Assembly (NCBI GenBank): GCA_050011565.1
Contig: JBEKIW010000005.1
Location: forward strand, 1-64,000
From: Dehalococcoidia bacterium
GTDB lineage: Bacteria; Chloroflexota; Dehalococcoidia; GIF9; UBA5629
Direction: 5' to 3'
Length of the DNA stretch: 64,000 bases
Shown one piece after another: positions 1 to 64,000 of the stretch. Position 1 is the stretch's first letter, and each line of letters begins with the position of its first letter. The notes beneath the pieces are model-generated. The model did no database searches. It was not told the origin of the DNA and saw nothing but the letters and a program-made list of their open reading frames with translations. A program made the translations under genes and the position numbers.

Positions 1-238
1 CAACCGGACCTCATCAATATGCCGGAACAATTATAACAAACTTATGATCAAGTTACCTCGTGTCGCATGTTAATTTAAGGAATGTATCTTGGCGTCAATT
101 AGGAAAAGAAGATTGCACAAAAGTCAGTTTTGTGCAATTTTAGCTAGGTGCATCACACACAGCTATATTATGTGTCTGCGTATTGGAAGTAATAATCCCC
201 CGTTCCCAACGCCTCCATATTAATGCAGAGCTGATGAT

Positions 239-400
239 TTATTCCCAAATGGCGTCCAGAATCTTTATCCGCATTACCCGCCACACGGGTATAAATGCGG
301 CCGCGAGCGACACCACCAGCAGAATAAACGCCATACGCGCTGTATAAGAGGGCTGGGTGAGGAGATAGGCTGGGCCAAAAGGAAACTCGAAGGGATGGGC
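239..400 (-). pseudogene. C-terminal remnant of an FtsX/MacB-type ABC permease
   Basis: Translates as AHPFEFPFGPAYLL...MAFILLVVSLAAAFIPVWRVMRIKILDAIWE*; it begins right after the DUF169 stop codon and the rest of the gene is absent. Confidence 0.6.
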
Positions 401-1159
401 TTACTCGGTTTTAGAACCTATACGCTTCTGCAACTTCTGCCATGAGCCGGTGATAAGAAAGCTCTCCTCCATGTTGTCAATCATCCGGGTAAATTTATTC
501 ATCGGCGCCGAAAAGGTAAGCATATTACCGGGTACAAACGGACGCGCTGAGACATCGAACATGCCGATAACGCCTCTGGGGCGCCTGGCTTTTCCTTCCA
601 GATACGGGTACTGGACAATCGAGCCGCAGCCGGCACTGAACGGGGCGAATACTCCATTCGGCTCGCCTTCGTCGAAATTAGCCAACGTAAAGAGGCCTGA
701 AAGAACATCAGGCTGGGCGAAGAAGATGACGACTTCCGGACTGTCGGCCTCATCGAGCCTGTCCCATCTCTTGAATACGATGAACCGGGCCGGTGCCGTA
801 AACGCCGCTTGCTGTTTCATTATCTCCTTTACCAGCTCGGGGGATTTCTTGTAGCGCTCGCCTTCTAGCTTGCCTGGTATGCCACAAGACAGGAAATATT
901 CAAAGTTGGGCGCGATGGTCCGGCTGAAGCCGAGGTATCTTTTGCCGCCAAAGCAGCCGATGGAATCCGCGTTGTAGCTGATAGGAGTGCCTTCCCTGAC
1001 TTTAATCAGGTCGCCGATTATACATCTATGTCCCGAAGTGGGCTTCATAGGCTCAGCACGGCCTGCGTCATCTGTGTAATAGAAAGTAATCGGCAACTCG
1101 GCAGCGTTGAAATACTTCTGCCACTGCCGGCTGAATTTCTCTTTAAGTTTCATATCCAT
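401..1159 (-). CDS. DUF169 family protein
   Basis: 252 aa; GCxGGxxYLG and PFSAGCGS...GMFDVSAR motifs. Confidence 0.8.
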   Translation of the reverse strand: MDMKLKEKFSRQWQKYFNAAELPITFYYTDDAGRAEPMKPTSGHRCIIGDLIKVREGTPISYNADSIGCFGGKRYLGFSRTIAPNFEYFLSCGIPGKLEGERYKKSPELVKEIMKQQAAFTAPARFIVFKRWDRLDEADSPEVVIFFAQPDVLSGLFTLANFDEGEPNGVFAPFSAGCGSIVQYPYLEGKARRPRGVIGMFDVSARPFVPGNMLTFSAPMNKFTRMIDNMEESFLITGSWQKLQKRIGSKTE

Positions 1160-1196
1160 GATTCAGTGCTCCTCTCGCTGGCAGATGGGAAGGCGT

Positions 1197-1532
1197 TTAT
1201 TGAACCAGCCGGATGGTTAGCAAAGCCACACCCACGTAAATGGCTACGCCTATGATAACCGTGGGCACAAGACCCCATCGCGGCAGAATAAATATCATAG
1301 CCAGTGCATACAGGACCCAGGCGGGTATTAGAAACAGCATGCCCTTGAAATAGGAGACCGTAGCGCCGGCGCCGCTTTTATAGTATATAATGCACAGGGT
1401 TACGATGCTGATGGTGGGGAAAAAACCGATGAACGCCGCCAGCAGCCCTTTACCCTGGGTGCCGAAGTAACTTATCAGGGTCACAATCGTGCCGCCGAGC
1501 ACAAAATATAAGGACAGCAGTTTAGCATCCAT
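1197..1532 (-). CDS. Small 4-TM membrane protein (DUF3147/GlpM-like)
   Basis: 111 aa, hydrophobic, GGAGG SD upstream. Confidence 0.65.
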   Translation of the reverse strand: MDAKLLSLYFVLGGTIVTLISYFGTQGKGLLAAFIGFFPTISIVTLCIIYYKSGAGATVSYFKGMLFLIPAWVLYALAMIFILPRWGLVPTVIIGVAIYVGVALLTIRLVQ

Positions 1533-1619
1533 AATTTGCCTCCGGAGATATTCGCTAATACTAAAGCGATATACTAGTTAGGATTAAGGTCTTTTGTCAA
1601 TTATCAGCACGACAAGGGA

Positions 1620-1700
1620 ATTCTTCGATAGGCTCAGAATGAGTGGAGGAGAGCTCAGAATGACAAATTGTACTCTCTCTCCCTTGGAAGGGGAAGGTGG
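1620..1700. repeat. Degenerate REP-like intergenic repeat fragments
   Basis: GCTCAGAATGA occurs twice; CTCTCCCTTGGAAGGGGAAGG resembles the element at 42793. Confidence 0.35.
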
Positions 1701-1768
1701 AGACGCGCCGTTGACAAAGGGGTTATAATGTGACAAAAGCAGGCAATCTTAACATCCGGGGGTGAAAA

Positions 1769-2398
1769 GTGACAACTGTGCAAAAGACCTGGCTCTATAT
1801 CTTCGGTGCCTTCGCTGTACTGTTCATCGGCCTGTTACCGTTCGAACCTTATCCCGGTAATTTCGTCATTAAGGCCATACCGGCCATAAGTCTGGCGGTG
1901 CTGGCGTTCATAGCAATTGCCGGCTCGAGAGGCAAACTGCTGTTTGCGTCTCTGCTGTTCTGCGCCGCTGCGGATGTAGCCCTGGAACTGGCGGCGGGAA
2001 AGTACTTCGTCATTGGTCTGGGACTATTCCTGATTACCCACATATTGTTAATAGTAACGTTCTCCAGAGATTTTAAGTTTCAGATATCCAAGATTCCTGT
2101 TATTGTTCTGCTTATCGTGTATTCGAAAATGATGGCTTTTGTCATGACGCCCTCTCTCAAAGAGATGGCAATACCGGTCTATATCTACATGACAGCCATA
2201 ACTTTGATGGGTATCTTTGCCTCATTGAGGGCAGCAAAGAACGATTTTACACTCTACGGAGGTATTTCTTTTATCGTTTCTGACTCGGTCCTGGCCATCA
2301 ACAAATTCATGATGCCGGTGCCGGCAGCGGATTACGCCGTTATGATTACGTATTATCTATCGCTGTTTCTGATAGTCTACGGCTTTTTGAGAGAATAG
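1769..2398 (+). CDS. YhhN/TMEM86 lysoplasmalogenase family membrane protein
   Basis: Multi-TM; GLGLFLITH, FIVSDSVLA and TYY motifs. Confidence 0.85.
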   Translation: MTTVQKTWLYIFGAFAVLFIGLLPFEPYPGNFVIKAIPAISLAVLAFIAIAGSRGKLLFASLLFCAAADVALELAAGKYFVIGLGLFLITHILLIVTFSRDFKFQISKIPVIVLLIVYSKMMAFVMTPSLKEMAIPVYIYMTAITLMGIFASLRAAKNDFTLYGGISFIVSDSVLAINKFMMPVPAADYAVMITYYLSLFLIVYGFLRE

Positions 2399-2405
2399 AC
2401 AGCTG

Positions 2406-3551
2406 TCACGCCACAGGCAATGTGAAGTAAAAGGTGGTACCTTTGCCCTTACGGCTTTTCACCCAAACCGTCCCGCCGTGCAACTCCACCACCCGCTTCA
2501 CCATAGCCAGTCCTATGCCGGCTCCTCCGTGTCCTCTCTGCCGCGACCGGTCTGCCTTGTAGAAATGGTCGAAAACATGGGGCAAATCCTTACTGGGTAT
2601 GCCGGATCCTGTATCTGACACAGATACCATGACCCAGCCCGGTTTGGTATAATCGGCGCCGATTTTGATGGCACCGCCGGCGGGCGTATATCTGAGTGCA
2701 TTATCGACAAGGTTGTGCAGCACCTGGCGTATGCGGTCTTTGTCAATGAGCACCAACGGCAGCCCGTGAGGAAGGTCAGCGCTAATTGATATTTGCTTTT
2801 CCTGGCATCGGTTCTGGACGCTGGTTATCTCGGCGAAAATGAACTCGCCGAGCTCGGTGGCATTCTGATATAGCTTCAGCTGGCCGGCTTCCGCCAGCGA
2901 CAGGTCCCTAAGGTCGGTTATCAACCTGGAAAGTAGAACAGTTTCGTCATATACCGAGGCCACCTGGTCTGGAGCGGGTGTGATGACTCCGTCAAGCCAG
3001 GCTTCCAGGTTCCCTTGAATGATGCTCAGCGGGTTGCGCAATTCATGGGCGATATCAGCCAGCAACCGGCGTCTGCTTTTCTCTTTCGCCGCCAACTGCT
3101 CGGCCATCGTGTTAAAGGCTACAGACACCTCGCCGATTTCGTCGTCTGTTTTTATAGAAACCCTCTGTGAGAAATCGCCGGTGGCAACTTTACGCGCCGC
3201 TAAAGTAAGCTGTCTCATAGGCCCACTAATAAGCCGGCTGAAAAAGTAACCCAGACCCACGCCGGTCAAGATAGCTACTAATGCTGCCAGCCACAAAGAA
3301 TTACGAACCCCACTAAGGAAGGCTTGCTCGGCCTCACCCATGTAAAGGGGCGCACCTGAATTAGAGTCACCGCCGGGCATCGTTATAGTGGAGGTGAAAT
3401 CCGGTGCCGCTTGTACCTGACAATTTTTCTGGCAGTAGCAGGTGAATTCAGTCTGGACCGAACGATTCACCCACAGAGCTATAACGCCCACGCTAACCAG
3501 AGCAATTCCCACAAAGAGAAGTGAAAGCTTCACCGACAGCTTATTTAGCAT
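2406..3551 (-). CDS. HAMP-domain sensor histidine kinase (BaeS-like)
   Basis: 2 TM, HAMP, H-box AHELRNPL, N/G boxes. Confidence 0.92.
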   Translation of the reverse strand: MLNKLSVKLSLLFVGIALVSVGVIALWVNRSVQTEFTCYCQKNCQVQAAPDFTSTITMPGGDSNSGAPLYMGEAEQAFLSGVRNSLWLAALVAILTGVGLGYFFSRLISGPMRQLTLAARKVATGDFSQRVSIKTDDEIGEVSVAFNTMAEQLAAKEKSRRRLLADIAHELRNPLSIIQGNLEAWLDGVITPAPDQVASVYDETVLLSRLITDLRDLSLAEAGQLKLYQNATELGEFIFAEITSVQNRCQEKQISISADLPHGLPLVLIDKDRIRQVLHNLVDNALRYTPAGGAIKIGADYTKPGWVMVSVSDTGSGIPSKDLPHVFDHFYKADRSRQRGHGGAGIGLAMVKRVVELHGGTVWVKSRKGKGTTFYFTLPVA

Positions 3552-4237
3552 GGTTCCTCCAATTTGTAGCCGACACCCCGGACTGTTGCCAGCGGATTGG
3601 TTGAATCCGGTGCTACCTTTGCCATCTTCTGCCTGATATTCTTTATGTGAGCATCTATGGTCCGCTCATAACCTTCATAGGACTCACCGAAAGCTGAATC
3701 CATCAGTTGCAGCCGGGTGCAGACTCTGCCCGGATTACGGGCTAAGACAGAGACTAATTTAAATTCGGCAGCGGTCAGGCTCAACGGCTGCTCAAAATAA
3801 GTCGCTTCGTGTTTGTCCGGGTCCAGGCGAAGCTCTCCGGTAACAATCTGTTCACCTTTTTTCAAGCCTTCCCTGTATCTTCGCAGTACGGCACTGACCC
3901 TGGCAGCCAGCTCACGTGGGCTAAACGGCTTGGTAACATAGTCATCGGCCCCAATTTCAAGCCCGACAACTTTATCTATCTCTTCATCACGGGCGGTAAG
4001 CATGATAATAGGCACGTTCGATTGCTTCCTGATTTGCCGGCATACTTCCAGCCCATCCAGTTCAGGCAAATTCAAATCGAGCAGTATAAGGTCCGGCTTA
4101 TAAATTTGAGCCTGCTCAATAGCAGTTTTACCATCGCCGGCGATGACAACATCGTCGCCGTCCTTAACCAGGTATGCCTTGATGAGCTCGCATACCTTTG
4201 GTTCGTCCTCCACCAGCAAAATCTTGTTACGTGCCAT
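3545..4237 (-). CDS. OmpR-family response regulator (BaeR-like)
   Basis: Receiver DLILLD, KPF, winged-helix VRGVGY; ATG at 4237 preferred over the upstream TTG. Confidence 0.92.
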   Translation of the reverse strand: MARNKILLVEDEPKVCELIKAYLVKDGDDVVIAGDGKTAIEQAQIYKPDLILLDLNLPELDGLEVCRQIRKQSNVPIIMLTARDEEIDKVVGLEIGADDYVTKPFSPRELAARVSAVLRRYREGLKKGEQIVTGELRLDPDKHEATYFEQPLSLTAAEFKLVSVLARNPGRVCTRLQLMDSAFGESYEGYERTIDAHIKNIRQKMAKVAPDSTNPLATVRGVGYKLEEPC

Positions 4238-4283
4238 TTTACTTACACCGTTGCCCAATTTGATTGTAGCATAAACAAAATAA

Positions 4284-4313
4284 TAGGGGCGAAGTGGTCG
4301 AGCTTCGCCCCTA
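4284..4313 (-). terminator. Intrinsic terminator-like hairpin
   Basis: TAGGGGCGAAG/CTTCGCCCCTA 11-bp stem followed by a T-rich tract on the minus strand. Confidence 0.6.
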
Positions 4314-4376
4314 GCTTAGGAGGTGTAATTTGATAAGTCGGTACTCCGACTAGACAATAATCATAATAAGTTAAAC

Positions 4377-4634
4377 CTAGTAACCGTGACACGGTGGGTA
4401 GTTACCTGCATTATCTCCATTCAATGCACCTCGTCCGCACGGCCCGGGACAGTAACCACCGCTGTTCCAGCAGCCCGCCCAGGTACCGTTAGAGGAACCA
4501 TCATAGGCGGCGGGTCGGGTTGAAACCGAGCCATCCTGTTCTTTGGCCAACACAATACCGGTGCCGACAACTACTAACATGAGTAGTACAATCAAGATTG
4601 GAATGCCGATTTTAAATAGCTTGCTCACGTACAT
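4377..4634 (-). CDS. Small membrane-anchored/secreted Gly-Cys-rich protein
   Basis: 85 aa; N-terminal TM, 4 Cys, AGGAGG SD. Confidence 0.7.
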   Translation of the reverse strand: MYVSKLFKIGIPILIVLLMLVVVGTGIVLAKEQDGSVSTRPAAYDGSSNGTWAGCWNSGGYCPGPCGRGALNGDNAGNYPPCHGY

Positions 4635-4680
4635 TCGCCTCCTTTATGAATTCTACTACCCCTCAATAATAGCAAGCGAA

Positions 4681-4719
4681 TATGAATTTATTATGAAGAT
4701 CAGGTAAGCTTTACGTGAA
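4681..4719 (-). promoter_or_regulatory. Phased direct repeats, likely an OmpR-family binding site
   Basis: TATGAA at 4681 and 4692, degenerate copies at 4703 and 4714 (11-bp period); TATTAT -10-like box downstream on the minus strand. Confidence 0.5.
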
Positions 4720-4774
4720 TTTTGGTGGTTTCTACGTGGGGAAGGTTAAGCGGAGGTTTGCGTTCATTCTGCGG

Positions 4775-5905
4775 TTATTGAAAGCAGGCCCAGTAATCTT
4801 TGAGGTTGCTCTTGACATCGCTTATCACCCTGCCGGTCTCAGCCAGAGCGGTATCGGACATAAAACGCTGGGGTACAGGCTCTGATTCTTTTATGTCAAC
4901 CTTAAAGCCGGCCAATCCGGAAATTAAAGCCAGCCAGGCAGAGGGCAAGACCTTCTCATTGTAGCCGGAGGCAATCAAATCAATGACCTTACCATCGCAG
5001 ACTTTGGCTACCTCCCTGGTCTTCTCACCGATCATTCTGAAGCCTTTTACGGTCAGCCCCAAAGCCGTTAGCTGGTCATCGAAATGGGGGTCGGAGCCTC
5101 CGTTCCGGACTATAATCTGCGGTTTGAATTCGCGGACCAGCGGCTCAACTATGGATTCGAAAACCAGCTTATATGAATCATCGCCGGCGCCGACCGGCAT
5201 GGGAATATTGACGGTAAAGCCTTTGCCTTCCCCGGAACCGATCTGGTAGGCAAATCCGGTCCCCGGGTAGAGAGTCCTCGGGTCCTGATGCAGGTCGATA
5301 AATAATACCTTTGGCTCCTCGTAGAAATATTCAGCGGTGCCGTTGCCGGCATGGGCGTCTGTATCCAGAATCAAAATCCGGTCGAGCTTATACTTTTTCA
5401 TAAGATACCGGCCGCAGAAAGCAACATCGTTGTACAGACAAAAACCCTCGCCGTAAGAAGGCTTGGCATGATGCAGCCCGCCGCCGATTGAAATAACTTT
5501 CCTATATGTGCCGTCTTGAACCAACTCGCAGGCCGTCCTGGCCTGCCCGATAACCAGTCTCGCCGCCTCCTCCAGCTTTCCCGGCTTGCCGATGGGCTTA
5601 TTGTCCATGCTGTGATATTCGTAAAAGAGGTCGGGTTGGGGATAGCTCAGGCCCAGATTGGCAGCCTTGAAATATTCCCTGGTGAAGTCGATATAGTCCT
5701 GGCGGCAAATCAGGAGCAAATCATCTTCGGTTGCTGCCCCGGCTTCGAGAATCCGGTAATTTCCATCCTCGGCAATATGCTGTTTCAAGAACTCAATGAA
5801 TACCTCGGCGCGGCTGCCTCGAAACGGATGCCCCGGGCCGAAATCGTATTCCTTCAGTCCGTCTTGATACAAAATACCAACAGACACGGCGTTACTCCGT
5901 TTCAA
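4775..5905 (-). CDS. Histone deacetylase family protein (AcuC-like)
   Basis: GHPF, GGGLHHA, GFCLYND, DTDAHAGNG, SGY motifs; TTG start overlapping the upstream stop is inferred. Confidence 0.9.
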   Translation of the reverse strand: MKRSNAVSVGILYQDGLKEYDFGPGHPFRGSRAEVFIEFLKQHIAEDGNYRILEAGAATEDDLLLICRQDYIDFTREYFKAANLGLSYPQPDLFYEYHSMDNKPIGKPGKLEEAARLVIGQARTACELVQDGTYRKVISIGGGLHHAKPSYGEGFCLYNDVAFCGRYLMKKYKLDRILILDTDAHAGNGTAEYFYEEPKVLFIDLHQDPRTLYPGTGFAYQIGSGEGKGFTVNIPMPVGAGDDSYKLVFESIVEPLVREFKPQIIVRNGGSDPHFDDQLTALGLTVKGFRMIGEKTREVAKVCDGKVIDLIASGYNEKVLPSAWLALISGLAGFKVDIKESEPVPQRFMSDTALAETGRVISDVKSNLKDYWACFQ

Positions 5906-6294
5906 CTTAGCCTGGCGCCACACCTGCCACAGAACCTTGACGGCTCACTGATAGCATTTCCGCACCTGGCACAATAAGAGACCAGGCTCGAACCGCAGCC
6001 GCCGCAGAACTGCTGTCCGGGCACAATCTGGCAGCCGCATTTGGGGCAGATAACTCCCGCCGCCGGCGGCGACAACTGGGCTGGCGGGGATACTGGCTCG
6101 TATTTTCCTGCCGGCTGTGCCACCAGTTCCGTCTTTGGCTGAGCCAACCTGCCGCCACCCCAGACGGCTACCAAACAGACGACGGAGATAAGCACCGCCA
6201 CAACGAGGTTAAATTTGGCAGGCAGCCAGAATAACAAGTTCAGCAGCAGGCCCATTATACCCAGTATGAACAAAAAAACACCCAGAGCTTTCAT
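5902..6294 (-). CDS. Membrane protein with double zinc ribbon
   Basis: 2 TM followed by four CxxC pairs. Confidence 0.8.
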   Translation of the reverse strand: MKALGVFLFILGIMGLLLNLLFWLPAKFNLVVAVLISVVCLVAVWGGGRLAQPKTELVAQPAGKYEPVSPPAQLSPPAAGVICPKCGCQIVPGQQFCGGCGSSLVSYCARCGNAISEPSRFCGRCGARLS

Positions 6295-6430
6295 ATCTTA
6301 GCTTCCCCGAAACATCAACTTTATACAATAATTGTAGCAAATCCTGTAGACGTCAGAAACTTGCTGAAATTGATGCGATGCCGGCTTTGCAGCACCACCT
6401 CTAAGGTGATGCCTGTGGATGGCGCTCCGC

Positions 6431-6703
6431 CTATTTTCGCAGTCGCTTTAATTCAAACACGACGGGGTTTGCCGGGTCGGGACAGGCAACGGTAGCTTTA
6501 TCTTTGTCCTCTTCCCAGGGGAAAGAGCCGCGGAACTGCAACGTTGATATAAAGGGGAAAAGTGTAGAAAACGCCCAAGCGCACAAACCGGGCGGCGTCT
6601 TATCGGCAATAAGAAATTCGTCGCCAATCTTGTGACCAGCTTCACAGGTACCCTTCTGAGATATTACCGTAGCCGATACTTCGTAGAATTCCTCTTCAGC
6701 CAT
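6431..6703 (-). CDS. TIGR04076 family protein
   Basis: C.AGHKIGD, CAWA, CPD...VVFEL motifs. Confidence 0.8.
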   Translation of the reverse strand: MAEEEFYEVSATVISQKGTCEAGHKIGDEFLIADKTPPGLCAWAFSTLFPFISTLQFRGSFPWEEDKDKATVACPDPANPVVFELKRLRK

Positions 6704-6776
6704 TTTAATCGCTTACGTTAGTCTAAATTATTACAGTTACGGGCACCAATGTTACATCATGTCAGAGACAATGAAA

Positions 6777-6828
6777 AGCTCGCCGAATGTTGTTACTCCT
6801 ATTCGTCCTAAATAACCTTCGGCGAGCT
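6777..6828 (-). terminator. Hairpin downstream of rplL
   Basis: AGCTCGCCGAA...TTCGGCGAGCT inverted repeat followed by T-run on the minus strand. Confidence 0.6.
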
Positions 6829-6894
6829 AATCGCTTGCCTATGGGAAAGCTAAAGCCTTAAGATTTTCTCAACCACAAAGCCAAGCCGGTATCG

Positions 6895-7377
6895 CTATTT
6901 GATTTCTGCCTTGGCTCCGGCTTCTTCGAGCTTCTTCTTTATCGCAGCGGCTTCGTCCTTATTGATGCCTTCTTTGACCGGCTTCGGGGCACCCTCCACT
7001 AAATCTTTGGCCTCTTTGAGACCCAGAGTAGTCACCTCTCGGACGGCTTTAATCACGTTGATCTTATTCTCGCCGATTTCCTTGAGAATTACGGTAAACT
7101 CAGTTTTTTCCTCTTCGGGTGCTGCGGTTGCCGCCGATGTTGCTCCCCCCATCGCTGCCATCGCCATCGGTGCTGCCGCTGATACCCCAAACTCTTCCTC
7201 CAGAGCCTTTACCAGTTCAGCTAGCTCCAGCACGGTCATATTCTTCACTACGCCTATAATGTCTTCCTTTGTCATCGTCTTGGCTCCCGACGAAGTCTCC
7301 TTTGCTTTAGTTTGCTTTTTAGCTTTCGGTTCGCCTTCGACCTTAGGTTGTTCTGATTCGACTTGTTCTTCTGCCAT
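6895..7377 (-). CDS. rplL: 50S ribosomal protein L7/L12 (possible N-terminal extension; alternative start 7275)
   Basis: [28 protein letters not shown]. Confidence 0.95.
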
Positions 7378-7378
7378 T

Positions 7379-7903
7379 TTATCCTCCTTCAAGTTGTTTA
7401 GCTCTAGCTTGCATTACATTCAAAAAGCCCCGCAGAGGTGCACTTAACACGTTATGTAAAGCTTGTAGCGGAGCTTGTAATTGCCCCATCAGCCTGGCAA
7501 TCAAGACCTCTCTTGACGGCATGGTAGCCAGATTAGCGATATCCTCGGGAGTAAGCAGCTTATCACCGAGAATCCCGCCTTTAATCTGCAGCACGGATCC
7601 CACAGCGCGGATATGCTCTCTTAAAACCTGGGCCGGCTTCATTACGTCGTCAAAGCCAAAGGCTATAGCTACCGGGCCGGTGAGCAATGACTCCAGTTGC
7701 TTTTTATCAGCTCTATCCGCAGCAAACCTGGTAAGTGTGTTTTTTATCACCCGGTACTCTATACCCATCTTAGTCAAACGCCGGCGCAACTGCACCATCT
7801 CTTTTGCCGTCAAACCACGATAATCAGTGGCTATGGCAATGGTGCAGCGAGACAAGCTGTTGGTCAACTCATCTATCATTTGTTCTTTTTTTTGTTTCAA
7901 CAT
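7379..7903 (-). CDS. rplJ: 50S ribosomal protein L10
   Basis: [22 protein letters not shown]. Confidence 0.95.
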
Positions 7904-7920
7904 AGTTCACACTCCTGTAA

Positions 7921-8040
7921 AATAAAAAAGCCCTTGCCATGACACAAGGACCTTAAACCGGGTTACAACAACCCGTCAAACTTAAGTTACCTCGGCAGGC
8001 AGATTTATTAAGCCTAACGGCACCTGCTGTCATGGGCTCC
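7921..8040 (-). promoter_or_regulatory. L10 leader RNA with attenuator hairpin
   Basis: GACAGCAGG...TTAA...CCTGCCGAGG core, then CCTTG/CAAGG stem and T-run before rplJ. Confidence 0.75.
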
Positions 8041-8085
8041 ACATAGAAGTCGCCTATTCAATTCATAAAGAACTTAAAGCACAGC

Positions 8086-8787
8086 TTACGATATCAGGGG
8101 CTTCAAGTCAAGCTTGATACCCGGCCCCATGGTGGTGGTCAAAAAGGCACTTTTAATATACTGTCCCTTGGCGCCGCCCGGTTTAGCCTTGTTTATGGCC
8201 TCCACCAGCGCAGTCAAGTTTTCCAGAAGCTGAGCCTCATCGAAGCTGACCTTACCGATCGGCACATGTATAATAGCTGTCCTATCCAGCCGGAATTCCA
8301 CCCGGCCTTTCCGGGCTTCGGTAATACCTCTGCCCACGTCTTCAGCAGCTACAACCGTTCCTGACTTGGGGTTAGGCATCAACCCTTTACGACCCAGTAT
8401 TTTGCCCAGCTTTCCAACCTTCCCCATCATGTCGGGGGTAGCTATACTCACGTCAAAATCAAGCCAGCCATCTTCAATTTTCTTAATGAGGTCATCACTA
8501 CCCACATAATCGGCTCCTGCTGCTTCGGCAGCCCTGGCTGCTTCACCTTGAGCGAAGACAGCAATCCTGACCTTCTTTCCTAAACCATTAGGCATAAGGG
8601 CTATACCCCGCACCTGCTGGTCAGCACTTCTGGGGTCGACTCCCATCCTTAGATGCAGCTCGACAGTCTCATCGAAGCCGGCGAAGGCTACTTTTTTAGC
8701 CAGTCCTACAGCCTCACCGGGTGTGTATGCATTCTCTTTATCCAGCAGCTTAGTTGCTTCTTTGTACTTTTTCCCTCTAAATGTCAT
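8086..8787 (-). CDS. rplA: 50S ribosomal protein L1
   Basis: [23 protein letters not shown]. Confidence 0.97.
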
Positions 8788-9212
8788 GATTTCTCCACGT
8801 CGATTCCCATGCTGCGGGCGGTGCCCTCGATAATCCGCGCGGCTTCTTCCAGGTCTAACGCGTTCAGGTCTCTCATTTTAACGCGGGCAATCTCGTACAC
8901 CTTTTCACGAGGTAATGTGCCCACTTTTTGCTGCCCTGCAGTGCCGCTGCCTTTTTCTATGTTTAAGGCTTTTTTCAACAGGTCGGATGCCGGCGGGGTT
9001 TTAGTGATAAAAGTAAATGACCTGTCTTCATATATAGTGATCTCCACAGGGACGATGGACCCTGCCTGAGAGCCGGTCTGCTCGTTATAGTCCTTGCAGA
9101 AAGCCATAATGTTGACACCATGCTGCCCCAGCGCCGGACCTACTGGCGGCGCCGGTGTAGCCTTACCAGCCTCAATCTGAAGTTTAATGATAGCTTTAAC
9201 CTTTTTAGCCAT
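8784..9212 (-). CDS. rplK: 50S ribosomal protein L11
   Basis: [21 protein letters not shown]. Confidence 0.97.
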
Positions 9213-9743
9213 TTACAACCTCTGAACCTGTAAAAAGTCAAGTTCCACGGACGTCTCTCGCCCGAATAGTGTCAGAAGCACCTTTACCTTGCCTTTGGCC
9301 ACATTTATCTCATCAACCACCCCGACGAAATCAGAAAAAGGACCGTCAACCACTCTAACGTTCTCACCCTTTCTGAAGCCCACTTTAATTTGCGGTGAAC
9401 CTTCGGCCCTCTTTAAGATAGCATTTACCTCCCCTTCAGACAAGGGCGTAGGTTTGTTGCCGCTGCCCACAAAGCCGGTTATACCGGGGGTATTGCGCAC
9501 CACATTCCAACTGTCATCATCCATCAGCATCTGCACTAAAACGTAGCCGGGAAAGACCTTCTTGGCCACAGTGCGCCGCTGTCCACCCCTGATCTCAATT
9601 TCTTCTTCTTTGGGTATTTCTATTTTAAATATCTTGTTCTCAGCATCCATAAATTTAATTCGCTGTTCCAGAGCCTTCTGGACACGCTCCTCATAACCCG
9701 AGTAGGTATGTACAATATACCAGTGCTTATCGCCATTCTTCAC
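9213..9743 (-). CDS. nusG: Transcription factor NusG
   Basis: HTYSGYE, FPGYVLV, KOW motif GPFSDF. Confidence 0.96.
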   Translation of the reverse strand: MKNGDKHWYIVHTYSGYEERVQKALEQRIKFMDAENKIFKIEIPKEEEIEIRGGQRRTVAKKVFPGYVLVQMLMDDDSWNVVRNTPGITGFVGSGNKPTPLSEGEVNAILKRAEGSPQIKVGFRKGENVRVVDGPFSDFVGVVDEINVAKGKVKVLLTLFGRETSVELDFLQVQRL

Positions 9744-9746
9744 AGT

Positions 9747-9974
9747 CTAACCCCCACGTAAAAGCACCTTGGCTACCAGCTGTGAAAAACCAAAGTCAAG
9801 CGCCCCCAAAAAGATCCCTACCGCAAAACATACTATAATAACCATGATTGTCAGACGTATGGTATCCCGCCTCGATGGCCAGGTTACCTTCCTCAGCTCA
9901 GCGATAATGTCGCCAATAAAGGCAAAACGAGACCTTTTCTTGGCAATAATTTGAGGCTGACTTTTATTGACCAA
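9747..9974 (-). CDS. secE: Preprotein translocase SecE
   Basis: ELRKVTWPSR plus one TM. Confidence 0.93.
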   Translation of the reverse strand: MVNKSQPQIIAKKRSRFAFIGDIIAELRKVTWPSRRDTIRLTIMVIIVCFAVGIFLGALDFGFSQLVAKVLLRGG

Positions 9975-9977
9975 GGA

Positions 9978-10145
9978 TTACTTCGTCTCCCGGTGGAGCG
10001 TATGCGTGCGGCAACGCGGGCAATATTTCTTCAGTTCCAATCGCTGGGGGTCATTTTTTTTATTCTTATCAGTGGTATATGTCCGCTCCTGGCACTGAGT
10101 GCACGCTAGCTGAATGACACCACGCGATTCACCTTTCTTGGCCAT
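9978..10145 (-). CDS. rpmG: 50S ribosomal protein L33 (zinc-binding type); not in the ORF track
   Basis: Manual translation [55 protein letters not shown]. Confidence 0.95.
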
Positions 10146-10147
10146 GG

Positions 10148-11347
10148 TTATTCAATGATTTTACCGATGACTCCGGCTCCGACTGTCTTGCCACCTTCGC
10201 GAATGGCAAAGCGTAGTCCCTGTTCCAGAGCTACCGGATAAATAAGCTTTATGGTCATTTTTATGTTATCGCCCGGCATGACCATTTCCACACCCTTGGG
10301 CAATTCGGCAACGCCGGTAATATCAAGGGTCCTTATATAGAACTGAGGTTTATAGCCATTAAAGAAGGGAGTATGCCGCCCACCTTCCTCCTTAGTTAAC
10401 ACGTAGACTTCAGCCTCAAAGTGAGTATGAGGCGTAATGGAGCCCGGTGCAGCCAGAACCTGCCCTCTCTCTATATCCTCGCGCTCTATGCCTCTGAGCA
10501 AGCATCCAACCGCGTCTCCAGGTTCACCACTGTCCAGAGTTTTATGGAACATCTCCACGCCGGTTACTACGGTCTTCCGTGTATCTTTGATACCCACAAT
10601 TTCAATTTCGTCGCCGGTCTTAACTATGCCGCGCTCCACCCTACCGGTGGCTACGGTGCCGCGTCCCTTGATACCGAATACGTCCTCTACCGGCATCAAG
10701 AAGGGCTTATCTTTGGGTCTGACAGGAAGTGGAACCCACTCATCTACAGCATCCATCAACTGTAAAATTTTACCGCACCATTCGCATTCTCGCTTGCCAC
10801 AACCGCATTCCAATGCCTTCAGAGCGCTCACCCGAACGATAGGAGTTTTATCTCCTGGGAATTTTTGTTTGGACAGAAGGTCTCTGACTTCGAGTTCAAC
10901 GAGGTCAAGCAGTTCCGGGTCTTCCATCATATCTACTTTGTTCAATGCCACGAGTATGCTGGGCACTTCTACCTGGCGGGCTAAAAGAACATGTTCACGT
11001 GTCTGAGGCATAGGCCCATCAGGAGCACTAACTACCAGTATCGCACCATCCATTTGAGCCGCACCGGTAATCATATTTTTAATATAGTCAGCATGCCCCG
11101 GACAATCCACGTGAGCATAATGCCGCTTTGCAGTCTCGTACTCAATATGGGCGATAGCTATTGTCAAGCCGCGTGCTTTCTCTTCAGGTGCATTATCGAT
11201 GGAATCGAAGGCACGAAATTGAGTCTCTCCTTGCTTGGACAAACATAGAGTAATAGCCGATGTTAAAGTCGTCTTACCGTGGTCGACATGACCTATTGTT
11301 CCCACATTCAAATGTGGTTTCGTACGTTGAAAGACCTTCTTTGCCAT
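10148..11347 (-). CDS. tuf: Elongation factor Tu
   Basis: [27 protein letters not shown]. Confidence 0.98.
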
Positions 11348-11371
11348 TTTAGAGAACCTCCTTCTTTACAC

Positions 11372-11444
11372 AGCCCACAACCAGATTCGAACTGGTGACC
11401 CCGTTCTTACCAAGAACGTGCTCTACCTGCTGAGCTATGTGGGC
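11372..11444 (-). tRNA. tRNA-Thr(GGT)
   Basis: Cloverleaf; anticodon arm CGTTC-TTGGTAA-GAACG; CCA not encoded. Confidence 0.93.
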
Positions 11445-11516
11445 AAATTTTCCACATATTATACAGTATAGAATCAAATTATACACTATTTTAATAAAGC
11501 CGCAAAACCTCCGAGA

Positions 11517-11602
11517 TGGTGGAGGGGGTAGGATTCGAACCTACGTAGCCTTCAGGCGGCAGATTTACAGTCTGCTCCGATTGTCCACTCCGGCACCCCT
11601 CC
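11517..11602 (-). tRNA. tRNA-Tyr(GTA)
   Basis: GCAGA-CTGTAAA-TCTGC; long variable arm; CCA. Confidence 0.93.
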
Positions 11603-11622
11603 CAACCCTGGCTTAAAGTCAA

Positions 11623-11695
11623 AGCCCGAGAGGGGAGTCGAACCCACTAACCTACCGATTACAAGTCGGTTGCGCTACCATTGCGCTACTCGGGC
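11623..11695 (-). tRNA. tRNA-Thr(TGT)
   Basis: ACCGA-CTTGTAA-TCGGT; GTTCGAC T-loop. Confidence 0.93.
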
Positions 11696-11746
11696 AAATC
11701 AAGAAACCTCTCGGGCAACATCAATCTGAACAAACTACGGGTTGTT

Positions 11747-11775
11747 AGTATATGAAAAGGTATGGCAAAAGTCAA
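11747..11775 (-). promoter_or_regulatory. Sigma70 promoter of the tRNA-tuf operon
   Basis: TTGACT-17 nt-TATACT. Confidence 0.65.
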
Positions 11776-11946
11776 GAAACTGCGCTCCTCTAGGGTCTGA
11801 ATACAATCAAACGGAATGGTTGCATTGACAATGCCCCATTGTTATAATTGATTGACTAGCGGGATAGCGGACGGTAATAGGTAGACACGGTAACAAGGTC
11901 TGGGCGCTAATCTCATCCCGCTGAAATAGTGAGAGAGGTTAAGAAG

Positions 11947-12402
11947 ATGGCAGAAAAGCCTCGAAGGGCTAGAGTCCAGAATATCATAAAAAATCTCCTC
12001 GATTCGGAGATTCCTGAGATACAGTCCATGGCCAACAAGTTGGCAGAGCAGATCAAAGAGTTAGAAGAACATAGTTCTAGGCTCCGAACCTACATTACCC
12101 AAATCGAGAACCTGGCGACGGACGAAGCTAGCGCTATGGCTGAGACCCGAATCGGCGATATACTCAAGGATTTAGATAAGGCGTTAGGTGAGCTAAGACA
12201 CAGGTCCAAGAGAAGCTTAGCTACTAGAGCCGAAGCTGCGGTTTCACCTCCAAAAAGAGTGGCTATCGAAGAAAGGCCCGAACGTGAGGCTGAAGAGGTA
12301 GAAGAGGAAGAAGAACCAGAGGAGATCACGCCTGGACAGGGAATGCGGCTGGAAACCTACAAGACCCCGGAGGGGTACCTGATTAAGAAGTCACGCATCT
12401 AA
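11947..12402 (+). CDS. Hypothetical coiled-coil protein with acidic tail
   Basis: GAGAGG SD, heptad pattern, Glu-rich segment; GTG at 11929 is an alternative start. Confidence 0.7.
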   Translation: MAEKPRRARVQNIIKNLLDSEIPEIQSMANKLAEQIKELEEHSSRLRTYITQIENLATDEASAMAETRIGDILKDLDKALGELRHRSKRSLATRAEAAVSPPKRVAIEERPEREAEEVEEEEEPEEITPGQGMRLETYKTPEGYLIKKSRI

Positions 12403-12414
12403 ATTTGGCTTGCT

Positions 12415-12488
12415 GCCCCTGTAGCTCAGATGGATAGAGCAGCGGTTTCCTAAACCGCGTGTCGGGCGTTCGAATCGCCCCAGGGGTA
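12415..12488 (+). tRNA. tRNA-Arg(CCT)
   Basis: GCGGT-TTCCTAA-ACCGC. Confidence 0.93.
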
Positions 12489-12508
12489 CTTTGATTCCAA
12501 AAAGATAT

Positions 12509-12584
12509 AGGGGTGTAGCTCAGTTGGGAGAGCAGCGGTCTCCAAAACCGCAGGTCGCGGGTTCGAATCCTGCCGCCCCTGCCA
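12509..12584 (+). tRNA. tRNA-Trp(CCA)
   Basis: GCGGT-CTCCAAA-ACCGC; CCA end. Confidence 0.94.
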
Positions 12585-12628
12585 GTTTTTAATACCTGGT
12601 GCAGGGCGGCAGTCAATTCACTACTGTT

Positions 12629-12859
12629 TCAGAAGTGGTAAAAACAGCACGGTTCGGTTGAACCGCAATCGTGATAGACTTGATTGCCGCTTTGCCTAAA
12701 TTTTCGGGTCGGCACCAATAAACCTGCAGAAAGCCAAAGCGTTTCTAGGGCCTTACATTTCGGACAGACAACAATAACCTCATCAAGGGCTGAACATATG
12801 TCCTGCCCGTTCCCTTCTATATCGTTTTGAACATGTTGTTGAGCTAACGCAACGGACAT
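12629..12859 (-). CDS. Small Cys-rich hypothetical protein
   Basis: 76 aa; CPKC and HDC motifs; GGAGG SD. Confidence 0.65.
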   Translation of the reverse strand: MSVALAQQHVQNDIEGNGQDICSALDEVIVVCPKCKALETLWLSAGLLVPTRKFRQSGNQVYHDCGSTEPCCFYHF

Positions 12860-12891
12860 GTGCTTTCCCTCCGAAAAAACTAGTTATTGTT

Positions 12892-12959
12892 ATTTTAAGT
12901 TAGCAATTGTAAAGAAATCATAAAATAGCGCCGAAAATAATAAAAAATTCATTAACTTT
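12892..12959 (-). promoter_or_regulatory. Shared phased-repeat promoter, copy 1 (degenerate)
   Basis: TTTTATGATT-18 nt-TAAAAT, with upstream TTAATGAATTTTTTATT. Confidence 0.5.
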
Positions 12960-13022
12960 AGCTAAAAAGCCGTGTCAAACCAACAATCTACGTAGGGCAA
13001 ATTAAATTTTGCGTGCTAAATA

Positions 13023-13232
13023 TTAGGGGTACAACTGGTTACCATCGTCATCTTCAATGATAACAGCGTTCTCCGGGCAACTTTCAGCGGCACTCATCAA
13101 TATATCTTCATCGACAGATTCCGGTTTTAGAACCACGGCTTTATTGCTCTTATCCAACGTGAACACCGTTGGTGCCACAGCTACGCAGTTCCCTATTCCT
13201 GTGCACAAATTTCTATCAACACGTATCCTCAT
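13023..13232 (-). CDS. Single-cluster ferredoxin
   Basis: CTGIGNCVAVAP...SCP. Confidence 0.85.
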   Translation of the reverse strand: MRIRVDRNLCTGIGNCVAVAPTVFTLDKSNKAVVLKPESVDEDILMSAAESCPENAVIIEDDDGNQLYP

Positions 13233-13279
13233 TTGACAACTCCCACAGAGTCATTGCTATATCCCCGGCACACCACCGG

Positions 13280-13753
13280 TTAAGGCAACATCTTTGCCAC
13301 TTTTAACAGCACGACACCTATGGCACCCAGCGCCAGGGCAACGACTATCATAAATCCTCCGACTGCCGTAGCTATGGTAGTCACACCGAAGCTGAGCGCC
13401 CCCACGTATAGGTAGTTCTCCAGGTTCAGTGCCTGAGCATACGTCACATCCTTGGGATTAGTCGGGTCGAATTTACCCCCGGCTAACAGGTCCGAATACG
13501 TGGGAGCTATTGCATGCCTGTGTCCGCGTACGGTATCGCCTGCTATTTGGGCTGACTCGGCAGTATCGATTATCTCATTAGCTTTATCGCCTGTTACACC
13601 AAGCGCTGACAATTTAACATTTTCCTGCTTCATAATACCCGTAAGTAATGCCTGTTTGGATACCCCCTGGTATACAAACACGATTCCCATAGCTAAGGCA
13701 ATAACTCCAAAGACCAGTACTAGAATGCTGAGGTTTTTGACTATCCTGTTCAT
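13280..13753 (-). CDS. Hypothetical 2-TM membrane protein
   Basis: 157 aa; terminal TM helices; AGGAGGAG SD. Confidence 0.7.
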   Translation of the reverse strand: MNRIVKNLSILVLVFGVIALAMGIVFVYQGVSKQALLTGIMKQENVKLSALGVTGDKANEIIDTAESAQIAGDTVRGHRHAIAPTYSDLLAGGKFDPTNPKDVTYAQALNLENYLYVGALSFGVTTIATAVGGFMIVVALALGAIGVVLLKVAKMLP

Positions 13754-13880
13754 GACTCCTCCTTTTTACGGTGCTTTCATAGATAAAAACATCTCTTTAA
13801 TCGCCCCCGTTCATTCACCTCCTTTAAAGATTTTTGAGCTTTTGGCTAAATTTGTGCTAAACCGACTTCAGCGTCAGGCA

Positions 13881-13948
13881 ATAGTAACAGACCAGCAATA
13901 ACAAAGTCATAAAACACACATGTATAAAAGTTAAAAAATCATAACATT
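13881..13948 (-). promoter_or_regulatory. Shared phased-repeat promoter, copy 2
   Basis: AATGTTATGATTTTTTAACTT...TTTTATGACT-18 nt-TACTAT. Confidence 0.65.
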
Positions 13949-14066
13949 TTAAGGCCACTGTTGGCATCGAAAACTATACTCAGTATAAGCACAATCAATA
14001 ATGGTCATCGAAACCGAAGGACGGCTGCGGGACATAAAAGAAGTTATTTGTTAAAATGCTGGCGCA

Positions 14067-16697
14067 ATGACTGAACCCTGGTCTGAAAACCTGGATAATA
14101 TATTTCACTCATTAAATACGGAGCCTGGTACCGGACTCTCCCAGGCTGAAGCCAAAAAGAGGCTAAATCAGTTTGGTGACAATCGGCTGACGATAGAAAG
14201 GACCGTCAGTCTCTGGGGTGTTTTTAAAGAAGAAATTAAAGAGCCGATGATTGTGCTCCTGCTTATCGTCGGTATAATTTACAGTATTTGGGGTCAAGCT
14301 AGAGATGCTATAACCATATTCGTCATAATTATAGCCCTGGTATTCGTGGAAATATTTACTGAGTACCGCGCTAAAAAGGGAATCGCTGCTCTCAGAAAGT
14401 TCTCCCAACCGACTGTCACCTTGCTGCGCGACGGACTCTACCAGAGCATACCAACAACAGACGTAGTAAAGGGCGATATAGCAATATTAGAAGTCGGGGA
14501 AATTATTCCAGCGGATATCAGAATAATCAGCTCATTCGGCCTGCAAACCAACGAATCTGCTCTTACGGGTGAATCTACTCCCGTCGCCAAATACGATAAG
14601 ATACTTCCCCACGATGCAGTCCTGGCAGAAAGGAACAACATGATATTTGCCGGGACAACCATTACCCGCGGCCGGGGGACAGGTGTGGTAACAGCCACCG
14701 GCATGGCAACTGAGCTTGGCAGGATAACCGGACTGGTTGTCGAAGCCAAAGAACCCAGGACCAGTTTGCAGCAGTCAATGAAGCAACTAGCCGGCCTTTT
14801 AGTATGGGTCGCCGTGTCCTTTAGCATCCTTATTCCAATAGCAGGAATAATACAGCACAAGCCTTTAAAGGATATGATTTTGACCGGCCTTTCTCTGTCG
14901 TTCGCTACTATTCCTGAAGAGTTGCCCATAATCATCACCATGGTGCTTGGTGTCGGCGCCCTGGCCCTTTCCAGGAAAAATGTGCTTATAAGACGGCTAA
15001 GCACAGCCGAGACTCTAGGAGATGTCACCACTATTGTTACCGATAAAACTGGAACAATTACGGAAAACAGGATGACTCTTGCCAGAATTTCGACAGATAC
15101 TACTTCGAAATCGTTTGCCGGCGACAGCTTATCGCCATCCGATTTATTGCTGTTACGAATCGGCCTGCTAACCTCCTGTACCCGAATAACCTCGGGTGGC
15201 TGCAATTCAGATGACCCCATGGAAGCCGCGATTATCGAGGCCGCTAAGACCGCTGGCATTATTCCTGAGGAGCAACTGGCAAAGTTCAACCTGCAAACGG
15301 AGTTCAGCTTTGATAACGAACGAAAAATGATGTCTGCTATCTTCCGTCAAAATGGCGAATCTGTTGTCTACGCCAAGGGGGCGCCGGAAATCATTATGGC
15401 CAGAAGCTCAAGGATAATGCAGGGGCTTTCAGAGCGCAAGAAGACAGACCAAGATAATGAAGCCGTAAGAAATACTATCGAGAGCATGGCAAGCCAAGCC
15501 ATGAGAGTTATCGCCTTCGCCTACAAAAAGGTTGAAGACGGAGCGAATATCGCCCAGTCAGAGGCAGAAGACAGCCTTGTATTTGTCGGGTTAGCCGGAC
15601 TGGTTGACCCCTTACGGCCCGGCGTCATAGAAGCCTTCAAAACAACAAAAGAAGCAGGAATAAGAACCATCATTGTATCCGGGGATTATCCTCTTACCGT
15701 ACAAAAAGTCGCTTCTCAGGTCGGAATCGATTCTGGTGGCAGCCTGATCACAGGAGGGGAACTCGACCGAATGGATGACCGGGCACTTAAGGACAAACTC
15801 AAAGAAGTCTCCCTTTTTGCCCGGACTACTCCTGAACAAAAGTTAAGAATCGTCCGGCTGCTCCAGGAATCCGGAGAGATAGTTGGAGTCACCGGAGATG
15901 GCATTAACGATGCACCTGCCTTAAAGAGTGCAAATGTAGGTATCGCCATGGGAGAAACCGGCACCGAGGTGGCTCGGGAGGCTGCCGGCATGATATTAGC
16001 TGATGATAGCTTCAGTTCAATTACTGCTGGAGTTAGAGAGGGAAGGAAAATCTTTGATAATCTCAAAAAGGGCGTTGCCTACTACTTAAGCGTGAAAATA
16101 GCCCTGGTGCTCACTTTTCTAATTCCTCTTTTACTTAACATACCTTTCCCTTTTTCACCCATTCAAATCATTCTTCTGGAGTTGTTCATGGACCTGGCAG
16201 CCTCAACTACTTTTGTTGTTGAGCCCATGGAACCGGGCACAATGCAGAGACCGCCCCGTGAGCAGAAGGAAAAATTCATCAATGGCAGTATGTTGACTAA
16301 CATATCCGTAGGTAGCATCAGCCTCGCTGCAGCCGTTCTAATAAACTATCTATTAGTCTGGTACCGTGGCTGGGGAGCGGTTCAGGCACAGACCATTGCC
16401 TTTGCCACGTGGTTGATTGGCCACATTTTCCTGGCCGTAACAATGCGCTCCCATCGAGAACCGATATGGAAGATAGGCATTTTATCAAACAAAGCCATGC
16501 TAGTATGGGCGGCAACAGCCCTGGCATTCTTAATATTGGTAACTAATCTTTCAATTGCACAGGCACCTTTAAAGCTGACCACCCTGAACCCCAATGGCTG
16601 GCTTTTGGCATTCCTCACTCCTCTTATTACCGTCTTCCTGTTTGAAATAAAAAAGCTAGCAGCACAGCACGGGGCCGTGAGATTTAATCCCAGATAG
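14067..16697 (+). CDS. Type II cation-transporting P-type ATPase
   Basis: TGES, PEEL, DKTGT, KGAPE, GDGINDAPALK. Confidence 0.93.
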   Translation: MTEPWSENLDNIFHSLNTEPGTGLSQAEAKKRLNQFGDNRLTIERTVSLWGVFKEEIKEPMIVLLLIVGIIYSIWGQARDAITIFVIIIALVFVEIFTEYRAKKGIAALRKFSQPTVTLLRDGLYQSIPTTDVVKGDIAILEVGEIIPADIRIISSFGLQTNESALTGESTPVAKYDKILPHDAVLAERNNMIFAGTTITRGRGTGVVTATGMATELGRITGLVVEAKEPRTSLQQSMKQLAGLLVWVAVSFSILIPIAGIIQHKPLKDMILTGLSLSFATIPEELPIIITMVLGVGALALSRKNVLIRRLSTAETLGDVTTIVTDKTGTITENRMTLARISTDTTSKSFAGDSLSPSDLLLLRIGLLTSCTRITSGGCNSDDPMEAAIIEAAKTAGIIPEEQLAKFNLQTEFSFDNERKMMSAIFRQNGESVVYAKGAPEIIMARSSRIMQGLSERKKTDQDNEAVRNTIESMASQAMRVIAFAYKKVEDGANIAQSEAEDSLVFVGLAGLVDPLRPGVIEAFKTTKEAGIRTIIVSGDYPLTVQKVASQVGIDSGGSLITGGELDRMDDRALKDKLKEVSLFARTTPEQKLRIVRLLQESGEIVGVTGDGINDAPALKSANVGIAMGETGTEVAREAAGMILADDSFSSITAGVREGRKIFDNLKKGVAYYLSVKIALVLTFLIPLLLNIPFPFSPIQIILLELFMDLAASTTFVVEPMEPGTMQRPPREQKEKFINGSMLTNISVGSISLAAAVLINYLLVWYRGWGAVQAQTIAFATWLIGHIFLAVTMRSHREPIWKIGILSNKAMLVWAATALAFLILVTNLSIAQAPLKLTTLNPNGWLLAFLTPLITVFLFEIKKLAAQHGAVRFNPR

Positions 16698-16753
16698 GAA
16701 TACTCTATTTCCGACCTACGCTAAAACGTTAAGTAACACAAGCTCGACGCCTG

Positions 16754-17854
16754 CTACTGTGTTGGGCTAGCTACTAGTGTGGCAAAAGTCTGGTTTTCTT
16801 TTCCATTCCTAATAAAGCTTATTTCTACCCGGTCTCCGATATGCCCCGAGATAATGGCTTGCCTCAACGCTTCCGCAGTAGTAACTTTTTGTCCGGCAAA
16901 CTGAGTAACGATGTCTCCCACCTCGAGCCCCGCTTTACCGGCCGGACCGCCTGGGTCAACCGAGGTTATTACCACCCCATTAGTGGTGGTATATAGTCCA
17001 ACTCCCAGGTAAGATCGTATAACACGTCCTTGATGCACTAATTGCTCGATGACCGGCAGGGCTGGTGTAATAGCTATAGCAAAACCGATATTCTCCGCTT
17101 GAGAAGCGACAGCAGTATTGATGCCTATTACCTGACCCGCCATATTCAGTAGCGGACCACCGCTATTTCCAGGGTTAATGGCTGCATCGGTCTGGATAAG
17201 GTCATAGAGGACGGTACCGTTAGGCTCCATAATAGAGCGCCCTATGTAGCTCACTATACCTGAAGTCACCGTAGGACCGCCTTCGAGTGCTAGCGCATTA
17301 CCAACAGCGACAACACCCTCACCAACCAGAAGAGTCTTGGAGCTCCCAATTTCTGCTACCGGTAAATTTTTAGCATCGATCTGGATTACCGCCACGTCAG
17401 TCAGCGGGTCTCCATTCACTTTGACAGCGTCGAAACTTCGGCCGTCATCCGTGATAACCTGTACGCTTTGAGCGTTCTCGATTACATGATTGTTGGTGAC
17501 AATATAGCCATTGCTGTCAATGACGATCCCGGTACCAACACCCTGACCAGGTATCGGTTGCAGAAAAATATCATACGCAGTCACTTCCGTATGAACTGCG
17601 ACCACGCTCGGAGTTATCTTTTTAACGATATCCGGGATTGACATAGGGGGCAGGTTTGACGACACCGCTCCCGTCCACGGGGGTATCCATGATGCATTTA
17701 TAGATTCCCCCGTTATATACTTGCTGGCTACTTGCACGGGAGGCTGCCCCACCGGCGTTTGCACAATGGTCACCGCGCAGCCGGCACTAACGAGGGCCAG
17801 GGCTGCCATAACCAAAAGAACCAATGAAAATAGGAACCGTTTTTTCTTCAACAT
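16754..17854 (-). CDS. HtrA/DegP serine protease with PDZ domain (probable lipoprotein)
   Basis: TNNHV, INPGNSGGPL, PDZ. Confidence 0.93.
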   Translation of the reverse strand: MLKKKRFLFSLVLLVMAALALVSAGCAVTIVQTPVGQPPVQVASKYITGESINASWIPPWTGAVSSNLPPMSIPDIVKKITPSVVAVHTEVTAYDIFLQPIPGQGVGTGIVIDSNGYIVTNNHVIENAQSVQVITDDGRSFDAVKVNGDPLTDVAVIQIDAKNLPVAEIGSSKTLLVGEGVVAVGNALALEGGPTVTSGIVSYIGRSIMEPNGTVLYDLIQTDAAINPGNSGGPLLNMAGQVIGINTAVASQAENIGFAIAITPALPVIEQLVHQGRVIRSYLGVGLYTTTNGVVITSVDPGGPAGKAGLEVGDIVTQFAGQKVTTAEALRQAIISGHIGDRVEISFIRNGKENQTFATLVASPTQ

Positions 17855-17931
17855 GCTGGTTACTCCTATCTTTGTTCCTTACGTCACAATTTTAAATCGG
17901 AGTTATACGATGCCGCCAAACCAACGCTCAT

Positions 17932-18363
17932 CTATTTAGTAACAGTGAAAGTGCCTGTCATCACTGCGGGATGCACATCGCAACGGAAGAAATAATCCCC
18001 CGGAGTTGTCGGCGCCGTAAAACTATAAGTAATTGTTTTGGGGCCTGTAATAACCTCGCCTTTGAAAATCACCTCTGTTGCTGCTGACGTTGTATAAATA
18101 GCGACGTTGTGAGGGACAGCCTCTTTGTTATCAAAGACCATAGTCACATTTGCGCCTGCAGGAACAGTGATATTACTTTTGTCGAAGCGGAAGTTCATTG
18201 CGCTGATATTGACAGTAACTGCTTGCCCGCCGGGAGCTGGAGCTGGTGGAGTACTGGTATCTTGTGTGGGGGTAGAATAAGGTGTAGATGTGCATGCTGT
18301 CAGCACAGCTACCATCAGCCCTAAAATTAGAACCAACGCATGTTTCTTGGAGTACTCTTTCAT
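17932..18363 (-). CDS. Cupredoxin-domain lipoprotein
   Basis: Lipobox LTAC; HN...CDVHP..M type-1 copper ligands. Confidence 0.88.
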   Translation of the reverse strand: MKEYSKKHALVLILGLMVAVLTACTSTPYSTPTQDTSTPPAPAPGGQAVTVNISAMNFRFDKSNITVPAGANVTMVFDNKEAVPHNVAIYTTSAATEVIFKGEVITGPKTITYSFTAPTTPGDYFFRCDVHPAVMTGTFTVTK

Positions 18364-18410
18364 GTTACCTTCCTTTTATTTTATTTGTACATGAGATATG
18401 TACGATAACA

Positions 18411-18477
18411 ATACTATCAAGCTTAAAATTGCAAAGTCATAAAATAAAAGGCGGGAAAGTTAAAAAATTATGACATT
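18411..18477 (-). promoter_or_regulatory. Shared phased-repeat promoter, copy 3
   Basis: AATGTCATAATTTTTTAACTT...TTTTATGACT-18 nt-TAGTAT. Confidence 0.65.
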
Positions 18478-18547
18478 CCGACGAATACAGCGAAGAGGCA
18501 TGAACACGGCTGATACCAGATTATAGCCGATAAAGAGAGTAATTATT

Positions 18548-21500
18548 TTAATCTCTAACTATGGACGAACGGCGTTTAACTTGATGCCGTTCCAGGGGTA
18601 ATGTAAACAGAAAAGTGGCACCGCGGCCAGGTTCGGACTCCACCCACATACGACCGCCATGAGCTTCTACCAATCTCTTGCAAACCAGAAGGCCTAATCC
18701 AATACCTTTTACTGTACTATCTTGAGAAAATCCCAGTCGCTCGAATGGCTTAAATAACTTGTCCTGGTCATGCAGCGAGATACCTATCCCCTGGTCTTTA
18801 ACTGCCACCACCAAACTTTCCTTTTCCGGTTTGATGGAGATTGTTATCTGACTATCTTTTGGCGAATACTTAACTGCGTTTTCCATAAGATTACGCAATA
18901 TGTGTTCCAGCCTGACCGGGTCGGCATAGATCTTTGGCAGCTTCGACCGAACATCTATAATGAACTTTTGACTTGAAGATTGCTGTCTTATCCTATCAAC
19001 CACATCTTGCACCAGCGCTTCAATGTTAATTGACTCTCTATGAAGCAGGAGGCGCTCTGATTGAGCTCTGGAAAGTTCAAGAAGATTCGACAATAGATGA
19101 GACAGTGACTCTGCTTCCCAAACTGCATCCTGCAGCAGTTGGCTTCTTTCCTCAGCAGATAGACGTGTTTCTTCAGTTAATATTGTATGCAGAGCCCCGA
19201 TAATAACAGTCAGCGGCGTACGCATCTCGTGCGATACTAAACCGATGAATTCGTCCTTCAACTCGTCTAATTTTTTCCGTCCGGTAATGTCGCGGAGAAA
19301 TACAAAAAACCGCCCGCCCTTGGTATCCATATAATTGGCACTGACTTCGATATCGACAATCATACCGTCCTTGCACCGGTGGCGAGTCTCAAAGCGATCC
19401 GAACCAAGCTCCACCATTCTCTGAATGTGTTGAATAGTATCTTCTGCCGTTTCTATCGCCTCTACATTTCGGACGCTCATATTTAGTAGCTCTTCTCGAC
19501 TGTAGCCGACTAGGTTGCAATAGGCGTCGTTCACGTCCAAGAAACGGCCATCTTTGTCTGTGAGCCAGAAACCATCGATGGCTGTGCTGATAATAGCTTT
19601 TATTTCCTCCTCTGCTCGTTTGCGTTCGGTAGTATCAATCAAGGACAATACCAATCCTTCCACCTTGCCTGAAACATTCTTTACCGGTGTGAGCGTCCAA
19701 TCCCAATAGGTAATGCCCCTCTCTGGCTGATCGGAAAACACAAAGGGTTTATCCCGGAACTCTACTGCCTTTCCGGTATCTCTTACCCGTTTAAATATGG
19801 CCAGATTCTCCTCGTCAGGGAAAAGAGCAAAGTGATTTTTACCTGGCAAGTCCTCAACAGGATATCCGGAACCCATTGCGTAAGCGGAATTAACCCTAAC
19901 AAAATTAAACTGTGGGTCGAGATATGCTAGATGGGTGTTTGTATTTTCGATGGTAATCTGCAGTGTCTCCTTCTCCCTGGTTAGCGCTTCCTCTGCTTGC
20001 TTACGTTCGGTTATGTCCTGGCCTTGAGCGATAGTAGCCACGATAGTCTTGCCGTCCACAGCGTACACATTAGCCGAGTTCCATAGAACCGTACGCACCT
20101 CCCCCTTAGCACCGACAATAGGTATTTCAACCGTTTCCCATCGTTCCCCGGTCAGAGTGCGGCGAATCTTTTTTAGGGATGACCGCCGGCTTTCCTCTGG
20201 AAAAAGTATATCTAATTTTTTACCTACCACTTCATAAGCCTGCTGTCCCGTAAGGCTTTCAAAAGCATGATTAAATCGTGTAATGCGAAATGACGGGTCC
20301 CATACAATGATGGGAGCATTGGCATATTCCAACAAGTTATTTAAGTAGTCGCTCGTTTCTCGCAGCGTTTTCTCGGTTTGCTTGAGCTGTGTGATGTCGC
20401 GGTTGACCATCACCATTCCCACCCTATTCCCGCTGCTGTCTTCCAGCGCGCTTGCTGACACAAACATATAAACGGCAGTTCCATCCTTTCTTCTATGGAT
20501 AAGCTCTCCGTTCCAAATTCCCTTTTTAGAAATTTCTGTGAGCGCCTTCTCTCTGGTGTCGCCGATAAACGTCCCCTTGAGGATAGCGGACAATGGCTTG
20601 CCTATGACCTCTTCAGGGGCCCAGCCATATGCCCTCTCCGCAGCCCTGTTCCAGGCCTGAATATTTAAATCCAGATCGGTAGCTATAACGGCGTCGGAGA
20701 CATTGTTCAGTAAATTTGCCTGGTACTGGAGCGCGTCCTCTGCCAGCTTGCGCTGCGTGATATCAGCGATGGCACCTACAATATGGATGGCACGTCCGTT
20801 TTCATCACGAACAATTTTTGCAGTATCCTCCACAAAAAGATAGTGACCCTTTTTGTGCCGCATACGGTATTGAAGACGATAGCCCTGAGCGGTATTAATA
20901 ATTTCTGACAGTTGTGTTCTGACAACTGCGAAATCGTCGGGATGCATCTGGCTGTACCACCAACGTCGAGTTAACGAAACCTCGTCGGACCTATAGCCGA
21001 GAAGCTCTTCAAAACCGCTAACAGCGATTACCTTGCCTGTGTCAAGAGAGATATCATAGACCGTAGTATGGGAAGCGGCGGACGCCAGCCGGAATCTCTC
21101 CTGGCTCTCCAGAAGAGCTGTCTTCGAAATGCTGTATCCTGACCTCTCTAAAAGCTCCCATTCCCCTTCCTGTTTAATAAGAGCAAACTCGTGATTTCTG
21201 ACAACATCAAGTACATCGGCAGCATTGCACTTATCAAGGCAATAGGTACATAGCGCCAGCATCTTATATTGGCCTATAACATCGCTAACGGCCGCTTCGT
21301 AATCCGTGAAATTTTCCCAGTCTTTTCTTTCAAGCCAGCAGGTGTTGCCGGTTAGTCGCAAGCCGGAATAGCCCTTAGCCAAAGCTTGATTCAGTTTATC
21401 TATCCAACCATCGAGCACTCTCTGTAAGTCGAAAACACCGTCTTGGAGATACCATTTATCATTGGGCATTATCTCTATCTGGCCTTTGGCCAAATATTGA

Positions 21501-21730
21501 GCAAAATCAGGCATTCTTTTTACCATAGCCCTTTTTGCTTCGCTAGAGCTTAATGGTTCAGCAGTAATCCACATGCAAAATTCATTACTTTTCAAGCCGG
21601 TTTCAAAATAGGGGACCAGAATATCAAGTAAATCTTGTTTGCTCTTATAGAACTGGCAAAAGTGAGTACCCCAAGGTACACCGCCAATTACTTTACTTCC
21701 CGTTTCTCTAAGTTCCGTCACCCTAATCAC
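18548..21730 (-). CDS. Cytoplasmic MEDS + multi-PAS histidine kinase
   Basis: PWGTHFCQFY...ALCTY (MEDS); ~5 PAS/PAC units ending DIT/DTT; SHEMRTPL; GIGLGL. Confidence 0.9.
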   Translation of the reverse strand: MIRVTELRETGSKVIGGVPWGTHFCQFYKSKQDLLDILVPYFETGLKSNEFCMWITAEPLSSSEAKRAMVKRMPDFAQYLAKGQIEIMPNDKWYLQDGVFDLQRVLDGWIDKLNQALAKGYSGLRLTGNTCWLERKDWENFTDYEAAVSDVIGQYKMLALCTYCLDKCNAADVLDVVRNHEFALIKQEGEWELLERSGYSISKTALLESQERFRLASAASHTTVYDISLDTGKVIAVSGFEELLGYRSDEVSLTRRWWYSQMHPDDFAVVRTQLSEIINTAQGYRLQYRMRHKKGHYLFVEDTAKIVRDENGRAIHIVGAIADITQRKLAEDALQYQANLLNNVSDAVIATDLDLNIQAWNRAAERAYGWAPEEVIGKPLSAILKGTFIGDTREKALTEISKKGIWNGELIHRRKDGTAVYMFVSASALEDSSGNRVGMVMVNRDITQLKQTEKTLRETSDYLNNLLEYANAPIIVWDPSFRITRFNHAFESLTGQQAYEVVGKKLDILFPEESRRSSLKKIRRTLTGERWETVEIPIVGAKGEVRTVLWNSANVYAVDGKTIVATIAQGQDITERKQAEEALTREKETLQITIENTNTHLAYLDPQFNFVRVNSAYAMGSGYPVEDLPGKNHFALFPDEENLAIFKRVRDTGKAVEFRDKPFVFSDQPERGITYWDWTLTPVKNVSGKVEGLVLSLIDTTERKRAEEEIKAIISTAIDGFWLTDKDGRFLDVNDAYCNLVGYSREELLNMSVRNVEAIETAEDTIQHIQRMVELGSDRFETRHRCKDGMIVDIEVSANYMDTKGGRFFVFLRDITGRKKLDELKDEFIGLVSHEMRTPLTVIIGALHTILTEETRLSAEERSQLLQDAVWEAESLSHLLSNLLELSRAQSERLLLHRESINIEALVQDVVDRIRQQSSSQKFIIDVRSKLPKIYADPVRLEHILRNLMENAVKYSPKDSQITISIKPEKESLVVAVKDQGIGISLHDQDKLFKPFERLGFSQDSTVKGIGLGLLVCKRLVEAHGGRMWVESEPGRGATFLFTLPLERHQVKRRSSIVRD

Positions 21731-21957
21731 TGGCTCCTAATGAATAGGTGGCAGCTTCTGTCAAAAGACATCCTGCTACCTGAAGTTTGAATTACTTGAT
21801 TCTTCATTATCACCAACTGTATTTTAGATTTAAGCTTAGGTCGGGTCAAGAAAGAAGGCACCACATCTACTGGAAACAGACTCACTACAAATCGTTGACA
21901 TTCGCCAGGTGACAGGGCTACTATGTTATAGTAGGGCGTTCATCTTAGGATCATTTC

Positions 21958-22650
21958 ATGGATAAGTTCTGCATATTATTGGTAGATGACGAAGAGCGCA
22001 TCATCAATTTCCTCAGAGCCAAGCTCAAAATTTCGGGATATGATGTACTTGTAGCCACAAATGGCGCTGAAGCTCTGGAGCAATTCCGGGCTCACGAGCC
22101 TGACCTGGTTGTCCTTGACCTGGTCATGCCCAAGATGGACGGTTTCGAGGTACTCAAGGAACTGCGTAGCTTTTCGTCGGTACCTGTCATTATTCTGAGC
22201 GCTAAAAGAGCTGACGTTGATAAAATCAAAGGCCTCCATCTAGGTGCCGACGATTACTTGCCAAAGCCTTTTAATCCCGATGAACTGCTCGCCAGGATTG
22301 AGGCAGTAAAACGCCGCCTGGAACCGGCTGAGAGGCGCAAGACAAGCGAAACCATCTCATTCGGCGATGTGGTGATGGACTTCAAGACTCATTCTGTTTC
22401 TGTTAAGGGCAGAGCAGAGTATTTGACCAGAATCGAATGGCTATTATTGAGTGAACTCGCCCAAAACGCCGGTCGCGTTATGCTTTACGAAGAACTCCTT
22501 TCCAGAGTATGGGGTCCGGAATACCGCGACGATGTTCAGCTCCTCAGGACATGGGTTAGCCGTCTAAGATCCAAACTGGAAGAAAAACACGATGAGCCCA
22601 AGCTCATCCTCACTATGCCCAGGGTGGGCTACATCATAAAGCAACCCTGA
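21958..22650 (+). CDS. OmpR/KdpE-family response regulator
   Basis: DLVVLD, KPF, VWGPEY, RVGY; divergent from the kinase. Confidence 0.92.
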   Translation: MDKFCILLVDDEERIINFLRAKLKISGYDVLVATNGAEALEQFRAHEPDLVVLDLVMPKMDGFEVLKELRSFSSVPVIILSAKRADVDKIKGLHLGADDYLPKPFNPDELLARIEAVKRRLEPAERRKTSETISFGDVVMDFKTHSVSVKGRAEYLTRIEWLLLSELAQNAGRVMLYEELLSRVWGPEYRDDVQLLRTWVSRLRSKLEEKHDEPKLILTMPRVGYIIKQP

Positions 22651-22725
22651 GCCACTCAATTACCTGGAAAATCCCCAGCTAAAGTATAGCCAACTGCCAG
22701 CCATTCAGTTCCACCTAACCTCTTT

Positions 22726-22792
22726 AATGTTATAATTTTTTAATTTTTTTTACTGTAGTTTTATGACTTTTTAATCACCCGCTCGGTATCAT
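22726..22792 (+). promoter_or_regulatory. Shared phased-repeat promoter, copy 4
   Basis: AATGTTATAATTTTTTAATTT...TTTTATGACT-18 nt-TATCAT. Confidence 0.65.
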
Positions 22793-22833
22793 GTACTCAT
22801 ATCTCAAACAATTCCTTTAAATGTGAGGGTGCT

Positions 22834-23109
22834 ATGTGCATTAGAGCTTATCTGGTATTACAGACCGACGGCGATAAATCCCAAGGGATAATCAGCGACT
22901 TGCTCAACAAGCCGGGTATAGTAACAGTGGATCAGTTGGAAGGTTCACCTAACTTGATTGTAGTAGTCGAAGCCGAGAAGCGGCAGGAGCTCGTTGGATC
23001 TATCGTGCAGGCTCTTGACTTAGTCGAGTCCATAACCAAAGACTTACGCTTTTTCATAGGTCGCGAGAGTCATCTTTCTATCCTGGCTGAGGTTACGGAT
23101 GTAAAATAA
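22834..23109 (+). CDS. Stand-alone Lrp/AsnC ligand-binding-like domain protein
   Basis: RAYLVL...PGIVTVDQLEGSPNLIVVVEA pattern; no HTH. Confidence 0.6.
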   Translation: MCIRAYLVLQTDGDKSQGIISDLLNKPGIVTVDQLEGSPNLIVVVEAEKRQELVGSIVQALDLVESITKDLRFFIGRESHLSILAEVTDVK

Positions 23110-23134
23110 GGATAACAGAACAAGGAGGTTGAAA

Positions 23135-23350
23135 ATGGCTATATCAGGCAAATATGGTAAGTTGACTATCCCGCGCGTAGGCGAGGAGGAACCCGTATTT
23201 ATTCTCCGAGCCCAGGACAGACTCGCAGAGCCGGCTATAGAGATGTACCGCCTGCTAGCAGCTTCGCATAGCAGCCAATTGACCGGTGGTCTGCAAAAAG
23301 AAATTGACAGATTCCGTAACTGGAAGGGCACCAAAAAGTTGCCCGACTAA
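23135..23350 (+). CDS. Small hypothetical protein (EPVFILRAQD motif)
   Basis: 71 aa; AAGGAGG SD. Confidence 0.7.
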   Translation: MAISGKYGKLTIPRVGEEEPVFILRAQDRLAEPAIEMYRLLAASHSSQLTGGLQKEIDRFRNWKGTKKLPD

Positions 23351-23493
23351 TAATGACTGTAAGTTGGCGGTTGCCCTGCCCCCAGGAGCAAAGTCCGATG
23401 GCTTGAAAATCTGAGGAGCGCCATGGCACTATATGTGGAGCGATAGAATTTGCGGCAGAATAATCAGGGATTCGGTAAGGAGGCTATCATAAG

Positions 23494-23547
23494 ATGTATG
23501 ATGTAGTGATTATCGGTGGAGGACCCGCCGGCATTCAGTCAGTTTAG
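23494..23547 (+). pseudogene. N-terminal stub of a thioredoxin-reductase-like flavoprotein
   Basis: AAGGAGG SD then MYDVVIIGGGPAGIQSV*. Confidence 0.7.
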
Positions 23548-23580
23548 GACATCGAAAATAAATAAAAAGGGAGGTTCAAA

Positions 23581-24159
23581 ATGGCTTACGAGGCAAAAGA
23601 CTACAGCAAATTGTTGGGGATGGAGGGTTTCAGCGATACGTTGCTGAACAATCATTTCACACTCTACAAGGGTTACGTGACCAACACTAATAAGGTCATG
23701 GACACACTGGCAGCCATGTTGAAAGATGGCAAGACCGGCACACCCGAGTATGCTGAACTCAAGCGGCGTATGGGTTGGGAATTCAACGGTATGCGGCTGC
23801 ATGAGTACTACTTTGAGAATCTCGGTGGCAAAAAGGCCCTGGACATGTCCGGGAAGCTATCCAAAAAGCTGGCCCAGGATTTCGGCAGCTACGAAGCCTG
23901 GCTCCAGGATTTCAAAGGCACTGGGGCTATGCGTGGTATCGGCTGGGCGATCCTTTATCAGGACAATATGAACGGTAAGCTTATTAACCAGTGGATTAAT
24001 GAACATGATGTTGGCCACCCCGCCGGCTGCGTTCCCGTCTTGATATTAGATGTCTTTGAGCATGCCTTTATGATCGACTACGGCTTAAAGCGCGCCGATT
24101 ATATAGAAGCTTTCTTGAAGAACATCAATTGGGCTGCAGCCGAGAGCCGGCTGAAATAA
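23581..24159 (+). CDS. Fe/Mn superoxide dismutase family protein
   Basis: His ligands in HFTLY and LHEYYF; DVFEHAF. Confidence 0.9.
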   Translation: MAYEAKDYSKLLGMEGFSDTLLNNHFTLYKGYVTNTNKVMDTLAAMLKDGKTGTPEYAELKRRMGWEFNGMRLHEYYFENLGGKKALDMSGKLSKKLAQDFGSYEAWLQDFKGTGAMRGIGWAILYQDNMNGKLINQWINEHDVGHPAGCVPVLILDVFEHAFMIDYGLKRADYIEAFLKNINWAAAESRLK

Positions 24160-24210
24160 TAGACCCTTAAATGAAGCTCTATGTTGTTAATTTAATATCG
24201 GAGGTAAATC

Positions 24211-24561
24211 ATGGGTACTTTTGTTTCGGTGGCTAAGACCGGCGAGCTTAAGAATGGAGCTATGAAGCAGGTGAATGTACAAGGACGTGAACTTCTCATT
24301 GCCCAGGTGCGTGATAAATATTATGCTACCGACAACCGCTGCCTTCATATGGGAGGCAATTTGTCACAGGGTAAGCTGGAAGGCACGGTGGTAACCTGCC
24401 CACGTCACGGTTCTCAATTCGACCTGCAGGATGGGCACGCGGTCAGGTGGCTCAAAGGCTCAGGTGTAGTCTCCTCTATTACTAAAGCGCTCAAAGGGAA
24501 TAAGCAGCTTGGCACCTACAAAGTAAAGACCGAAGGCAACTCGATAATGGTGGAAATATAG
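24211..24561 (+). CDS. Rieske 2Fe-2S ferredoxin
   Basis: CLH...CPRHGSQF. Confidence 0.9.
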   Translation: MGTFVSVAKTGELKNGAMKQVNVQGRELLIAQVRDKYYATDNRCLHMGGNLSQGKLEGTVVTCPRHGSQFDLQDGHAVRWLKGSGVVSSITKALKGNKQLGTYKVKTEGNSIMVEI

Positions 24562-24635
24562 CGCCGCCCTACCTGCAGGCATTTCTATTTTTAAGGCGAA
24601 TCGAAATACCTCACTGTTTCTGAGCGCTAACGGTA

Positions 24636-25394
24636 ATGAAACTTGTCATTTTTGACCTGGACCAGACGCTGGTAGACCTTATATCTGTACATGATGCCAC
24701 AGTGCAAGAACTCTTCAAGAGCTATTTTGGCGTAGATGCCAGCCTCCGTGAGATTGATTTTGCCGGCAGGAGCCTGACCGAAAACTTGGCCGAACTAGCC
24801 AGGTTAAAAGGTATAGTGCACAGCGAGTTCATGGAAAAAAGTAAGTTGTTACTCGAACGTTACGAAAAAATTTTCCAGGCGAAGCTTCCCCCGACTGCGT
24901 CAAATTATATTCTGCCCGGAGTTAAACCCCTGTTGGACGAATTATCTAAAACTCGCAATTTAGTCGTATTATATACTGGAGATTCGCCCGGTGTTACTCA
25001 GCGTGTTTTAGAGGTTACCGGTTTAGGCAAATACTTCAAGTTCTCAGTGTACGGTACGGAAGCCAATAGCCGGGTAGAGCTGGCTCAAATGGCAATAAAA
25101 AAAGCCGAACAATTAACCGGCGCCAGATTTAAGGGCAAGGACGTCGTGATAGTTGGTGACTCCGTGCGCGATGTCGAATGTGGAAAGCAACTCAATGCCC
25201 TGACAATCGCCGTGGCTACTGGTTTCCATTCGGAAGAAGAACTGCTAAGTAAAAAACCGGACTATTTATTCGAGAACCTCGAAAACTATTGGAAAGTGCT
25301 CAAGATAATCGAAGAACTTCCCAATCATAGTATGGCACCAAAATTAAGTAGCCAATATCGTGAGAATCGGCGAAACGGCGGAGGGAATCTATAA
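24636..25394 (+). CDS. HAD-family hydrolase
   Basis: FDLDQTL, VGDSVRD. Confidence 0.88.
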   Translation: MKLVIFDLDQTLVDLISVHDATVQELFKSYFGVDASLREIDFAGRSLTENLAELARLKGIVHSEFMEKSKLLLERYEKIFQAKLPPTASNYILPGVKPLLDELSKTRNLVVLYTGDSPGVTQRVLEVTGLGKYFKFSVYGTEANSRVELAQMAIKKAEQLTGARFKGKDVVIVGDSVRDVECGKQLNALTIAVATGFHSEEELLSKKPDYLFENLENYWKVLKIIEELPNHSMAPKLSSQYRENRRNGGGNL

Positions 25395-25396
25395 CA

Positions 25397-26764
25397 ATGG
25401 AAAAATATGATGTGGTTGTCATAGGCTCGGGTTCCGGGATGGTCGTTGTGGAGGAGGCGTTGTCTCACGGATTAAAAGTGGCCCTGGTGGATAGCGGGCC
25501 TACCGGGGGGACTTGTCTTAATACGGGCTGCATACCGTCGAAGATGTTAATATACGCCGCTGACAGGATAATCGAGGCGCAAGAGGCAAAAAAACTAGGC
25601 GTAGTCGCGGAGATAAAAAATATCGACTTCAACTTTATAATGGAACGCATGAGAAAGAACATCGCCGGCTATCGAGACAGAATGAGAAAAGGGCTTTCAG
25701 AAGTCGAGGGCTTGAGCTTTTATGAGGGCGAGTCTCGCTTTATTAAGGATTATACGCTCGAGGTCAATTCGAAAACGATAGCGGGAAAAAAGTTCTGTAT
25801 AGCTTCCGGCTCGAGAATATCTGTACCTCCAATAAAAGGCTTGAGTAATATCGATTATTTGACAAACGAAACCGTGCTGCAACTTAAAGAGAAACCCGAG
25901 AGTATCATAATTATCGGCGGCGGATATATCGCTGTAGAATACAGCCACTTCTTCGCCTCCATCGGCACCAAAGTCACCATCCTCGAAATGGCCAATCGAC
26001 TTATCTTGAGCGAGGAACCTGCTATATCTGAGCTTCTTAAGAAAAAATTAAGCCGGCGTATGGAAGTCCATACCAACGCTTTGGTGGAAGCGGTAAAGAT
26101 AAAAAACGGTAATTGCGTGGTCGTGGCTAAGGATACGAACACCGGCGTACAAAAGGAATTTACCGCCCTGAAGTTGCTGGTTGCCGTGGGCAGAAGGTCA
26201 AATGCAGACCTGCTAAAAGTGGAAAACACGGGTGTGGAAACTGACAGCCGGGGCTACATAAAGGTAAATGAGTATATGGAAACAAGTAAGAAAAACATAT
26301 ATGCGGTGGGGGATGCCAATGGTCAGCAGATGTTCACTCATGTAGCCAACAGGGAAGCTGGAGTGGCAGCCAATAATATCTTGCATGATTCAAAGGAGAA
26401 AATGAATTACCGTGCCGCTCCTCATGCTGTATATTCTCATCCACAAATTGCGTCCGTGGGGCTAACCGAAGAAAACGCTAAAAAAGACCATACTATACTG
26501 GTGGGAATCGCTGAGTACTCTAACATCGCCAAAGGACAGGCCATGATGGAAGAGGACAGCTTTGCCAAGGCAATCGTGGATAAAAAAACTGAGAAAATAT
26601 TGGGTTTTCACATCATCGGCCCCAACGCGCCGGAGCTTATTCAAGAGGTGGTCAACACCATGGAAGCCAATGGCACCATTGGTAACATAATGTCCGGAAT
26701 GCACATTCATCCGGCGCTTTCTGAATTGATACAGCAGGCGCTGGCTAATCTAGCAGAAACATAA
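25397..26764 (+). CDS. Pyridine nucleotide-disulfide oxidoreductase (dihydrolipoamide dehydrogenase/mycothione reductase-like)
   Basis: GGTCLNTGCIPSK, GGGYIAVE, HIHPALSE. Confidence 0.9.
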   Translation: MEKYDVVVIGSGSGMVVVEEALSHGLKVALVDSGPTGGTCLNTGCIPSKMLIYAADRIIEAQEAKKLGVVAEIKNIDFNFIMERMRKNIAGYRDRMRKGLSEVEGLSFYEGESRFIKDYTLEVNSKTIAGKKFCIASGSRISVPPIKGLSNIDYLTNETVLQLKEKPESIIIIGGGYIAVEYSHFFASIGTKVTILEMANRLILSEEPAISELLKKKLSRRMEVHTNALVEAVKIKNGNCVVVAKDTNTGVQKEFTALKLLVAVGRRSNADLLKVENTGVETDSRGYIKVNEYMETSKKNIYAVGDANGQQMFTHVANREAGVAANNILHDSKEKMNYRAAPHAVYSHPQIASVGLTEENAKKDHTILVGIAEYSNIAKGQAMMEEDSFAKAIVDKKTEKILGFHIIGPNAPELIQEVVNTMEANGTIGNIMSGMHIHPALSELIQQALANLAET

Positions 26765-26864
26765 GCACGAAAATATTGTGTCCAATTGCTTTGACAAAGG
26801 AAAAACACTGCAACTGAAGTGAGGATTGTCGCCAGGCTAAGCGCTGTTCAAACCAAGCTCGTCT

Positions 26865-27110
26865 CTAATCAAGGGATAAAATAATCTCCGCTTTTATTTT
26901 AGTCAGCCCGATTTTCTTACAGGCCCTCCACCGCTTCTCTCCGTCTATAATCTGAAAGGAGTATCCGGCCATCTCGACGATGATAGGCTCTCTCATTCCA
27001 TTACACTTGATATCATCACAAAGGCCAAGAATAATATCTTCCTCAAAGATAAGCCGCCGGTTAGGTAGAATTTTATCGATTCTTACCTGTCTTATCTCTC
27101 TTACCACCAT
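26865..27110 (-). CDS. Stand-alone ParB/Srx N-terminal domain protein
   Basis: GMREPIIV...IIDGEKRWRA. Confidence 0.7.
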   Translation of the reverse strand: MVVREIRQVRIDKILPNRRLIFEEDIILGLCDDIKCNGMREPIIVEMAGYSFQIIDGEKRWRACKKIGLTKIKAEIILSLD

Positions 27111-27133
27111 CGTCGTGCCTTTTATTATACTTG

Positions 27134-27415
27134 CTAACCGAATTTGTGGCTAACTCCATAGCCACCCTTAGGAAAACGCCATTCAATATTCAACTTGGCA
27201 CAGCCAATCCGGCAAGAACCGCACTCAAGGCAGCCCTCGTAATTAACAGTGATATAGTCCTTTTCCACACGATAAACATTCGCCGGACACAGGTAGAGAC
27301 ATGCCTGGTCACGGCATTCATCTATACATTTCTTATTGTCGATTATCCGCAAATGACTTACTTCATCAACCTTAAAACGGTCTAAAAACAATTTGTCTTG
27401 TACGCTGACATTCAT
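27134..27415 (-). CDS. fixX: FixX ferredoxin-like protein
   Basis: CPANVY, GCLECGSC, PKGGYGV; ATG overlaps the fixC stop. Confidence 0.88.
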   Translation of the reverse strand: MNVSVQDKLFLDRFKVDEVSHLRIIDNKKCIDECRDQACLYLCPANVYRVEKDYITVNYEGCLECGSCRIGCAKLNIEWRFPKGGYGVSHKFG

Positions 27416-28716
27416 CTTGTAGCCCTCCATGCTTGCCATATTAATCGAACGATTCGAGGAATAGGCATGTCCTTACTAATTTTCGCTAGTATTGACTTCT
27501 CTTTATCCTTTTTGCTGACGCCATTAACTGTAATTATCTCCCTGGCTCCAAAAGATGCAAGCTGGGGCAATTGAGTAAATATCTCCTTATGGCGATAAAG
27601 AAAACCGCCCAGCCTTCGGTATTTTCTCAAATCCTTAATGACGACTGATTTAGAAAGTCTGTCCCTATAGCTTCTCAGGCCCGTCTCTGAATAATCATCA
27701 AGTTTGAAAGCTTCTATGATGGCCTCGGCTGCCATCTTCCCTGATGCCATCGCCAGATTGTTGCCTTCTCGGTGCAAGGTATTGAATAGCATTGCTGAAT
27801 CTCCGGCAATAAGGTAGCCGTCGCCATAGAGTTTCGGGATTGCATCGTATCCACCCTCAGCCAGCCAATGAGCAATATACTCCATAGGCTTGCCTCCGGA
27901 AATCAAGGGGGCTACCATCGGATGCCGTTTGAGATTCTCAATCAATTCATGGGGCTTGAGCTTAAAGGCGGCAAAGTCGGCCAGGTTGGCTCCTATCCCC
28001 AATGACAAAGAGCTGTGATTGGTATAAATAAATGCCACGCCATCCATACCGCCGGTCACTTCACCCAGTATCTCAATAGTTACGCCTTCACGCTCCGAAA
28101 TACCAAAACGCTCACCGATAGTCTCAGTGGGTAGGCTAATGACCTCCTTAACTGCCAGCGCCACCTGCTCCGGTTTCGGTTCGGTTCGAAATCCGGTGCG
28201 GGCTGCCAGCGGGGAGTTGATACCATCTGCCAGCAGAGTAACCTTAGCCCGGACCTCTCCGTCATCTCTCTGCGTAACAACTCCGGTTACGGAACCCTTT
28301 TCATCGCGAAGAAGGTCGGTAACCACGGTCGACGGTACAATGAGAGCACCTTTACGACGTGCCTGGTCAGCATACCAGCGGTCGAACTTAGCTCTACTGA
28401 CTGTAAAGGCATTGTATTGCCGGTCGGTACCAAAGATGCGGTCGCGATAACTGAGACTGAAGCCGCTGTCTTTAGACAGGTACCATATACGTGATTCGAC
28501 TATATTCCTTTCAACAGGACAACCTTTCTCGATGTAATCAGGTATTATCTGGGCCAGGTCGTGCCCGTACAGGACACCGCCGGAAACGTTTTTCGACCCG
28601 GGATGTTCACCTCGCTCGAGGACAATAACTTTTTTACCCGCCCCGGCGAGTATGTACGCGGCAGATATACCGGCGGGACCGGCTCCGACGATAGCTACGT
28701 CAAAGGTTTCTTTCAC
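27412..28716 (-). CDS. fixC: FixC/ETF-linked flavoprotein oxidoreductase
   Basis: GAGPAG, GSKNVSGG, RAKFDRW, GDSA, EGNNLAM. Confidence 0.88.
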   Translation of the reverse strand: MKETFDVAIVGAGPAGISAAYILAGAGKKVIVLERGEHPGSKNVSGGVLYGHDLAQIIPDYIEKGCPVERNIVESRIWYLSKDSGFSLSYRDRIFGTDRQYNAFTVSRAKFDRWYADQARRKGALIVPSTVVTDLLRDEKGSVTGVVTQRDDGEVRAKVTLLADGINSPLAARTGFRTEPKPEQVALAVKEVISLPTETIGERFGISEREGVTIEILGEVTGGMDGVAFIYTNHSSLSLGIGANLADFAAFKLKPHELIENLKRHPMVAPLISGGKPMEYIAHWLAEGGYDAIPKLYGDGYLIAGDSAMLFNTLHREGNNLAMASGKMAAEAIIEAFKLDDYSETGLRSYRDRLSKSVVIKDLRKYRRLGGFLYRHKEIFTQLPQLASFGAREIITVNGVSKKDKEKSILAKISKDMPIPRIVRLIWQAWRATR

Positions 28717-29983
28717 GGCTGCCCCTCTTAACTTCCATGTCTTGACTTCTAGCCTGAAGACCTTTAATTAACTTTGGCACGACCTTTAAATAATCCCCGA
28801 CAATAGCATAATCAGCCATTTGCATTAGCGGTGCATGCGGGTCTATGTTGATAGCAATTATCTTCCCTGCGGCTTGCATGCCAACTAAATGTTGAACTGC
28901 GCCGGACACTCCGATACCGATGTAGATTTTAGGCGCCACTGTCCTACCTGTTTGACCGACCTGCCGCAAGTAAGGTAACAGTCCTAATTGTACGACAGGT
29001 CGAGAGCATGCAATAGTACCTCCCAGAATCAGCGCCAGTTCCTCGAGCATGGGCAGATATCTGCTATCGCAGGCGCCTTTGCCTACCACAACCAGCACGG
29101 GAACCTTAGTTATATCCACTCCGCTAAAGTCCTCAGGTGTAGGAATGAAATCAACTATTACCGGAAGCTCGCTCTCAGAAATAGTGAAATCTAAAAAACT
29201 AATTTCACCCTGGCGACTCTGGTCTTTTTGGGGCAGCTTCATTACGCCCGGTCTTACGGTACTCATCTGGGGGCGATGATTGCGACAAACAATGGTAGCC
29301 AGGATATTTCCGCCGAATGTAGGCCGTGTCATTAGCAATAAACGTTCCTGAGAGTCTATATCCAGGCCGGTACAATCAGCGGTAAGTCCTGTTTCAAGTT
29401 GCGTAGACACCACGGCAGAGACGTCCCTGCCTAGCGGCGTCGCTCCCAGCAGAAATACCTCAGGCTTTACCTGTTCGCAGAGCTGAACCAGCGCTTTGCC
29501 GTAAGCTCGTGATGAGTAGTGTCTTAATAATGGATTATCAATTACGTGGACTGTGTCACATCCATAGGCAATCGCTTCTTGAGCTATCGGCTGCACGCCT
29601 GCTCCAACAAGAAATCCGTGTACGGAAACACCGAGTTTTTCAGCAAGTTCTCTGGCCTTTCCCACCAGTTCCCAAGATACTTGCGCCGCCGTACCATCTC
29701 TAACCTCAATAAGTACCGCTATGCCCCGGTAATCCTTCAGCGGGCGCGGTTCCTGACCAACCCCGGTCAATTGTTTCTTTTTCGATTTTTCAAAAATGAC
29801 TGCATCCACGGGGCAGACATTGAAACACCGGCCACACCCGATGCAGACTTCAGGGTCAATTTTGGCTACATCCGCTTCCATATGTATAGCTGCTACGGGA
29901 CATTCGCCGACGCATAATTGACAGCCGATGCACTTATCCGGGATGATCTCGGCGACATTCCTGCCCTTGCTGTTCTTAGGCAT
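28700..29983 (-). CDS. fixB: ETF alpha subunit with N-terminal 2x[4Fe-4S] domain
   Basis: Two CxxCxxCxxxCP motifs; GLTADC, QVGQTG, GVSGAVQH. Confidence 0.9.
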   Translation of the reverse strand: MPKNSKGRNVAEIIPDKCIGCQLCVGECPVAAIHMEADVAKIDPEVCIGCGRCFNVCPVDAVIFEKSKKKQLTGVGQEPRPLKDYRGIAVLIEVRDGTAAQVSWELVGKARELAEKLGVSVHGFLVGAGVQPIAQEAIAYGCDTVHVIDNPLLRHYSSRAYGKALVQLCEQVKPEVFLLGATPLGRDVSAVVSTQLETGLTADCTGLDIDSQERLLLMTRPTFGGNILATIVCRNHRPQMSTVRPGVMKLPQKDQSRQGEISFLDFTISESELPVIVDFIPTPEDFSGVDITKVPVLVVVGKGACDSRYLPMLEELALILGGTIACSRPVVQLGLLPYLRQVGQTGRTVAPKIYIGIGVSGAVQHLVGMQAAGKIIAINIDPHAPLMQMADYAIVGDYLKVVPKLIKGLQARSQDMEVKRGSRERNL

Positions 29984-30821
29984 GCGTCCCCTTCGTTTTC
30001 AACAAAATTTCACCCAGCAGAACCGATTCCTTATCAAATAGCTTGTCCAGAAAATCCTCGACAGCCTTCTCGTTTTGCTCAGCGCCGAAGGTCAGGCCGC
30101 CCTTTCTTGCCTCCGGCGCTGAAATTCCCTTAACCAGAGTGGGCGAACCCTTGACTCCCAACCGTTCCGGCAAGGCCTCTATCTCATCTGCTCCCCATAC
30201 TTTAATATCCTCTCTTAACGACCGCACCAGTTCAGGGAGGGAGGCATAACGAGGAGTACTGAGCTGCAATTCAACAGTCAGCAGTGCCGGGATTTTCCCC
30301 CTGACTATCTCGCTGCCACCTTCAACTTCGCGTCTGACTGTAATATCACCGCTTTCCAAATTTACTTCTCTAATCTCAGAAACGTAGGTAAATAACGTGC
30401 ATCCCAGCCGCGTGGCAATGCCAGGACCGGTCTGGCCGGTATCTCCGTCAATTGCTTGTTTACCACACATTATGAGTTGTACGGGTCCGGTCTTGGCTAT
30501 TTTGGTTATCGCCCGGGAAAGTGTGTAGCTGGTAGCCAGTGTATCGGCACCGGCGAAAGCTCTATGTGACAACAATATTGCTTCGTGAGCGCCCAGGGCT
30601 AAGGCGTCCTGCAGCGCTGATTCAGCTTGAGGCGGTCCCATGGTGATAACCGTTACTTTTCCTCCGTGCTTTTCGACGAGTTGCACGGCAGCCTCAACCG
30701 CAATCAAATCGTACGGGTTGCAGATTGATTCGACTCCGGAACGAATCAAAGTGTTAGTATCGGGGTCAATTTTAACCTGAGCTGTATCTGGAACTTGCTT
30801 TATACAACAAATAATATGCAT
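29976..30821 (-). CDS. fixA: ETF beta subunit
   Basis: KQVPDT, GADTLAT, GKQAIDGDTGQ, GSPT. Confidence 0.92.
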   Translation of the reverse strand: MHIICCIKQVPDTAQVKIDPDTNTLIRSGVESICNPYDLIAVEAAVQLVEKHGGKVTVITMGPPQAESALQDALALGAHEAILLSHRAFAGADTLATSYTLSRAITKIAKTGPVQLIMCGKQAIDGDTGQTGPGIATRLGCTLFTYVSEIREVNLESGDITVRREVEGGSEIVRGKIPALLTVELQLSTPRYASLPELVRSLREDIKVWGADEIEALPERLGVKGSPTLVKGISAPEARKGGLTFGAEQNEKAVEDFLDKLFDKESVLLGEILLKTKGTHA

Positions 30822-30944
30822 CTTCTATTGCACGTCTCTGTTGCCCGCTACGCCACAGATTAATCTATGTATCGGTCCCAGTCAAACTCCTTAATACTCT
30901 CAGGACAAAAAAGATGCTGCGGCAGAAAAATGATACTTGGTAGT

Positions 30945-31010
30945 ATTGTACCAAGCTGGAATAGAAAAGTTATAAACTATGTCAGCGAAGTATTAAATAT
31001 TCGTGAAATT
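30945..31010 (-). promoter_or_regulatory. Shared phased-repeat promoter, copy 5 (degenerate)
   Basis: AATTTCACGAATATTTAAT...GTTTATAACT-17 nt-TACAAT. Confidence 0.45.
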
Positions 31011-31133
31011 TACTCCATGTAGCGTAGCGGAAGGTGTCTTAAGCAAAGCCTTCATCGAGTACGAATTGAGATGTCCGCCATACAAAGTGATATACTAGTG
31101 GATAAGCCTCTGTCCACGGAGATACGGAGCAAT

Positions 31134-32135
31134 ATGTCTGAGATAAGGCAGGACCCAACAACCAAAGAGTGGGTTATTGTAGCCAGGGAAAGGTCTAAAA
31201 GACCTCATGATTTTATTCACCAGCAATCGAAACCCGAGCTGCCTGCCTATTCGCCTTCCTGCCCATTTTGCCCGGGCAACGAGGCTATGACACCGCCCGA
31301 GAGCTTCGCATTAAGAGATAAAGATGGGAAGTGGCGTATTAGAGTCTTCGCCAATCATTTCCCGGCCCTTACACCGGAAGGCAGTACTGAGCGGAGACAA
31401 GAGGACGGTTTCTTCTTATATATGGATGGTATAGGTATCCATGAAGTAATAGTAGAAAGCCCGTTGCACAACGCATCCCTGGCTTTAGCAGACGACAATC
31501 GAATAGAGGATGTTCTGATTACCTATCAAAAAAGATACATAGCTTTAAGTGAGACGCCATTTGTAAAATTGATAATAATTTTTAAGAACCACGGGGCATC
31601 GGCGGGCACCTCTCTGGACCATCCTCATTCGCAATTGGTGGCAACGTCTGTGGTGCCGAGACATGCCAGAATACGCCATGAAATAGCGGCCCAGTACTAT
31701 GACGATACCGGTCGCTCACTATATTCTGACATAGTTAACCATGAACTAGAGTCAGGCAATCGGATAGTGATGGATACGGAAAAATTTGTAGTTTTTCACC
31801 CATTTGCCTCTCACTCTCCCTTTGAAACCTGGATCGTGCCCCGGACCTATCAGGCTAGCTTTTGCAACGTTTCGCCGGAGGACGTGAGCAGTTTGGCTCA
31901 TATCCTGCGAATAACTCTGCTCAAATTGTATCGCGGACTAAATAATCCCGATTACAACTTCATCATCGACACCGCCCCAATAGGTGATGAGAACAAGGAC
32001 TATTATCTGTGGCACATCAGGATTATTCCGCGGCTCACAGAGGTAGCTGGATTTGAGATTGGGACCGGCATCTATATAAACACCGCATTAACCGAGGAAA
32101 CGGCTCAGTTCATGCGAGAATTCAAAGCTGAATAG
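31134..32135 (+). CDS. galT: Galactose-1-phosphate uridylyltransferase family
   Basis: CPFCPGNE, GTSLDHPHSQ, AGFE; start at MSEIRQDP inferred. Confidence 0.88.
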   Translation: MSEIRQDPTTKEWVIVARERSKRPHDFIHQQSKPELPAYSPSCPFCPGNEAMTPPESFALRDKDGKWRIRVFANHFPALTPEGSTERRQEDGFFLYMDGIGIHEVIVESPLHNASLALADDNRIEDVLITYQKRYIALSETPFVKLIIIFKNHGASAGTSLDHPHSQLVATSVVPRHARIRHEIAAQYYDDTGRSLYSDIVNHELESGNRIVMDTEKFVVFHPFASHSPFETWIVPRTYQASFCNVSPEDVSSLAHILRITLLKLYRGLNNPDYNFIIDTAPIGDENKDYYLWHIRIIPRLTEVAGFEIGTGIYINTALTEETAQFMREFKAE

Positions 32136-32171
32136 TGTAGACTCTTATCAGCACTTTACAGCCAGGTAAAG

Positions 32172-33581
32172 TCAGCTAAGGTAGTCGACGAACTGGCGAC
32201 TGAGCTTCGGATGGCGCAGTTTGGCCAGTGCTTCTTTCTCTAGTTGTCGTATCCGCTCCCTGGTAAGACCCAATTCGACGCCGACCTCCTCCAGAGTCCG
32301 GCAATACCCATTGTCCAGACCAAATCTCATCTCAATGATGCGACGTTCACGTGCTGGCAGCGACTCAAGGGTTTTGCCTAGCTGGTCTCGCAGTAAGCCA
32401 GTGGTAGCTTCTTCAGCAGGTTTAGGTACAACGTGGTCTTCGACGAAATCGCTAAGCTGCCCGCCTTCGTCACCTATCGGTGTTTCAAGAGAAATGGGTT
32501 TACTGGCATTCACCTTCTGCAGCCATTCCAACTTTTCAGGTGAAATATGCATTTCAGCGGCCAATTCCTTGGTTGTCGGCTGGCGCCCGAATCTTTGATA
32601 TAACCTCTGGCGTGACTGTACCAGTCTTGTCATATTATCCGCCATATGTATTGGCAGCCGTACGGTGCGTACCTGGTCAGAAATAGCCCGCCCGACCGCC
32701 TGTCGAATCCACCAATGCGCATAAGTACTGAACTTGCAACCTCTTCGATGGTCGAACTTCTCCACAGCCCTCATTAGCCCGATATTGCCCTCTTGGACCA
32801 GGTCGCCTAGAGGCATACCATAACCCTTATATTTTTTGGCTACGCTAACCACCAGGCGCAGATTGGATTGAGTCAGCTGTCGTGTAGCCTCTTGCGACTT
32901 TTGCCTTATTTGTTCAAAATGAAGGGCAATCTTCGGACGAAGCTTGCCCAGTTTGTTCTGGAATTTGGTAGAATTCACCACCCGTCCCAGCTCAGTAATT
33001 GAGCTGCACGTAGCCCAACCGCGTACTATATTCCAAGGTATTAGACGAGTAACAACTGACAATTCAGTCAAGTCATGTAAGGCCTTAACCTCATTGCTGC
33101 CCGTGGCACGCGATATCGCGTCCAACAAGTGCTCATCTATTTTGCCGTCGATAGCACCGCGCAGTTTAGAGTTCAATGCTGTTTTTTGTATTCCCTCATT
33201 TAGCCGAAGCTTAAGATACCCGGATACCTTCCTTAAAAGCGAGCCTGTTCGGCACAAGCGCCTCATCAGTTCAAGCAAAAGGTCAGTTTCTGATGGTGGG
33301 TAACCGTTTTTGGCCTCCAATTCCTGGTCAATCTCAGATAGATATCTGCCGTCTTCTATTGAACTGCCAAGCGTCTTTTCCTCATTCGCGGTCAGAAGTC
33401 GCGTCCTACGACATTCCAGTAAATATAAGTCCATGGAATCCCCGATGGGTTCAACATCCCCACCGGTTGGGACGCTCTTGCCCCCGGGGAATTCGCCTTC
33501 TTCACCAATTCCCTCGTCAAGTATATATAACTCCTCGCCAGCGAGGAGTTGCTCTATATTATCTGCACTTTTTAAAACCAT
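32172..33581 (-). CDS. RpoD-like sigma-70 factor paralog
   Basis: NLRLVVSVAKKY, DLVQEGNIGLMRAVEKFD, KFSTYAHWWIRQA, TRERIRQ. Confidence 0.9.
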   Translation of the reverse strand: MVLKSADNIEQLLAGEELYILDEGIGEEGEFPGGKSVPTGGDVEPIGDSMDLYLLECRRTRLLTANEEKTLGSSIEDGRYLSEIDQELEAKNGYPPSETDLLLELMRRLCRTGSLLRKVSGYLKLRLNEGIQKTALNSKLRGAIDGKIDEHLLDAISRATGSNEVKALHDLTELSVVTRLIPWNIVRGWATCSSITELGRVVNSTKFQNKLGKLRPKIALHFEQIRQKSQEATRQLTQSNLRLVVSVAKKYKGYGMPLGDLVQEGNIGLMRAVEKFDHRRGCKFSTYAHWWIRQAVGRAISDQVRTVRLPIHMADNMTRLVQSRQRLYQRFGRQPTTKELAAEMHISPEKLEWLQKVNASKPISLETPIGDEGGQLSDFVEDHVVPKPAEEATTGLLRDQLGKTLESLPARERRIIEMRFGLDNGYCRTLEEVGVELGLTRERIRQLEKEALAKLRHPKLSRQFVDYLS

Positions 33582-33691
33582 TCTTCACTTCCTAACGTTG
33601 TACAAAATACACCTTACTGGTATCCAGATTAAGCTCTCCGGATACCCAGCAAGACGTAAAAATCAAGGCAACCCGATTATCCGAGGGCCGT

Positions 33692-33910
33692 TTAAACAGC
33701 GACTACCTCTTTAACCTCGGGTACCCTCTCCTTAAGCACTCGTTCCACCCCATGCTTAAGCGTCATGGCGGCCATCGGACAACCGCCGCAGGCACCGGTC
33801 AATCTCACTTTGACTATGCCATCGGTGGCATCCACAAGCTCCACGTCACCGCCGTCTCTTACCAGATTCGGCCTTATTTGATTCAAAACTTCTTCTATTT
33901 TCTCTCGCAT
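33692..33910 (-). CDS. NifU C-terminal (Nfu) domain protein
   Basis: [20 protein letters not shown]. Confidence 0.92.
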
Positions 33911-33985
33911 TATATATCTCCTTTATTAATTTTTGATTAACTCTTTTTGAGCAAATGAATTCTAATTTATGAAATAAAAATTGTA

Positions 33986-34001
33986 TGCGACTTTTATCGC
34001 A
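33986..34001. promoter_or_regulatory. Crp/Fnr-type box upstream of nfu
   Basis: TGCGA-CTTTTA-TCGCA, 21 nt from TAGAAT. Confidence 0.7.
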
Positions 34002-34069
34002 TCGGACAACAAGTAATGACAATTCGCGGGAACATTTATGATGTGTTTCGGCGGATAAATGAAGACGAA

Positions 34070-34879
34070 TCAGGCTACCGGTTGGGCGATAATATTATTT
34101 CTGGCCCTTCTCCATAAGTAGAAAAACAATGCTAACGATGCAATTAAAGCGACTATCGCCAGCAGCTGCGCCTGCTGTAGTCCCCAAAACAGGACCTTTT
34201 CCTGGCGCACAAAAGTAAGTGCAAATCGTCCTACGGAATACAAAGAAAGGTAAGACAAAAATACCAGGCCGTCTGTCTTGAAATAGCGCTCAAGCCGCAA
34301 AATCACCGCCAGCGAAATTGCGTTCCACACTATCTCATATACCGGATAGGGATGTGTAGGCACGCCTAAGAGATTGGCCGGAATAAGAGCATTAGGATTT
34401 GTGTAAATGAATGCCCACGGCAGATTCGTAACCCCTCCGTAAGCATCCCCATTTATAATGCAGCCAAACCTGCCTATGATTTGGGCTACCAGCAGCGCCG
34501 GTACCAACGTGTCAACCAGCCGGCCCAACGGAATATGTCTTACCCTGGCAAAGACAACACCGGCTATGCCGCCACCGGCTAAGCCACCCCAGATAGCCAG
34601 ACCACCCTGTTGAAACGCTATTATCTGAAGCGGATTAGCCATGTAGTATCCAAAATTGTCTACTACATGGAACAGTCTGGCGCCCACCAGTCCGCCGATG
34701 AGCACCCAGGGAGCCAGAAAATATATTTCATCGGCGGGAATGCCTTTTTTCTCGCCCCGGCGAGCTCCGATTATCACTGCGGCAACCACCGCCAGTGCTA
34801 TCGCAACGCCATACCACCTGAGCTCAAAACCGCCGATGTGTAGGATTATCGGGTTTATGTTGATGACAATGCCATTCAT
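34070..34879 (-). CDS. lgt: Prolipoprotein diacylglyceryl transferase family
   Basis: RWYG, GARLFHV, GGLAIWGG, GRFGCIINGDAYG, HPYPVYE. Confidence 0.85.
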   Translation of the reverse strand: MNGIVININPIILHIGGFELRWYGVAIALAVVAAVIIGARRGEKKGIPADEIYFLAPWVLIGGLVGARLFHVVDNFGYYMANPLQIIAFQQGGLAIWGGLAGGGIAGVVFARVRHIPLGRLVDTLVPALLVAQIIGRFGCIINGDAYGGVTNLPWAFIYTNPNALIPANLLGVPTHPYPVYEIVWNAISLAVILRLERYFKTDGLVFLSYLSLYSVGRFALTFVRQEKVLFWGLQQAQLLAIVALIASLALFFYLWRRARNNIIAQPVA

Positions 34880-34896
34880 TCTCAGTCATCCTACGC

Positions 34897-35241
34897 TCAT
34901 AATAGATCTCGCTTCTTCTCTTCGTACTCCTTCTTCTTTATCTCACCCTGAGCGTATCGTCGCTTGAGCACTTCCAGGTCTGATTCTGTTGTTGACGTGT
35001 CACAACGCCCGCGACCACTCGCGCTTCGGACCGTAGCCACGATTCCCCAGATAACGAGCCCCCAGAAAACGATCACCAATAAAGGCAACCATCCCCAGCC
35101 GAATCCACCCATCATACCCGGTCCCATCATACCCCAACCGCCTCTCCACCCTGAAAACCCTCCCCAAACCAGGGGAAGAATTATCAGAATTGCCAGGACA
35201 ACGCCGCCAACAATAAGAGCTATTCTCAGACCTCTACTCAT
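34897..35241 (-). CDS. Membrane protein with GMMG motif and SHOCT domain
   Basis: LKRRYAQGEI..KEYEE. Confidence 0.85.
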   Translation of the reverse strand: MSRGLRIALIVGGVVLAILIILPLVWGGFSGWRGGWGMMGPGMMGGFGWGWLPLLVIVFWGLVIWGIVATVRSASGRGRCDTSTTESDLEVLKRRYAQGEIKKKEYEEKKRDLL

Positions 35242-35299
35242 TAATTAACCTCCAAGTGTTTTTTATAGTAAAATTTTAGCTAAAAATGAAATAGTTTTA

Positions 35300-35315
35300 T
35301 GCGACTTTTATCTCA
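35300..35315. promoter_or_regulatory. Crp/Fnr-type box upstream of SHOCT-lgt
   Basis: TGCGA-CTTTTA-TCTCA, 21 nt from TAAAAT. Confidence 0.7.
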
Positions 35316-35374
35316 TTGTGGGCAAAATCGAGGAAAAAGCGGTGGGATATTTATGAACAGCGCCTTGCCGGTTC

Positions 35375-35581
35375 TTAGGCTAAGTCAATAATTATTTCGA
35401 AGGGGCAGCTTAAAGCTCCTGTGATGCAAACGATTTCGCACTCGGTACACCAATCGCATTCTTCTGTGGGATTGACAGTTACGATATCGCCCACCAGTAC
35501 CAGGGCGTCATAGTGGCATACGTCAACGCACAACCCGCACCCGTTGCACTTCTCGGGGTCTATTACCGGCATTTCAATCAT
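35375..35581 (-). CDS. 2x[4Fe-4S] ferredoxin
   Basis: CNGCGLCVDVC, CDWCTECEIVC. Confidence 0.88.
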   Translation of the reverse strand: MIEMPVIDPEKCNGCGLCVDVCHYDALVLVGDIVTVNPTEECDWCTECEIVCITGALSCPFEIIIDLA

Positions 35582-35621
35582 TTGCTAACATCCATCTTAC
35601 GACACATCTCTATCATCTGTA

Positions 35622-35637
35622 TGTGACCTTTATCTCA
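35622..35637. promoter_or_regulatory. Crp/Fnr-type box upstream of ferredoxin
   Basis: TGTGA-CCTTTA-TCTCA, 22 nt from TAAGAT. Confidence 0.65.
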
Positions 35638-36306
35638 CGAAGGCGTTTCTATTATCTTTTTCAAGGCTTCTCTATCGGCAATTATAATGCGATGGTGGTC
35701 CAGCTTGATGGCTCCTTCCTGCTCAAGGACTTTAAGCGACCTGCCGACTACCTCCCGGACAGTCCCTGCCATAGCCGCCATTTCCTGCTGTGTCAGCCGC
35801 TGCCCCGTTTCAGTTCCGGCACCGGCATACTGAAGAAGTATCTTGGCAATCCTGCCGATAACATGTTTGAAAGATAAGTCCTCTACCAATGATACAAGGT
35901 AACGCACTCTATTTGCCAGCACTCTGGTTACGTTGGTAGCCACCTGTGGATAGTCCCGAATAATAGCCTCCAGGTTGGTCTTTCTTACGCCGTAAACGAC
36001 AACGGGCCCCATGGCTTGAGCTGCAGCCAGACTAGGGCCGCCGTCAAAAACCGCGACGTCATTAATAGAGTCGCCGGGGCGTGCAATCCCTAGAATCTGC
36101 TCTTTTCCCTCGGCGGATGTCTTAAATATCTTCACCGCACCCGAGGCGACAAAATATAGCACTTCATCCGATTCTCCCTCAAGCAGGAATATCTCTCCTC
36201 TGTCAACCTTTTTTTCAAAGGTGAGTTTCGCTATTGAATCGATAGCAGCAGAACTGAGACCGGAAAAGTACGGACTGCTCTTTAGAAAATCTACCTGAAT
36301 TGCCAT
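35635..36306 (-). CDS. Crp/Fnr family transcriptional regulator
   Basis: cNMP-binding-like domain; HTH LTQQEMAAMAGTVREVVGR. Confidence 0.92.
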   Translation of the reverse strand: MAIQVDFLKSSPYFSGLSSAAIDSIAKLTFEKKVDRGEIFLLEGESDEVLYFVASGAVKIFKTSAEGKEQILGIARPGDSINDVAVFDGGPSLAAAQAMGPVVVYGVRKTNLEAIIRDYPQVATNVTRVLANRVRYLVSLVEDLSFKHVIGRIAKILLQYAGAGTETGQRLTQQEMAAMAGTVREVVGRSLKVLEQEGAIKLDHHRIIIADREALKKIIETPS

Positions 36307-36402
36307 AGAAGCTTACTTTCTATTTTGATACATATGTATCCCAAGCATTACCTACCACATTTTGAAACAGGCTCCTCGGAAGATAACCAGTATAGCTAGA
36401 AC

Positions 36403-36876
36403 TCAGAGTTGCTTCAAGAAGCTGATGATTTCCTGAATATCCGGAAGCTGGCTTATTTCATATACCTTGAAGAATACAACCTTGCCTGCCTCATCCACGA
36501 TGATGTTCGCCCTTTCCGATATGCCTTCTTTCTCCCTGAATATACCGTAGAGCTTGGCAACGGCTCCGTGGGGCCAGAAATCAGCTAACAGCCGCGTGCT
36601 CGTAATTCCCAGCTCTTTAGCCCAGGCTTTTTTTGATGGTACCGTGTCAACGCTTACGCCCACGGCAAGCGTGTTCAATGATTCGAAGACATCTTTATTC
36701 TCTTCTAAAGATTGCATTTGCTGGGCACAGACTCGCGTCCAGGCCAACGGATGAAAAGAAAGCAGTATCCTTTTACCTCTGAAATCTGATAGCTTGAACT
36801 CTTTGCCGCTCTGGTCTCTTAAGACAAAGTCAGGTGCCACATCTCCCTTTTTTAGCTGGTTCTTATTTTCTGCCAT
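36403..36876 (-). CDS. Peroxiredoxin (AhpE-like, 1-Cys)
   Basis: FHPLAWTRVC (PxxxTxxC), LADFWPHG, ERA. Confidence 0.88.
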   Translation of the reverse strand: MAENKNQLKKGDVAPDFVLRDQSGKEFKLSDFRGKRILLSFHPLAWTRVCAQQMQSLEENKDVFESLNTLAVGVSVDTVPSKKAWAKELGITSTRLLADFWPHGAVAKLYGIFREKEGISERANIIVDEAGKVVFFKVYEISQLPDIQEIISFLKQL

Positions 36877-36911
36877 ATACTGCCTCCGAAAGATATTTAT
36901 TTTTGGTATAT

Positions 36912-37970
36912 CTAGACTGTCTGCCCCGGAACTTCTACAGGCGTTACCGATTTCTCAAGCCTGGTCGTCCATCCCCTCAATAAAACAATGTTCACGCTTT
37001 TCCCGATAACATCCCTGGTGAGGATTCGATGAATATCATCAACGCCAGATACCGCATCCTGACCCAGCGATATGATTATGTCACCTTCCTTTAAACCTGC
37101 CATATCGGCAGGGCTGCCTGGAGCTACACCCATCACGTAGGCTCCGGTATTATGCTCTAGGCTGAAATACCTCACCACCTGGACAGGCAGCGGCACTGTC
37201 TGCCCCGAAATGCCGAGATAGCCTCTGGTCACTTTCCCTTCTCTGATAAGCAAACTGACCACCCAACGCACAGTGTTTACAGGGATAGCGAAGCAGATGC
37301 CCTGCGCAAATTGGATAATGGCAGTGTTTATACCCACTACTGCCCCACGAGAGTCCACCAGAGGTCCGCCGCTGTTGCCGGGATTTAAGGCGGCGTCAGT
37401 TTGTATGATGTTCTCGATGAGCCTGCCGCTCTGGCTGCGTAACGAACGTCCCAGAGCGCTAATCACACCGGTAGTAACGGTGCTCTGAAAACCCAGCGGG
37501 TTGCCGATGGCGATAACAAGCTGACCCACACGCAGCTTATCTGAATCGCCCAGACGAGCTATGGGCAACCCGGAAGCCGGTACTACCAGCGTGGCCAGGT
37601 CCGTCGCCGAGTCCTGGCCGACGAGTTTGGCAGTGTAGCTGGTGCCATCGGCCAGCCCAACTTCTATAGTTCTGGCCCCTTCAACGACATGGCTGTTGGT
37701 AATAATATAACCATCAGGGGTTATTATCACACCCGAGGCGCTTCCTTCCATCTCCTGGGGCGCTGCTCGATGGCGCGCTGGAACTTTCCTTTTGACACGA
37801 ATATTGACCACAGCCGGACCCACCGCACTGACTACGTTAGTTACAGCCTGTGAATAGGCATCCAGCAGGTCGGCTCCCGCCTCAACCTCCGGTAGCTGTT
37901 TCGCCTCTGCTTCAGCAGACGTTGCCGAATCTAAAAATTTGAGAAAGAAATCCGATGAATCTCGGGGCAT
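36912..37970 (-). CDS. HtrA-family serine protease with PDZ, no obvious signal peptide
   Basis: TNSHV, LNPGNSGGPL; GGAGG SD before ATG 37970. Confidence 0.9.
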   Translation of the reverse strand: MPRDSSDFFLKFLDSATSAEAEAKQLPEVEAGADLLDAYSQAVTNVVSAVGPAVVNIRVKRKVPARHRAAPQEMEGSASGVIITPDGYIITNSHVVEGARTIEVGLADGTSYTAKLVGQDSATDLATLVVPASGLPIARLGDSDKLRVGQLVIAIGNPLGFQSTVTTGVISALGRSLRSQSGRLIENIIQTDAALNPGNSGGPLVDSRGAVVGINTAIIQFAQGICFAIPVNTVRWVVSLLIREGKVTRGYLGISGQTVPLPVQVVRYFSLEHNTGAYVMGVAPGSPADMAGLKEGDIIISLGQDAVSGVDDIHRILTRDVIGKSVNIVLLRGWTTRLEKSVTPVEVPGQTV

Positions 37971-38120
37971 AGTTTGCAAAACCTCCAAATATAATCTTAA
38001 TCCGAAAAGGTTCAACGCGCAACAGTGCAGTTATTGAATTAGACGTACCCTGCCAAAGTAGCAAACTCAGACAGGCCTTGCTAAAATAAAATAAATACTA
38101 ATTATAGGAGGTATAAGACA

Positions 38121-38357
38121 ATGATGGGGTGGCCCTGGTATGATTTAGGCTGGTGGGGTATGGGTCTGGGCATGCTGATTATGATTATTTTCTGGGCCGG
38201 GCTGATTGCCCTGATAGTCTGGATTATAGTCAAAGTAGTGCGTTCCGGGCAGAAGCCGTCGTCAGGAACAGCGCTGGAAATAGCCAAGACTCGCTACGCC
38301 AAGGGTGAAATTACCAAGAAGGAGTTCGAGCAGCTCAAGAAAGACCTAGGCGAGTAG
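38121..38357 (+). CDS. SHOCT-domain small membrane protein
   Basis: [20 protein letters not shown]. Confidence 0.85.
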
Positions 38358-38465
38358 TAACGGGACAACAGGCATCCGGCGTTTCATTTAATCCACTCAA
38401 TATGGGTATTAGCTGCATCGTTCCTTCTTTTGCGGCCTTTTTTTAGCCAGAGAAAGGAGGAGAAA

Positions 38466-39053
38466 ATGGTCAAGTTCAATGGAGTGAATCATCTAGCGAT
38501 GGCTACAGGTGATATGGACACCACCATCCGTTTCTGGCGAGACTTGCTCGGCATGAGGCTGGTCGCCGGACTGGGCGCACCCGGATACAGACATTATTTC
38601 TTCCAAATCTCGCCCTACGACCTCATTGCCTTCTTTGAATGGCCCGGAGTGATACCCGTGGCGCCGAAAGAGCACGGCCGACCGGTTAAGGGGCCATATA
38701 TTTTCGACCACGTTTCTTTTGGCGTGGAGACCGAGGACGACCTCTGGGAACTAAAGGACAAACTGGAAGCGGCCGGCTTTGACGTATCAGACGTAATCAA
38801 TCACGGCTTCATTCATTCTATCTATGCTTATGACCCGAACGGTATTCCCATCGAGTTCTCCCACAACGTGCCGGGAGTCGATATCCGGAAAGAGCCTCAA
38901 ATGAGAGACCGGGTACCGTCCAAAGTAACTTTGGAGGGAGCAGAACCCAGAACCGAACAATGGCCGAAGGTTAAAAAACTAACTCCAGCGTCGAAGCGAA
39001 TCGTATATCCGGGCGCCGGCAGTGAACTGTTTCACGGCAAGAAACAGTCGTAG
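38466..39053 (+). CDS. VOC/glyoxalase family protein
   Basis: NHLA, DHVSF, SIY.YDPNGIPIEF. Confidence 0.88.
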   Translation: MVKFNGVNHLAMATGDMDTTIRFWRDLLGMRLVAGLGAPGYRHYFFQISPYDLIAFFEWPGVIPVAPKEHGRPVKGPYIFDHVSFGVETEDDLWELKDKLEAAGFDVSDVINHGFIHSIYAYDPNGIPIEFSHNVPGVDIRKEPQMRDRVPSKVTLEGAEPRTEQWPKVKKLTPASKRIVYPGAGSELFHGKKQS

Positions 39054-39114
39054 ACAAGGGGATTGACGCCAAACGGGGCGGATGCTATGCTATTCGCTGG
39101 TTTTATTACCGAAT

Positions 39115-39202
39115 GCCGAGGTGGTGGAACCTGGTAGACACGCCATCTTGAGGGGGTGGTGGGCGCAAGCCCGTAGGAGTTCAAATCTCCTCCTCGGCAC
39201 CA
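39115..39202 (+). tRNA. tRNA-Leu(GAG)
   Basis: CCATC-TTGAGGG-GGTGG; long variable arm; CCA. Confidence 0.93.
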
Positions 39203-39226
39203 TTTTTGATATAATGGAGCATCGTC

Positions 39227-39282
39227 ATGTAGCGGCGAGGCTTTAGCCTCGCCGATGCGACCTTAAAAGGTCGCAACTACAT
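39227..39282. repeat. GTAG-type REP-like double-hairpin element
   Basis: ATGTAG...CTACAT ends enclosing CGGCGAGGC/GCCTCGCCG and TGCGACCTT/AAGGTCGCA hairpins. Confidence 0.65.
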
Positions 39283-39326
39283 TAAAAAATAAATTATTGA
39301 CACAGCCTTTAATATAGTAAAAACGT

Positions 39327-39401
39327 GCGGAAGTAGTTCAGCGGTAGAACGCCTCCTTGCCAAGGAGGAAGTCGCGAGTTCGAATCTCGTCTTCCGCTCC
39401 A
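39327..39401 (+). tRNA. tRNA-Gly(GCC)
   Basis: CCTCC-TTGCCAA-GGAGG; CCA. Confidence 0.95.
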
Positions 39402-39412
39402 TATAATTTTAG

Positions 39413-39488
39413 GGCGGCGTAGCCAAGTGGTTAAGGCGGGGGTCTGCAAAACCCCTATTCAGCGGTTCAACTCCGCTCGCCGCCTCCA
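39413..39488 (+). tRNA. tRNA-Cys(GCA)
   Basis: GGGGT-CTGCAAA-ACCCC; CCA. Confidence 0.94.
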
Positions 39489-39494
39489 CTTCTT

Positions 39495-39577
39495 GCCGAG
39501 GTGGCGGAATGGCAGACGCGGCGGACTTAAAATCCGCTCTCCGCAAGGAGGTGTGGGTTCGAGTCCCTCCCTCGGCA
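39495..39577 (+). tRNA. tRNA-Leu(TAA)
   Basis: GCGGA-CTTAAAA-TCCGC; long variable arm. Confidence 0.94.
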
Positions 39578-39634
39578 CTTTTACCATACTGGACACCGTG
39601 CATCTCTTCATACTAAGAAGGCACGCAGAAGGGT

Positions 39635-39862
39635 ATGATGAAAAAATGGAGTCTCACCCTAAAGGTCTTCGTAATAGTAGCTGCAACTTGCCTTTTGTAT
39701 GTTCTTATAGCCAGCATTGTAAGGGTCTCCATCGGGCAAATTTCCATCCTGAGGGCTGTCATACGTCTCATCATTTTCGGACTAATCGGTGGCTCCATAG
39801 TAGGAGGCATCGCCGCCGGCATCACGGCACTTATAATAGCTATCAAGAAGCTGGGCGAATGA
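39635..39862 (+). CDS. Small membrane protein
   Basis: 75 aa, hydrophobic helices. Confidence 0.6.
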   Translation: MMKKWSLTLKVFVIVAATCLLYVLIASIVRVSIGQISILRAVIRLIIFGLIGGSIVGGIAAGITALIIAIKKLGE

Positions 39863-39901
39863 AATTTACATCAATCAAAATTCGAGTAGGAGGAGGTTAT
39901 T

Positions 39902-40957
39902 ATGCGGCAATGGAAATTATACCTAATTATAGTCCCGTCCTTAGTCTTTCTATTGTTTGCCACGATGGCAGCATGCTCTCAACCACCGGCAACTATTGAA
40001 AATCAGCCTGTCAGCCAGAAGCCTGCAGAATTCGAAGTAGGCCCCATTACTTTTGAGCCGGCCACGGTCATGGTCGGTGGTTTATTTGCTGCCACTGCAA
40101 CAGTCAAGAATACTGGAGATATTGCCGGCACTTACACAGCAACGCTATCTGTCAATGGGCAACAGGTTGACAGTAAAGTCATTCCGGTTGACCCGGGAGG
40201 TAGCCAACAGACCAGCTTTCAGCTTTCAAAGTCAACCGCCGGCAGCTATAAGCTAGCAATAGGCGATTCCAGCATTATACTGACCGTCTATAACTGGAGC
40301 CCGTATAAAATCCAGTACGATGGGTCGGAAGGGGCGCTAACAGGTATCTATGTAAGCGGAGACAACGGACATATAGTTCGCTTCACTCCTCCTAACAATA
40401 CCTTCAGAATTCAAAAAATCAAAATTTTTGGGTTTGCTAAAGTAAGAGACACCTATGAATTCGACAAAAACCATGTCACGATAAGAATTTGGGATAGGGA
40501 AGGAAACAACCAGCTATGGTCTCAAGATTTCCCCTGGCGTTTGTTCCTGGGCGGTAGCTGGCAAGATATAAAAGTGCCTGACATACGTGTGAACGATGAT
40601 TTCGAAGTGGAAATAGTCACACACAGCGATCCTGCCGGGGGAGATTCCATTGGCTTTGTCTCTTTCGGTGAGGTCCCTCCCGAAACAATTGGTAGTGCTG
40701 GGGGAGTTTTCGTCTTCCAGCCAGCTGGAGAGAAGATTCCAAGCGTTATCTGTATTGGTTTCGATTATCCTCAATCTTACACGTCATCACCTTCGAACCG
40801 CCCAGAAACGCGTTCCGGCTACTCCTATATGGGTAAACTAATTGACCCGGGCCAAGGCAGATTGAAAGGCATCAATTGGCTAATCCAGGTTGAAGGCGAA
40901 GGTGAGGGGGTAACTAAAGCTGTGGGTTCGAATCCTTCCCACGGCACTGTTATCTAA
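39902..40957 (+). CDS. Lipoprotein with CARDB/Ig-like domain
   Basis: Lipobox MAAC; ATVKNTGD..GTYTATLSVNG; AGGAGG SD. Confidence 0.75.
   Translation: MRQWKLYLIIVPSLVFLLFATMAACSQPPATIENQPVSQKPAEFEVGPITFEPATVMVGGLFAATATVKNTGDIAGTYTATLSVNGQQVDSKVIPVDPGGSQQTSFQLSKSTAGSYKLAIGDSSIILTVYNWSPYKIQYDGSEGALTGIYVSGDNGHIVRFTPPNNTFRIQKIKIFGFAKVRDTYEFDKNHVTIRIWDREGNNQLWSQDFPWRLFLGGSWQDIKVPDIRVNDDFEVEIVTHSDPAGGDSIGFVSFGEVPPETIGSAGGVFVFQPAGEKIPSVICIGFDYPQSYTSSPSNRPETRSGYSYMGKLIDPGQGRLKGINWLIQVEGEGEGVTKAVGSNPSHGTVI
40921..40948 (+). repeat. Copy of tRNA-Leu(TAA) 3' end (att-like)
   Basis: 25/28 identity to 39552-39579. Confidence 0.8.
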
Positions 40958-41900
40958 GCTTCTTGCCGATAATCGCCTTTACCGCCTGCTCAATGGCTTC
41001 GGCGGTCAGGCCATACCTCTGGAGGAGCTCGTCGGGCTTGCCGGATTTGGCGTAGATATCTTTGATGCCGATGAAAGCCATGGGCACCGGCTTTTCCCTG
41101 ACTACCACCTGGGCCACCCGGCTGCCCAGGCCGCCGTGAAGCAGATGCTCCTCAGCAACCACGATGGCACCCGTCTGCGTCGCTGCTAAGACAATAGCTG
41201 GCTCATCCAGCGGCTTCAAGGTGGCCATGTTTAGTACCCGACAGTCGACACCTTGAGATGCCAGACTTTTGGCGGCTTCCAGCGCTTTGGAAACCATTAT
41301 GCCGCAGGCAATAACGGTTACGTCCTTACCGTCCCTTAACGTTACCGCTTTGCCCAGATTGAAGCGATAACCTTCAGCATTAACTGCCGGAAACTTGGGA
41401 CGGCCCAGCCTGACATAGAACGGGCCGTTTGTAGCGGCGGCAGCCCTTATCGCCTCAGCCGTCTCTATGCCATCCGCCGGCACGACGACATTAAAACCGG
41501 GCAGCGAGCAATAAAGCGCCAGGTCTTCTATGGCGTGATGTGAAGCGCCGTCTTCACCTACAGTAATGCCACCATGTGTAGCTACAATCTTCACATTAAG
41601 CTTCGGCTGGGCAATGCATATCCTGACCTGGTCAAAACAGCGGCAGGCAGCGAAAACAGCGAAGGTGCTGACAAATGGCATTTTCCCCGAGGCGGCAAAC
41701 CCGCCGGCAATGCTCATCATGTTCTGCTCTTCTAAACCACACTGGAAGAACCGCTCAGGGTATTGCTCGGCGAAGTATTTGGTCATCGTCGAGGGGGACA
41801 GGTCAGCATCAAGGACAACTATATCTTTATATTCCTGGCCCAGTTCCACCAGGACTCTGCCGTAAGCTTCCCTGGTGGATAACTCCGCGTAGGCCGTCAT
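40950..41900 (-). CDS. Transketolase C-terminal subunit
   Basis: LDADLS, GEDGASHH, EEH..HGGLG. Confidence 0.92.
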   Translation of the reverse strand: MTAYAELSTREAYGRVLVELGQEYKDIVVLDADLSPSTMTKYFAEQYPERFFQCGLEEQNMMSIAGGFAASGKMPFVSTFAVFAACRCFDQVRICIAQPKLNVKIVATHGGITVGEDGASHHAIEDLALYCSLPGFNVVVPADGIETAEAIRAAAATNGPFYVRLGRPKFPAVNAEGYRFNLGKAVTLRDGKDVTVIACGIMVSKALEAAKSLASQGVDCRVLNMATLKPLDEPAIVLAATQTGAIVVAEEHLLHGGLGSRVAQVVVREKPVPMAFIGIKDIYAKSGKPDELLQRYGLTAEAIEQAVKAIIGKKLR

Positions 41901-42739
41901 GCCAGCTCCTTTAAGGCTATCTCAGCTTCCTGTGGGGTAGGCGCCTTGCCATGAAAATCTACATTCCCCTCCATAAAGCTCACGCCCTTGCCCTTAATCG
42001 TGTGGGCGATGATTACTGTCGGCTTTCCTTTCACTTCCCCGGCTTTTTTTAAGGCCTGCAGAATCTCCTTTATGTCATGCCCGTTTATTTCAAGTACATG
42101 CCAGTTAAAGGCACGCCATTTATCTGGCAGCGGTTCAAGGCCCATAATGTCGCAGACACGGCCGCTAAGCTGCAGGTCATTGTGGTCAACTATAGCCGTC
42201 AGATTATCCACTTTATGATGTGGGGCAAACATAGCCGCCTCCCAGACCTGTCCTTCATCGCATTCTCCGTCACCGAGAAGTACGTATACTCGATAGTCCC
42301 GCTTGTCCAGTCTGCCGGCCAGAGAAATGCCGATACCGTAGGACAACCCCTGCCCCAGAGAGCCAGCCGACATCTCCACTCCAGGGGTCAGCGTTCTATC
42401 GGTGTGCCCCTGTAGGCGACTGTCAAGTTTTCTCAGCGTGGAGAGTTCTTCTACAGGAAAGTAGCCGCATTCCGCCAGGGCGGCATAAAGTATTGGGGCG
42501 GCATGCCCTTTGCTTAGTACAAACCGGTCGCGGTCAGGCCACTGTGGGTTTTTGGGGTCGTGGCGCATCACTTTGAAATAAAGTGCAGTGACGATATCAG
42601 CGGCAGAAAGAGAGCCGCCGGGATGGCCGCTGCCCGCCGTGGCTATCATGGTGATGACGTCACGACGCAGCTGTTTGGCCATCTTCTCCAGCTCGGGGAT
42701 CGATAAATCTAATTTGACTCCGGTGCGTGGCTCTGTCAT
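41897..42739 (-). CDS. Transketolase N-terminal subunit
   Basis: SGHPGGSLS, LSKGHA, GDGE..EGQVWEA. Confidence 0.93.
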   Translation of the reverse strand: MTEPRTGVKLDLSIPELEKMAKQLRRDVITMIATAGSGHPGGSLSAADIVTALYFKVMRHDPKNPQWPDRDRFVLSKGHAAPILYAALAECGYFPVEELSTLRKLDSRLQGHTDRTLTPGVEMSAGSLGQGLSYGIGISLAGRLDKRDYRVYVLLGDGECDEGQVWEAAMFAPHHKVDNLTAIVDHNDLQLSGRVCDIMGLEPLPDKWRAFNWHVLEINGHDIKEILQALKKAGEVKGKPTVIIAHTIKGKGVSFMEGNVDFHGKAPTPQEAEIALKELA

Positions 42740-42792
42740 AGGGTTGATAAATTATAGGCTAGTTAGATAGGAATTGTCTATTTATTTATTAA

Positions 42793-42866
42793 CCTCACCC
42801 CCTACCCCCTCTCCTTGGAAAGGAGAGGGGGAGAAGAAGTCTTACGAAGGGGCTTCGCCCCTTCGT
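42793..42866. repeat. Palindromic intergenic repeat element
   Basis: CCCCCTCTCCTT/AAGGAGAGGGGG hairpin plus CGAAGGGG/CCCCTTCG hairpin. Confidence 0.6.
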
Positions 42867-42902
42867 GCCTCCCCATTGAGAATATCGGGTTCCTCAATTA
42901 TA

Positions 42903-43751
42903 ATGCTTGAGGTGATTATAGACTTCCATACCCATGTGGTACCGCCGGGAATAAAAGAAAGGCGCGATAAATACCTGGGCCGTGATGCCTGCTTTTCCTC
43001 GCTCTATGCCGAACCCAAAGCTAAGCTGATTACGGCTGAAGAGCTCGTCACGGCCATGGACGAATATGGAATCGACAAGTCGGTGGTACTGAACCTGGGC
43101 TGGACGAGCCACGAGCTCTGTGTTGAGACCAACGATTACATACTGGAGTCCATAGACCGTTTCCCAAAGCGGCTCATCGGCTTCTGCGCTATACAGCCCT
43201 TAGCCGGCGATGAGGCTATCAAAGAACTGGAGCGATGCGCCCGGAATGGTGCCAAAGGCGTCGGTGAAATGAGGCCAGATGTTCAGGGATTTGACTTCAA
43301 GGACAGCTCAGTAATGAAACCCATCATAGAAGCGGTCATGAAACATGGCTTGATTTTCCTGACCCATGCCTCCGAGCCAGTGGGGCATCAGTACTTCGGC
43401 AAGGGCAGGATTACGCCTGAAGTCATTTATCCACTCATTGTAAATTTCCCCGATTTGAAACTGGTATGCGCTCATTGGGGCGGTGGCTTACCCTTCTACT
43501 CCTTGATGCCCGAAATAGGCGAGGCCTTGAACAATGTTTATTTCGATACTGCCGCCACTCCATTCCTGTATAAACCTCAGATTTTCAAGTATGTAACCGA
43601 TATTGTGGGCTCCGACAAAATCCTTTTCGGCAGTGATTACCCCCTCCTGTCGCCGAAACGGATAATAGACCAGCTCGAGTCAATTGAGCTTAGCCCGGGA
43701 GACAGGGCTAAGATTCTCGGAGGCAATGCACGAAGACTGTTGTCCATATAA
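42903..43751 (+). CDS. Amidohydrolase_2 family metal-dependent hydrolase
   Basis: IDFHTH, AHWGGG, ILFGSDYP; the upstream ORF extension is repeat-derived. Confidence 0.88.
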   Translation: MLEVIIDFHTHVVPPGIKERRDKYLGRDACFSSLYAEPKAKLITAEELVTAMDEYGIDKSVVLNLGWTSHELCVETNDYILESIDRFPKRLIGFCAIQPLAGDEAIKELERCARNGAKGVGEMRPDVQGFDFKDSSVMKPIIEAVMKHGLIFLTHASEPVGHQYFGKGRITPEVIYPLIVNFPDLKLVCAHWGGGLPFYSLMPEIGEALNNVYFDTAATPFLYKPQIFKYVTDIVGSDKILFGSDYPLLSPKRIIDQLESIELSPGDRAKILGGNARRLLSI

Positions 43752-43784
43752 TTCGGGGCACACTTCTGCGAGGGGTAAAGAGAT

Positions 43785-44372
43785 TTGAGTGAACAGACAG
43801 TCCGGTCTTTTATTGCCATTGAATTGCCGGAAGCGGTTAAAACAGGACTACAGCAGCTTCAAGCCCAGTTGACATTACCCCAGTACAGCTTTGTAAAATG
43901 TGTGGCACCCGAAGGTATGCATCTTACTCTAAAATTCCTGGGCAATATATCGGCTAATAAAGTAACCGATATAACCGGGGCTATGGAACAGGCTAGTCAG
44001 GGAGTTAGCCCCTTTCAGCTACAAATTACTGAGGTGGGTGCCTTTCCTAATTTGAAACGCCCGCGCGTCCTGTGGGTAGGTATAAAGGGCGAGGTGGATA
44101 AACTCGTAAGCTGGCAGCAGCGATTAGACAACGGACTGGTCCCGCTGGGCTTCGCCAAAGAAGCACGACCGTTTACGCCGCACTTGACCTTAGCCCGTCT
44201 GCGAGATAATTGTTCGCCCGTGGACAGCTTGCATCTCGGCGAAACAGTCGCCAATGCACAGGTTAAGGTAAATTATAAATTTACGGTAACTAGCCTGAAT
44301 CTGATGAGAAGCCAGCTTTTGCCAACAGGAGCCGTCTACAGCCGTCTGGCCGAAGTAAAATTAAAAAGCTAG
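43785..44372 (+). CDS. thpR: RNA 2',3'-cyclic phosphodiesterase (2H family)
   Basis: HLTLKFLG and FTPHLTLAR. Confidence 0.92.
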   Translation: MSEQTVRSFIAIELPEAVKTGLQQLQAQLTLPQYSFVKCVAPEGMHLTLKFLGNISANKVTDITGAMEQASQGVSPFQLQITEVGAFPNLKRPRVLWVGIKGEVDKLVSWQQRLDNGLVPLGFAKEARPFTPHLTLARLRDNCSPVDSLHLGETVANAQVKVNYKFTVTSLNLMRSQLLPTGAVYSRLAEVKLKS

Positions 44373-44467
44373 AGTTGTTGTCGCACCCAGGGCACGATGT
44401 TATAATATCTAGTCTGTCCACGACTGAGACCTGCCAGACCTGAACTGAGCACAGACTGGCAATAGAT

Positions 44468-44542
44468 TCCCGAGTAGCTCAGCGGTAGAGCGGGCGGCTG
44501 TTAACCGCTTGGTCGTAGGTTCGAGTCCTACCTCGGGAGCCA
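44468..44542 (+). tRNA. tRNA-Asn(GTT)
   Basis: GGCGG-CTGTTAA-CCGCT; CCA; TATAAT at 44401. Confidence 0.95.
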
Positions 44543-44660
44543 ACCCCCACTAAAAAAGAGCCTATGTTCTCCTGGCACAAAGCAGTAACACTATTACTCT
44601 CCTGCCAGTGATATAATAGATATTGAGGCGCTATGCTCCCATTTTCTCTTAGGAACGTCA

Positions 44661-45275
44661 GTGAGGTTAGTTATGGCTTTACAGGATGAACTAAGGGCAT
44701 TGTTAGACAACAGCATAGAGGAACCACCACTCCAAGTTTTCCTTCAGCAGCACCCTGAGATTTTGATGCGTACGTTTGGCCAGGGAGCGCAGTACTCAGT
44801 AGTGCTCCCTAAATTCCGTCTGGCCGAAGATTTCATTCCAGATTTCGTCATGATTGGACGCCGGTCAGGATCAGCAGGGACATCGTGGGACGTGGACCTA
44901 ATAGAAATCGAGCCTTCCGCCGTAAGGGGGTTATTATTCACTAAGAAGTATCTAGCTCGGGGGCATCTTAGGGTGGCCATGTCACAGGTTGATGACTGGA
45001 AGATATGGATGGAGAAGTACGAGCAGACTATCTTCGTGCCCAAAGCATTTGAGCAGCTCAAGGCAATAGGAGCGTGGGACGACCACCCGGAGTTCTATAC
45101 TCCAACAATTGGCACTCATCAGCATATGATAGTTTGGTATCGCATTATCATTGGACGAAGAAATGATTTCGATGATCGAGGAAATGAATACCGAAATCTT
45201 ATCTTGAAAGAATCTCGCAATAGAGTCGAGATTGTTACATGGGATCGTCTGCTGGACAAAACAAGGCTAATTTAA
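44661..45275 (+). CDS. Shedu (SduA/DUF4263)-like nuclease, catalytic domain only
   Basis: E..LQ.FL..HP, IPDF, IEIE, SQV..W, IIIGRR, IVTWDRL. Confidence 0.75.
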   Translation: MRLVMALQDELRALLDNSIEEPPLQVFLQQHPEILMRTFGQGAQYSVVLPKFRLAEDFIPDFVMIGRRSGSAGTSWDVDLIEIEPSAVRGLLFTKKYLARGHLRVAMSQVDDWKIWMEKYEQTIFVPKAFEQLKAIGAWDDHPEFYTPTIGTHQHMIVWYRIIIGRRNDFDDRGNEYRNLILKESRNRVEIVTWDRLLDKTRLI

Positions 45276-45311
45276 TCTTGTGGTGCAACCAAATCACAAA
45301 TGGAATAATAT

Positions 45312-45346
45312 CTTGGCCGTAGGTCTGAATCCTACCTCGGGAGCTA
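45312..45346 (+). repeat. tRNA-Asn 3' end copy 1
   Basis: 30/35 identity to 44508-44542. Confidence 0.85.
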
Positions 45347-45409
45347 CATCACCTTCTCCCAAAGCATATGCTAGGGGAAAAATCACACCGCATTAAGTGA
45401 GGCATAGAA

Positions 45410-46591
45410 ATGGAAAGTTCTGCGCTTACTCCGGAGAAACAATTTCTGAAATATCATGATAGGCTGAGAGAGGAACTCAACTGGGCACATACACATCATG
45501 AAATTTGCAAAACATTAAGAAAGCATAAGTCCGATTACCTGAATGAAATGAATGCAGCCCCTTCATTTTTTGGTTTGACAATCGATGCCCATCTTTTTGC
45601 CACCATAATGAGCATCAATAAATTAATTGATGAGCACTCCAGCAGCTCTCTCAAAATGACGAGGTTTTTTGAATTTATTGAGGGAAACTTCAGTATTTTC
45701 TCAGACGAGTCATACATAAAGCATCTTCGTGTTAAAGGCTACGACGATGAAGATTGTGGGCATTGGCTAAAGAAAAGAACTAAAATTACGCGTGACACTA
45801 TAAAAGAAGATAGGCAGGTCATTAAAAATATACCTATTGAGAATCTGAAGGATTGGAGGGACAAGAAACTTGCACACATAGATGAAAAGTACGTCCTGAC
45901 AGATACCAAAGTATCTCAAAAAAGCCCTATTACAAGCGCTGATATAGATAAAATAATCAATAAATTACACGGGATATTAAATCGTTATTTATTGGCATAT
46001 GACGGTTCGGGATGGGAGATCGGTTTACCCGCTGGAGTATCTGATCAGATAGTGTATGTATTAGACTCAATTAGGTTACACCGACACCAGCATGCAAAGA
46101 AAAGCCTGCCGAAGAGCGCCAAGAAGCCCAATCAAAAGAGGCATTTTATACTTATTCTATATGAACAATTTAAGGAGCTATCAGAGTCCACCGGAATTAT
46201 TTTTTTAATATTCGGAGTTATCTTTTTAGTTCTTGCTGTAGTTTTACTTCAGGTAAATAGCGTTCAAGAAGTTGCATCTAGACTGGTGTTCCCTACGGCA
46301 TTAGCAACGATATCATTAGGAATAGGGTTTATAGCAGTTGGCGTGACAGTCAAGTCTGATAAAAGATATTCTGAGTTATTAGGAAGAATACTTCATCAGG
46401 TAGAAGATTTGCCGTATAAATTAGGTGACAAAGTTAGGCTACCAAGTGTACTTGGTGACTATAGTAAAGAGGCTGCTCAAAAGAGGTTGGATGAAGATAC
46501 AAAAAATAATAGGGGTCAGCCACGTGGTGAATTATTTGAAGTAGAGAAAGGAAAATGGGCAATTTATTGGGGTGGAAAATATCCACTGTAA
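45410..46591 (+). CDS. HEPN (AbiU2-like) domain fused to a 2-TM region
   Basis: Helical domain with RDKKLAH (Rx4-6H); two hydrophobic helices in the C-terminal third. Confidence 0.65.
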   Translation: MESSALTPEKQFLKYHDRLREELNWAHTHHEICKTLRKHKSDYLNEMNAAPSFFGLTIDAHLFATIMSINKLIDEHSSSSLKMTRFFEFIEGNFSIFSDESYIKHLRVKGYDDEDCGHWLKKRTKITRDTIKEDRQVIKNIPIENLKDWRDKKLAHIDEKYVLTDTKVSQKSPITSADIDKIINKLHGILNRYLLAYDGSGWEIGLPAGVSDQIVYVLDSIRLHRHQHAKKSLPKSAKKPNQKRHFILILYEQFKELSESTGIIFLIFGVIFLVLAVVLLQVNSVQEVASRLVFPTALATISLGIGFIAVGVTVKSDKRYSELLGRILHQVEDLPYKLGDKVRLPSVLGDYSKEAAQKRLDEDTKNNRGQPRGELFEVEKGKWAIYWGGKYPL

Positions 46592-46706
46592 AGCATGATT
46601 TGGCTAACTATTTTCCTTAGGTCCTACTCATAGGTAGCTTGATTGAGCAGCCACCCGAAAGTGGATGATATGCAGAAGAAGATTCAAAACTATTTTTGTC
46701 CCCAAC

Positions 46707-46925
46707 TTACTTTGTAACAGTCCGCCCATGCTCCTCCAGCCACTTTATAACCTCATTCCAGGACTTGGCCTTTGCTTTTTGGGGAGCTTTCGACTTACGC
46801 CACCTTATTCCACCTTTGCCTACAAGGAACGTTCCAATATTCTTGTCACTACCATCATTGACCTCGAATCTAACCATCTTAGTCCCCTGTAGTTCCTGGT
46901 TTTCCATGCAGATTTTTACTCTCAC
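46707..46925 (-). CDS. Small basic hypothetical protein
   Basis: 72 aa; AGGAGG SD before GTG; TG-TATAAT upstream. Confidence 0.7.
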   Translation of the reverse strand: MRVKICMENQELQGTKMVRFEVNDGSDKNIGTFLVGKGGIRWRKSKAPQKAKAKSWNEVIKWLEEHGRTVTK

Positions 46926-47078
46926 AGTTTGCCTCCTATTATATACTCTTGCGAATACGAACTGTAACTACGATTATACACTCGCTCAACACAAAATAGA
47001 AGACCTTATACCGAGTTCTGTCAAGCCGCCCCCGCCGCAGTATCTTGTAGATGGCCTGCCGGCCGAGCCTGTAATACC

Positions 47079-47111
47079 TGGCCGTAGGTTCGAGTCCTAC
47101 CTCGGGAGCCA
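47079..47111 (+). repeat. tRNA-Asn 3' end copy 2
   Basis: 32/33 identity to 44510-44542. Confidence 0.92.
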
Positions 47112-47460
47112 GCTGATTCCACCAGGAGGAAAGGAATGAGATAGGGGGCAATTGTAACCTCCGACCCCAGTGATGTGAAAATGGCGCTATCCCAATTTAG
47201 CTACAGTCATCACATTATTGATATTCCTACTCAATGTGTTAAAATGACGAACGGCTTCGCTGCCTTCAGATAGGCTGTTACTGAAAATTCAGTTTAGCAC
47301 ACAATAAATTAACATTAATTCAAACCCGCTAGAAAACAATTAGAAGGAGGGTAAAACCGTGGCTACGAGCGGACCTATAGCAAAGCGCCATATCAGTAAG
47401 GTTACAAAAATTCAATCTTTCATTAAGCATAGAATTCATGGGGTAAAGGAGTTGTGTTGT

Positions 47461-48897
47461 ATGAAAAACGTAATTCTGCACAAGTTTCTAACTCCCATGG
47501 TATTACTTATCATAGTGAGCACCGTGGCTGCCGGATGTGCTACCCAGGAGGGCACGGTCCAACAAACCATCGACCCGCAGGAGGCCCAGCAGGTCGCCTA
47601 CGATGCCACTGTCTACGGCTTCCCGCTGGTTATCATGGATCTGACCCGGCAGGTCCTCACAGCAGTCCCCGCACCCAACGCGAACGGGGCACCGGTCAAC
47701 CAGTTCGGCAATAAGAAGACATTTCCTGATGCGACTTTTACTAATGTAGTAAACCCTAATGCCGACACGCTTTATTCATCAGCCTGGGTTGATACCGCTA
47801 AAGAGCCGATTATCCTTTCGGTTCCGGATACTCAAGGTCGCTACTACCTGATGCCCATGCTTAATCTCTGGACGGATGTTTTTGGCTCGCCCGGCTCACG
47901 GACTACCGGCACCGGGGCCGGCAATTTTGCCATCACCGGCCCGGATTGGAGCGGTAATTTGCCTGACGGCATCACAGAAATGAAGTCTTCGACCAGGTGG
48001 GTGTGGATAGTCGGGCGCATCGCCTGTACCGGCCCTTCGGACTACGAGGCCGTGTGGAAACTTCAGGACCAGCTGAAGCTGACACCGCTCTCCGCCTGGG
48101 GCACCAATTATGTGCCGCCGACTAATGTCCCTGTCGACCAAGGTGTCAATATCAAAGTGTCTCCTCTCAACCAGTTGCTGACTCTAGATGCGGCCAACTA
48201 TTTCAACTATATCTGCCAGTTGATGGTTGACAACCTTCCCTACGAAGCGGATGCGCCATTACTGGCCAACCTGGCAAATATAGGCATCAAGACTGGAGCT
48301 GACTATAAATCGTATTTTGCCGGGCTGGATGACGGTGTTAAGTCAGCAATTCAAACAGGCTATCAGTCCGCTCTGGCCAAAATTCCTACAGCAAACATGG
48401 GAAACTCAAAAAATGGGTGGCAAATGGTGTACGATACGGGTGATTATGGGACTAACTATATGTTTAGGGCAGCTATAGCTTATCGGGGGCTGGGCGCTAA
48501 TTTAATTGATGATGCTTTCTATGCCTCAGCATCAGCCGGCAGCGATGGAGCTAAATTTTCCAGCGATGATAAATATGTAATTCATTTCAATAAGGATGAG
48601 ATACCACCGGTAAACGGCTTCTGGTCGATTACCATGTACAACGATAAAATTCTATTCGCAGCCAACCCGATCAATAGATACTGTCTGGGCTCTTTAAGTG
48701 ATCCACCTCTTATAAAAAATCTCGATGGCTCGATTGATATTTATATACAGCGTGATTCGCCTGACTCTGCTAAGATGCCAAATTGGCTGCCGACACCGGC
48801 CAGCGGCGATTTTTCATTGACGATTCGCCTGTACTGGCCGCAGGAGGCGGTGCTGGACAAGACCTGGGTACCTCCGGCAGTGCAATTGGTTGAATAG
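47461..48897 (+). CDS. DUF1254/DUF1214 lipoprotein
   Basis: YGFPLV, PNADTLYSSAW, GRYYLMPML, FWSITMY, NWLP, RLYWP; lipobox AAGC; AAGGAG SD. Confidence 0.9.
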   Translation: MKNVILHKFLTPMVLLIIVSTVAAGCATQEGTVQQTIDPQEAQQVAYDATVYGFPLVIMDLTRQVLTAVPAPNANGAPVNQFGNKKTFPDATFTNVVNPNADTLYSSAWVDTAKEPIILSVPDTQGRYYLMPMLNLWTDVFGSPGSRTTGTGAGNFAITGPDWSGNLPDGITEMKSSTRWVWIVGRIACTGPSDYEAVWKLQDQLKLTPLSAWGTNYVPPTNVPVDQGVNIKVSPLNQLLTLDAANYFNYICQLMVDNLPYEADAPLLANLANIGIKTGADYKSYFAGLDDGVKSAIQTGYQSALAKIPTANMGNSKNGWQMVYDTGDYGTNYMFRAAIAYRGLGANLIDDAFYASASAGSDGAKFSSDDKYVIHFNKDEIPPVNGFWSITMYNDKILFAANPINRYCLGSLSDPPLIKNLDGSIDIYIQRDSPDSAKMPNWLPTPASGDFSLTIRLYWPQEAVLDKTWVPPAVQLVE

Positions 48898-49081
48898 AGA
48901 ACTCTTAGCCCCAGCTCTTTGCAACCAACCCGATTGGGATTTTACTGTCTTCTTTATCATCTCAATCATTGTCTGTCCAATAGGTTTTCTAGTAGGGGCA
49001 ATCGGAAGCATAGTTCTCACCATCAAGAGGAATAGGCGGCTGGGTTCAGGCCAATCCAATGCCCAACGGGATACCCCATAG
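48890..49081 (+). pseudogene. Probable C-terminal fragment of a membrane protein
   Basis: Single TM VFFIISIIVCPIGFLVGAIGSIVL; weak TTG start; ends at the att-like copy. Confidence 0.4.
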
Positions 49082-49083
49082 CC

Positions 49084-49108
49084 GGTTCGAATCCTACCTC
49101 GGGAGCCA
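49084..49108 (+). repeat. tRNA-Asn 3' end copy 3
   Basis: 24/25 identity to 44518-44542. Confidence 0.9.
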
Positions 49109-49310
49109 ACTTCGCAAAATGCGCATCTTTGATACGGCACGGCATTTTCAGAATAACTGGCATTGCCTTACTAATGTACTGGACAGGTACCTTGACAGCT
49201 TAGCGTTCGTAGCCGTATGATATTGCACCGAGGCGAAAGGTTTGGGAAACAACTTATATAAAGTCGAACGCCAGGTATATTAAGAAGCCAAATCGGCAAA
49301 AGGAAATTGA

Positions 49311-51308
49311 ATGCGTAAAGTTAAAGCAACGGCGAAGAGAGACAGATTAATAATATTTATTGACTGGCTAGCGGCTCAACCTCTGTTGACTGAATTGACA
49401 TTGACAGCAATCACAGTCTTATTCGGCATGCAAGTTCTGAGAGCATTGATACCGGGCATTTACTGGATACTGGGCAGCAGAATGGGTTTGGGCTTAGTTC
49501 AGCTCGGGTTAGTCGGATTCGCCATCTTTCTCACTGGTTTTCTGTCCGGTCCGCTGAGCTGGCTTGTGGGCAATCGTCGTCTGATTATTATTAGCGTTGC
49601 CGGACTGGGTCTAGCGCGATTGTTCATGCAAGTCTCATGGGATGAGCCGCTTTTTAATTTGGGTTTAGCGATAATAGGAACAATTTTATTCGTTATCTTT
49701 CTGCCGACGTGCTTTGAAGACGCACGTCTTCGTGGTAGCGCCTCTGTCTCCCGCTATGCGCTGGGACTTCTAGGGGGCTTGGCACTGGATACGGCCATCA
49801 ATGGTGCTTTTGGTACATTTGACATCGTCTGGCAGGCCAAGCTATTACCTGTATTACTAACATTGCTAATATTCGTTATTCAACTTGTGCTCCTGATTGG
49901 CATTGCACCGGCAATCTACAGTGTGTCGACAAAATCATCGGCCACGGCGACCGGCCCAATTTCTCTGGCACGTTCATTTACCTGGCTGGCTATCGGACCT
50001 TTCCTGTTCCTGGAACTGGTAGTTTTCCAGAACATACCACGTGTGGCAACGCTAACCAATTGGCCGTTGCCAATGGCATTCGGACTAACGCTATTAGCCC
50101 AATTAGCGGGCATGGCCACCGCTATCCTGGTTATTACTAAAAACTGGCGAATGTTATGGCCCTGGGCGCTTGGCGCCGGTGTCATCCTAATAGCAACTCT
50201 GGTGTTTGCCTACCAGCAGCCTGCTACGCTGATAGCTATACTGTTTCTTATCGGGCAGGTGCTGGTATCGTCTATTATAACCATGGTTTTGGTAGGCATC
50301 GCTTCCAACACGGGCAAAACCAGGCAGTCCAGTCTATGGATTGCCAATGGCATCGGCATGATTCTGTTTGCTCTGCTCATAATTGCCTACTATGCTGTTT
50401 ACAGTGTGAAGCTTCCCTACCACAACCCCATTATTGAACTCATAGCTGGTGGTATCATCGCTGTCTGTGCTATAGGTGCCGTAATCTTCGGGCAACAAAA
50501 GATGAAGGTGGACACGAAGCTGTGGGCGATGTCGACATTTGCACTGATTCTTTTGGCGTTGCCCCTGGCTCAAATGGTCACCTGGCGTACACCCAGTGCA
50601 GCTACTGGCCAGGGATTGCCCGTAAGTGTGATGACCTATAACTTGAACAATGGCTTTAACCTCAAGGGTAAACTCGACATAGATGAAATCGCTAAAGTAA
50701 TTGAAAGTAACAGACCTGATATCGTCGCTCTGCAGGAAGTATCCAGAGGCTCCGTTGTAAATGGCCGATTGGATATGCTGGCATACTTATCTTACCGGTT
50801 GCATATGCCGTATATTTTTGGTCCGACAGCTGGCCATTTCTGGGGCAATGCCATACTGAGCCGTTACCCAATAGTGGCATATTCAACAGAAAACCTAACA
50901 TCCTCCGAGTCATTAATAGATGGCGGCTTTATCGTAGCACTGATAGACTTGGGAGCTAACCAACAAATCAAGGTTATCGCTACACAATTCGATAATGTGG
51001 AATTGAACACAGAAATTCACCAGCAACAGGCTCAGACGATCATCGATTTCTGGGGAGGACTTCTCGGTACAATACTTCTAGGCGACTTCAGCGCACAATC
51101 TACAAGCCAAGAATTACTTAAATTGCGCCAAGCTAATCTTAAAGACTCTACGATGGGATGGAATGCCGCAAATACTTATCCTTCAAACAATCCAAAGGAA
51201 AGGATAGATTACATCTTGACATCGGCCGACCTCACTGCGAGCGATGTCGGGGTGCTGTCAAGCACTGCCTCGGACCATCTACCTGTCGTCGCCGTGATAA
51301 AAAAGTGA
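49311..51308 (+). CDS. Multi-TM protein with C-terminal endonuclease/exonuclease/phosphatase domain
   Basis: Many TM helices; MTYN, ALQEV, GNAILSRYP, RIDYI, SDH. Confidence 0.85.
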   Translation: MRKVKATAKRDRLIIFIDWLAAQPLLTELTLTAITVLFGMQVLRALIPGIYWILGSRMGLGLVQLGLVGFAIFLTGFLSGPLSWLVGNRRLIIISVAGLGLARLFMQVSWDEPLFNLGLAIIGTILFVIFLPTCFEDARLRGSASVSRYALGLLGGLALDTAINGAFGTFDIVWQAKLLPVLLTLLIFVIQLVLLIGIAPAIYSVSTKSSATATGPISLARSFTWLAIGPFLFLELVVFQNIPRVATLTNWPLPMAFGLTLLAQLAGMATAILVITKNWRMLWPWALGAGVILIATLVFAYQQPATLIAILFLIGQVLVSSIITMVLVGIASNTGKTRQSSLWIANGIGMILFALLIIAYYAVYSVKLPYHNPIIELIAGGIIAVCAIGAVIFGQQKMKVDTKLWAMSTFALILLALPLAQMVTWRTPSAATGQGLPVSVMTYNLNNGFNLKGKLDIDEIAKVIESNRPDIVALQEVSRGSVVNGRLDMLAYLSYRLHMPYIFGPTAGHFWGNAILSRYPIVAYSTENLTSSESLIDGGFIVALIDLGANQQIKVIATQFDNVELNTEIHQQQAQTIIDFWGGLLGTILLGDFSAQSTSQELLKLRQANLKDSTMGWNAANTYPSNNPKERIDYILTSADLTASDVGVLSSTASDHLPVVAVIKK

Positions 51309-51327
51309 ACGCCACGGAGGTTGGATT

Positions 51328-52416
51328 ATGGACATAATTGAACTCCTTAAGTTAATGGTAGAAAAAAGAGCCTCGGATCTGCATGTCAGGGTACCCAGCC
51401 CCCCGGTATTGCGAGTTGACGGTGAGCTTTTGCCGCTCAATAACTTGCCTCAGGCCACAATGGAAGATATTGAGACAGCCTTCGATTATATTACTACTCC
51501 CGAGCAGAGAAATCGCTTCCATCTGGAAAAGGAGCTTGACTTCGCCTACAGCGTCCCGGGATTGGCTCGATTCCGGGTGAGCGTAATGCGGCAAAGGGGA
51601 ACAATAAGCCTTGCCTTCCGCCTGGTACCATTTAAGGTCTTCACCATCGATGAACTGGCGCTGCCTGAAATTTGTAAGGAGCTTATTCTCAAGCCGAGAG
51701 GACTTATCCTGGTTACCGGCCCGACAGGTAGCGGAAAATCCACCACTATGGCTGCTATGCTTAATTTCCTCAATGAAAGTATGGCACGCAATGTAATCAC
51801 TATCGAGGATCCGATTGAATACCTGCACCCCAATATCAAATGCATAATAGCTCAGCGAGACCTTGGCGACGATACTAAGGGGTTTGATGTTGCCTTAGTC
51901 CATGCCCTGCGCCACGACCCTGATGTCATCGTAGTCGGTGAGCTTAGGGATCTGGAAACTGTACAGACGGCAATGAGGGCTGCTGAAACCGGTCACGTGG
52001 TGATGGGCACATTGCATACCACAGATGCTCCGCAGACCGTCGACCGTATAATCGATATATTCCCACCTAACCAGCAACCTCAAATCAGACTGCAATTCTC
52101 ACAGGTAATAGTCGCCGTATTATCTCAGACCCTGCTACCACGAGCTTCGGGCCGAGGCAGGATAGCGGCTTTTGAGATTATGACCGGCAATTCAGCAGTT
52201 AAAAACCTTGTTCGGGAAGGCAAAACCTACGAGCTGCATAGCGTGATGCAACTCAGTTCTGCAGAAAACATGCAAACTCTCGACCAGGCGCTGGCTGACC
52301 TGGTAAGAAAGAAAATAGTCACTTTGGAAGAAGCCAAGATGAAAAGCAGCCACCCGGACCGGCTCAAAAAACTGCTTGAATTTCAGCCGTATACTACTGC
52401 TTCGGCCAAGCGTTAA
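51328..52416 (+). CDS. pilT: PilT/PilU family ATPase
   Basis: ASDLH, GPTGSGKST, EDPIE, AETGH..GTLHT. Confidence 0.9.
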   Translation: MDIIELLKLMVEKRASDLHVRVPSPPVLRVDGELLPLNNLPQATMEDIETAFDYITTPEQRNRFHLEKELDFAYSVPGLARFRVSVMRQRGTISLAFRLVPFKVFTIDELALPEICKELILKPRGLILVTGPTGSGKSTTMAAMLNFLNESMARNVITIEDPIEYLHPNIKCIIAQRDLGDDTKGFDVALVHALRHDPDVIVVGELRDLETVQTAMRAAETGHVVMGTLHTTDAPQTVDRIIDIFPPNQQPQIRLQFSQVIVAVLSQTLLPRASGRGRIAAFEIMTGNSAVKNLVREGKTYELHSVMQLSSAENMQTLDQALADLVRKKIVTLEEAKMKSSHPDRLKKLLEFQPYTTASAKR

Positions 52417-52498
52417 CCAAAGTACCCCGCCAAACCAAAGTGCCTACTCGAACAGCATTTTGACAGCTTTCTTATATGCAGCCTTGCAATAGCTAAGC

Positions 52499-54553
52499 CT
52501 ACTTAACCAGTTGTGCTGCCACCAGCTCAGCGATATCTTGAGCCTTAAGCGATTCTTCTACACCTTTTGCCTTTATAGCATCTTCAAACATCTGCAGACA
52601 ATAAGGGCAAGCTGAAGCCACTATGTCAGCCCTGGTATTGATGACATCTTCAAGTCGCTCCTCGCTTATCCGCTTGCCAATACGCTCTTCCATCCAGTAG
52701 CGCCCACCTCCACCGCCACAGCAGAATCCGTTACGCCTGGCCCGCTTCATCTCCAGCAGTTTGGCGGGCGACATACCGGCCAATACTTGTCTCGGAGTCT
52801 CATAAATATCGTTGTGCCGGCCCAGGTAGCAAGAATCATGATATGTTAGTTTGCTATTGCTCATTGAAGCCGGTTTAATCTTACCCTGCTTCATTAAATC
52901 GGCAATAAACTGGGTATGATGGATGACCTCAAATTCGCCTCCAAACTGAGGGTATTCGTTCTTAACAGTATTAAAACAATGCGGGCAACTGGTGACTATC
53001 TTCTTTATATTGTACTTCTTAAATGTTTCGATGTTTTTGGCCGCCTGCATCTGGAAAAGGTATTCATTACCCAGCCTTCTCGCCGGCTCGCCGCAGCAAG
53101 TCTCTTCAGTGCCGAGGGTGGCAAACTTAACATCGGCAGCTTTCAATATCTTGCCCACGGCAATGGCTATCTTCATGCTTCTATCTTCCAAAGCCGAGGC
53201 GCAACCCACATAATAAATAAAGTCAACGTTGCTATCCTCAGACATAAGCTTTATATCCAGTCCGCTCGTCCAGTCTGTCCGGGTGAGCGTAGTTCCCCTA
53301 CAGCTGTGGCCTCTCGTCTCAATGCATCTCAATGCGGCTTCACCGGTCTCGGGTATTGTGGCTTTTTCTAAAACCAGGTTGCGGCGCATGTCAATCATCT
53401 TATCAATGTGTTCAATATAGACCGGGCATATTTCCTGGCAAGCACGGCAGGTAGTGCATGCCCAAAGCTCATCCTCCAATATCACCTCACCGGCTACGGC
53501 CTTGACTCCACCGCCGTCAGTAGGAGTTACTGTCTTGGGGGCCAATAAGGCGCTACGTCTCTCCAGCAAATGAGCTTTCAGGTCCTGTATCACCTTTCGC
53601 GGCGACAAAGGCTTACCTGTAAGGTAGGCCGGACATCTATCCTGACACCGGCCGCAGTTAGTACAGGCATCCAGATCAAGGAGCTGTTTCCAGGTAAAAT
53701 CCTGAATCTTAGCGGCGCCGAAGGTCTCAGCTTCTTCTATGTTAATCGGCGCCAATGCTCCTTTGGGCCGAGACGACTTAAAAAACACATTGATCGGCGA
53801 CACAATGATATGAGTCAGATTATCGAATGAAAAACATACGTAGAAAATGGCTCCCAGCGCCAGGGCAGCATGAAACCACCAGAGGCCGACATATGTAGAC
53901 AACCTGACAGCCTGAGGTAAGCCGGCGAAAAGACCGGCTACGAAATAGCCGCCGAATGACCATCTAGACCATTCCGGATGAATATAAAACTCAGGTTGTG
54001 TCAAACCGTCAGGGGTAGCCGTCAACATGCGGAAACCTTCAATAAAGTAACCAGTGATCACGACAACAAAAATCAGGGTCAGGACAACACTATTATCCAG
54101 CACCGTGTTTAGTCTTTCCGGCTTCTGGATATACCGGCGAACTAATGCCAAGATGCCGCCAACCAGCATAAATACCCCACCCACATCCATGGCAAAACCA
54201 AGGCCCAAATAGACATTCCCGCTTACAAAATGATATACATAGTGGTCTATAACATCCAGACCTGTACCGATCAGCAGAATACTGCCGCCGGCGAAGAGAA
54301 GAAAATGCATAATTCCGGGATACGCTTCACGGAAGAACCGCCTGTGGAAAAGACCGTCAATAAATCCGACAACTATGAAATTCCAAATTCTCTTGCCTAA
54401 ATTGTCCCATCGCTTGTCCGGCTTACCGACTCTCCATAAGCGCGTTCGGTTATATAGAGCATAAATAAAAATCCCCAGAGCCGCGGCACCCAGCGGATAC
54501 AAGACAAGAGGCCCAAAGGAGATGTTCCAGAAGATTTCACGAAATGCTTGCAT
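52499..54553 (-). CDS. Membrane-bound heterodisulfide-reductase-related Fe-S oxidoreductase (FadF-like)
   Basis: TM domain, CTNCGRC..CP, CTTCRAC..CP, two CCG domains. Confidence 0.88.
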   Translation of the reverse strand: MQAFREIFWNISFGPLVLYPLGAAALGIFIYALYNRTRLWRVGKPDKRWDNLGKRIWNFIVVGFIDGLFHRRFFREAYPGIMHFLLFAGGSILLIGTGLDVIDHYVYHFVSGNVYLGLGFAMDVGGVFMLVGGILALVRRYIQKPERLNTVLDNSVVLTLIFVVVITGYFIEGFRMLTATPDGLTQPEFYIHPEWSRWSFGGYFVAGLFAGLPQAVRLSTYVGLWWFHAALALGAIFYVCFSFDNLTHIIVSPINVFFKSSRPKGALAPINIEEAETFGAAKIQDFTWKQLLDLDACTNCGRCQDRCPAYLTGKPLSPRKVIQDLKAHLLERRSALLAPKTVTPTDGGGVKAVAGEVILEDELWACTTCRACQEICPVYIEHIDKMIDMRRNLVLEKATIPETGEAALRCIETRGHSCRGTTLTRTDWTSGLDIKLMSEDSNVDFIYYVGCASALEDRSMKIAIAVGKILKAADVKFATLGTEETCCGEPARRLGNEYLFQMQAAKNIETFKKYNIKKIVTSCPHCFNTVKNEYPQFGGEFEVIHHTQFIADLMKQGKIKPASMSNSKLTYHDSCYLGRHNDIYETPRQVLAGMSPAKLLEMKRARRNGFCCGGGGGRYWMEERIGKRISEERLEDVINTRADIVASACPYCLQMFEDAIKAKGVEESLKAQDIAELVAAQLVK

Positions 54554-54595
54554 GTTTACCAGTTCCTCCTTGTACGTAGTTTATCGGAATGTAAG

Positions 54596-55447
54596 TTAAT
54601 GTTGTTTCAGCAATTCAAGACTACGTTTGCTGGCCAGGGCAAACAACTGCTCGACGGAACTAGCCGGACTAATCGCCCTACCCATTTCAACTTCCAAACT
54701 ATCTCCAAAAGCATGATAATCGGTGCCGCCCGTGGTAATAAGGTCATATTGCTCGGCAATCCGAGCTAGCCTGGCAACAATCTCCGAGCCGTAATCACGA
54801 TAATAAACTTCCAGGCCTACCAAACCAACTGCCTTCAATTTCGGAACAAGCTCATCTAAGTCAGCTATATCTGCCGGGTGTGCCAGGACAGGCAAGCCTT
54901 GAGCGTCTAAAATCATCTTCACTACTTCAGCAGGGAGCAATTTGTATCTTTCCACATAAGCCGGACCGTTATGGCCGATGTATTTGTCAAAAGCTTCCTT
55001 CTCTGAGCGCACGTAGCCTTTCTCAAACAAAGCTTGAGAAATATGAGGCCGGCCAACTGTACCGCCCTGGGCTAACTCACTGACCCGTTGCCAATCAATC
55101 TTCATGCCCAGGTCACTTAGTTTAGCAACCATCTTTTGTGCTCTTTCACGTCGTGAATCGCGCAACTTTTGTAAAGTAGCAGCCAACTTCTTGTCGGTAT
55201 AATCAATGAAATAGCCTAAGATATGAACTTCACCCAGAGCCACATCTGTATTAATCTCGACACCTGGGATTACCCTTAATGAATGAGAGGCTGACGCCGC
55301 ATCCAGGGCCGGCACCACGCCGTCTATCGTATCGTGGTCGGTGACAGCGATAACATCAAGGCCAACTCTTATTGCCATAGCTACAATCTCTTTAGGCTCC
55401 AGGCGCCCGTCAGATGCAGTGGTATGTAGATGCAAGTCAGCTTTCAC
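54596..55447 (-). CDS. PHP-domain phosphoesterase (TrpH/YciV-like)
   Basis: DLHLHT.SDG, TDHD, GRPH, AHP, GGTDYH. Confidence 0.9.
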   Translation of the reverse strand: MKADLHLHTTASDGRLEPKEIVAMAIRVGLDVIAVTDHDTIDGVVPALDAASASHSLRVIPGVEINTDVALGEVHILGYFIDYTDKKLAATLQKLRDSRRERAQKMVAKLSDLGMKIDWQRVSELAQGGTVGRPHISQALFEKGYVRSEKEAFDKYIGHNGPAYVERYKLLPAEVVKMILDAQGLPVLAHPADIADLDELVPKLKAVGLVGLEVYYRDYGSEIVARLARIAEQYDLITTGGTDYHAFGDSLEVEMGRAISPASSVEQLFALASKRSLELLKQH

Positions 55448-55449
55448 TA

Positions 55450-56214
55450 TTATTCTTTCAGGTGTATCCGTTTTATATTTAGAGCCCTTCCTGTAGCCTC
55501 GTCGACCTCGACTATTATAGCATCAAACGTCACAGCTCCCTCACTTACAAAGAACCTGTGAGGCATTCCAGTGAGAAAGCTCCTGATTGCTGATTGAGTA
55601 TCCACACCTATAACTGAATCAGCAGGTCCAACCATGCCTACGTCGGTAACGTAAGCTGTTCCCTTAGGCAGGATATAAGCATCAGCTGTAGCTACATGGG
55701 TATGCGTACCAAGCATGGCGCTTACTCTGCCATCCAGATACCTGCCCATAGCCACCTTCTCTGAGGTAGCCTCGGCATGAAAATCAACTATAATGACCTT
55801 AGATTCAGTCTGGCTTTCCGAAAGCAAGCAGTCTATAGTCCTGAAAGGGCAATCGTATTGTCCAATGAAAACACGACCTATGAGATTGATTATTAGAGCA
55901 CCCTTCATTTCCAGGAAACCTCGACCCGGCGCCGTCGGCGGGAAATTCAAAGGGCGAATAATCGGCAACTCACCATCCAGATGAGGAATAATCTCCTTCT
56001 TAGCCCATACGTGGTTACCGGTAGTTATCACGTCAACGCCGCAATCGCATAGCTCTTTGGTTGTATCCGGCGTAATGCCGATGCCACCAGCGGTATTTTC
56101 ACCATTTGCTATAACAAGGCCAAGCTCATAATCATGAATCAGGCCTGGCAAAAATCGCTGCACCGCCCTTCTGCCAGGCCTTCCGACTACATCGCCTATC
56201 ATCAATATACGCAA
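55450..56214 (-). CDS. ymdB: YmdB/TIGR00282 metallophosphoesterase
   Basis: GDVVG, NGEN, GNH, DFHAEATSEK, GTHTHV. Confidence 0.92.
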   Translation of the reverse strand: MRILMIGDVVGRPGRRAVQRFLPGLIHDYELGLVIANGENTAGGIGITPDTTKELCDCGVDVITTGNHVWAKKEIIPHLDGELPIIRPLNFPPTAPGRGFLEMKGALIINLIGRVFIGQYDCPFRTIDCLLSESQTESKVIIVDFHAEATSEKVAMGRYLDGRVSAMLGTHTHVATADAYILPKGTAYVTDVGMVGPADSVIGVDTQSAIRSFLTGMPHRFFVSEGAVTFDAIIVEVDEATGRALNIKRIHLKE

Positions 56215-56251
56215 TACGGTTCCTTGTGATGATATTGCTGTTGCTTACTTC

Positions 56252-57787
56252 TTACTTAGCATAGTCTACTGCCCGAGTCTCCCGCATCACAGTTACTTTA
56301 ATTTGCCCCGGATACGCCAGAGTATCCTCTATTTTCTTAACTATATCACGAGCCAATCTCATAGCTCCAAGGTCGTCCACCTGCTCCGGCTTGACCAAAA
56401 TACGCACTTCACGGCCGGCTTGAATGGCGAAGGCTTTTTCAACTCCAGGGAAACTATTAGCCACACTTTCAAGAGCCTCAATACGTTTTAAATACTGCTC
56501 CAGTGATTCACGTCGAGCTCCTAATCTTGACCCGCTTATGGCATCAGCGGTAGCAATTATAAAACCCAGCGCACTGGTAGTTGTAGCTTCGCCATGGTGT
56601 TCAGATACAGCTTGAGCCACTTCAGCCGATTTGTCCCACTGCTTGACCAGGTCGGCACCTATCGAAGCATGAGTCCCTTCTACCTGATGGTCCACAGCCT
56701 TACCAATATCATGAAGCAGGCCGGCTTTCTTAGCCACAGTTGCATCAGCACCGATCTCAGCTGCCAGCATTCCGGCAAAATAAGCAACCTCAAGGCTGTG
56801 AGTTAATACATTTTGCCCATAGCTGCTTCGAAACTTGAGTTTACCGATTAATCTTATAAGCTCCGGATGCAATCCCATTACGCCGACTTCACGTACCGCC
56901 CGCTCTCCCTCGTTGCGAATTGCAGCCTCAACCTCATTCTTTGCCTTCTCCACAACTTCCTCTATTCGGGCTGGATGAATTCGCCCATCCAGGATAAGGT
57001 TGTTTAAAGCCACTCTTGCCACCTCACGCCTGAGCGGGTCGAAGCTGGAGATTGTCACTGCTTCCGGCGTATCGTCGATGACCAGGTCCACGCCGGTGGC
57101 TTGCTCCAAAGCTCTGATATTGCGGCCCTCGCGGCCAATAAGCCGCCCTTTCATCTCATCACTCGGTAGAGAAACTACGGAAACAGTCGTCTCCGATACT
57201 ACATCGGTGGCACAACGTTGGATGGAGGTGGACAGGATCTCACGAGACTTCTCGTCAATTTCATCTTTTATCCGTGATTCCCAGTCCCGAACGCGTCGTG
57301 ATGCTTCGTCACGGATTTCTACCTCGATAGCTCGAAGCAATTCCTGTTTGGCTTCATCACTTGAAATGCCGGAGATTAGTTCTAGTCGTTGAAGCTGCTT
57401 AGCCTTTATTTCATCGAGTTGAAGCTTGACAGCCTCGATTTCCCTCTCTTGATTGGACAAACCGCGTTCGCGGCGATCCAAACCCTCCAGCTTGTGTTCT
57501 AGCTTCTCTTCCTTCTGAGTGAAACGTCTTTCAAGTCTCTGTAACTCAAAACGTCGCTCTCGACTATCGGCTTCGGCAGCAGCTCTAACTTTTATAGCCT
57601 CTTCTCTGGCTTTCTGGAGCATATCCGCATGTGCTGCTGATGCCTCTTCCAGTAATCGTTTAGCTTCATTTTGATTTCTGCGGAGCTGCTGATTGGCTAA
57701 TATCTGTCTCGCAAAATAGCCCGAAAGTAGACCCACAAGAAGAACAAGCCCAACTACAACAAAATACATCGTTGCAGAAACAACCAT
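56252..57787 (-). CDS. rny: Ribonuclease Y
   Basis: TM anchor, coiled coil, [22 protein letters not shown]. Confidence 0.96.
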
Positions 57788-57905
57788 TTAACTGCCTCAC
57801 TTTCCTAAAACACCACATAATCATGATGTAAAAATGTCCTAAATTATCCCCCTTATAGTAATCCTTCGCCAAGCTGGTGTCAAACAAATGTCCTATTCGA
57901 AATTA

Positions 57906-58538
57906 TTACCAAGAGCCGCTTTGTTTTTCCTGCCACAAACGCGTTACGGCACATTTAACAGTCTCATAGTTAAAACCGCGCCGCCGCAGATAATCATATA
58001 AGCGGCGGCGGAAATCATCATAATCGGAACCAGACAGCCGGCGTGCCTTCCTTAGCCCGGCCTCATAAACGTAATTTTCATCATCTAAATTCTTCACTGC
58101 CTCGTTAGCCGTCTCGGCAGTCACGCCCTTTTGTCTGAGCTCAAGCTTAATCAATCTTCCACTTCTAGGACTGAATGACAGGCGATTATTCCGCCAATAT
58201 TCGGAGAAGGCTACATCGTCAATAAGCCGACGCTCTTTTAACTTAAAAATGACCTCTTCGATGACCTTATTGTCGAAACTTCGACGTCGCAGCCGTTGTC
58301 TTACTTCATTTTCACTGCGAGGACGATAGCTGAGATAATGCAAAGCCGCGTCGAAACAACTCTTAAAAAGGTTCGCCTCTTTCAGCTCCTCAATCTGGTC
58401 TGCCGACAGGTGCCGGCCAACTTCGAGGCGGTTGGTTACTGCCAGTTCATCAGCTAGAGTAAAGGAAAATAAGCCGTCAACATAGATGTTTACTTGTTTT
58501 TTAGCATCATTTGACCGCAGAGCCGTAATAGTCCCCAC
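57906..58538 (-). CDS. recX: Regulatory protein RecX
   Basis: LSYRPRSE.E, ELRQKGV, LRRRGF; downstream of recA. Confidence 0.92.
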   Translation of the reverse strand: MGTITALRSNDAKKQVNIYVDGLFSFTLADELAVTNRLEVGRHLSADQIEELKEANLFKSCFDAALHYLSYRPRSENEVRQRLRRRSFDNKVIEEVIFKLKERRLIDDVAFSEYWRNNRLSFSPRSGRLIKLELRQKGVTAETANEAVKNLDDENYVYEAGLRKARRLSGSDYDDFRRRLYDYLRRRGFNYETVKCAVTRLWQEKQSGSW

Positions 58539-58587
58539 TTGAACTTCCTCTGCTCCGGGTAATAAGGATATAGAAGAGCCGGCGGTA

Positions 58588-59625
58588 TTATTCGGAGACT
58601 TCTTTTACTTCGGCGTTTGGACTTGGCACAGTGCTTGCCGCCGTTCTTATCTCTTGCTCAATTTTAGAAGCCAGGTCTTGATGTTGCATCAGGTAGTCTC
58701 TGGCATTTTCCCGTCCCTGGCCCAACTTCAGGTCGCCGTAAGTGAAAAAAGTACCCGCTTTTTTTACAACTCCCAGAGCCACTCCTAAATCGATAATGTC
58801 ACCTTCCTTGCTTATGCCATACTTACCCCGTTTAAACATTATGTCAAATTCAGCCGACCGGAAAGGAGGCGCTGTTTTATTCTTTACTATCCTGGCCCGG
58901 ACCCTGGTGCCTACTACGTCAGAACCCTGTTTGATAGAATCGATTCGTCTCAAATCAATTCTCACAGAGCTATAGAATTTTAACGCCCTTCCACCCGGAG
59001 TAACCTCCGGGCTACCAAAAATTATGCCCACCTTTTCCCGTAACTGGTTAATGAAGACCACGGCTGTGTGCGATTTGCTAATCGCCGCTACTAATTTCCT
59101 CAACGCCTGAGACATCAACCGCGCTTGCAAGCCCACATGTATATCACCCATATCTCCCTCTATCTCGGCACGAGGTACCAGCGCAGCTACACTGTCAATT
59201 ACTATCACGTCAACAGCCCCACTCCTCACCAGTTCTTCAGTGATACCCAAAGCTTCCTCTCCATCGTCAGGCTGTGATATGCGCAAATCATCGATGTTGA
59301 CCCCACAATTAGCCGCGTATGCCGTATCGAGAGCATGTTCCGCATCTACGTAAACGGCAATGCCTCCCAGTTTTTGAGCCTCAGCAATGATATGCTGGCC
59401 AAGAGTAGTCTTACCCGAAGCCTCAGCGCCGAAAATTTCAGTAACACGACCTCGAGGAATACCACCTATACCTAAAGCTAAATCCAAACCCAATGAGCCG
59501 GTGGGAATAGCTTCTGTCGTCATTCTCGCCGATATCTCACCCAACTTCATAATGGAACCTTGACCGAATTGTTTTTCAATACGACTTATGGCCAGTTCCA
59601 GTGCCTTTTCTTTCTCTGAAGCCAT
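58588..59625 (-). CDS. recA: Recombinase RecA
   Basis: [25 protein letters not shown]; AGGAGG SD. Confidence 0.97.
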
Positions 59626-59701
59626 CTCTTTCCTCCTGTACAACCAAACGCATCATAGCATACGTATTATGCCAACACAACCTGCACCGAAACGGTTTTA
59701 T

Positions 59702-60436
59702 TTACAGCGGCGGAACAGGTGGCAGGCAGCGCTTATGCATGCTCCGGCTAATCTTAAAATCAATCTTTTCTTTAATTTTCGGCTTAGCTTTACCTGTGAT
59801 CAAGTAACGGTCCAGTTCATCATAGGTCAAGCCGAGCTCTGCTTCATCCGTCTGCCCATCCCACAAACCTGCCGAAGGCGGCTTGTCGATGATTTCTCTA
59901 GGTATATCTAAATACTCAGCCAGCTCTCGCACTTGCCTTTTTGCCAGGTTACCCAAAGGTATGAGGTCTGAGCCGCCGTCGCCATGCTTGGTAAAATAAC
60001 CAACCGATAACTCGCTTTTATTGCTGGAACCTACCACTAGATAATTTAGGCGGTTAGCCAAATAGTAAAGGGTGACCATCCGCAGCCTGGGTTTGATATT
60101 ATTTTCCGCTAGCTTCCTTGTGGTCGCATCATAACCTTCATCCGGCAAAGCATTAATCAAGGCATCGAATACTTCATTAAGAATAACGATTTTTACGGGT
60201 ATATTAAACTTATCAGCCACAAGCTCTGCATGCTCTCTATCGATGTCGCAACTGTGGCAGGGCATAATCACCCCCAAAGTTGCCTCAGGAAAAGCACGCT
60301 TACACATTACTGCGGCTACCGAAGAATCAATCCCACCGCTCATCCCCAGGACTACCCCTTTACCACCAGATGACGCGACCGTATTACCAATCCATGAAAT
60401 CAGCTTTTGCGCAAGTTCCTGAATTGAAGCCTGCAT
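59702..60436 (-). CDS. nadE: NH3-dependent NAD+ synthetase
   Basis: SGGIDS, RLRM, GYFTKHGDG, KPPSAGLW.GQTDE. Confidence 0.93.
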   Translation of the reverse strand: MQASIQELAQKLISWIGNTVASSGGKGVVLGMSGGIDSSVAAVMCKRAFPEATLGVIMPCHSCDIDREHAELVADKFNIPVKIVILNEVFDALINALPDEGYDATTRKLAENNIKPRLRMVTLYYLANRLNYLVVGSSNKSELSVGYFTKHGDGGSDLIPLGNLAKRQVRELAEYLDIPREIIDKPPSAGLWDGQTDEAELGLTYDELDRYLITGKAKPKIKEKIDFKISRSMHKRCLPPVPPL

Positions 60437-60437
60437 C

Positions 60438-60680
60438 CTAGCTGCCCCCACTCTTTTTTTCATCGGCTAGTGGAACGGCGAATTGCCTTAGCTTCGCCGC
60501 CATATCTTTCAACTTTTTATCAACTTTATAGTTGATGCTGCCCTCCGGATAGGTGCCATCTTCTTTTTCCTCACCTACGTCTATATCGGTAAGGACCTCT
60601 ATTCCTTCGTCAACACTGCTCGCGGCATATACATGAAGTTTCCCTTGCTTTACCGCATCAGTAACTTCTTCCCGTAACAT
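60438..60680 (-). pseudogene. C-terminal remnant of a LonC-type ATP-dependent protease
   Basis: (L)MLREEV.DAV..GK.HVY...VDEGIEVLT...G.YPEGSIN. Confidence 0.7.
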
Positions 60681-60844
60681 AAGCGATCATGAACTCTGCT
60701 CATAGTGGAATAATCCTATTATACTACACCTTAGACGAAACTAGAGCACTTTATGTTAGATATTTTTAACGAAGGACTCTTACTAGGTGGGCGGTAGTTT
60801 GACGCAGCAATATTTCTTAGGTAAACTTCTAATCGGAGTGCAAT

Positions 60845-61081
60845 ATGCCCATTTATGAATATATATGTCCTGAATGTTCGTGCAAATTTGAATTGTTGCG
60901 CTCCTTAAACAAAGCCAACGAAGGTGCTTCCTGTCCTAAATGTCAGCACCACGCTAAACGGGTTTTTTCTCGCTTCGCTTCGTTTTCCAAGGGCGACAAT
61001 GGCGAATCCACACCGATAGCTGGCACCGGCGGCTCATGCTCCGGTTGCACCTCTTCCAGTTGCAGCAGCTGCAACGTATAG
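60845..61081 (+). CDS. FmdB-family zinc-ribbon protein
   Basis: MPIYEYICPEC...CPKC, Cys/Ser tail. Confidence 0.88.
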   Translation: MPIYEYICPECSCKFELLRSLNKANEGASCPKCQHHAKRVFSRFASFSKGDNGESTPIAGTGGSCSGCTSSSCSSCNV

Positions 61082-61120
61082 ACTAGCCCTAACTTCCGAA
61101 TACCATCCGTTTGGTTAACT

Positions 61121-61807
61121 CTACGTCTTTCGGCCCGTTAACCTCAGGACACCCCAGGCGATACCGCCAATAAGCAAGGCTTCAAAGATAACAACGCCGT
61201 AGCCCAACAAGGCTGCATCGTAGAAAAATCCTTCGGGAAATAATCGAATCAGGTAGTCCCTGGCGGGGTCAAGCATCCAATATTGATTTGAAAAGCTTAC
61301 CAGGTGGAAAAGAATAAAAAATCGCTCGAAGCCAAAGAAGGCCCAAAGAGCCAGGATAATCATCAGTCCCACGGTGACTAAACTACCCCAAAATAAACCT
61401 CTAACCAGCATGCGCCATCCACTCTTGAAGCCAAAGAAGAGTGCCAGAGCGCAGACGGCCATTAATAGAAAAACCACCCTTTGCACCCAATAATCACGCT
61501 GGATTAAATTTTTCACATCCCCAAGATGAATTAGCTCCCGCTCATTAAACAGATTTAGCTTTTCACCACCCTTATCAACCGTAAGCTGCGCTGTATTCGT
61601 CCTCAAATCGAAGTAATCAATCAAATGTTGGGCTACCGTCCGTAATTGCTGGCTATCCAGACCGGTAGCCTGACTTATTTCATATTTATTGAAGCCATAT
61701 TCATAAAGCCTGAGTTCATTTACCTCCCAACAAATAGTGCCGGTGACGAGCAGCACCGGCAAGCAACAGGCAAATAACCAGTAGATTATTTTTTTTACGA
61801 CTTTCAC
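61121..61807 (-). CDS. TIGR01906/DUF1461 integral membrane protein
   Basis: HLGDVK, FHLVSFSN.YW, LIRLFPEGFF. Confidence 0.85.
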   Translation of the reverse strand: MKVVKKIIYWLFACCLPVLLVTGTICWEVNELRLYEYGFNKYEISQATGLDSQQLRTVAQHLIDYFDLRTNTAQLTVDKGGEKLNLFNERELIHLGDVKNLIQRDYWVQRVVFLLMAVCALALFFGFKSGWRMLVRGLFWGSLVTVGLMIILALWAFFGFERFFILFHLVSFSNQYWMLDPARDYLIRLFPEGFFYDAALLGYGVVIFEALLIGGIAWGVLRLTGRKT

Positions 61808-61956
61808 TTCACTCCCCAGAAATTAACATTGATAGTAGCCACTTCCACCATGCTGTGTCAACAAAAAAATTTTCGATTTTTTTCTTGACCTACTGAAGGC
61901 AGTACCCAAAACCCTGTGTTATAATTAGCAGCGAGTGTCTCAATAAAAAGAGCCCT

Positions 61957-64000
61957 ATGTTTACCCATCTTCACGTCCATACCGAGTACAGCTTACTTGA
62001 CGGTCTATGTCGCATTAACCAGGTCATTGCTAAAGCCAAAGAACTGGGCATGACCAGTCTAGCCATCACCGACCACGGGAGCATGCACGGTGTAATCGAA
62101 TTTTACCTGTCGGCTAAAGAAGCCGGAATAAAACCTATTATCGGTTGTGAAACTTATGTTGCTGAAACCAGCCGGCTAAATCGGAATGCCGGAGATAAAA
62201 CACCCAACCATCTGGTCTTGCTCGCCAAAAACCAGCAGGGTTACCATAATCTTATTCAACTGATTACCAAAGCCCATCTCGAAGGTTTCTATTACAAGCC
62301 GAGAGTGGACAAAGAGCTTTTGGCACAATATCATGAAGGACTTATTGCCTTGTCCGCCTGTGCTCACGGCGAGTTGCCTCGTCTTATTCTGGGAGGACAG
62401 CTCGAAGAGGCAGCCACACAAGCTTCATGGTTCAAAAAGACCTTCGACGATTATTATCTGGAAATCCAAAGACACCCCATTCCTGAGCTGGAACAAATCA
62501 ACAAAGGGCTACTTTCGCTGTCTTCGAAACTAGATATACCCATTGTGGCTACCAATGACGTACATTATGTCAATAAGGAAGACTCGTCTAGTCAAGAGTT
62601 ACTGCTCTGTATTCAAACAAATACCTCCATCTACGACGAAAAACGGCTCAAGATGGCGGGCGATTTCTTTTACCTTAAAAGCCAGGATGAAATGGTGGAG
62701 ATGTTTAGGGACCTACCCGAAGCCATACAAAATACGCAGAAAATAGCCGATATGTGCCAGTTAGAGATAGAGTTCGGGCGTCTTCATCTTCCTCAACTGG
62801 ATCTGCCAGGAGGCCAAACAGCGGACGATTACCTGGCTGAACTGTGCCGGCAAGGACTTAAACAACGTTTCCCTTCGGTAACACCAGAAATTCAACAAAG
62901 ACTAGCTTATGAATTAGAGGTCATTAAACAAACGCAGTTTGCCGACTATTTTCTTGTTGTCTGGGACCTCATCTCCTTCGCTAAAAAACAAAACATCCTG
63001 GTCGGTGTTCGAGGCAGCGCTGCAGCCAGTTTAGCTCTTTACTGTTTGGGTATAACTAACATTAATCCTTTAACTAACACGTTGGTATTTGAACGCTTCT
63101 TAAACATTGAGCGCCGCGAGCCGCCTGACATCGACTTAGATTTTCAAGACGACTGCCGGGATAAGATGATAAGCTATGTCACCCAAAAATACGGGCCTGA
63201 CCATGTAGCGCAAATTATCACGTTTGGTACTTTAGGTGCCAGAGCTGCGCTCAGGGATGTAGGCAGGGCTTTGGGTATGCCTTACAGCCAGGTTGACAGA
63301 GTAGCCAGGCTTGTAACCCCCAGACCGAATATAACTCTGGACCAGGCCATGGCTGAAAATAAGGAACTAGATGAAATTTACCACGAAGATAGTGCTATAC
63401 AAAACCTGGTTGATACGGCCAAGAAGTTAGAGGGAGTATCTCGTCATGCCAGTACCCATGCTGCCGGAGTAGTCATATCCAGAGAACCTTTGACGCAATA
63501 TGTGCCGTTACAAAGGGCTGCCAAAGACAACGACCAGGATATGACCATGACTCAGTTCTCTATGGAAAGTGTTGCCCGTCTTGGCCTGCTGAAACTTGAT
63601 TTTTTGGGACTGGCTAATCTTACCCTCTTAGCTAAAGCGCGAGAAATCATCGCCGAGAATCGCGGCATCACCATAGACCTGCAGCGTATACCGCTAGACG
63701 ATGTGGCGACCTTCCAATTGCTGACATCTGGAGAAACAGGCGGTATCTTCCAATTAGAAAGCGCTGGTATGCGTCGCTACATAAAGGAACTGAAGCCAAC
63801 CGCCTTCAATGACATCGCGGCTATGGTAGCTCTCTATCGGCCCGGACCGATGGAGCACATACCTACGTTTATTAAAGCAAAACATGGGATCGAATCAACT
63901 CGTTACCCTCATCCGGCCGTTAAGGAGATTCTAGAGGAAACTTACGGCGTCATCGTTTACCAGGACCAGGTACTTCATATAGTTCGAGCTTTAGCCGGCT
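61957..64000 (+). CDS. dnaE: DNA polymerase III alpha subunit (runs off the window)
   Basis: MFTHLHVHTEYSLLDG, ITDHG, RGSAAAS, PDIDLDF, HAAGVV, YRPGPM. Confidence 0.96.
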   Translation, partial: MFTHLHVHTEYSLLDGLCRINQVIAKAKELGMTSLAITDHGSMHGVIEFYLSAKEAGIKPIIGCETYVAETSRLNRNAGDKTPNHLVLLAKNQQGYHNLIQLITKAHLEGFYYKPRVDKELLAQYHEGLIALSACAHGELPRLILGGQLEEAATQASWFKKTFDDYYLEIQRHPIPELEQINKGLLSLSSKLDIPIVATNDVHYVNKEDSSSQELLLCIQTNTSIYDEKRLKMAGDFFYLKSQDEMVEMFRDLPEAIQNTQKIADMCQLEIEFGRLHLPQLDLPGGQTADDYLAELCRQGLKQRFPSVTPEIQQRLAYELEVIKQTQFADYFLVVWDLISFAKKQNILVGVRGSAAASLALYCLGITNINPLTNTLVFERFLNIERREPPDIDLDFQDDCRDKMISYVTQKYGPDHVAQIITFGTLGARAALRDVGRALGMPYSQVDRVARLVTPRPNITLDQAMAENKELDEIYHEDSAIQNLVDTAKKLEGVSRHASTHAAGVVISREPLTQYVPLQRAAKDNDQDMTMTQFSMESVARLGLLKLDFLGLANLTLLAKAREIIAENRGITIDLQRIPLDDVATFQLLTSGETGGIFQLESAGMRRYIKELKPTAFNDIAAMVALYRPGPMEHIPTFIKAKHGIESTRYPHPAVKEILEETYGVIVYQDQVLHIVRALAG

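Follow-up and report, generated by a model that had tools for sequence, protein, structure and literature searches.

Repeat-bounded units with defence-like cargo at a tRNA-Asn hotspot in an uncultured Dehalococcoidia genus: probable reduced remains of integrating mobile elements

The tRNA-Asn gene, its partial copies and their cargo

The window, by which we mean the whole 64-kb stretch of DNA analysed, lies on contig C5 of genome G000 and carries a tRNA-Asn(GTT) gene (ARAGORN; Rfam, 69.9 bits) that is the sole tRNA-Asn among the 48 tRNAs of the genome; nothing else was returned by an Rfam search of positions 44000-49600. Behind the gene lie three direct partial copies of its 3' end, which delimit three units (Table 1), and both the position of these copies and the unit sizes were reproduced as the original prediction had given them. 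The 15-mer TCCTACCTCGGGAGC occurs four times in the window, always on the + strand (44526, 45330, 47095 and 49092), compared to 0.09 expected occurrences, and none of 100 shuffles gave four. Copies 1 and 2 were correctly predicted to have '..TAATA..TGGCCGTAGG' in common and are of the same junction type, copy 1 being preceded by ~12 nt of the HTH-arm type junction described below. A fifth partial copy, with the GGCCG variant found in copies 1 and 2, is located on the minus strand of another contig of the genome (C4, ~6039-6090).

Table 1. Features of the tRNA-Asn locus, with coordinates in the window
Feature	Position	Strand	Evidence or remark
Left core flank: LigT-type 2'-5' RNA ligase/phosphoesterase gene	43785..44372	+	Pfam LigT_PEase 1e-28
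tRNA-Asn(GTT)	44468..44542	+	integration target, attL side
Unit 1	44543..45346	+	804 bp
Short Shedu-type nuclease gene (predicted), 204 aa, SduA_C/DUF4263 domain only	44661..45275	+	Pfam 9.5e-14; PADLOC SduA 6.9e-20
att copy 1	45312..45346	+	degenerate partial tRNA-Asn 3' end, 30/35 bases match
Unit 2	45347..47111	+	1765 bp
AbiU2-type HEPN protein (predicted), 393 aa	45410..46591	+	Pfam HEPN_AbiU2 7.2e-25
72-aa ORF, family without match	46707..46925	-	searched in Pfam, PADLOC, NCBIfam
Right arm of unit 2: C-terminal stub of resolvase-type HTH gene (..LGRQAIYKILRRGRLD-stop)	46969..47078	-	fused to att repeat
att copy 2	47079..47111	+	32/33 match to tRNA 3' end
Unit 3	47112..49108	+	1997 bp
DUF1254+DUF1214 protein, 512 aa	47359..48897	+	Pfam 2.5e-48 and 1.4e-31
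Right arm of unit 3: 3' stub of small gene, 147 aa long in G012	48945..49083	+	G012 comparison
att copy 3	49084..49108	+	24/25 match; T-loop to CCA only
Right core flank: Exo_endo_phos protein, 665 aa	49311..51308	+	Pfam 1.1e-24

A Shedu-like nuclease and a HEPN protein had been proposed as cargo of the two tRNA-proximal units, and Pfam searches bear out both. The unit 1 product is identified from its domain as a Shedu-type nuclease with a predicted anti-phage role (SduA_C, 52.3 bits against a curated cut-off of 27), and its short length leaves it without the N-terminal region of longer SduA proteins. The unit 2 product (HEPN_AbiU2, 88 bits against a cut-off of 26.8) is predicted to be a membrane-anchored AbiU2-type HEPN protein, with an RDKKLAH motif (Rx4-6H type) and two hydrophobic helices, both recognized by eye, and a C-terminal extension. 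In the defence-system search that had been suggested, which was run with PADLOC, SduA was matched and no model matched the HEPN protein. The 72-aa ORF of unit 2 had no Pfam match above cut-off and none in PADLOC or NCBIfam. The GC content of this unit is 0.35-0.41, compared to 0.48-0.51 in the contigs of the genome. In unit 3, the DUF1254+DUF1214 protein has an N-terminus that appears lipoprotein-like by eye.

Recombinases and gene stubs

Six-frame searches of the whole genome gave 10 matches to PF00589, five to PF07508 and two to PF00239, and none of these profiles matched contig C5, in line with the prediction that the units lack an integrase. The array is bounded by attL-/attR-type repeats, and its three units contain neither a recombinase gene nor integration or transfer genes, as in the definition of CIMEs (PMC5704250, section 2.3). 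An integrase gene within each element, as in tRNA islands, was found neither in G000 nor in the loci of relatives, where one scan yielded a single integrase among 64 ORFs, a fragment, and a second yielded none among 58. No intact integrase was present in the ~22 loci examined at the tRNA-Asn site, and in none of them was an intact integrase-bearing element found there. Full-length close relatives of the integrase fragment from G001 were not located beside tRNA-Asn or the repeat when ~1.5 kb on each side was searched. The original prediction had suggested looking for a tRNA-Asn-targeting integrase elsewhere; the search for one gave no candidate, and a search for an intact parent element of the units likewise found none.

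The accompanying claim that there is no remnant fails, as units 2 and 3 both end on the right in a gene fragment. The right arm of unit 2 shows 82-86% identity to unit right ends from G004, G005 and G001 and corresponds to aa 139-157 of a 164-aa HTH protein in G001, where the full HTH gene lies beside an integrase fragment. In G000, G001, G004 and G005 alike, this gene is cut at codon ~138 and joined to the repeat at one shared junction; it is truncated shorter or longer in contigs L081, L083/L088 and L084/L094. Unit 3 shares its final 164 nt (97% identity) with the end of a 550-bp unit in G012, the remainder being unrelated. In unit 1 of G001, an integrase fragment of 178 aa matches just positions 79-166 of the 172-position profile, and unit 2 of G002 holds other pieces of the same ORF together with a truncated Mu gpT capsid gene.

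Homology between units is confined to their right ends and breaks off raggedly, with inner limits at 143, 99 and 86 nt; a comparison of left ends found none. As one refuting condition, the original prediction had named relatives that carry the same genes within large integrase-bearing islands with ragged deletions, and part of this was observed: in relatives, homology is patchy and ragged, an integrase and a Mu-like capsid are truncated, and so is an HTH gene fused to the repeat, but no large integrase-bearing island was seen at the site in any locus examined. Because homology is ragged and these genes are truncated, the decayed islands that had been offered as the alternative are favoured. 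The arms are nevertheless as conserved as, or more conserved than, the coding core (97% versus ~89% DNA identity in G012; 85-86% versus 70-78% in G005 and G001), which is unexpected for neutral relics.

A variable hotspot between conserved flanks

The tRNA-Asn site is a genus-wide hotspot. The left flank (amidohydrolase, LigT, tRNA-Asn) and the right flank (Exo_endo_phos, T2SSE ATPase and onward) are the same in nine genomes of the genus; in these the LigT gene (family F02) adjoins the tRNA, and the Exo_endo_phos gene (family F01) follows the last repeat in relatives, both being syntenic. The 75-nt tRNA-Asn is 95-100% identical across the genus. At least two same-strand repeat copies occur in seven of the 14 genus genomes, G000 included, and one to four repeat-bounded units with differing, often defence-like cargo were found in six other genus genomes and in 13 metagenome contigs, the latter with up to five repeat copies. 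A similar array is present in one genome of a second genus. One species of the first genus, G008, has an empty site in which the right flank directly follows the tRNA. The comparison across relatives that had been proposed revealed an intact tRNA followed by direct partial 3' copies, and units that have been gained, lost or filled differently, with the changes at the repeat boundaries.

Unit size ranges from 320 to 4783 bp (median 1388; 30 units, 17 loci), and repeat lengths form at least four classes, of about 47, 40, 35 and 25 nt, which points to several integrase specificities. Among 51 cargo ORFs of at least 100 aa from 14 loci, 18 point the same way as the tRNA and 33 the opposite way; cargo in G000 is co-oriented, although its count of four takes in one probably spurious 147-aa ORF over an arm. 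One arm type accompanies differing cargo in four genomes and also occurs joined to the 3' end of tRNA-Met. Contig L093 equals L068 less one repeat and one unit, which were lost via recombination between two arm copies. A module with a 130-aa ORF opens the array in L068, closes it in L076, L082 and L093, and takes a middle position in L075, with 89-93% identity compared to 79-93% for its flanks.

Run X4, an independent soil metagenome, contains units 1 and 2 at ~99.7% identity (7 differences in 2536 bases), while its flanks and unit 3 are ~91-93% identical to G000, although its contigs break at the repeats, so that linkage of block and flanks is unproven. Identity switches at the tRNA and at repeat copy 2, the right switch point falling within ~130 nt around this 33-nt repeat. 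On sequence comparison, the pattern looks like recent movement of an integrase-less block. It is compatible with mobilization of CIMEs in cis and does not itself indicate a mechanism.

Origin of the array and relation to known systems

The array is best read as the stripped-down leftovers of integrating mobile elements at a hotspot, not as an integron. The units are probably CIME-like, having arisen by tandem accretion of integrative elements at tRNA-Asn followed by loss of the recombination modules. In this uncultured Dehalococcoidia genus, the single-copy tRNA-Asn gene is a site-specific integration hotspot. Integrative elements of several kinds would have entered its 3' part, and each insertion would have restored the tRNA while displacing a partial 3' copy and older inserts away from it. 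Inserts may then have shed their recombination genes by deletions, some anchored at the repeat, leaving short repeat-bounded leftovers that retain useful cargo, mainly anti-phage genes. In G000, units 1 and 2 would represent one recent low-GC block of 2.57 kb and unit 3 an older insert. Units may be lost via recombination between repeats or arms, and blocks may occasionally pass from one lineage to another, whether along with a passing integrase-bearing element or through homologous recombination. The lack of an intact integrase-bearing element at the site, the high conservation of the arms and the X4 block speak against this explanation.

The model originally proposed, in which an unlinked recombinase captures, stacks and exchanges dedicated minimal integrase-free cassettes at the tRNA-Asn repeats, is considered unlikely. 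The 10 tyrosine and five serine recombinase matches elsewhere in the genome could act in trans, and the model would accommodate the missing integrases, the very small units, the arm shared by different cargo and by tRNA-Met, the conservation of arms over core, the changing position of the 130-aa module and the X4 block in its ~91% background. However, the arms are truncated genes and not purpose-built sites, left ends have nothing in common, integrase and capsid fragments are present, repeat lengths are heterogeneous, orientation is mixed, no candidate integrase emerged and the X4 linkage is unproven; furthermore, the 130-aa module is only modestly more conserved than its flanks, so that vertical descent with local deletions accounts for its position changes. 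It is decidedly doubtful that the units form a working class of mini-cassettes (median ~1.4 kb) moved from one Dehalococcoidia species to another at tRNA-Asn and also, by way of the same arm, at tRNA-Met, as a tRNA-anchored chromosomal 'integron' for defence genes. Of the original interpretation, the att-type junctions at the tRNA, the lack of a recombinase, the defence-rich cargo, the variation among relatives and the near-identity of units 1 and 2 between ~8-9% diverged flanks stand, while the integron analogy fails. Small gene units stacked at one chromosomal site and varying among relatives do recall integrons, but the array has no intI-type gene (no PF00589 match on C5 in six frames, and no serine recombinase either), no attI or attC, all junctions being partial 3' ends of tRNA-Asn (or tRNA-Met) with a length of 25 to ~47 nt, and no common orientation or promoter.

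That the repeats are inert scars, with all turnover including the X4 block arising by homologous recombination in conserved flanks, as at core defence hotspots, is improbable. The hotspot does sit between conserved core genes, the 95-100% identical tRNA offers a left crossover site, and arm-repeat recombination accounts for one unit loss; against this, the right switch in X4 falls at repeat copy 2 despite ~2 kb of 93%-identical unit 3 available for crossover, and the repeats themselves show that the array was built by site-specific integration. Chimeric joins from assembly or binning might be suspected because G000 is a metagenome-assembled genome and short-read contigs break at the repeats, but such an artefact is scarcely credible: a metagenome contig of 146.7 kb (L085) shows the same arrangement, run X3 of another study has contigs that match pieces of units 1, 2 and 3 with 0 differences, an X4 contig spans repeat copy 1, and analogous arrays recur in both genera and in metagenome contigs.

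Tandem accretion with module loss, the preferred reading here, has already been described for streptococcal ICEs, Dehalococcoides ssrA islands and Prochlorococcus tRNA islands. In the CIMEs of the ICESt1/ICESt3 family, attL/attR-type repeats are kept, integration and transfer genes are gone, elements accrete in tandem at the 3' end of the target gene and composite blocks can move together (PMC5704250); unlike these, the present array has no related functional element in any locus, its units (0.3-4.8 kb) are far smaller and its host is an uncultured member of Dehalococcoidia. The Dehalococcoides islands, from the same class, lie in tandem 3' of a single-copy small RNA gene with direct 3'-end repeats, and 15 of them lack an integration module and were proposed to be CIMEs (PMC3146451). 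Membership of that group, with its ssrA target and DsiB/CcrB-like serine recombinase module at attL, was considered and rejected, the target here being tRNA-Asn and C5 having no PF07508 or PF00239 match; cargo there comprises reductive dehalogenases as opposed to defence genes, and units here are much smaller. Prochlorococcus islands built by tycheposons likewise place elements side by side between partial tRNAs, with newcomers pushing older ones inward and fragmented integrases and scattered partial tRNAs marking old events, but tycheposons bear integrases and often replication modules, none of which was seen here (bioRxiv 10.1101/2020.12.28.424599). Defence islands at tmRNA/tRNA genes, which have intY and the HTH regulator alpA at opposite ends, share non-self-transmissibility, defence cargo, direct repeats and a small HTH gene at the attR end; they differ in their size (20-55 kb) and in encoding an integrase required for excision, only an HTH stub being left here, and by analogy provide a plausible template for the lost parent element (PMC12595487). 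Core defence hotspots are also variable, defence-rich regions between conserved core genes, whereas the present units are individually flanked by att-type repeats (PMC10250203).

The locus places a defence-gene hotspot on record for an uncultured Dehalococcoidia genus with streamlined genomes from peat, soil and sediment; the building blocks are of unusually small size and retain almost nothing of their recombinases. Its cargo also yields candidates for new defence genes, namely the AbiU2-type HEPN protein with its predicted membrane anchor, the short protein of Shedu type and, in relatives, numerous neighbouring genes that lack annotation. The integrase-less block of units 1 and 2, near-identical in a ~8-9% diverged lineage, is a test case for continued movement of such leftovers and the route it would take and, if units do move, tRNA-anchored stacks would provide small genomes with a cheap trade in immunity genes.

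A genus-wide tRNA-Asn hotspot with variable content

An intact tRNA-Asn gene in the window is followed by three partial copies of its own 3' end (see the table), and this feature is real. A 15-mer from the acceptor/T-arm end of the tRNA was counted four times across the 64-kb window, each time on the plus strand, against an expectation of 0.09. The three copies and the units of 804, 1765 and 1997 bp that they delimit (units 1, 2 and 3), as described in the original prediction, were reproduced by ARAGORN, the 15-mer count and alignment. Rfam found no other RNA family within 44000-49600. Of the 48 tRNAs in the genome (2.0 Mb, 8 contigs, 99% complete), a single one is tRNA-Asn. Clusters of other tRNAs lie upstream at 11372-12584 (Thr-Tyr-Thr / Arg-Trp) and 39115-39578 (Leu-Gly-Cys-Leu), the latter syntenic with the hotspot in several relatives.

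Coordinates of the tRNA-Asn gene, its partial copies and the units in the window
Feature	Position	Strand	Match to tRNA 3' end	Basis
tRNA-Asn(GTT)	44468-44542	+		ARAGORN, confirmed by Rfam
Unit 1	44543-45346			
Repeat copy 1	45312-45346		30/35 bases	sequence, alignment, fuzzy search
Unit 2	45347-47111			
Repeat copy 2	47079-47111		32/33 bases	sequence, alignment, fuzzy search
Unit 3	47112-49108			
Repeat copy 3	49084-49108		24/25 bases	sequence, alignment, fuzzy search

The repeat pattern was present in 16 of 41 genomes searched, the window's genome (G000) included, and eight of them (G000, G001, G002, G004, G005, G010, G012 and, from another genus, G022) carry it at least twice on the same strand of one contig; in all eight, the intact tRNA comes first. 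Gene clustering revealed one conserved frame, with amidohydrolase, LigT and tRNA-Asn on the left and Exo_endo_phos, T2SSE ATPase and four more families on the right. In G008 the right flank directly follows the tRNA and the site is therefore empty, and non-empty sites in other genomes carry different cargo, so that content does vary at the repeat boundaries among relatives, as the original prediction proposed to check. G008 also contains a degenerate, near full-length pseudo-tRNA-Asn (88% over 66 nt; contig C1, ~208,776-208,841, around 8776-8841 of locus L053), ~39 kb from the true tRNA-Asn with its own empty site and inverted relative to it.

A metagenome scan with the unit 2 arm motif, the arm being the right end of a unit next to its repeat, identified 31 loci, 13 of which are further versions of the window's locus by their flanking genes. 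These loci were selected by the arm motif and are not all independent, since some contigs may share species with the genomes. L085 is the window itself, L070 and L071 resemble G001, and L083 and L088 are duplicates of each other. The longest array has five copies (L086), and 30 units in 17 loci measure 320-4783 bp (median 1388). The closed chromosome L112 is uninformative, since it carries the right-flank gene without a tRNA-Asn within 10 kb.

Defence genes among the cargo

The proposal that the tRNA-proximal units encode a Shedu-like nuclease and a HEPN protein was confirmed by Pfam for both and by PADLOC for the former. The 204-aa product of unit 1 consists of SduA_C only (Pfam 9.5e-14; PADLOC SduA 6.9e-20) and has a PD-(D/E)xK-like pattern, read by eye. 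The 393-aa HEPN_AbiU2 protein of unit 2 (Pfam 7.2e-25) had no PADLOC or NCBIfam match; read by eye, it shows an RDKKLAH motif with two hydrophobic helices after it. Its gene (45410-46591) joins an AbiU2-type domain to two predicted membrane helices and a C-terminal region of ~90 aa, no close relatives were confirmed in a scan of species genomes, and the fusion is possibly a new membrane-anchored HEPN defence protein. Unit 2 also has a 72-aa ORF of no family, and its GC content is 0.35-0.41 vs 0.48-0.51 for the contigs; unit 3 encodes a DUF1254+DUF1214 protein. A simple scan for promoters and terminators, uninformative overall, found no promoter-like site in 44543-44660 or 45347-45409, ahead of the Shedu-type and HEPN genes; one at 44378-44406 (10/12) belongs to the tRNA, with which both genes are co-oriented, and read-through from the tRNA promoter into them is conceivable.

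Pfam searches covered 64 of 70 genome-locus ORFs, omitting six beyond the arrays of G022 and G008, and 58 of 71 metagenome-contig ORFs (without L070, L091 and two ORFs of L094). Cargo in the genomes includes SduA_C and TIR_2 (G005), DUF4917 and Mrr_cat (G004), an AAA_21 ATPase (G001), HATPase_c_3 (G010) and a truncated Mu gpT capsid (G002), and the metagenome contigs carry SIR2_2 and SLFN_AlbA_2 (two each), AAA_15, HNH, DUF4238, GIY-YIG and an Hsp70-like protein with a pP_pnuc_1 nuclease domain. PADLOC was run on 67 selected ORFs (29 genome, 38 contig; the 130-aa ORF module taken once and most short ORFs dropped), and nine matched at E <= 1e-5. The models matched were HEC-04 (7.7e-220), PDC-S21 (5.5e-78), SduA, a TIR model, Aga_Nuclease, PtuB-like HNH and AriA/Old/GajA-like, with two weak matches to TPR and mad1. 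HEC-04, a PADLOC candidate system, is matched over its full length by a 534-aa ATPase (L045:3897-5501) in G001 unit 1, which also holds an integrase fragment. Between G000 and G005 the Shedu-type genes are only 26% identical (113 residues) and were thus acquired independently.

Unit ends and the search for a recombinase

BLAST among all units found homology at right ends only and none at left ends. Right ends of units in G004, G005 and G001 are 82-86% identical to the final 143, 99 and 86 nt of unit 2 in G000. The arm of this G000 unit (46969-47078) encodes on the minus strand ..LGRQAIYKILRRGRLD-stop, residues 139-157 of a 164-aa HTH_23/HTH_7 protein. This protein, found in three of 61 genomes, all of this genus, is full length only in G001 unit 1, beside the integrase fragment. 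The junction of HTH stub and repeat falls at the same nucleotide in four genomes, most simply explained if one deletion took the rest of the HTH gene together with the recombination module. Truncation points differ elsewhere, being shorter in L081 and longer in L083/L088, and the repeat itself is partly deleted in L084/L094; at G000 copy 1, ~12 nt of the HTH arm are kept. Splitting of the HTH gene by integration, with attP within the gene in the manner of SSV-type integrases, was rejected because none of the units showed N-terminal HTH coding at its left end and an att core is lacking in the intact gene.

The similarity of unit 3 to a 550-bp unit of G012 is confined to the last 164 nt of unit 3 (97%), which in G012 form the 3' end of a 147-aa ORF. 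G001 unit 1 and G002 unit 2 have three separate patches in common and hold different leftovers of one integrase ORF. The repeats fall into at least four length classes: ~47 nt (through the anticodon loop), ~40 nt, ~35 nt (with the HTH arm) and 25 nt. Within tRNA-Asn arrays the HTH arm is also fused to a tRNA-Met 3' end (oriented coordinates L075:2927, L076:6197, L079:3354, L093:3386), the matching tRNA-Met of G000 lies at C1:711856-711930, and L077 has the HTH arm near a tRNA-Met gene. It seems that the element family used two tRNA targets or that units moved between tRNA-Asn and tRNA-Met sites. L093 resembles a version of L068 from which one repeat and one unit were lost when two copies of the arm recombined.

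The original prediction saw no integrase or remnant in the array. Six-frame searches gave 10 PF00589, 5 PF07508 and 2 PF00239 matches in the G000 genome and none on the window's contig, in agreement with the first part of that claim, but units 2 and 3 end in gene stubs. The tRNA-adjacent integrases of G000 lie at tRNA-Val, tRNA-Ala and tRNA-Glu. Pfam matched one integrase among the genome-locus ORFs, the 178-aa fragment in G001 unit 1, and none among the metagenome-contig ORFs. Across 61 genomes the best relatives of this fragment were in G016 (74% identity, a 148-aa frame near a contig end) and G035 (47%, 343 aa), with no tRNA-Asn or repeat within ~1.5 kb on each side. Viral contigs were rejected as an attP source: all 12 hits to the exact 25-nt core fall in whole tRNA-Asn genes of phage tRNA clusters, with no attP-like partial copy among them, and the HTH-arm motif had no viral match. 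The anticipated tRNA-Asn-targeting integrase was not found in the stretches fetched from 61 genomes or in viral contigs.

A fifth partial copy (~47 nt, through the anticodon loop) lies at G000:C4:6039-6090 on the minus strand (L011). It does not belong to a tRNA gene, shares the GGCCG variant of window copies 1 and 2, and lies 2.8 kb from a truncated HTH homologue, with no recombinase next to it. In a metagenome collection this stretch forms a contig of its own (L091, 6.7 kb), so that its connection to the rest of C4 may be a choice made in assembly. Elsewhere in L011, a 645-aa large serine recombinase ORF (C4:18057-19994; Recombinase and Zn_ribbon_recom, no Resolvase-domain match) overlaps tRNA-Lys(TTT) (19925-20000) with its 3' end and may represent another tRNA-linked element.

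Probable accretion and decay, possible movement

Public sequencing runs were compared as Logan contigs only. The strongest result among the apparent signs of continuing movement comes from X4, a soil metagenome of another study. Four contigs, one bridging repeat copy 1, cover 44550-47077 with 0/581, 2/706, 0/239 and 5/1010 differences, whereas the left flank, unit 3 and the right flank are represented only by contigs with 56/589, 36/490, 15/199 and 24/258 differences; at the variable positions listed, the whole depth carries the other letter. Units 1 and 2 are thus ~99.7% identical against ~91-93% for the neighbourhood, with the change-over at the tRNA and copy 2; as the contigs break at repeats, the block may or may not be linked to these flanks. 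One further X4 contig has other sequence after the repeat. X3, from another study, had no differences in the listed pieces and so holds the same strain as G000. In X1, the probable source run, a second contig of similar depth (48.6) has 48945-49027 with four differences and diverges on both sides (window 48945-49035), placing the unit 3 arm in another context in the same sample.

Two candidate losses were set aside. X5 covers the flanks and unit 3 and leaves 44607-46713 uncovered, which cannot count as absence of units 1 and 2; its joints 44545>47021 and 44556>47087 have short sides with undetermined sequence between them. The X1 joint 44544>47017, considered as a deletion, is most simply the C4 locus, with its tRNA-Asn copy and arm homologue 2.8 kb apart. 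The 130-aa ORF module opens the array in L068, stands mid-array in L075 and closes it in L076, L082 and L093; its identity of 89-93% vs 79-93% for the flanks makes this changing position indecisive for movement. Core DNA of G000 is ~89% identical to G012, 85-87% to G004 and 70-80% to the rest, and the arms are as conserved as core DNA or more so.

Elements of related kinds have been described. According to section 2.3 of a review, CIMEs (cis-mobilizable elements) have lost integration and transfer genes and kept attL and attR, and both tandem accretion and CIME-ICE composite transfer occur (PMC5704250). Parts of another describe tandem ssrA islands of Dehalococcoides bounded by 20-bp repeats, 15 of which, without an integration module, were proposed to be CIMEs (PMC3146451). 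Tycheposons are portrayed as separated by partial tRNAs only, with fragmented integrases as well (portions of bioRxiv 10.1101/2020.12.28.424599), and tmRNA defence islands as having intY at one end and the HTH gene alpA at the other (sections of PMC12595487). Within a limited literature search, none of the papers listed dealt with such an array at tRNA-Asn in Dehalococcoidia.

The original prediction envisaged minimal non-autonomous cassettes working like an integron. The array is not an integron; the right ends of units 2 and 3 are gene stubs, truncations are ragged, left ends share nothing and cargo orientation is mixed (18 vs 33). Right-end-only homology, stubs, patchy remnants, several repeat classes and mixed orientation instead fit a history in which several element types would have integrated repeatedly at tRNA-Asn and their inserts then decayed raggedly. 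Such accretion and decay, with occasional exchange of blocks, is probably the correct reading, and it is rather unlikely that the units form a working cassette system mobilized in trans. The locus belongs to a known kind, the tRNA integration hotspot with CIME-like remnants that carry defence genes, of which it is a clear and well-populated example.
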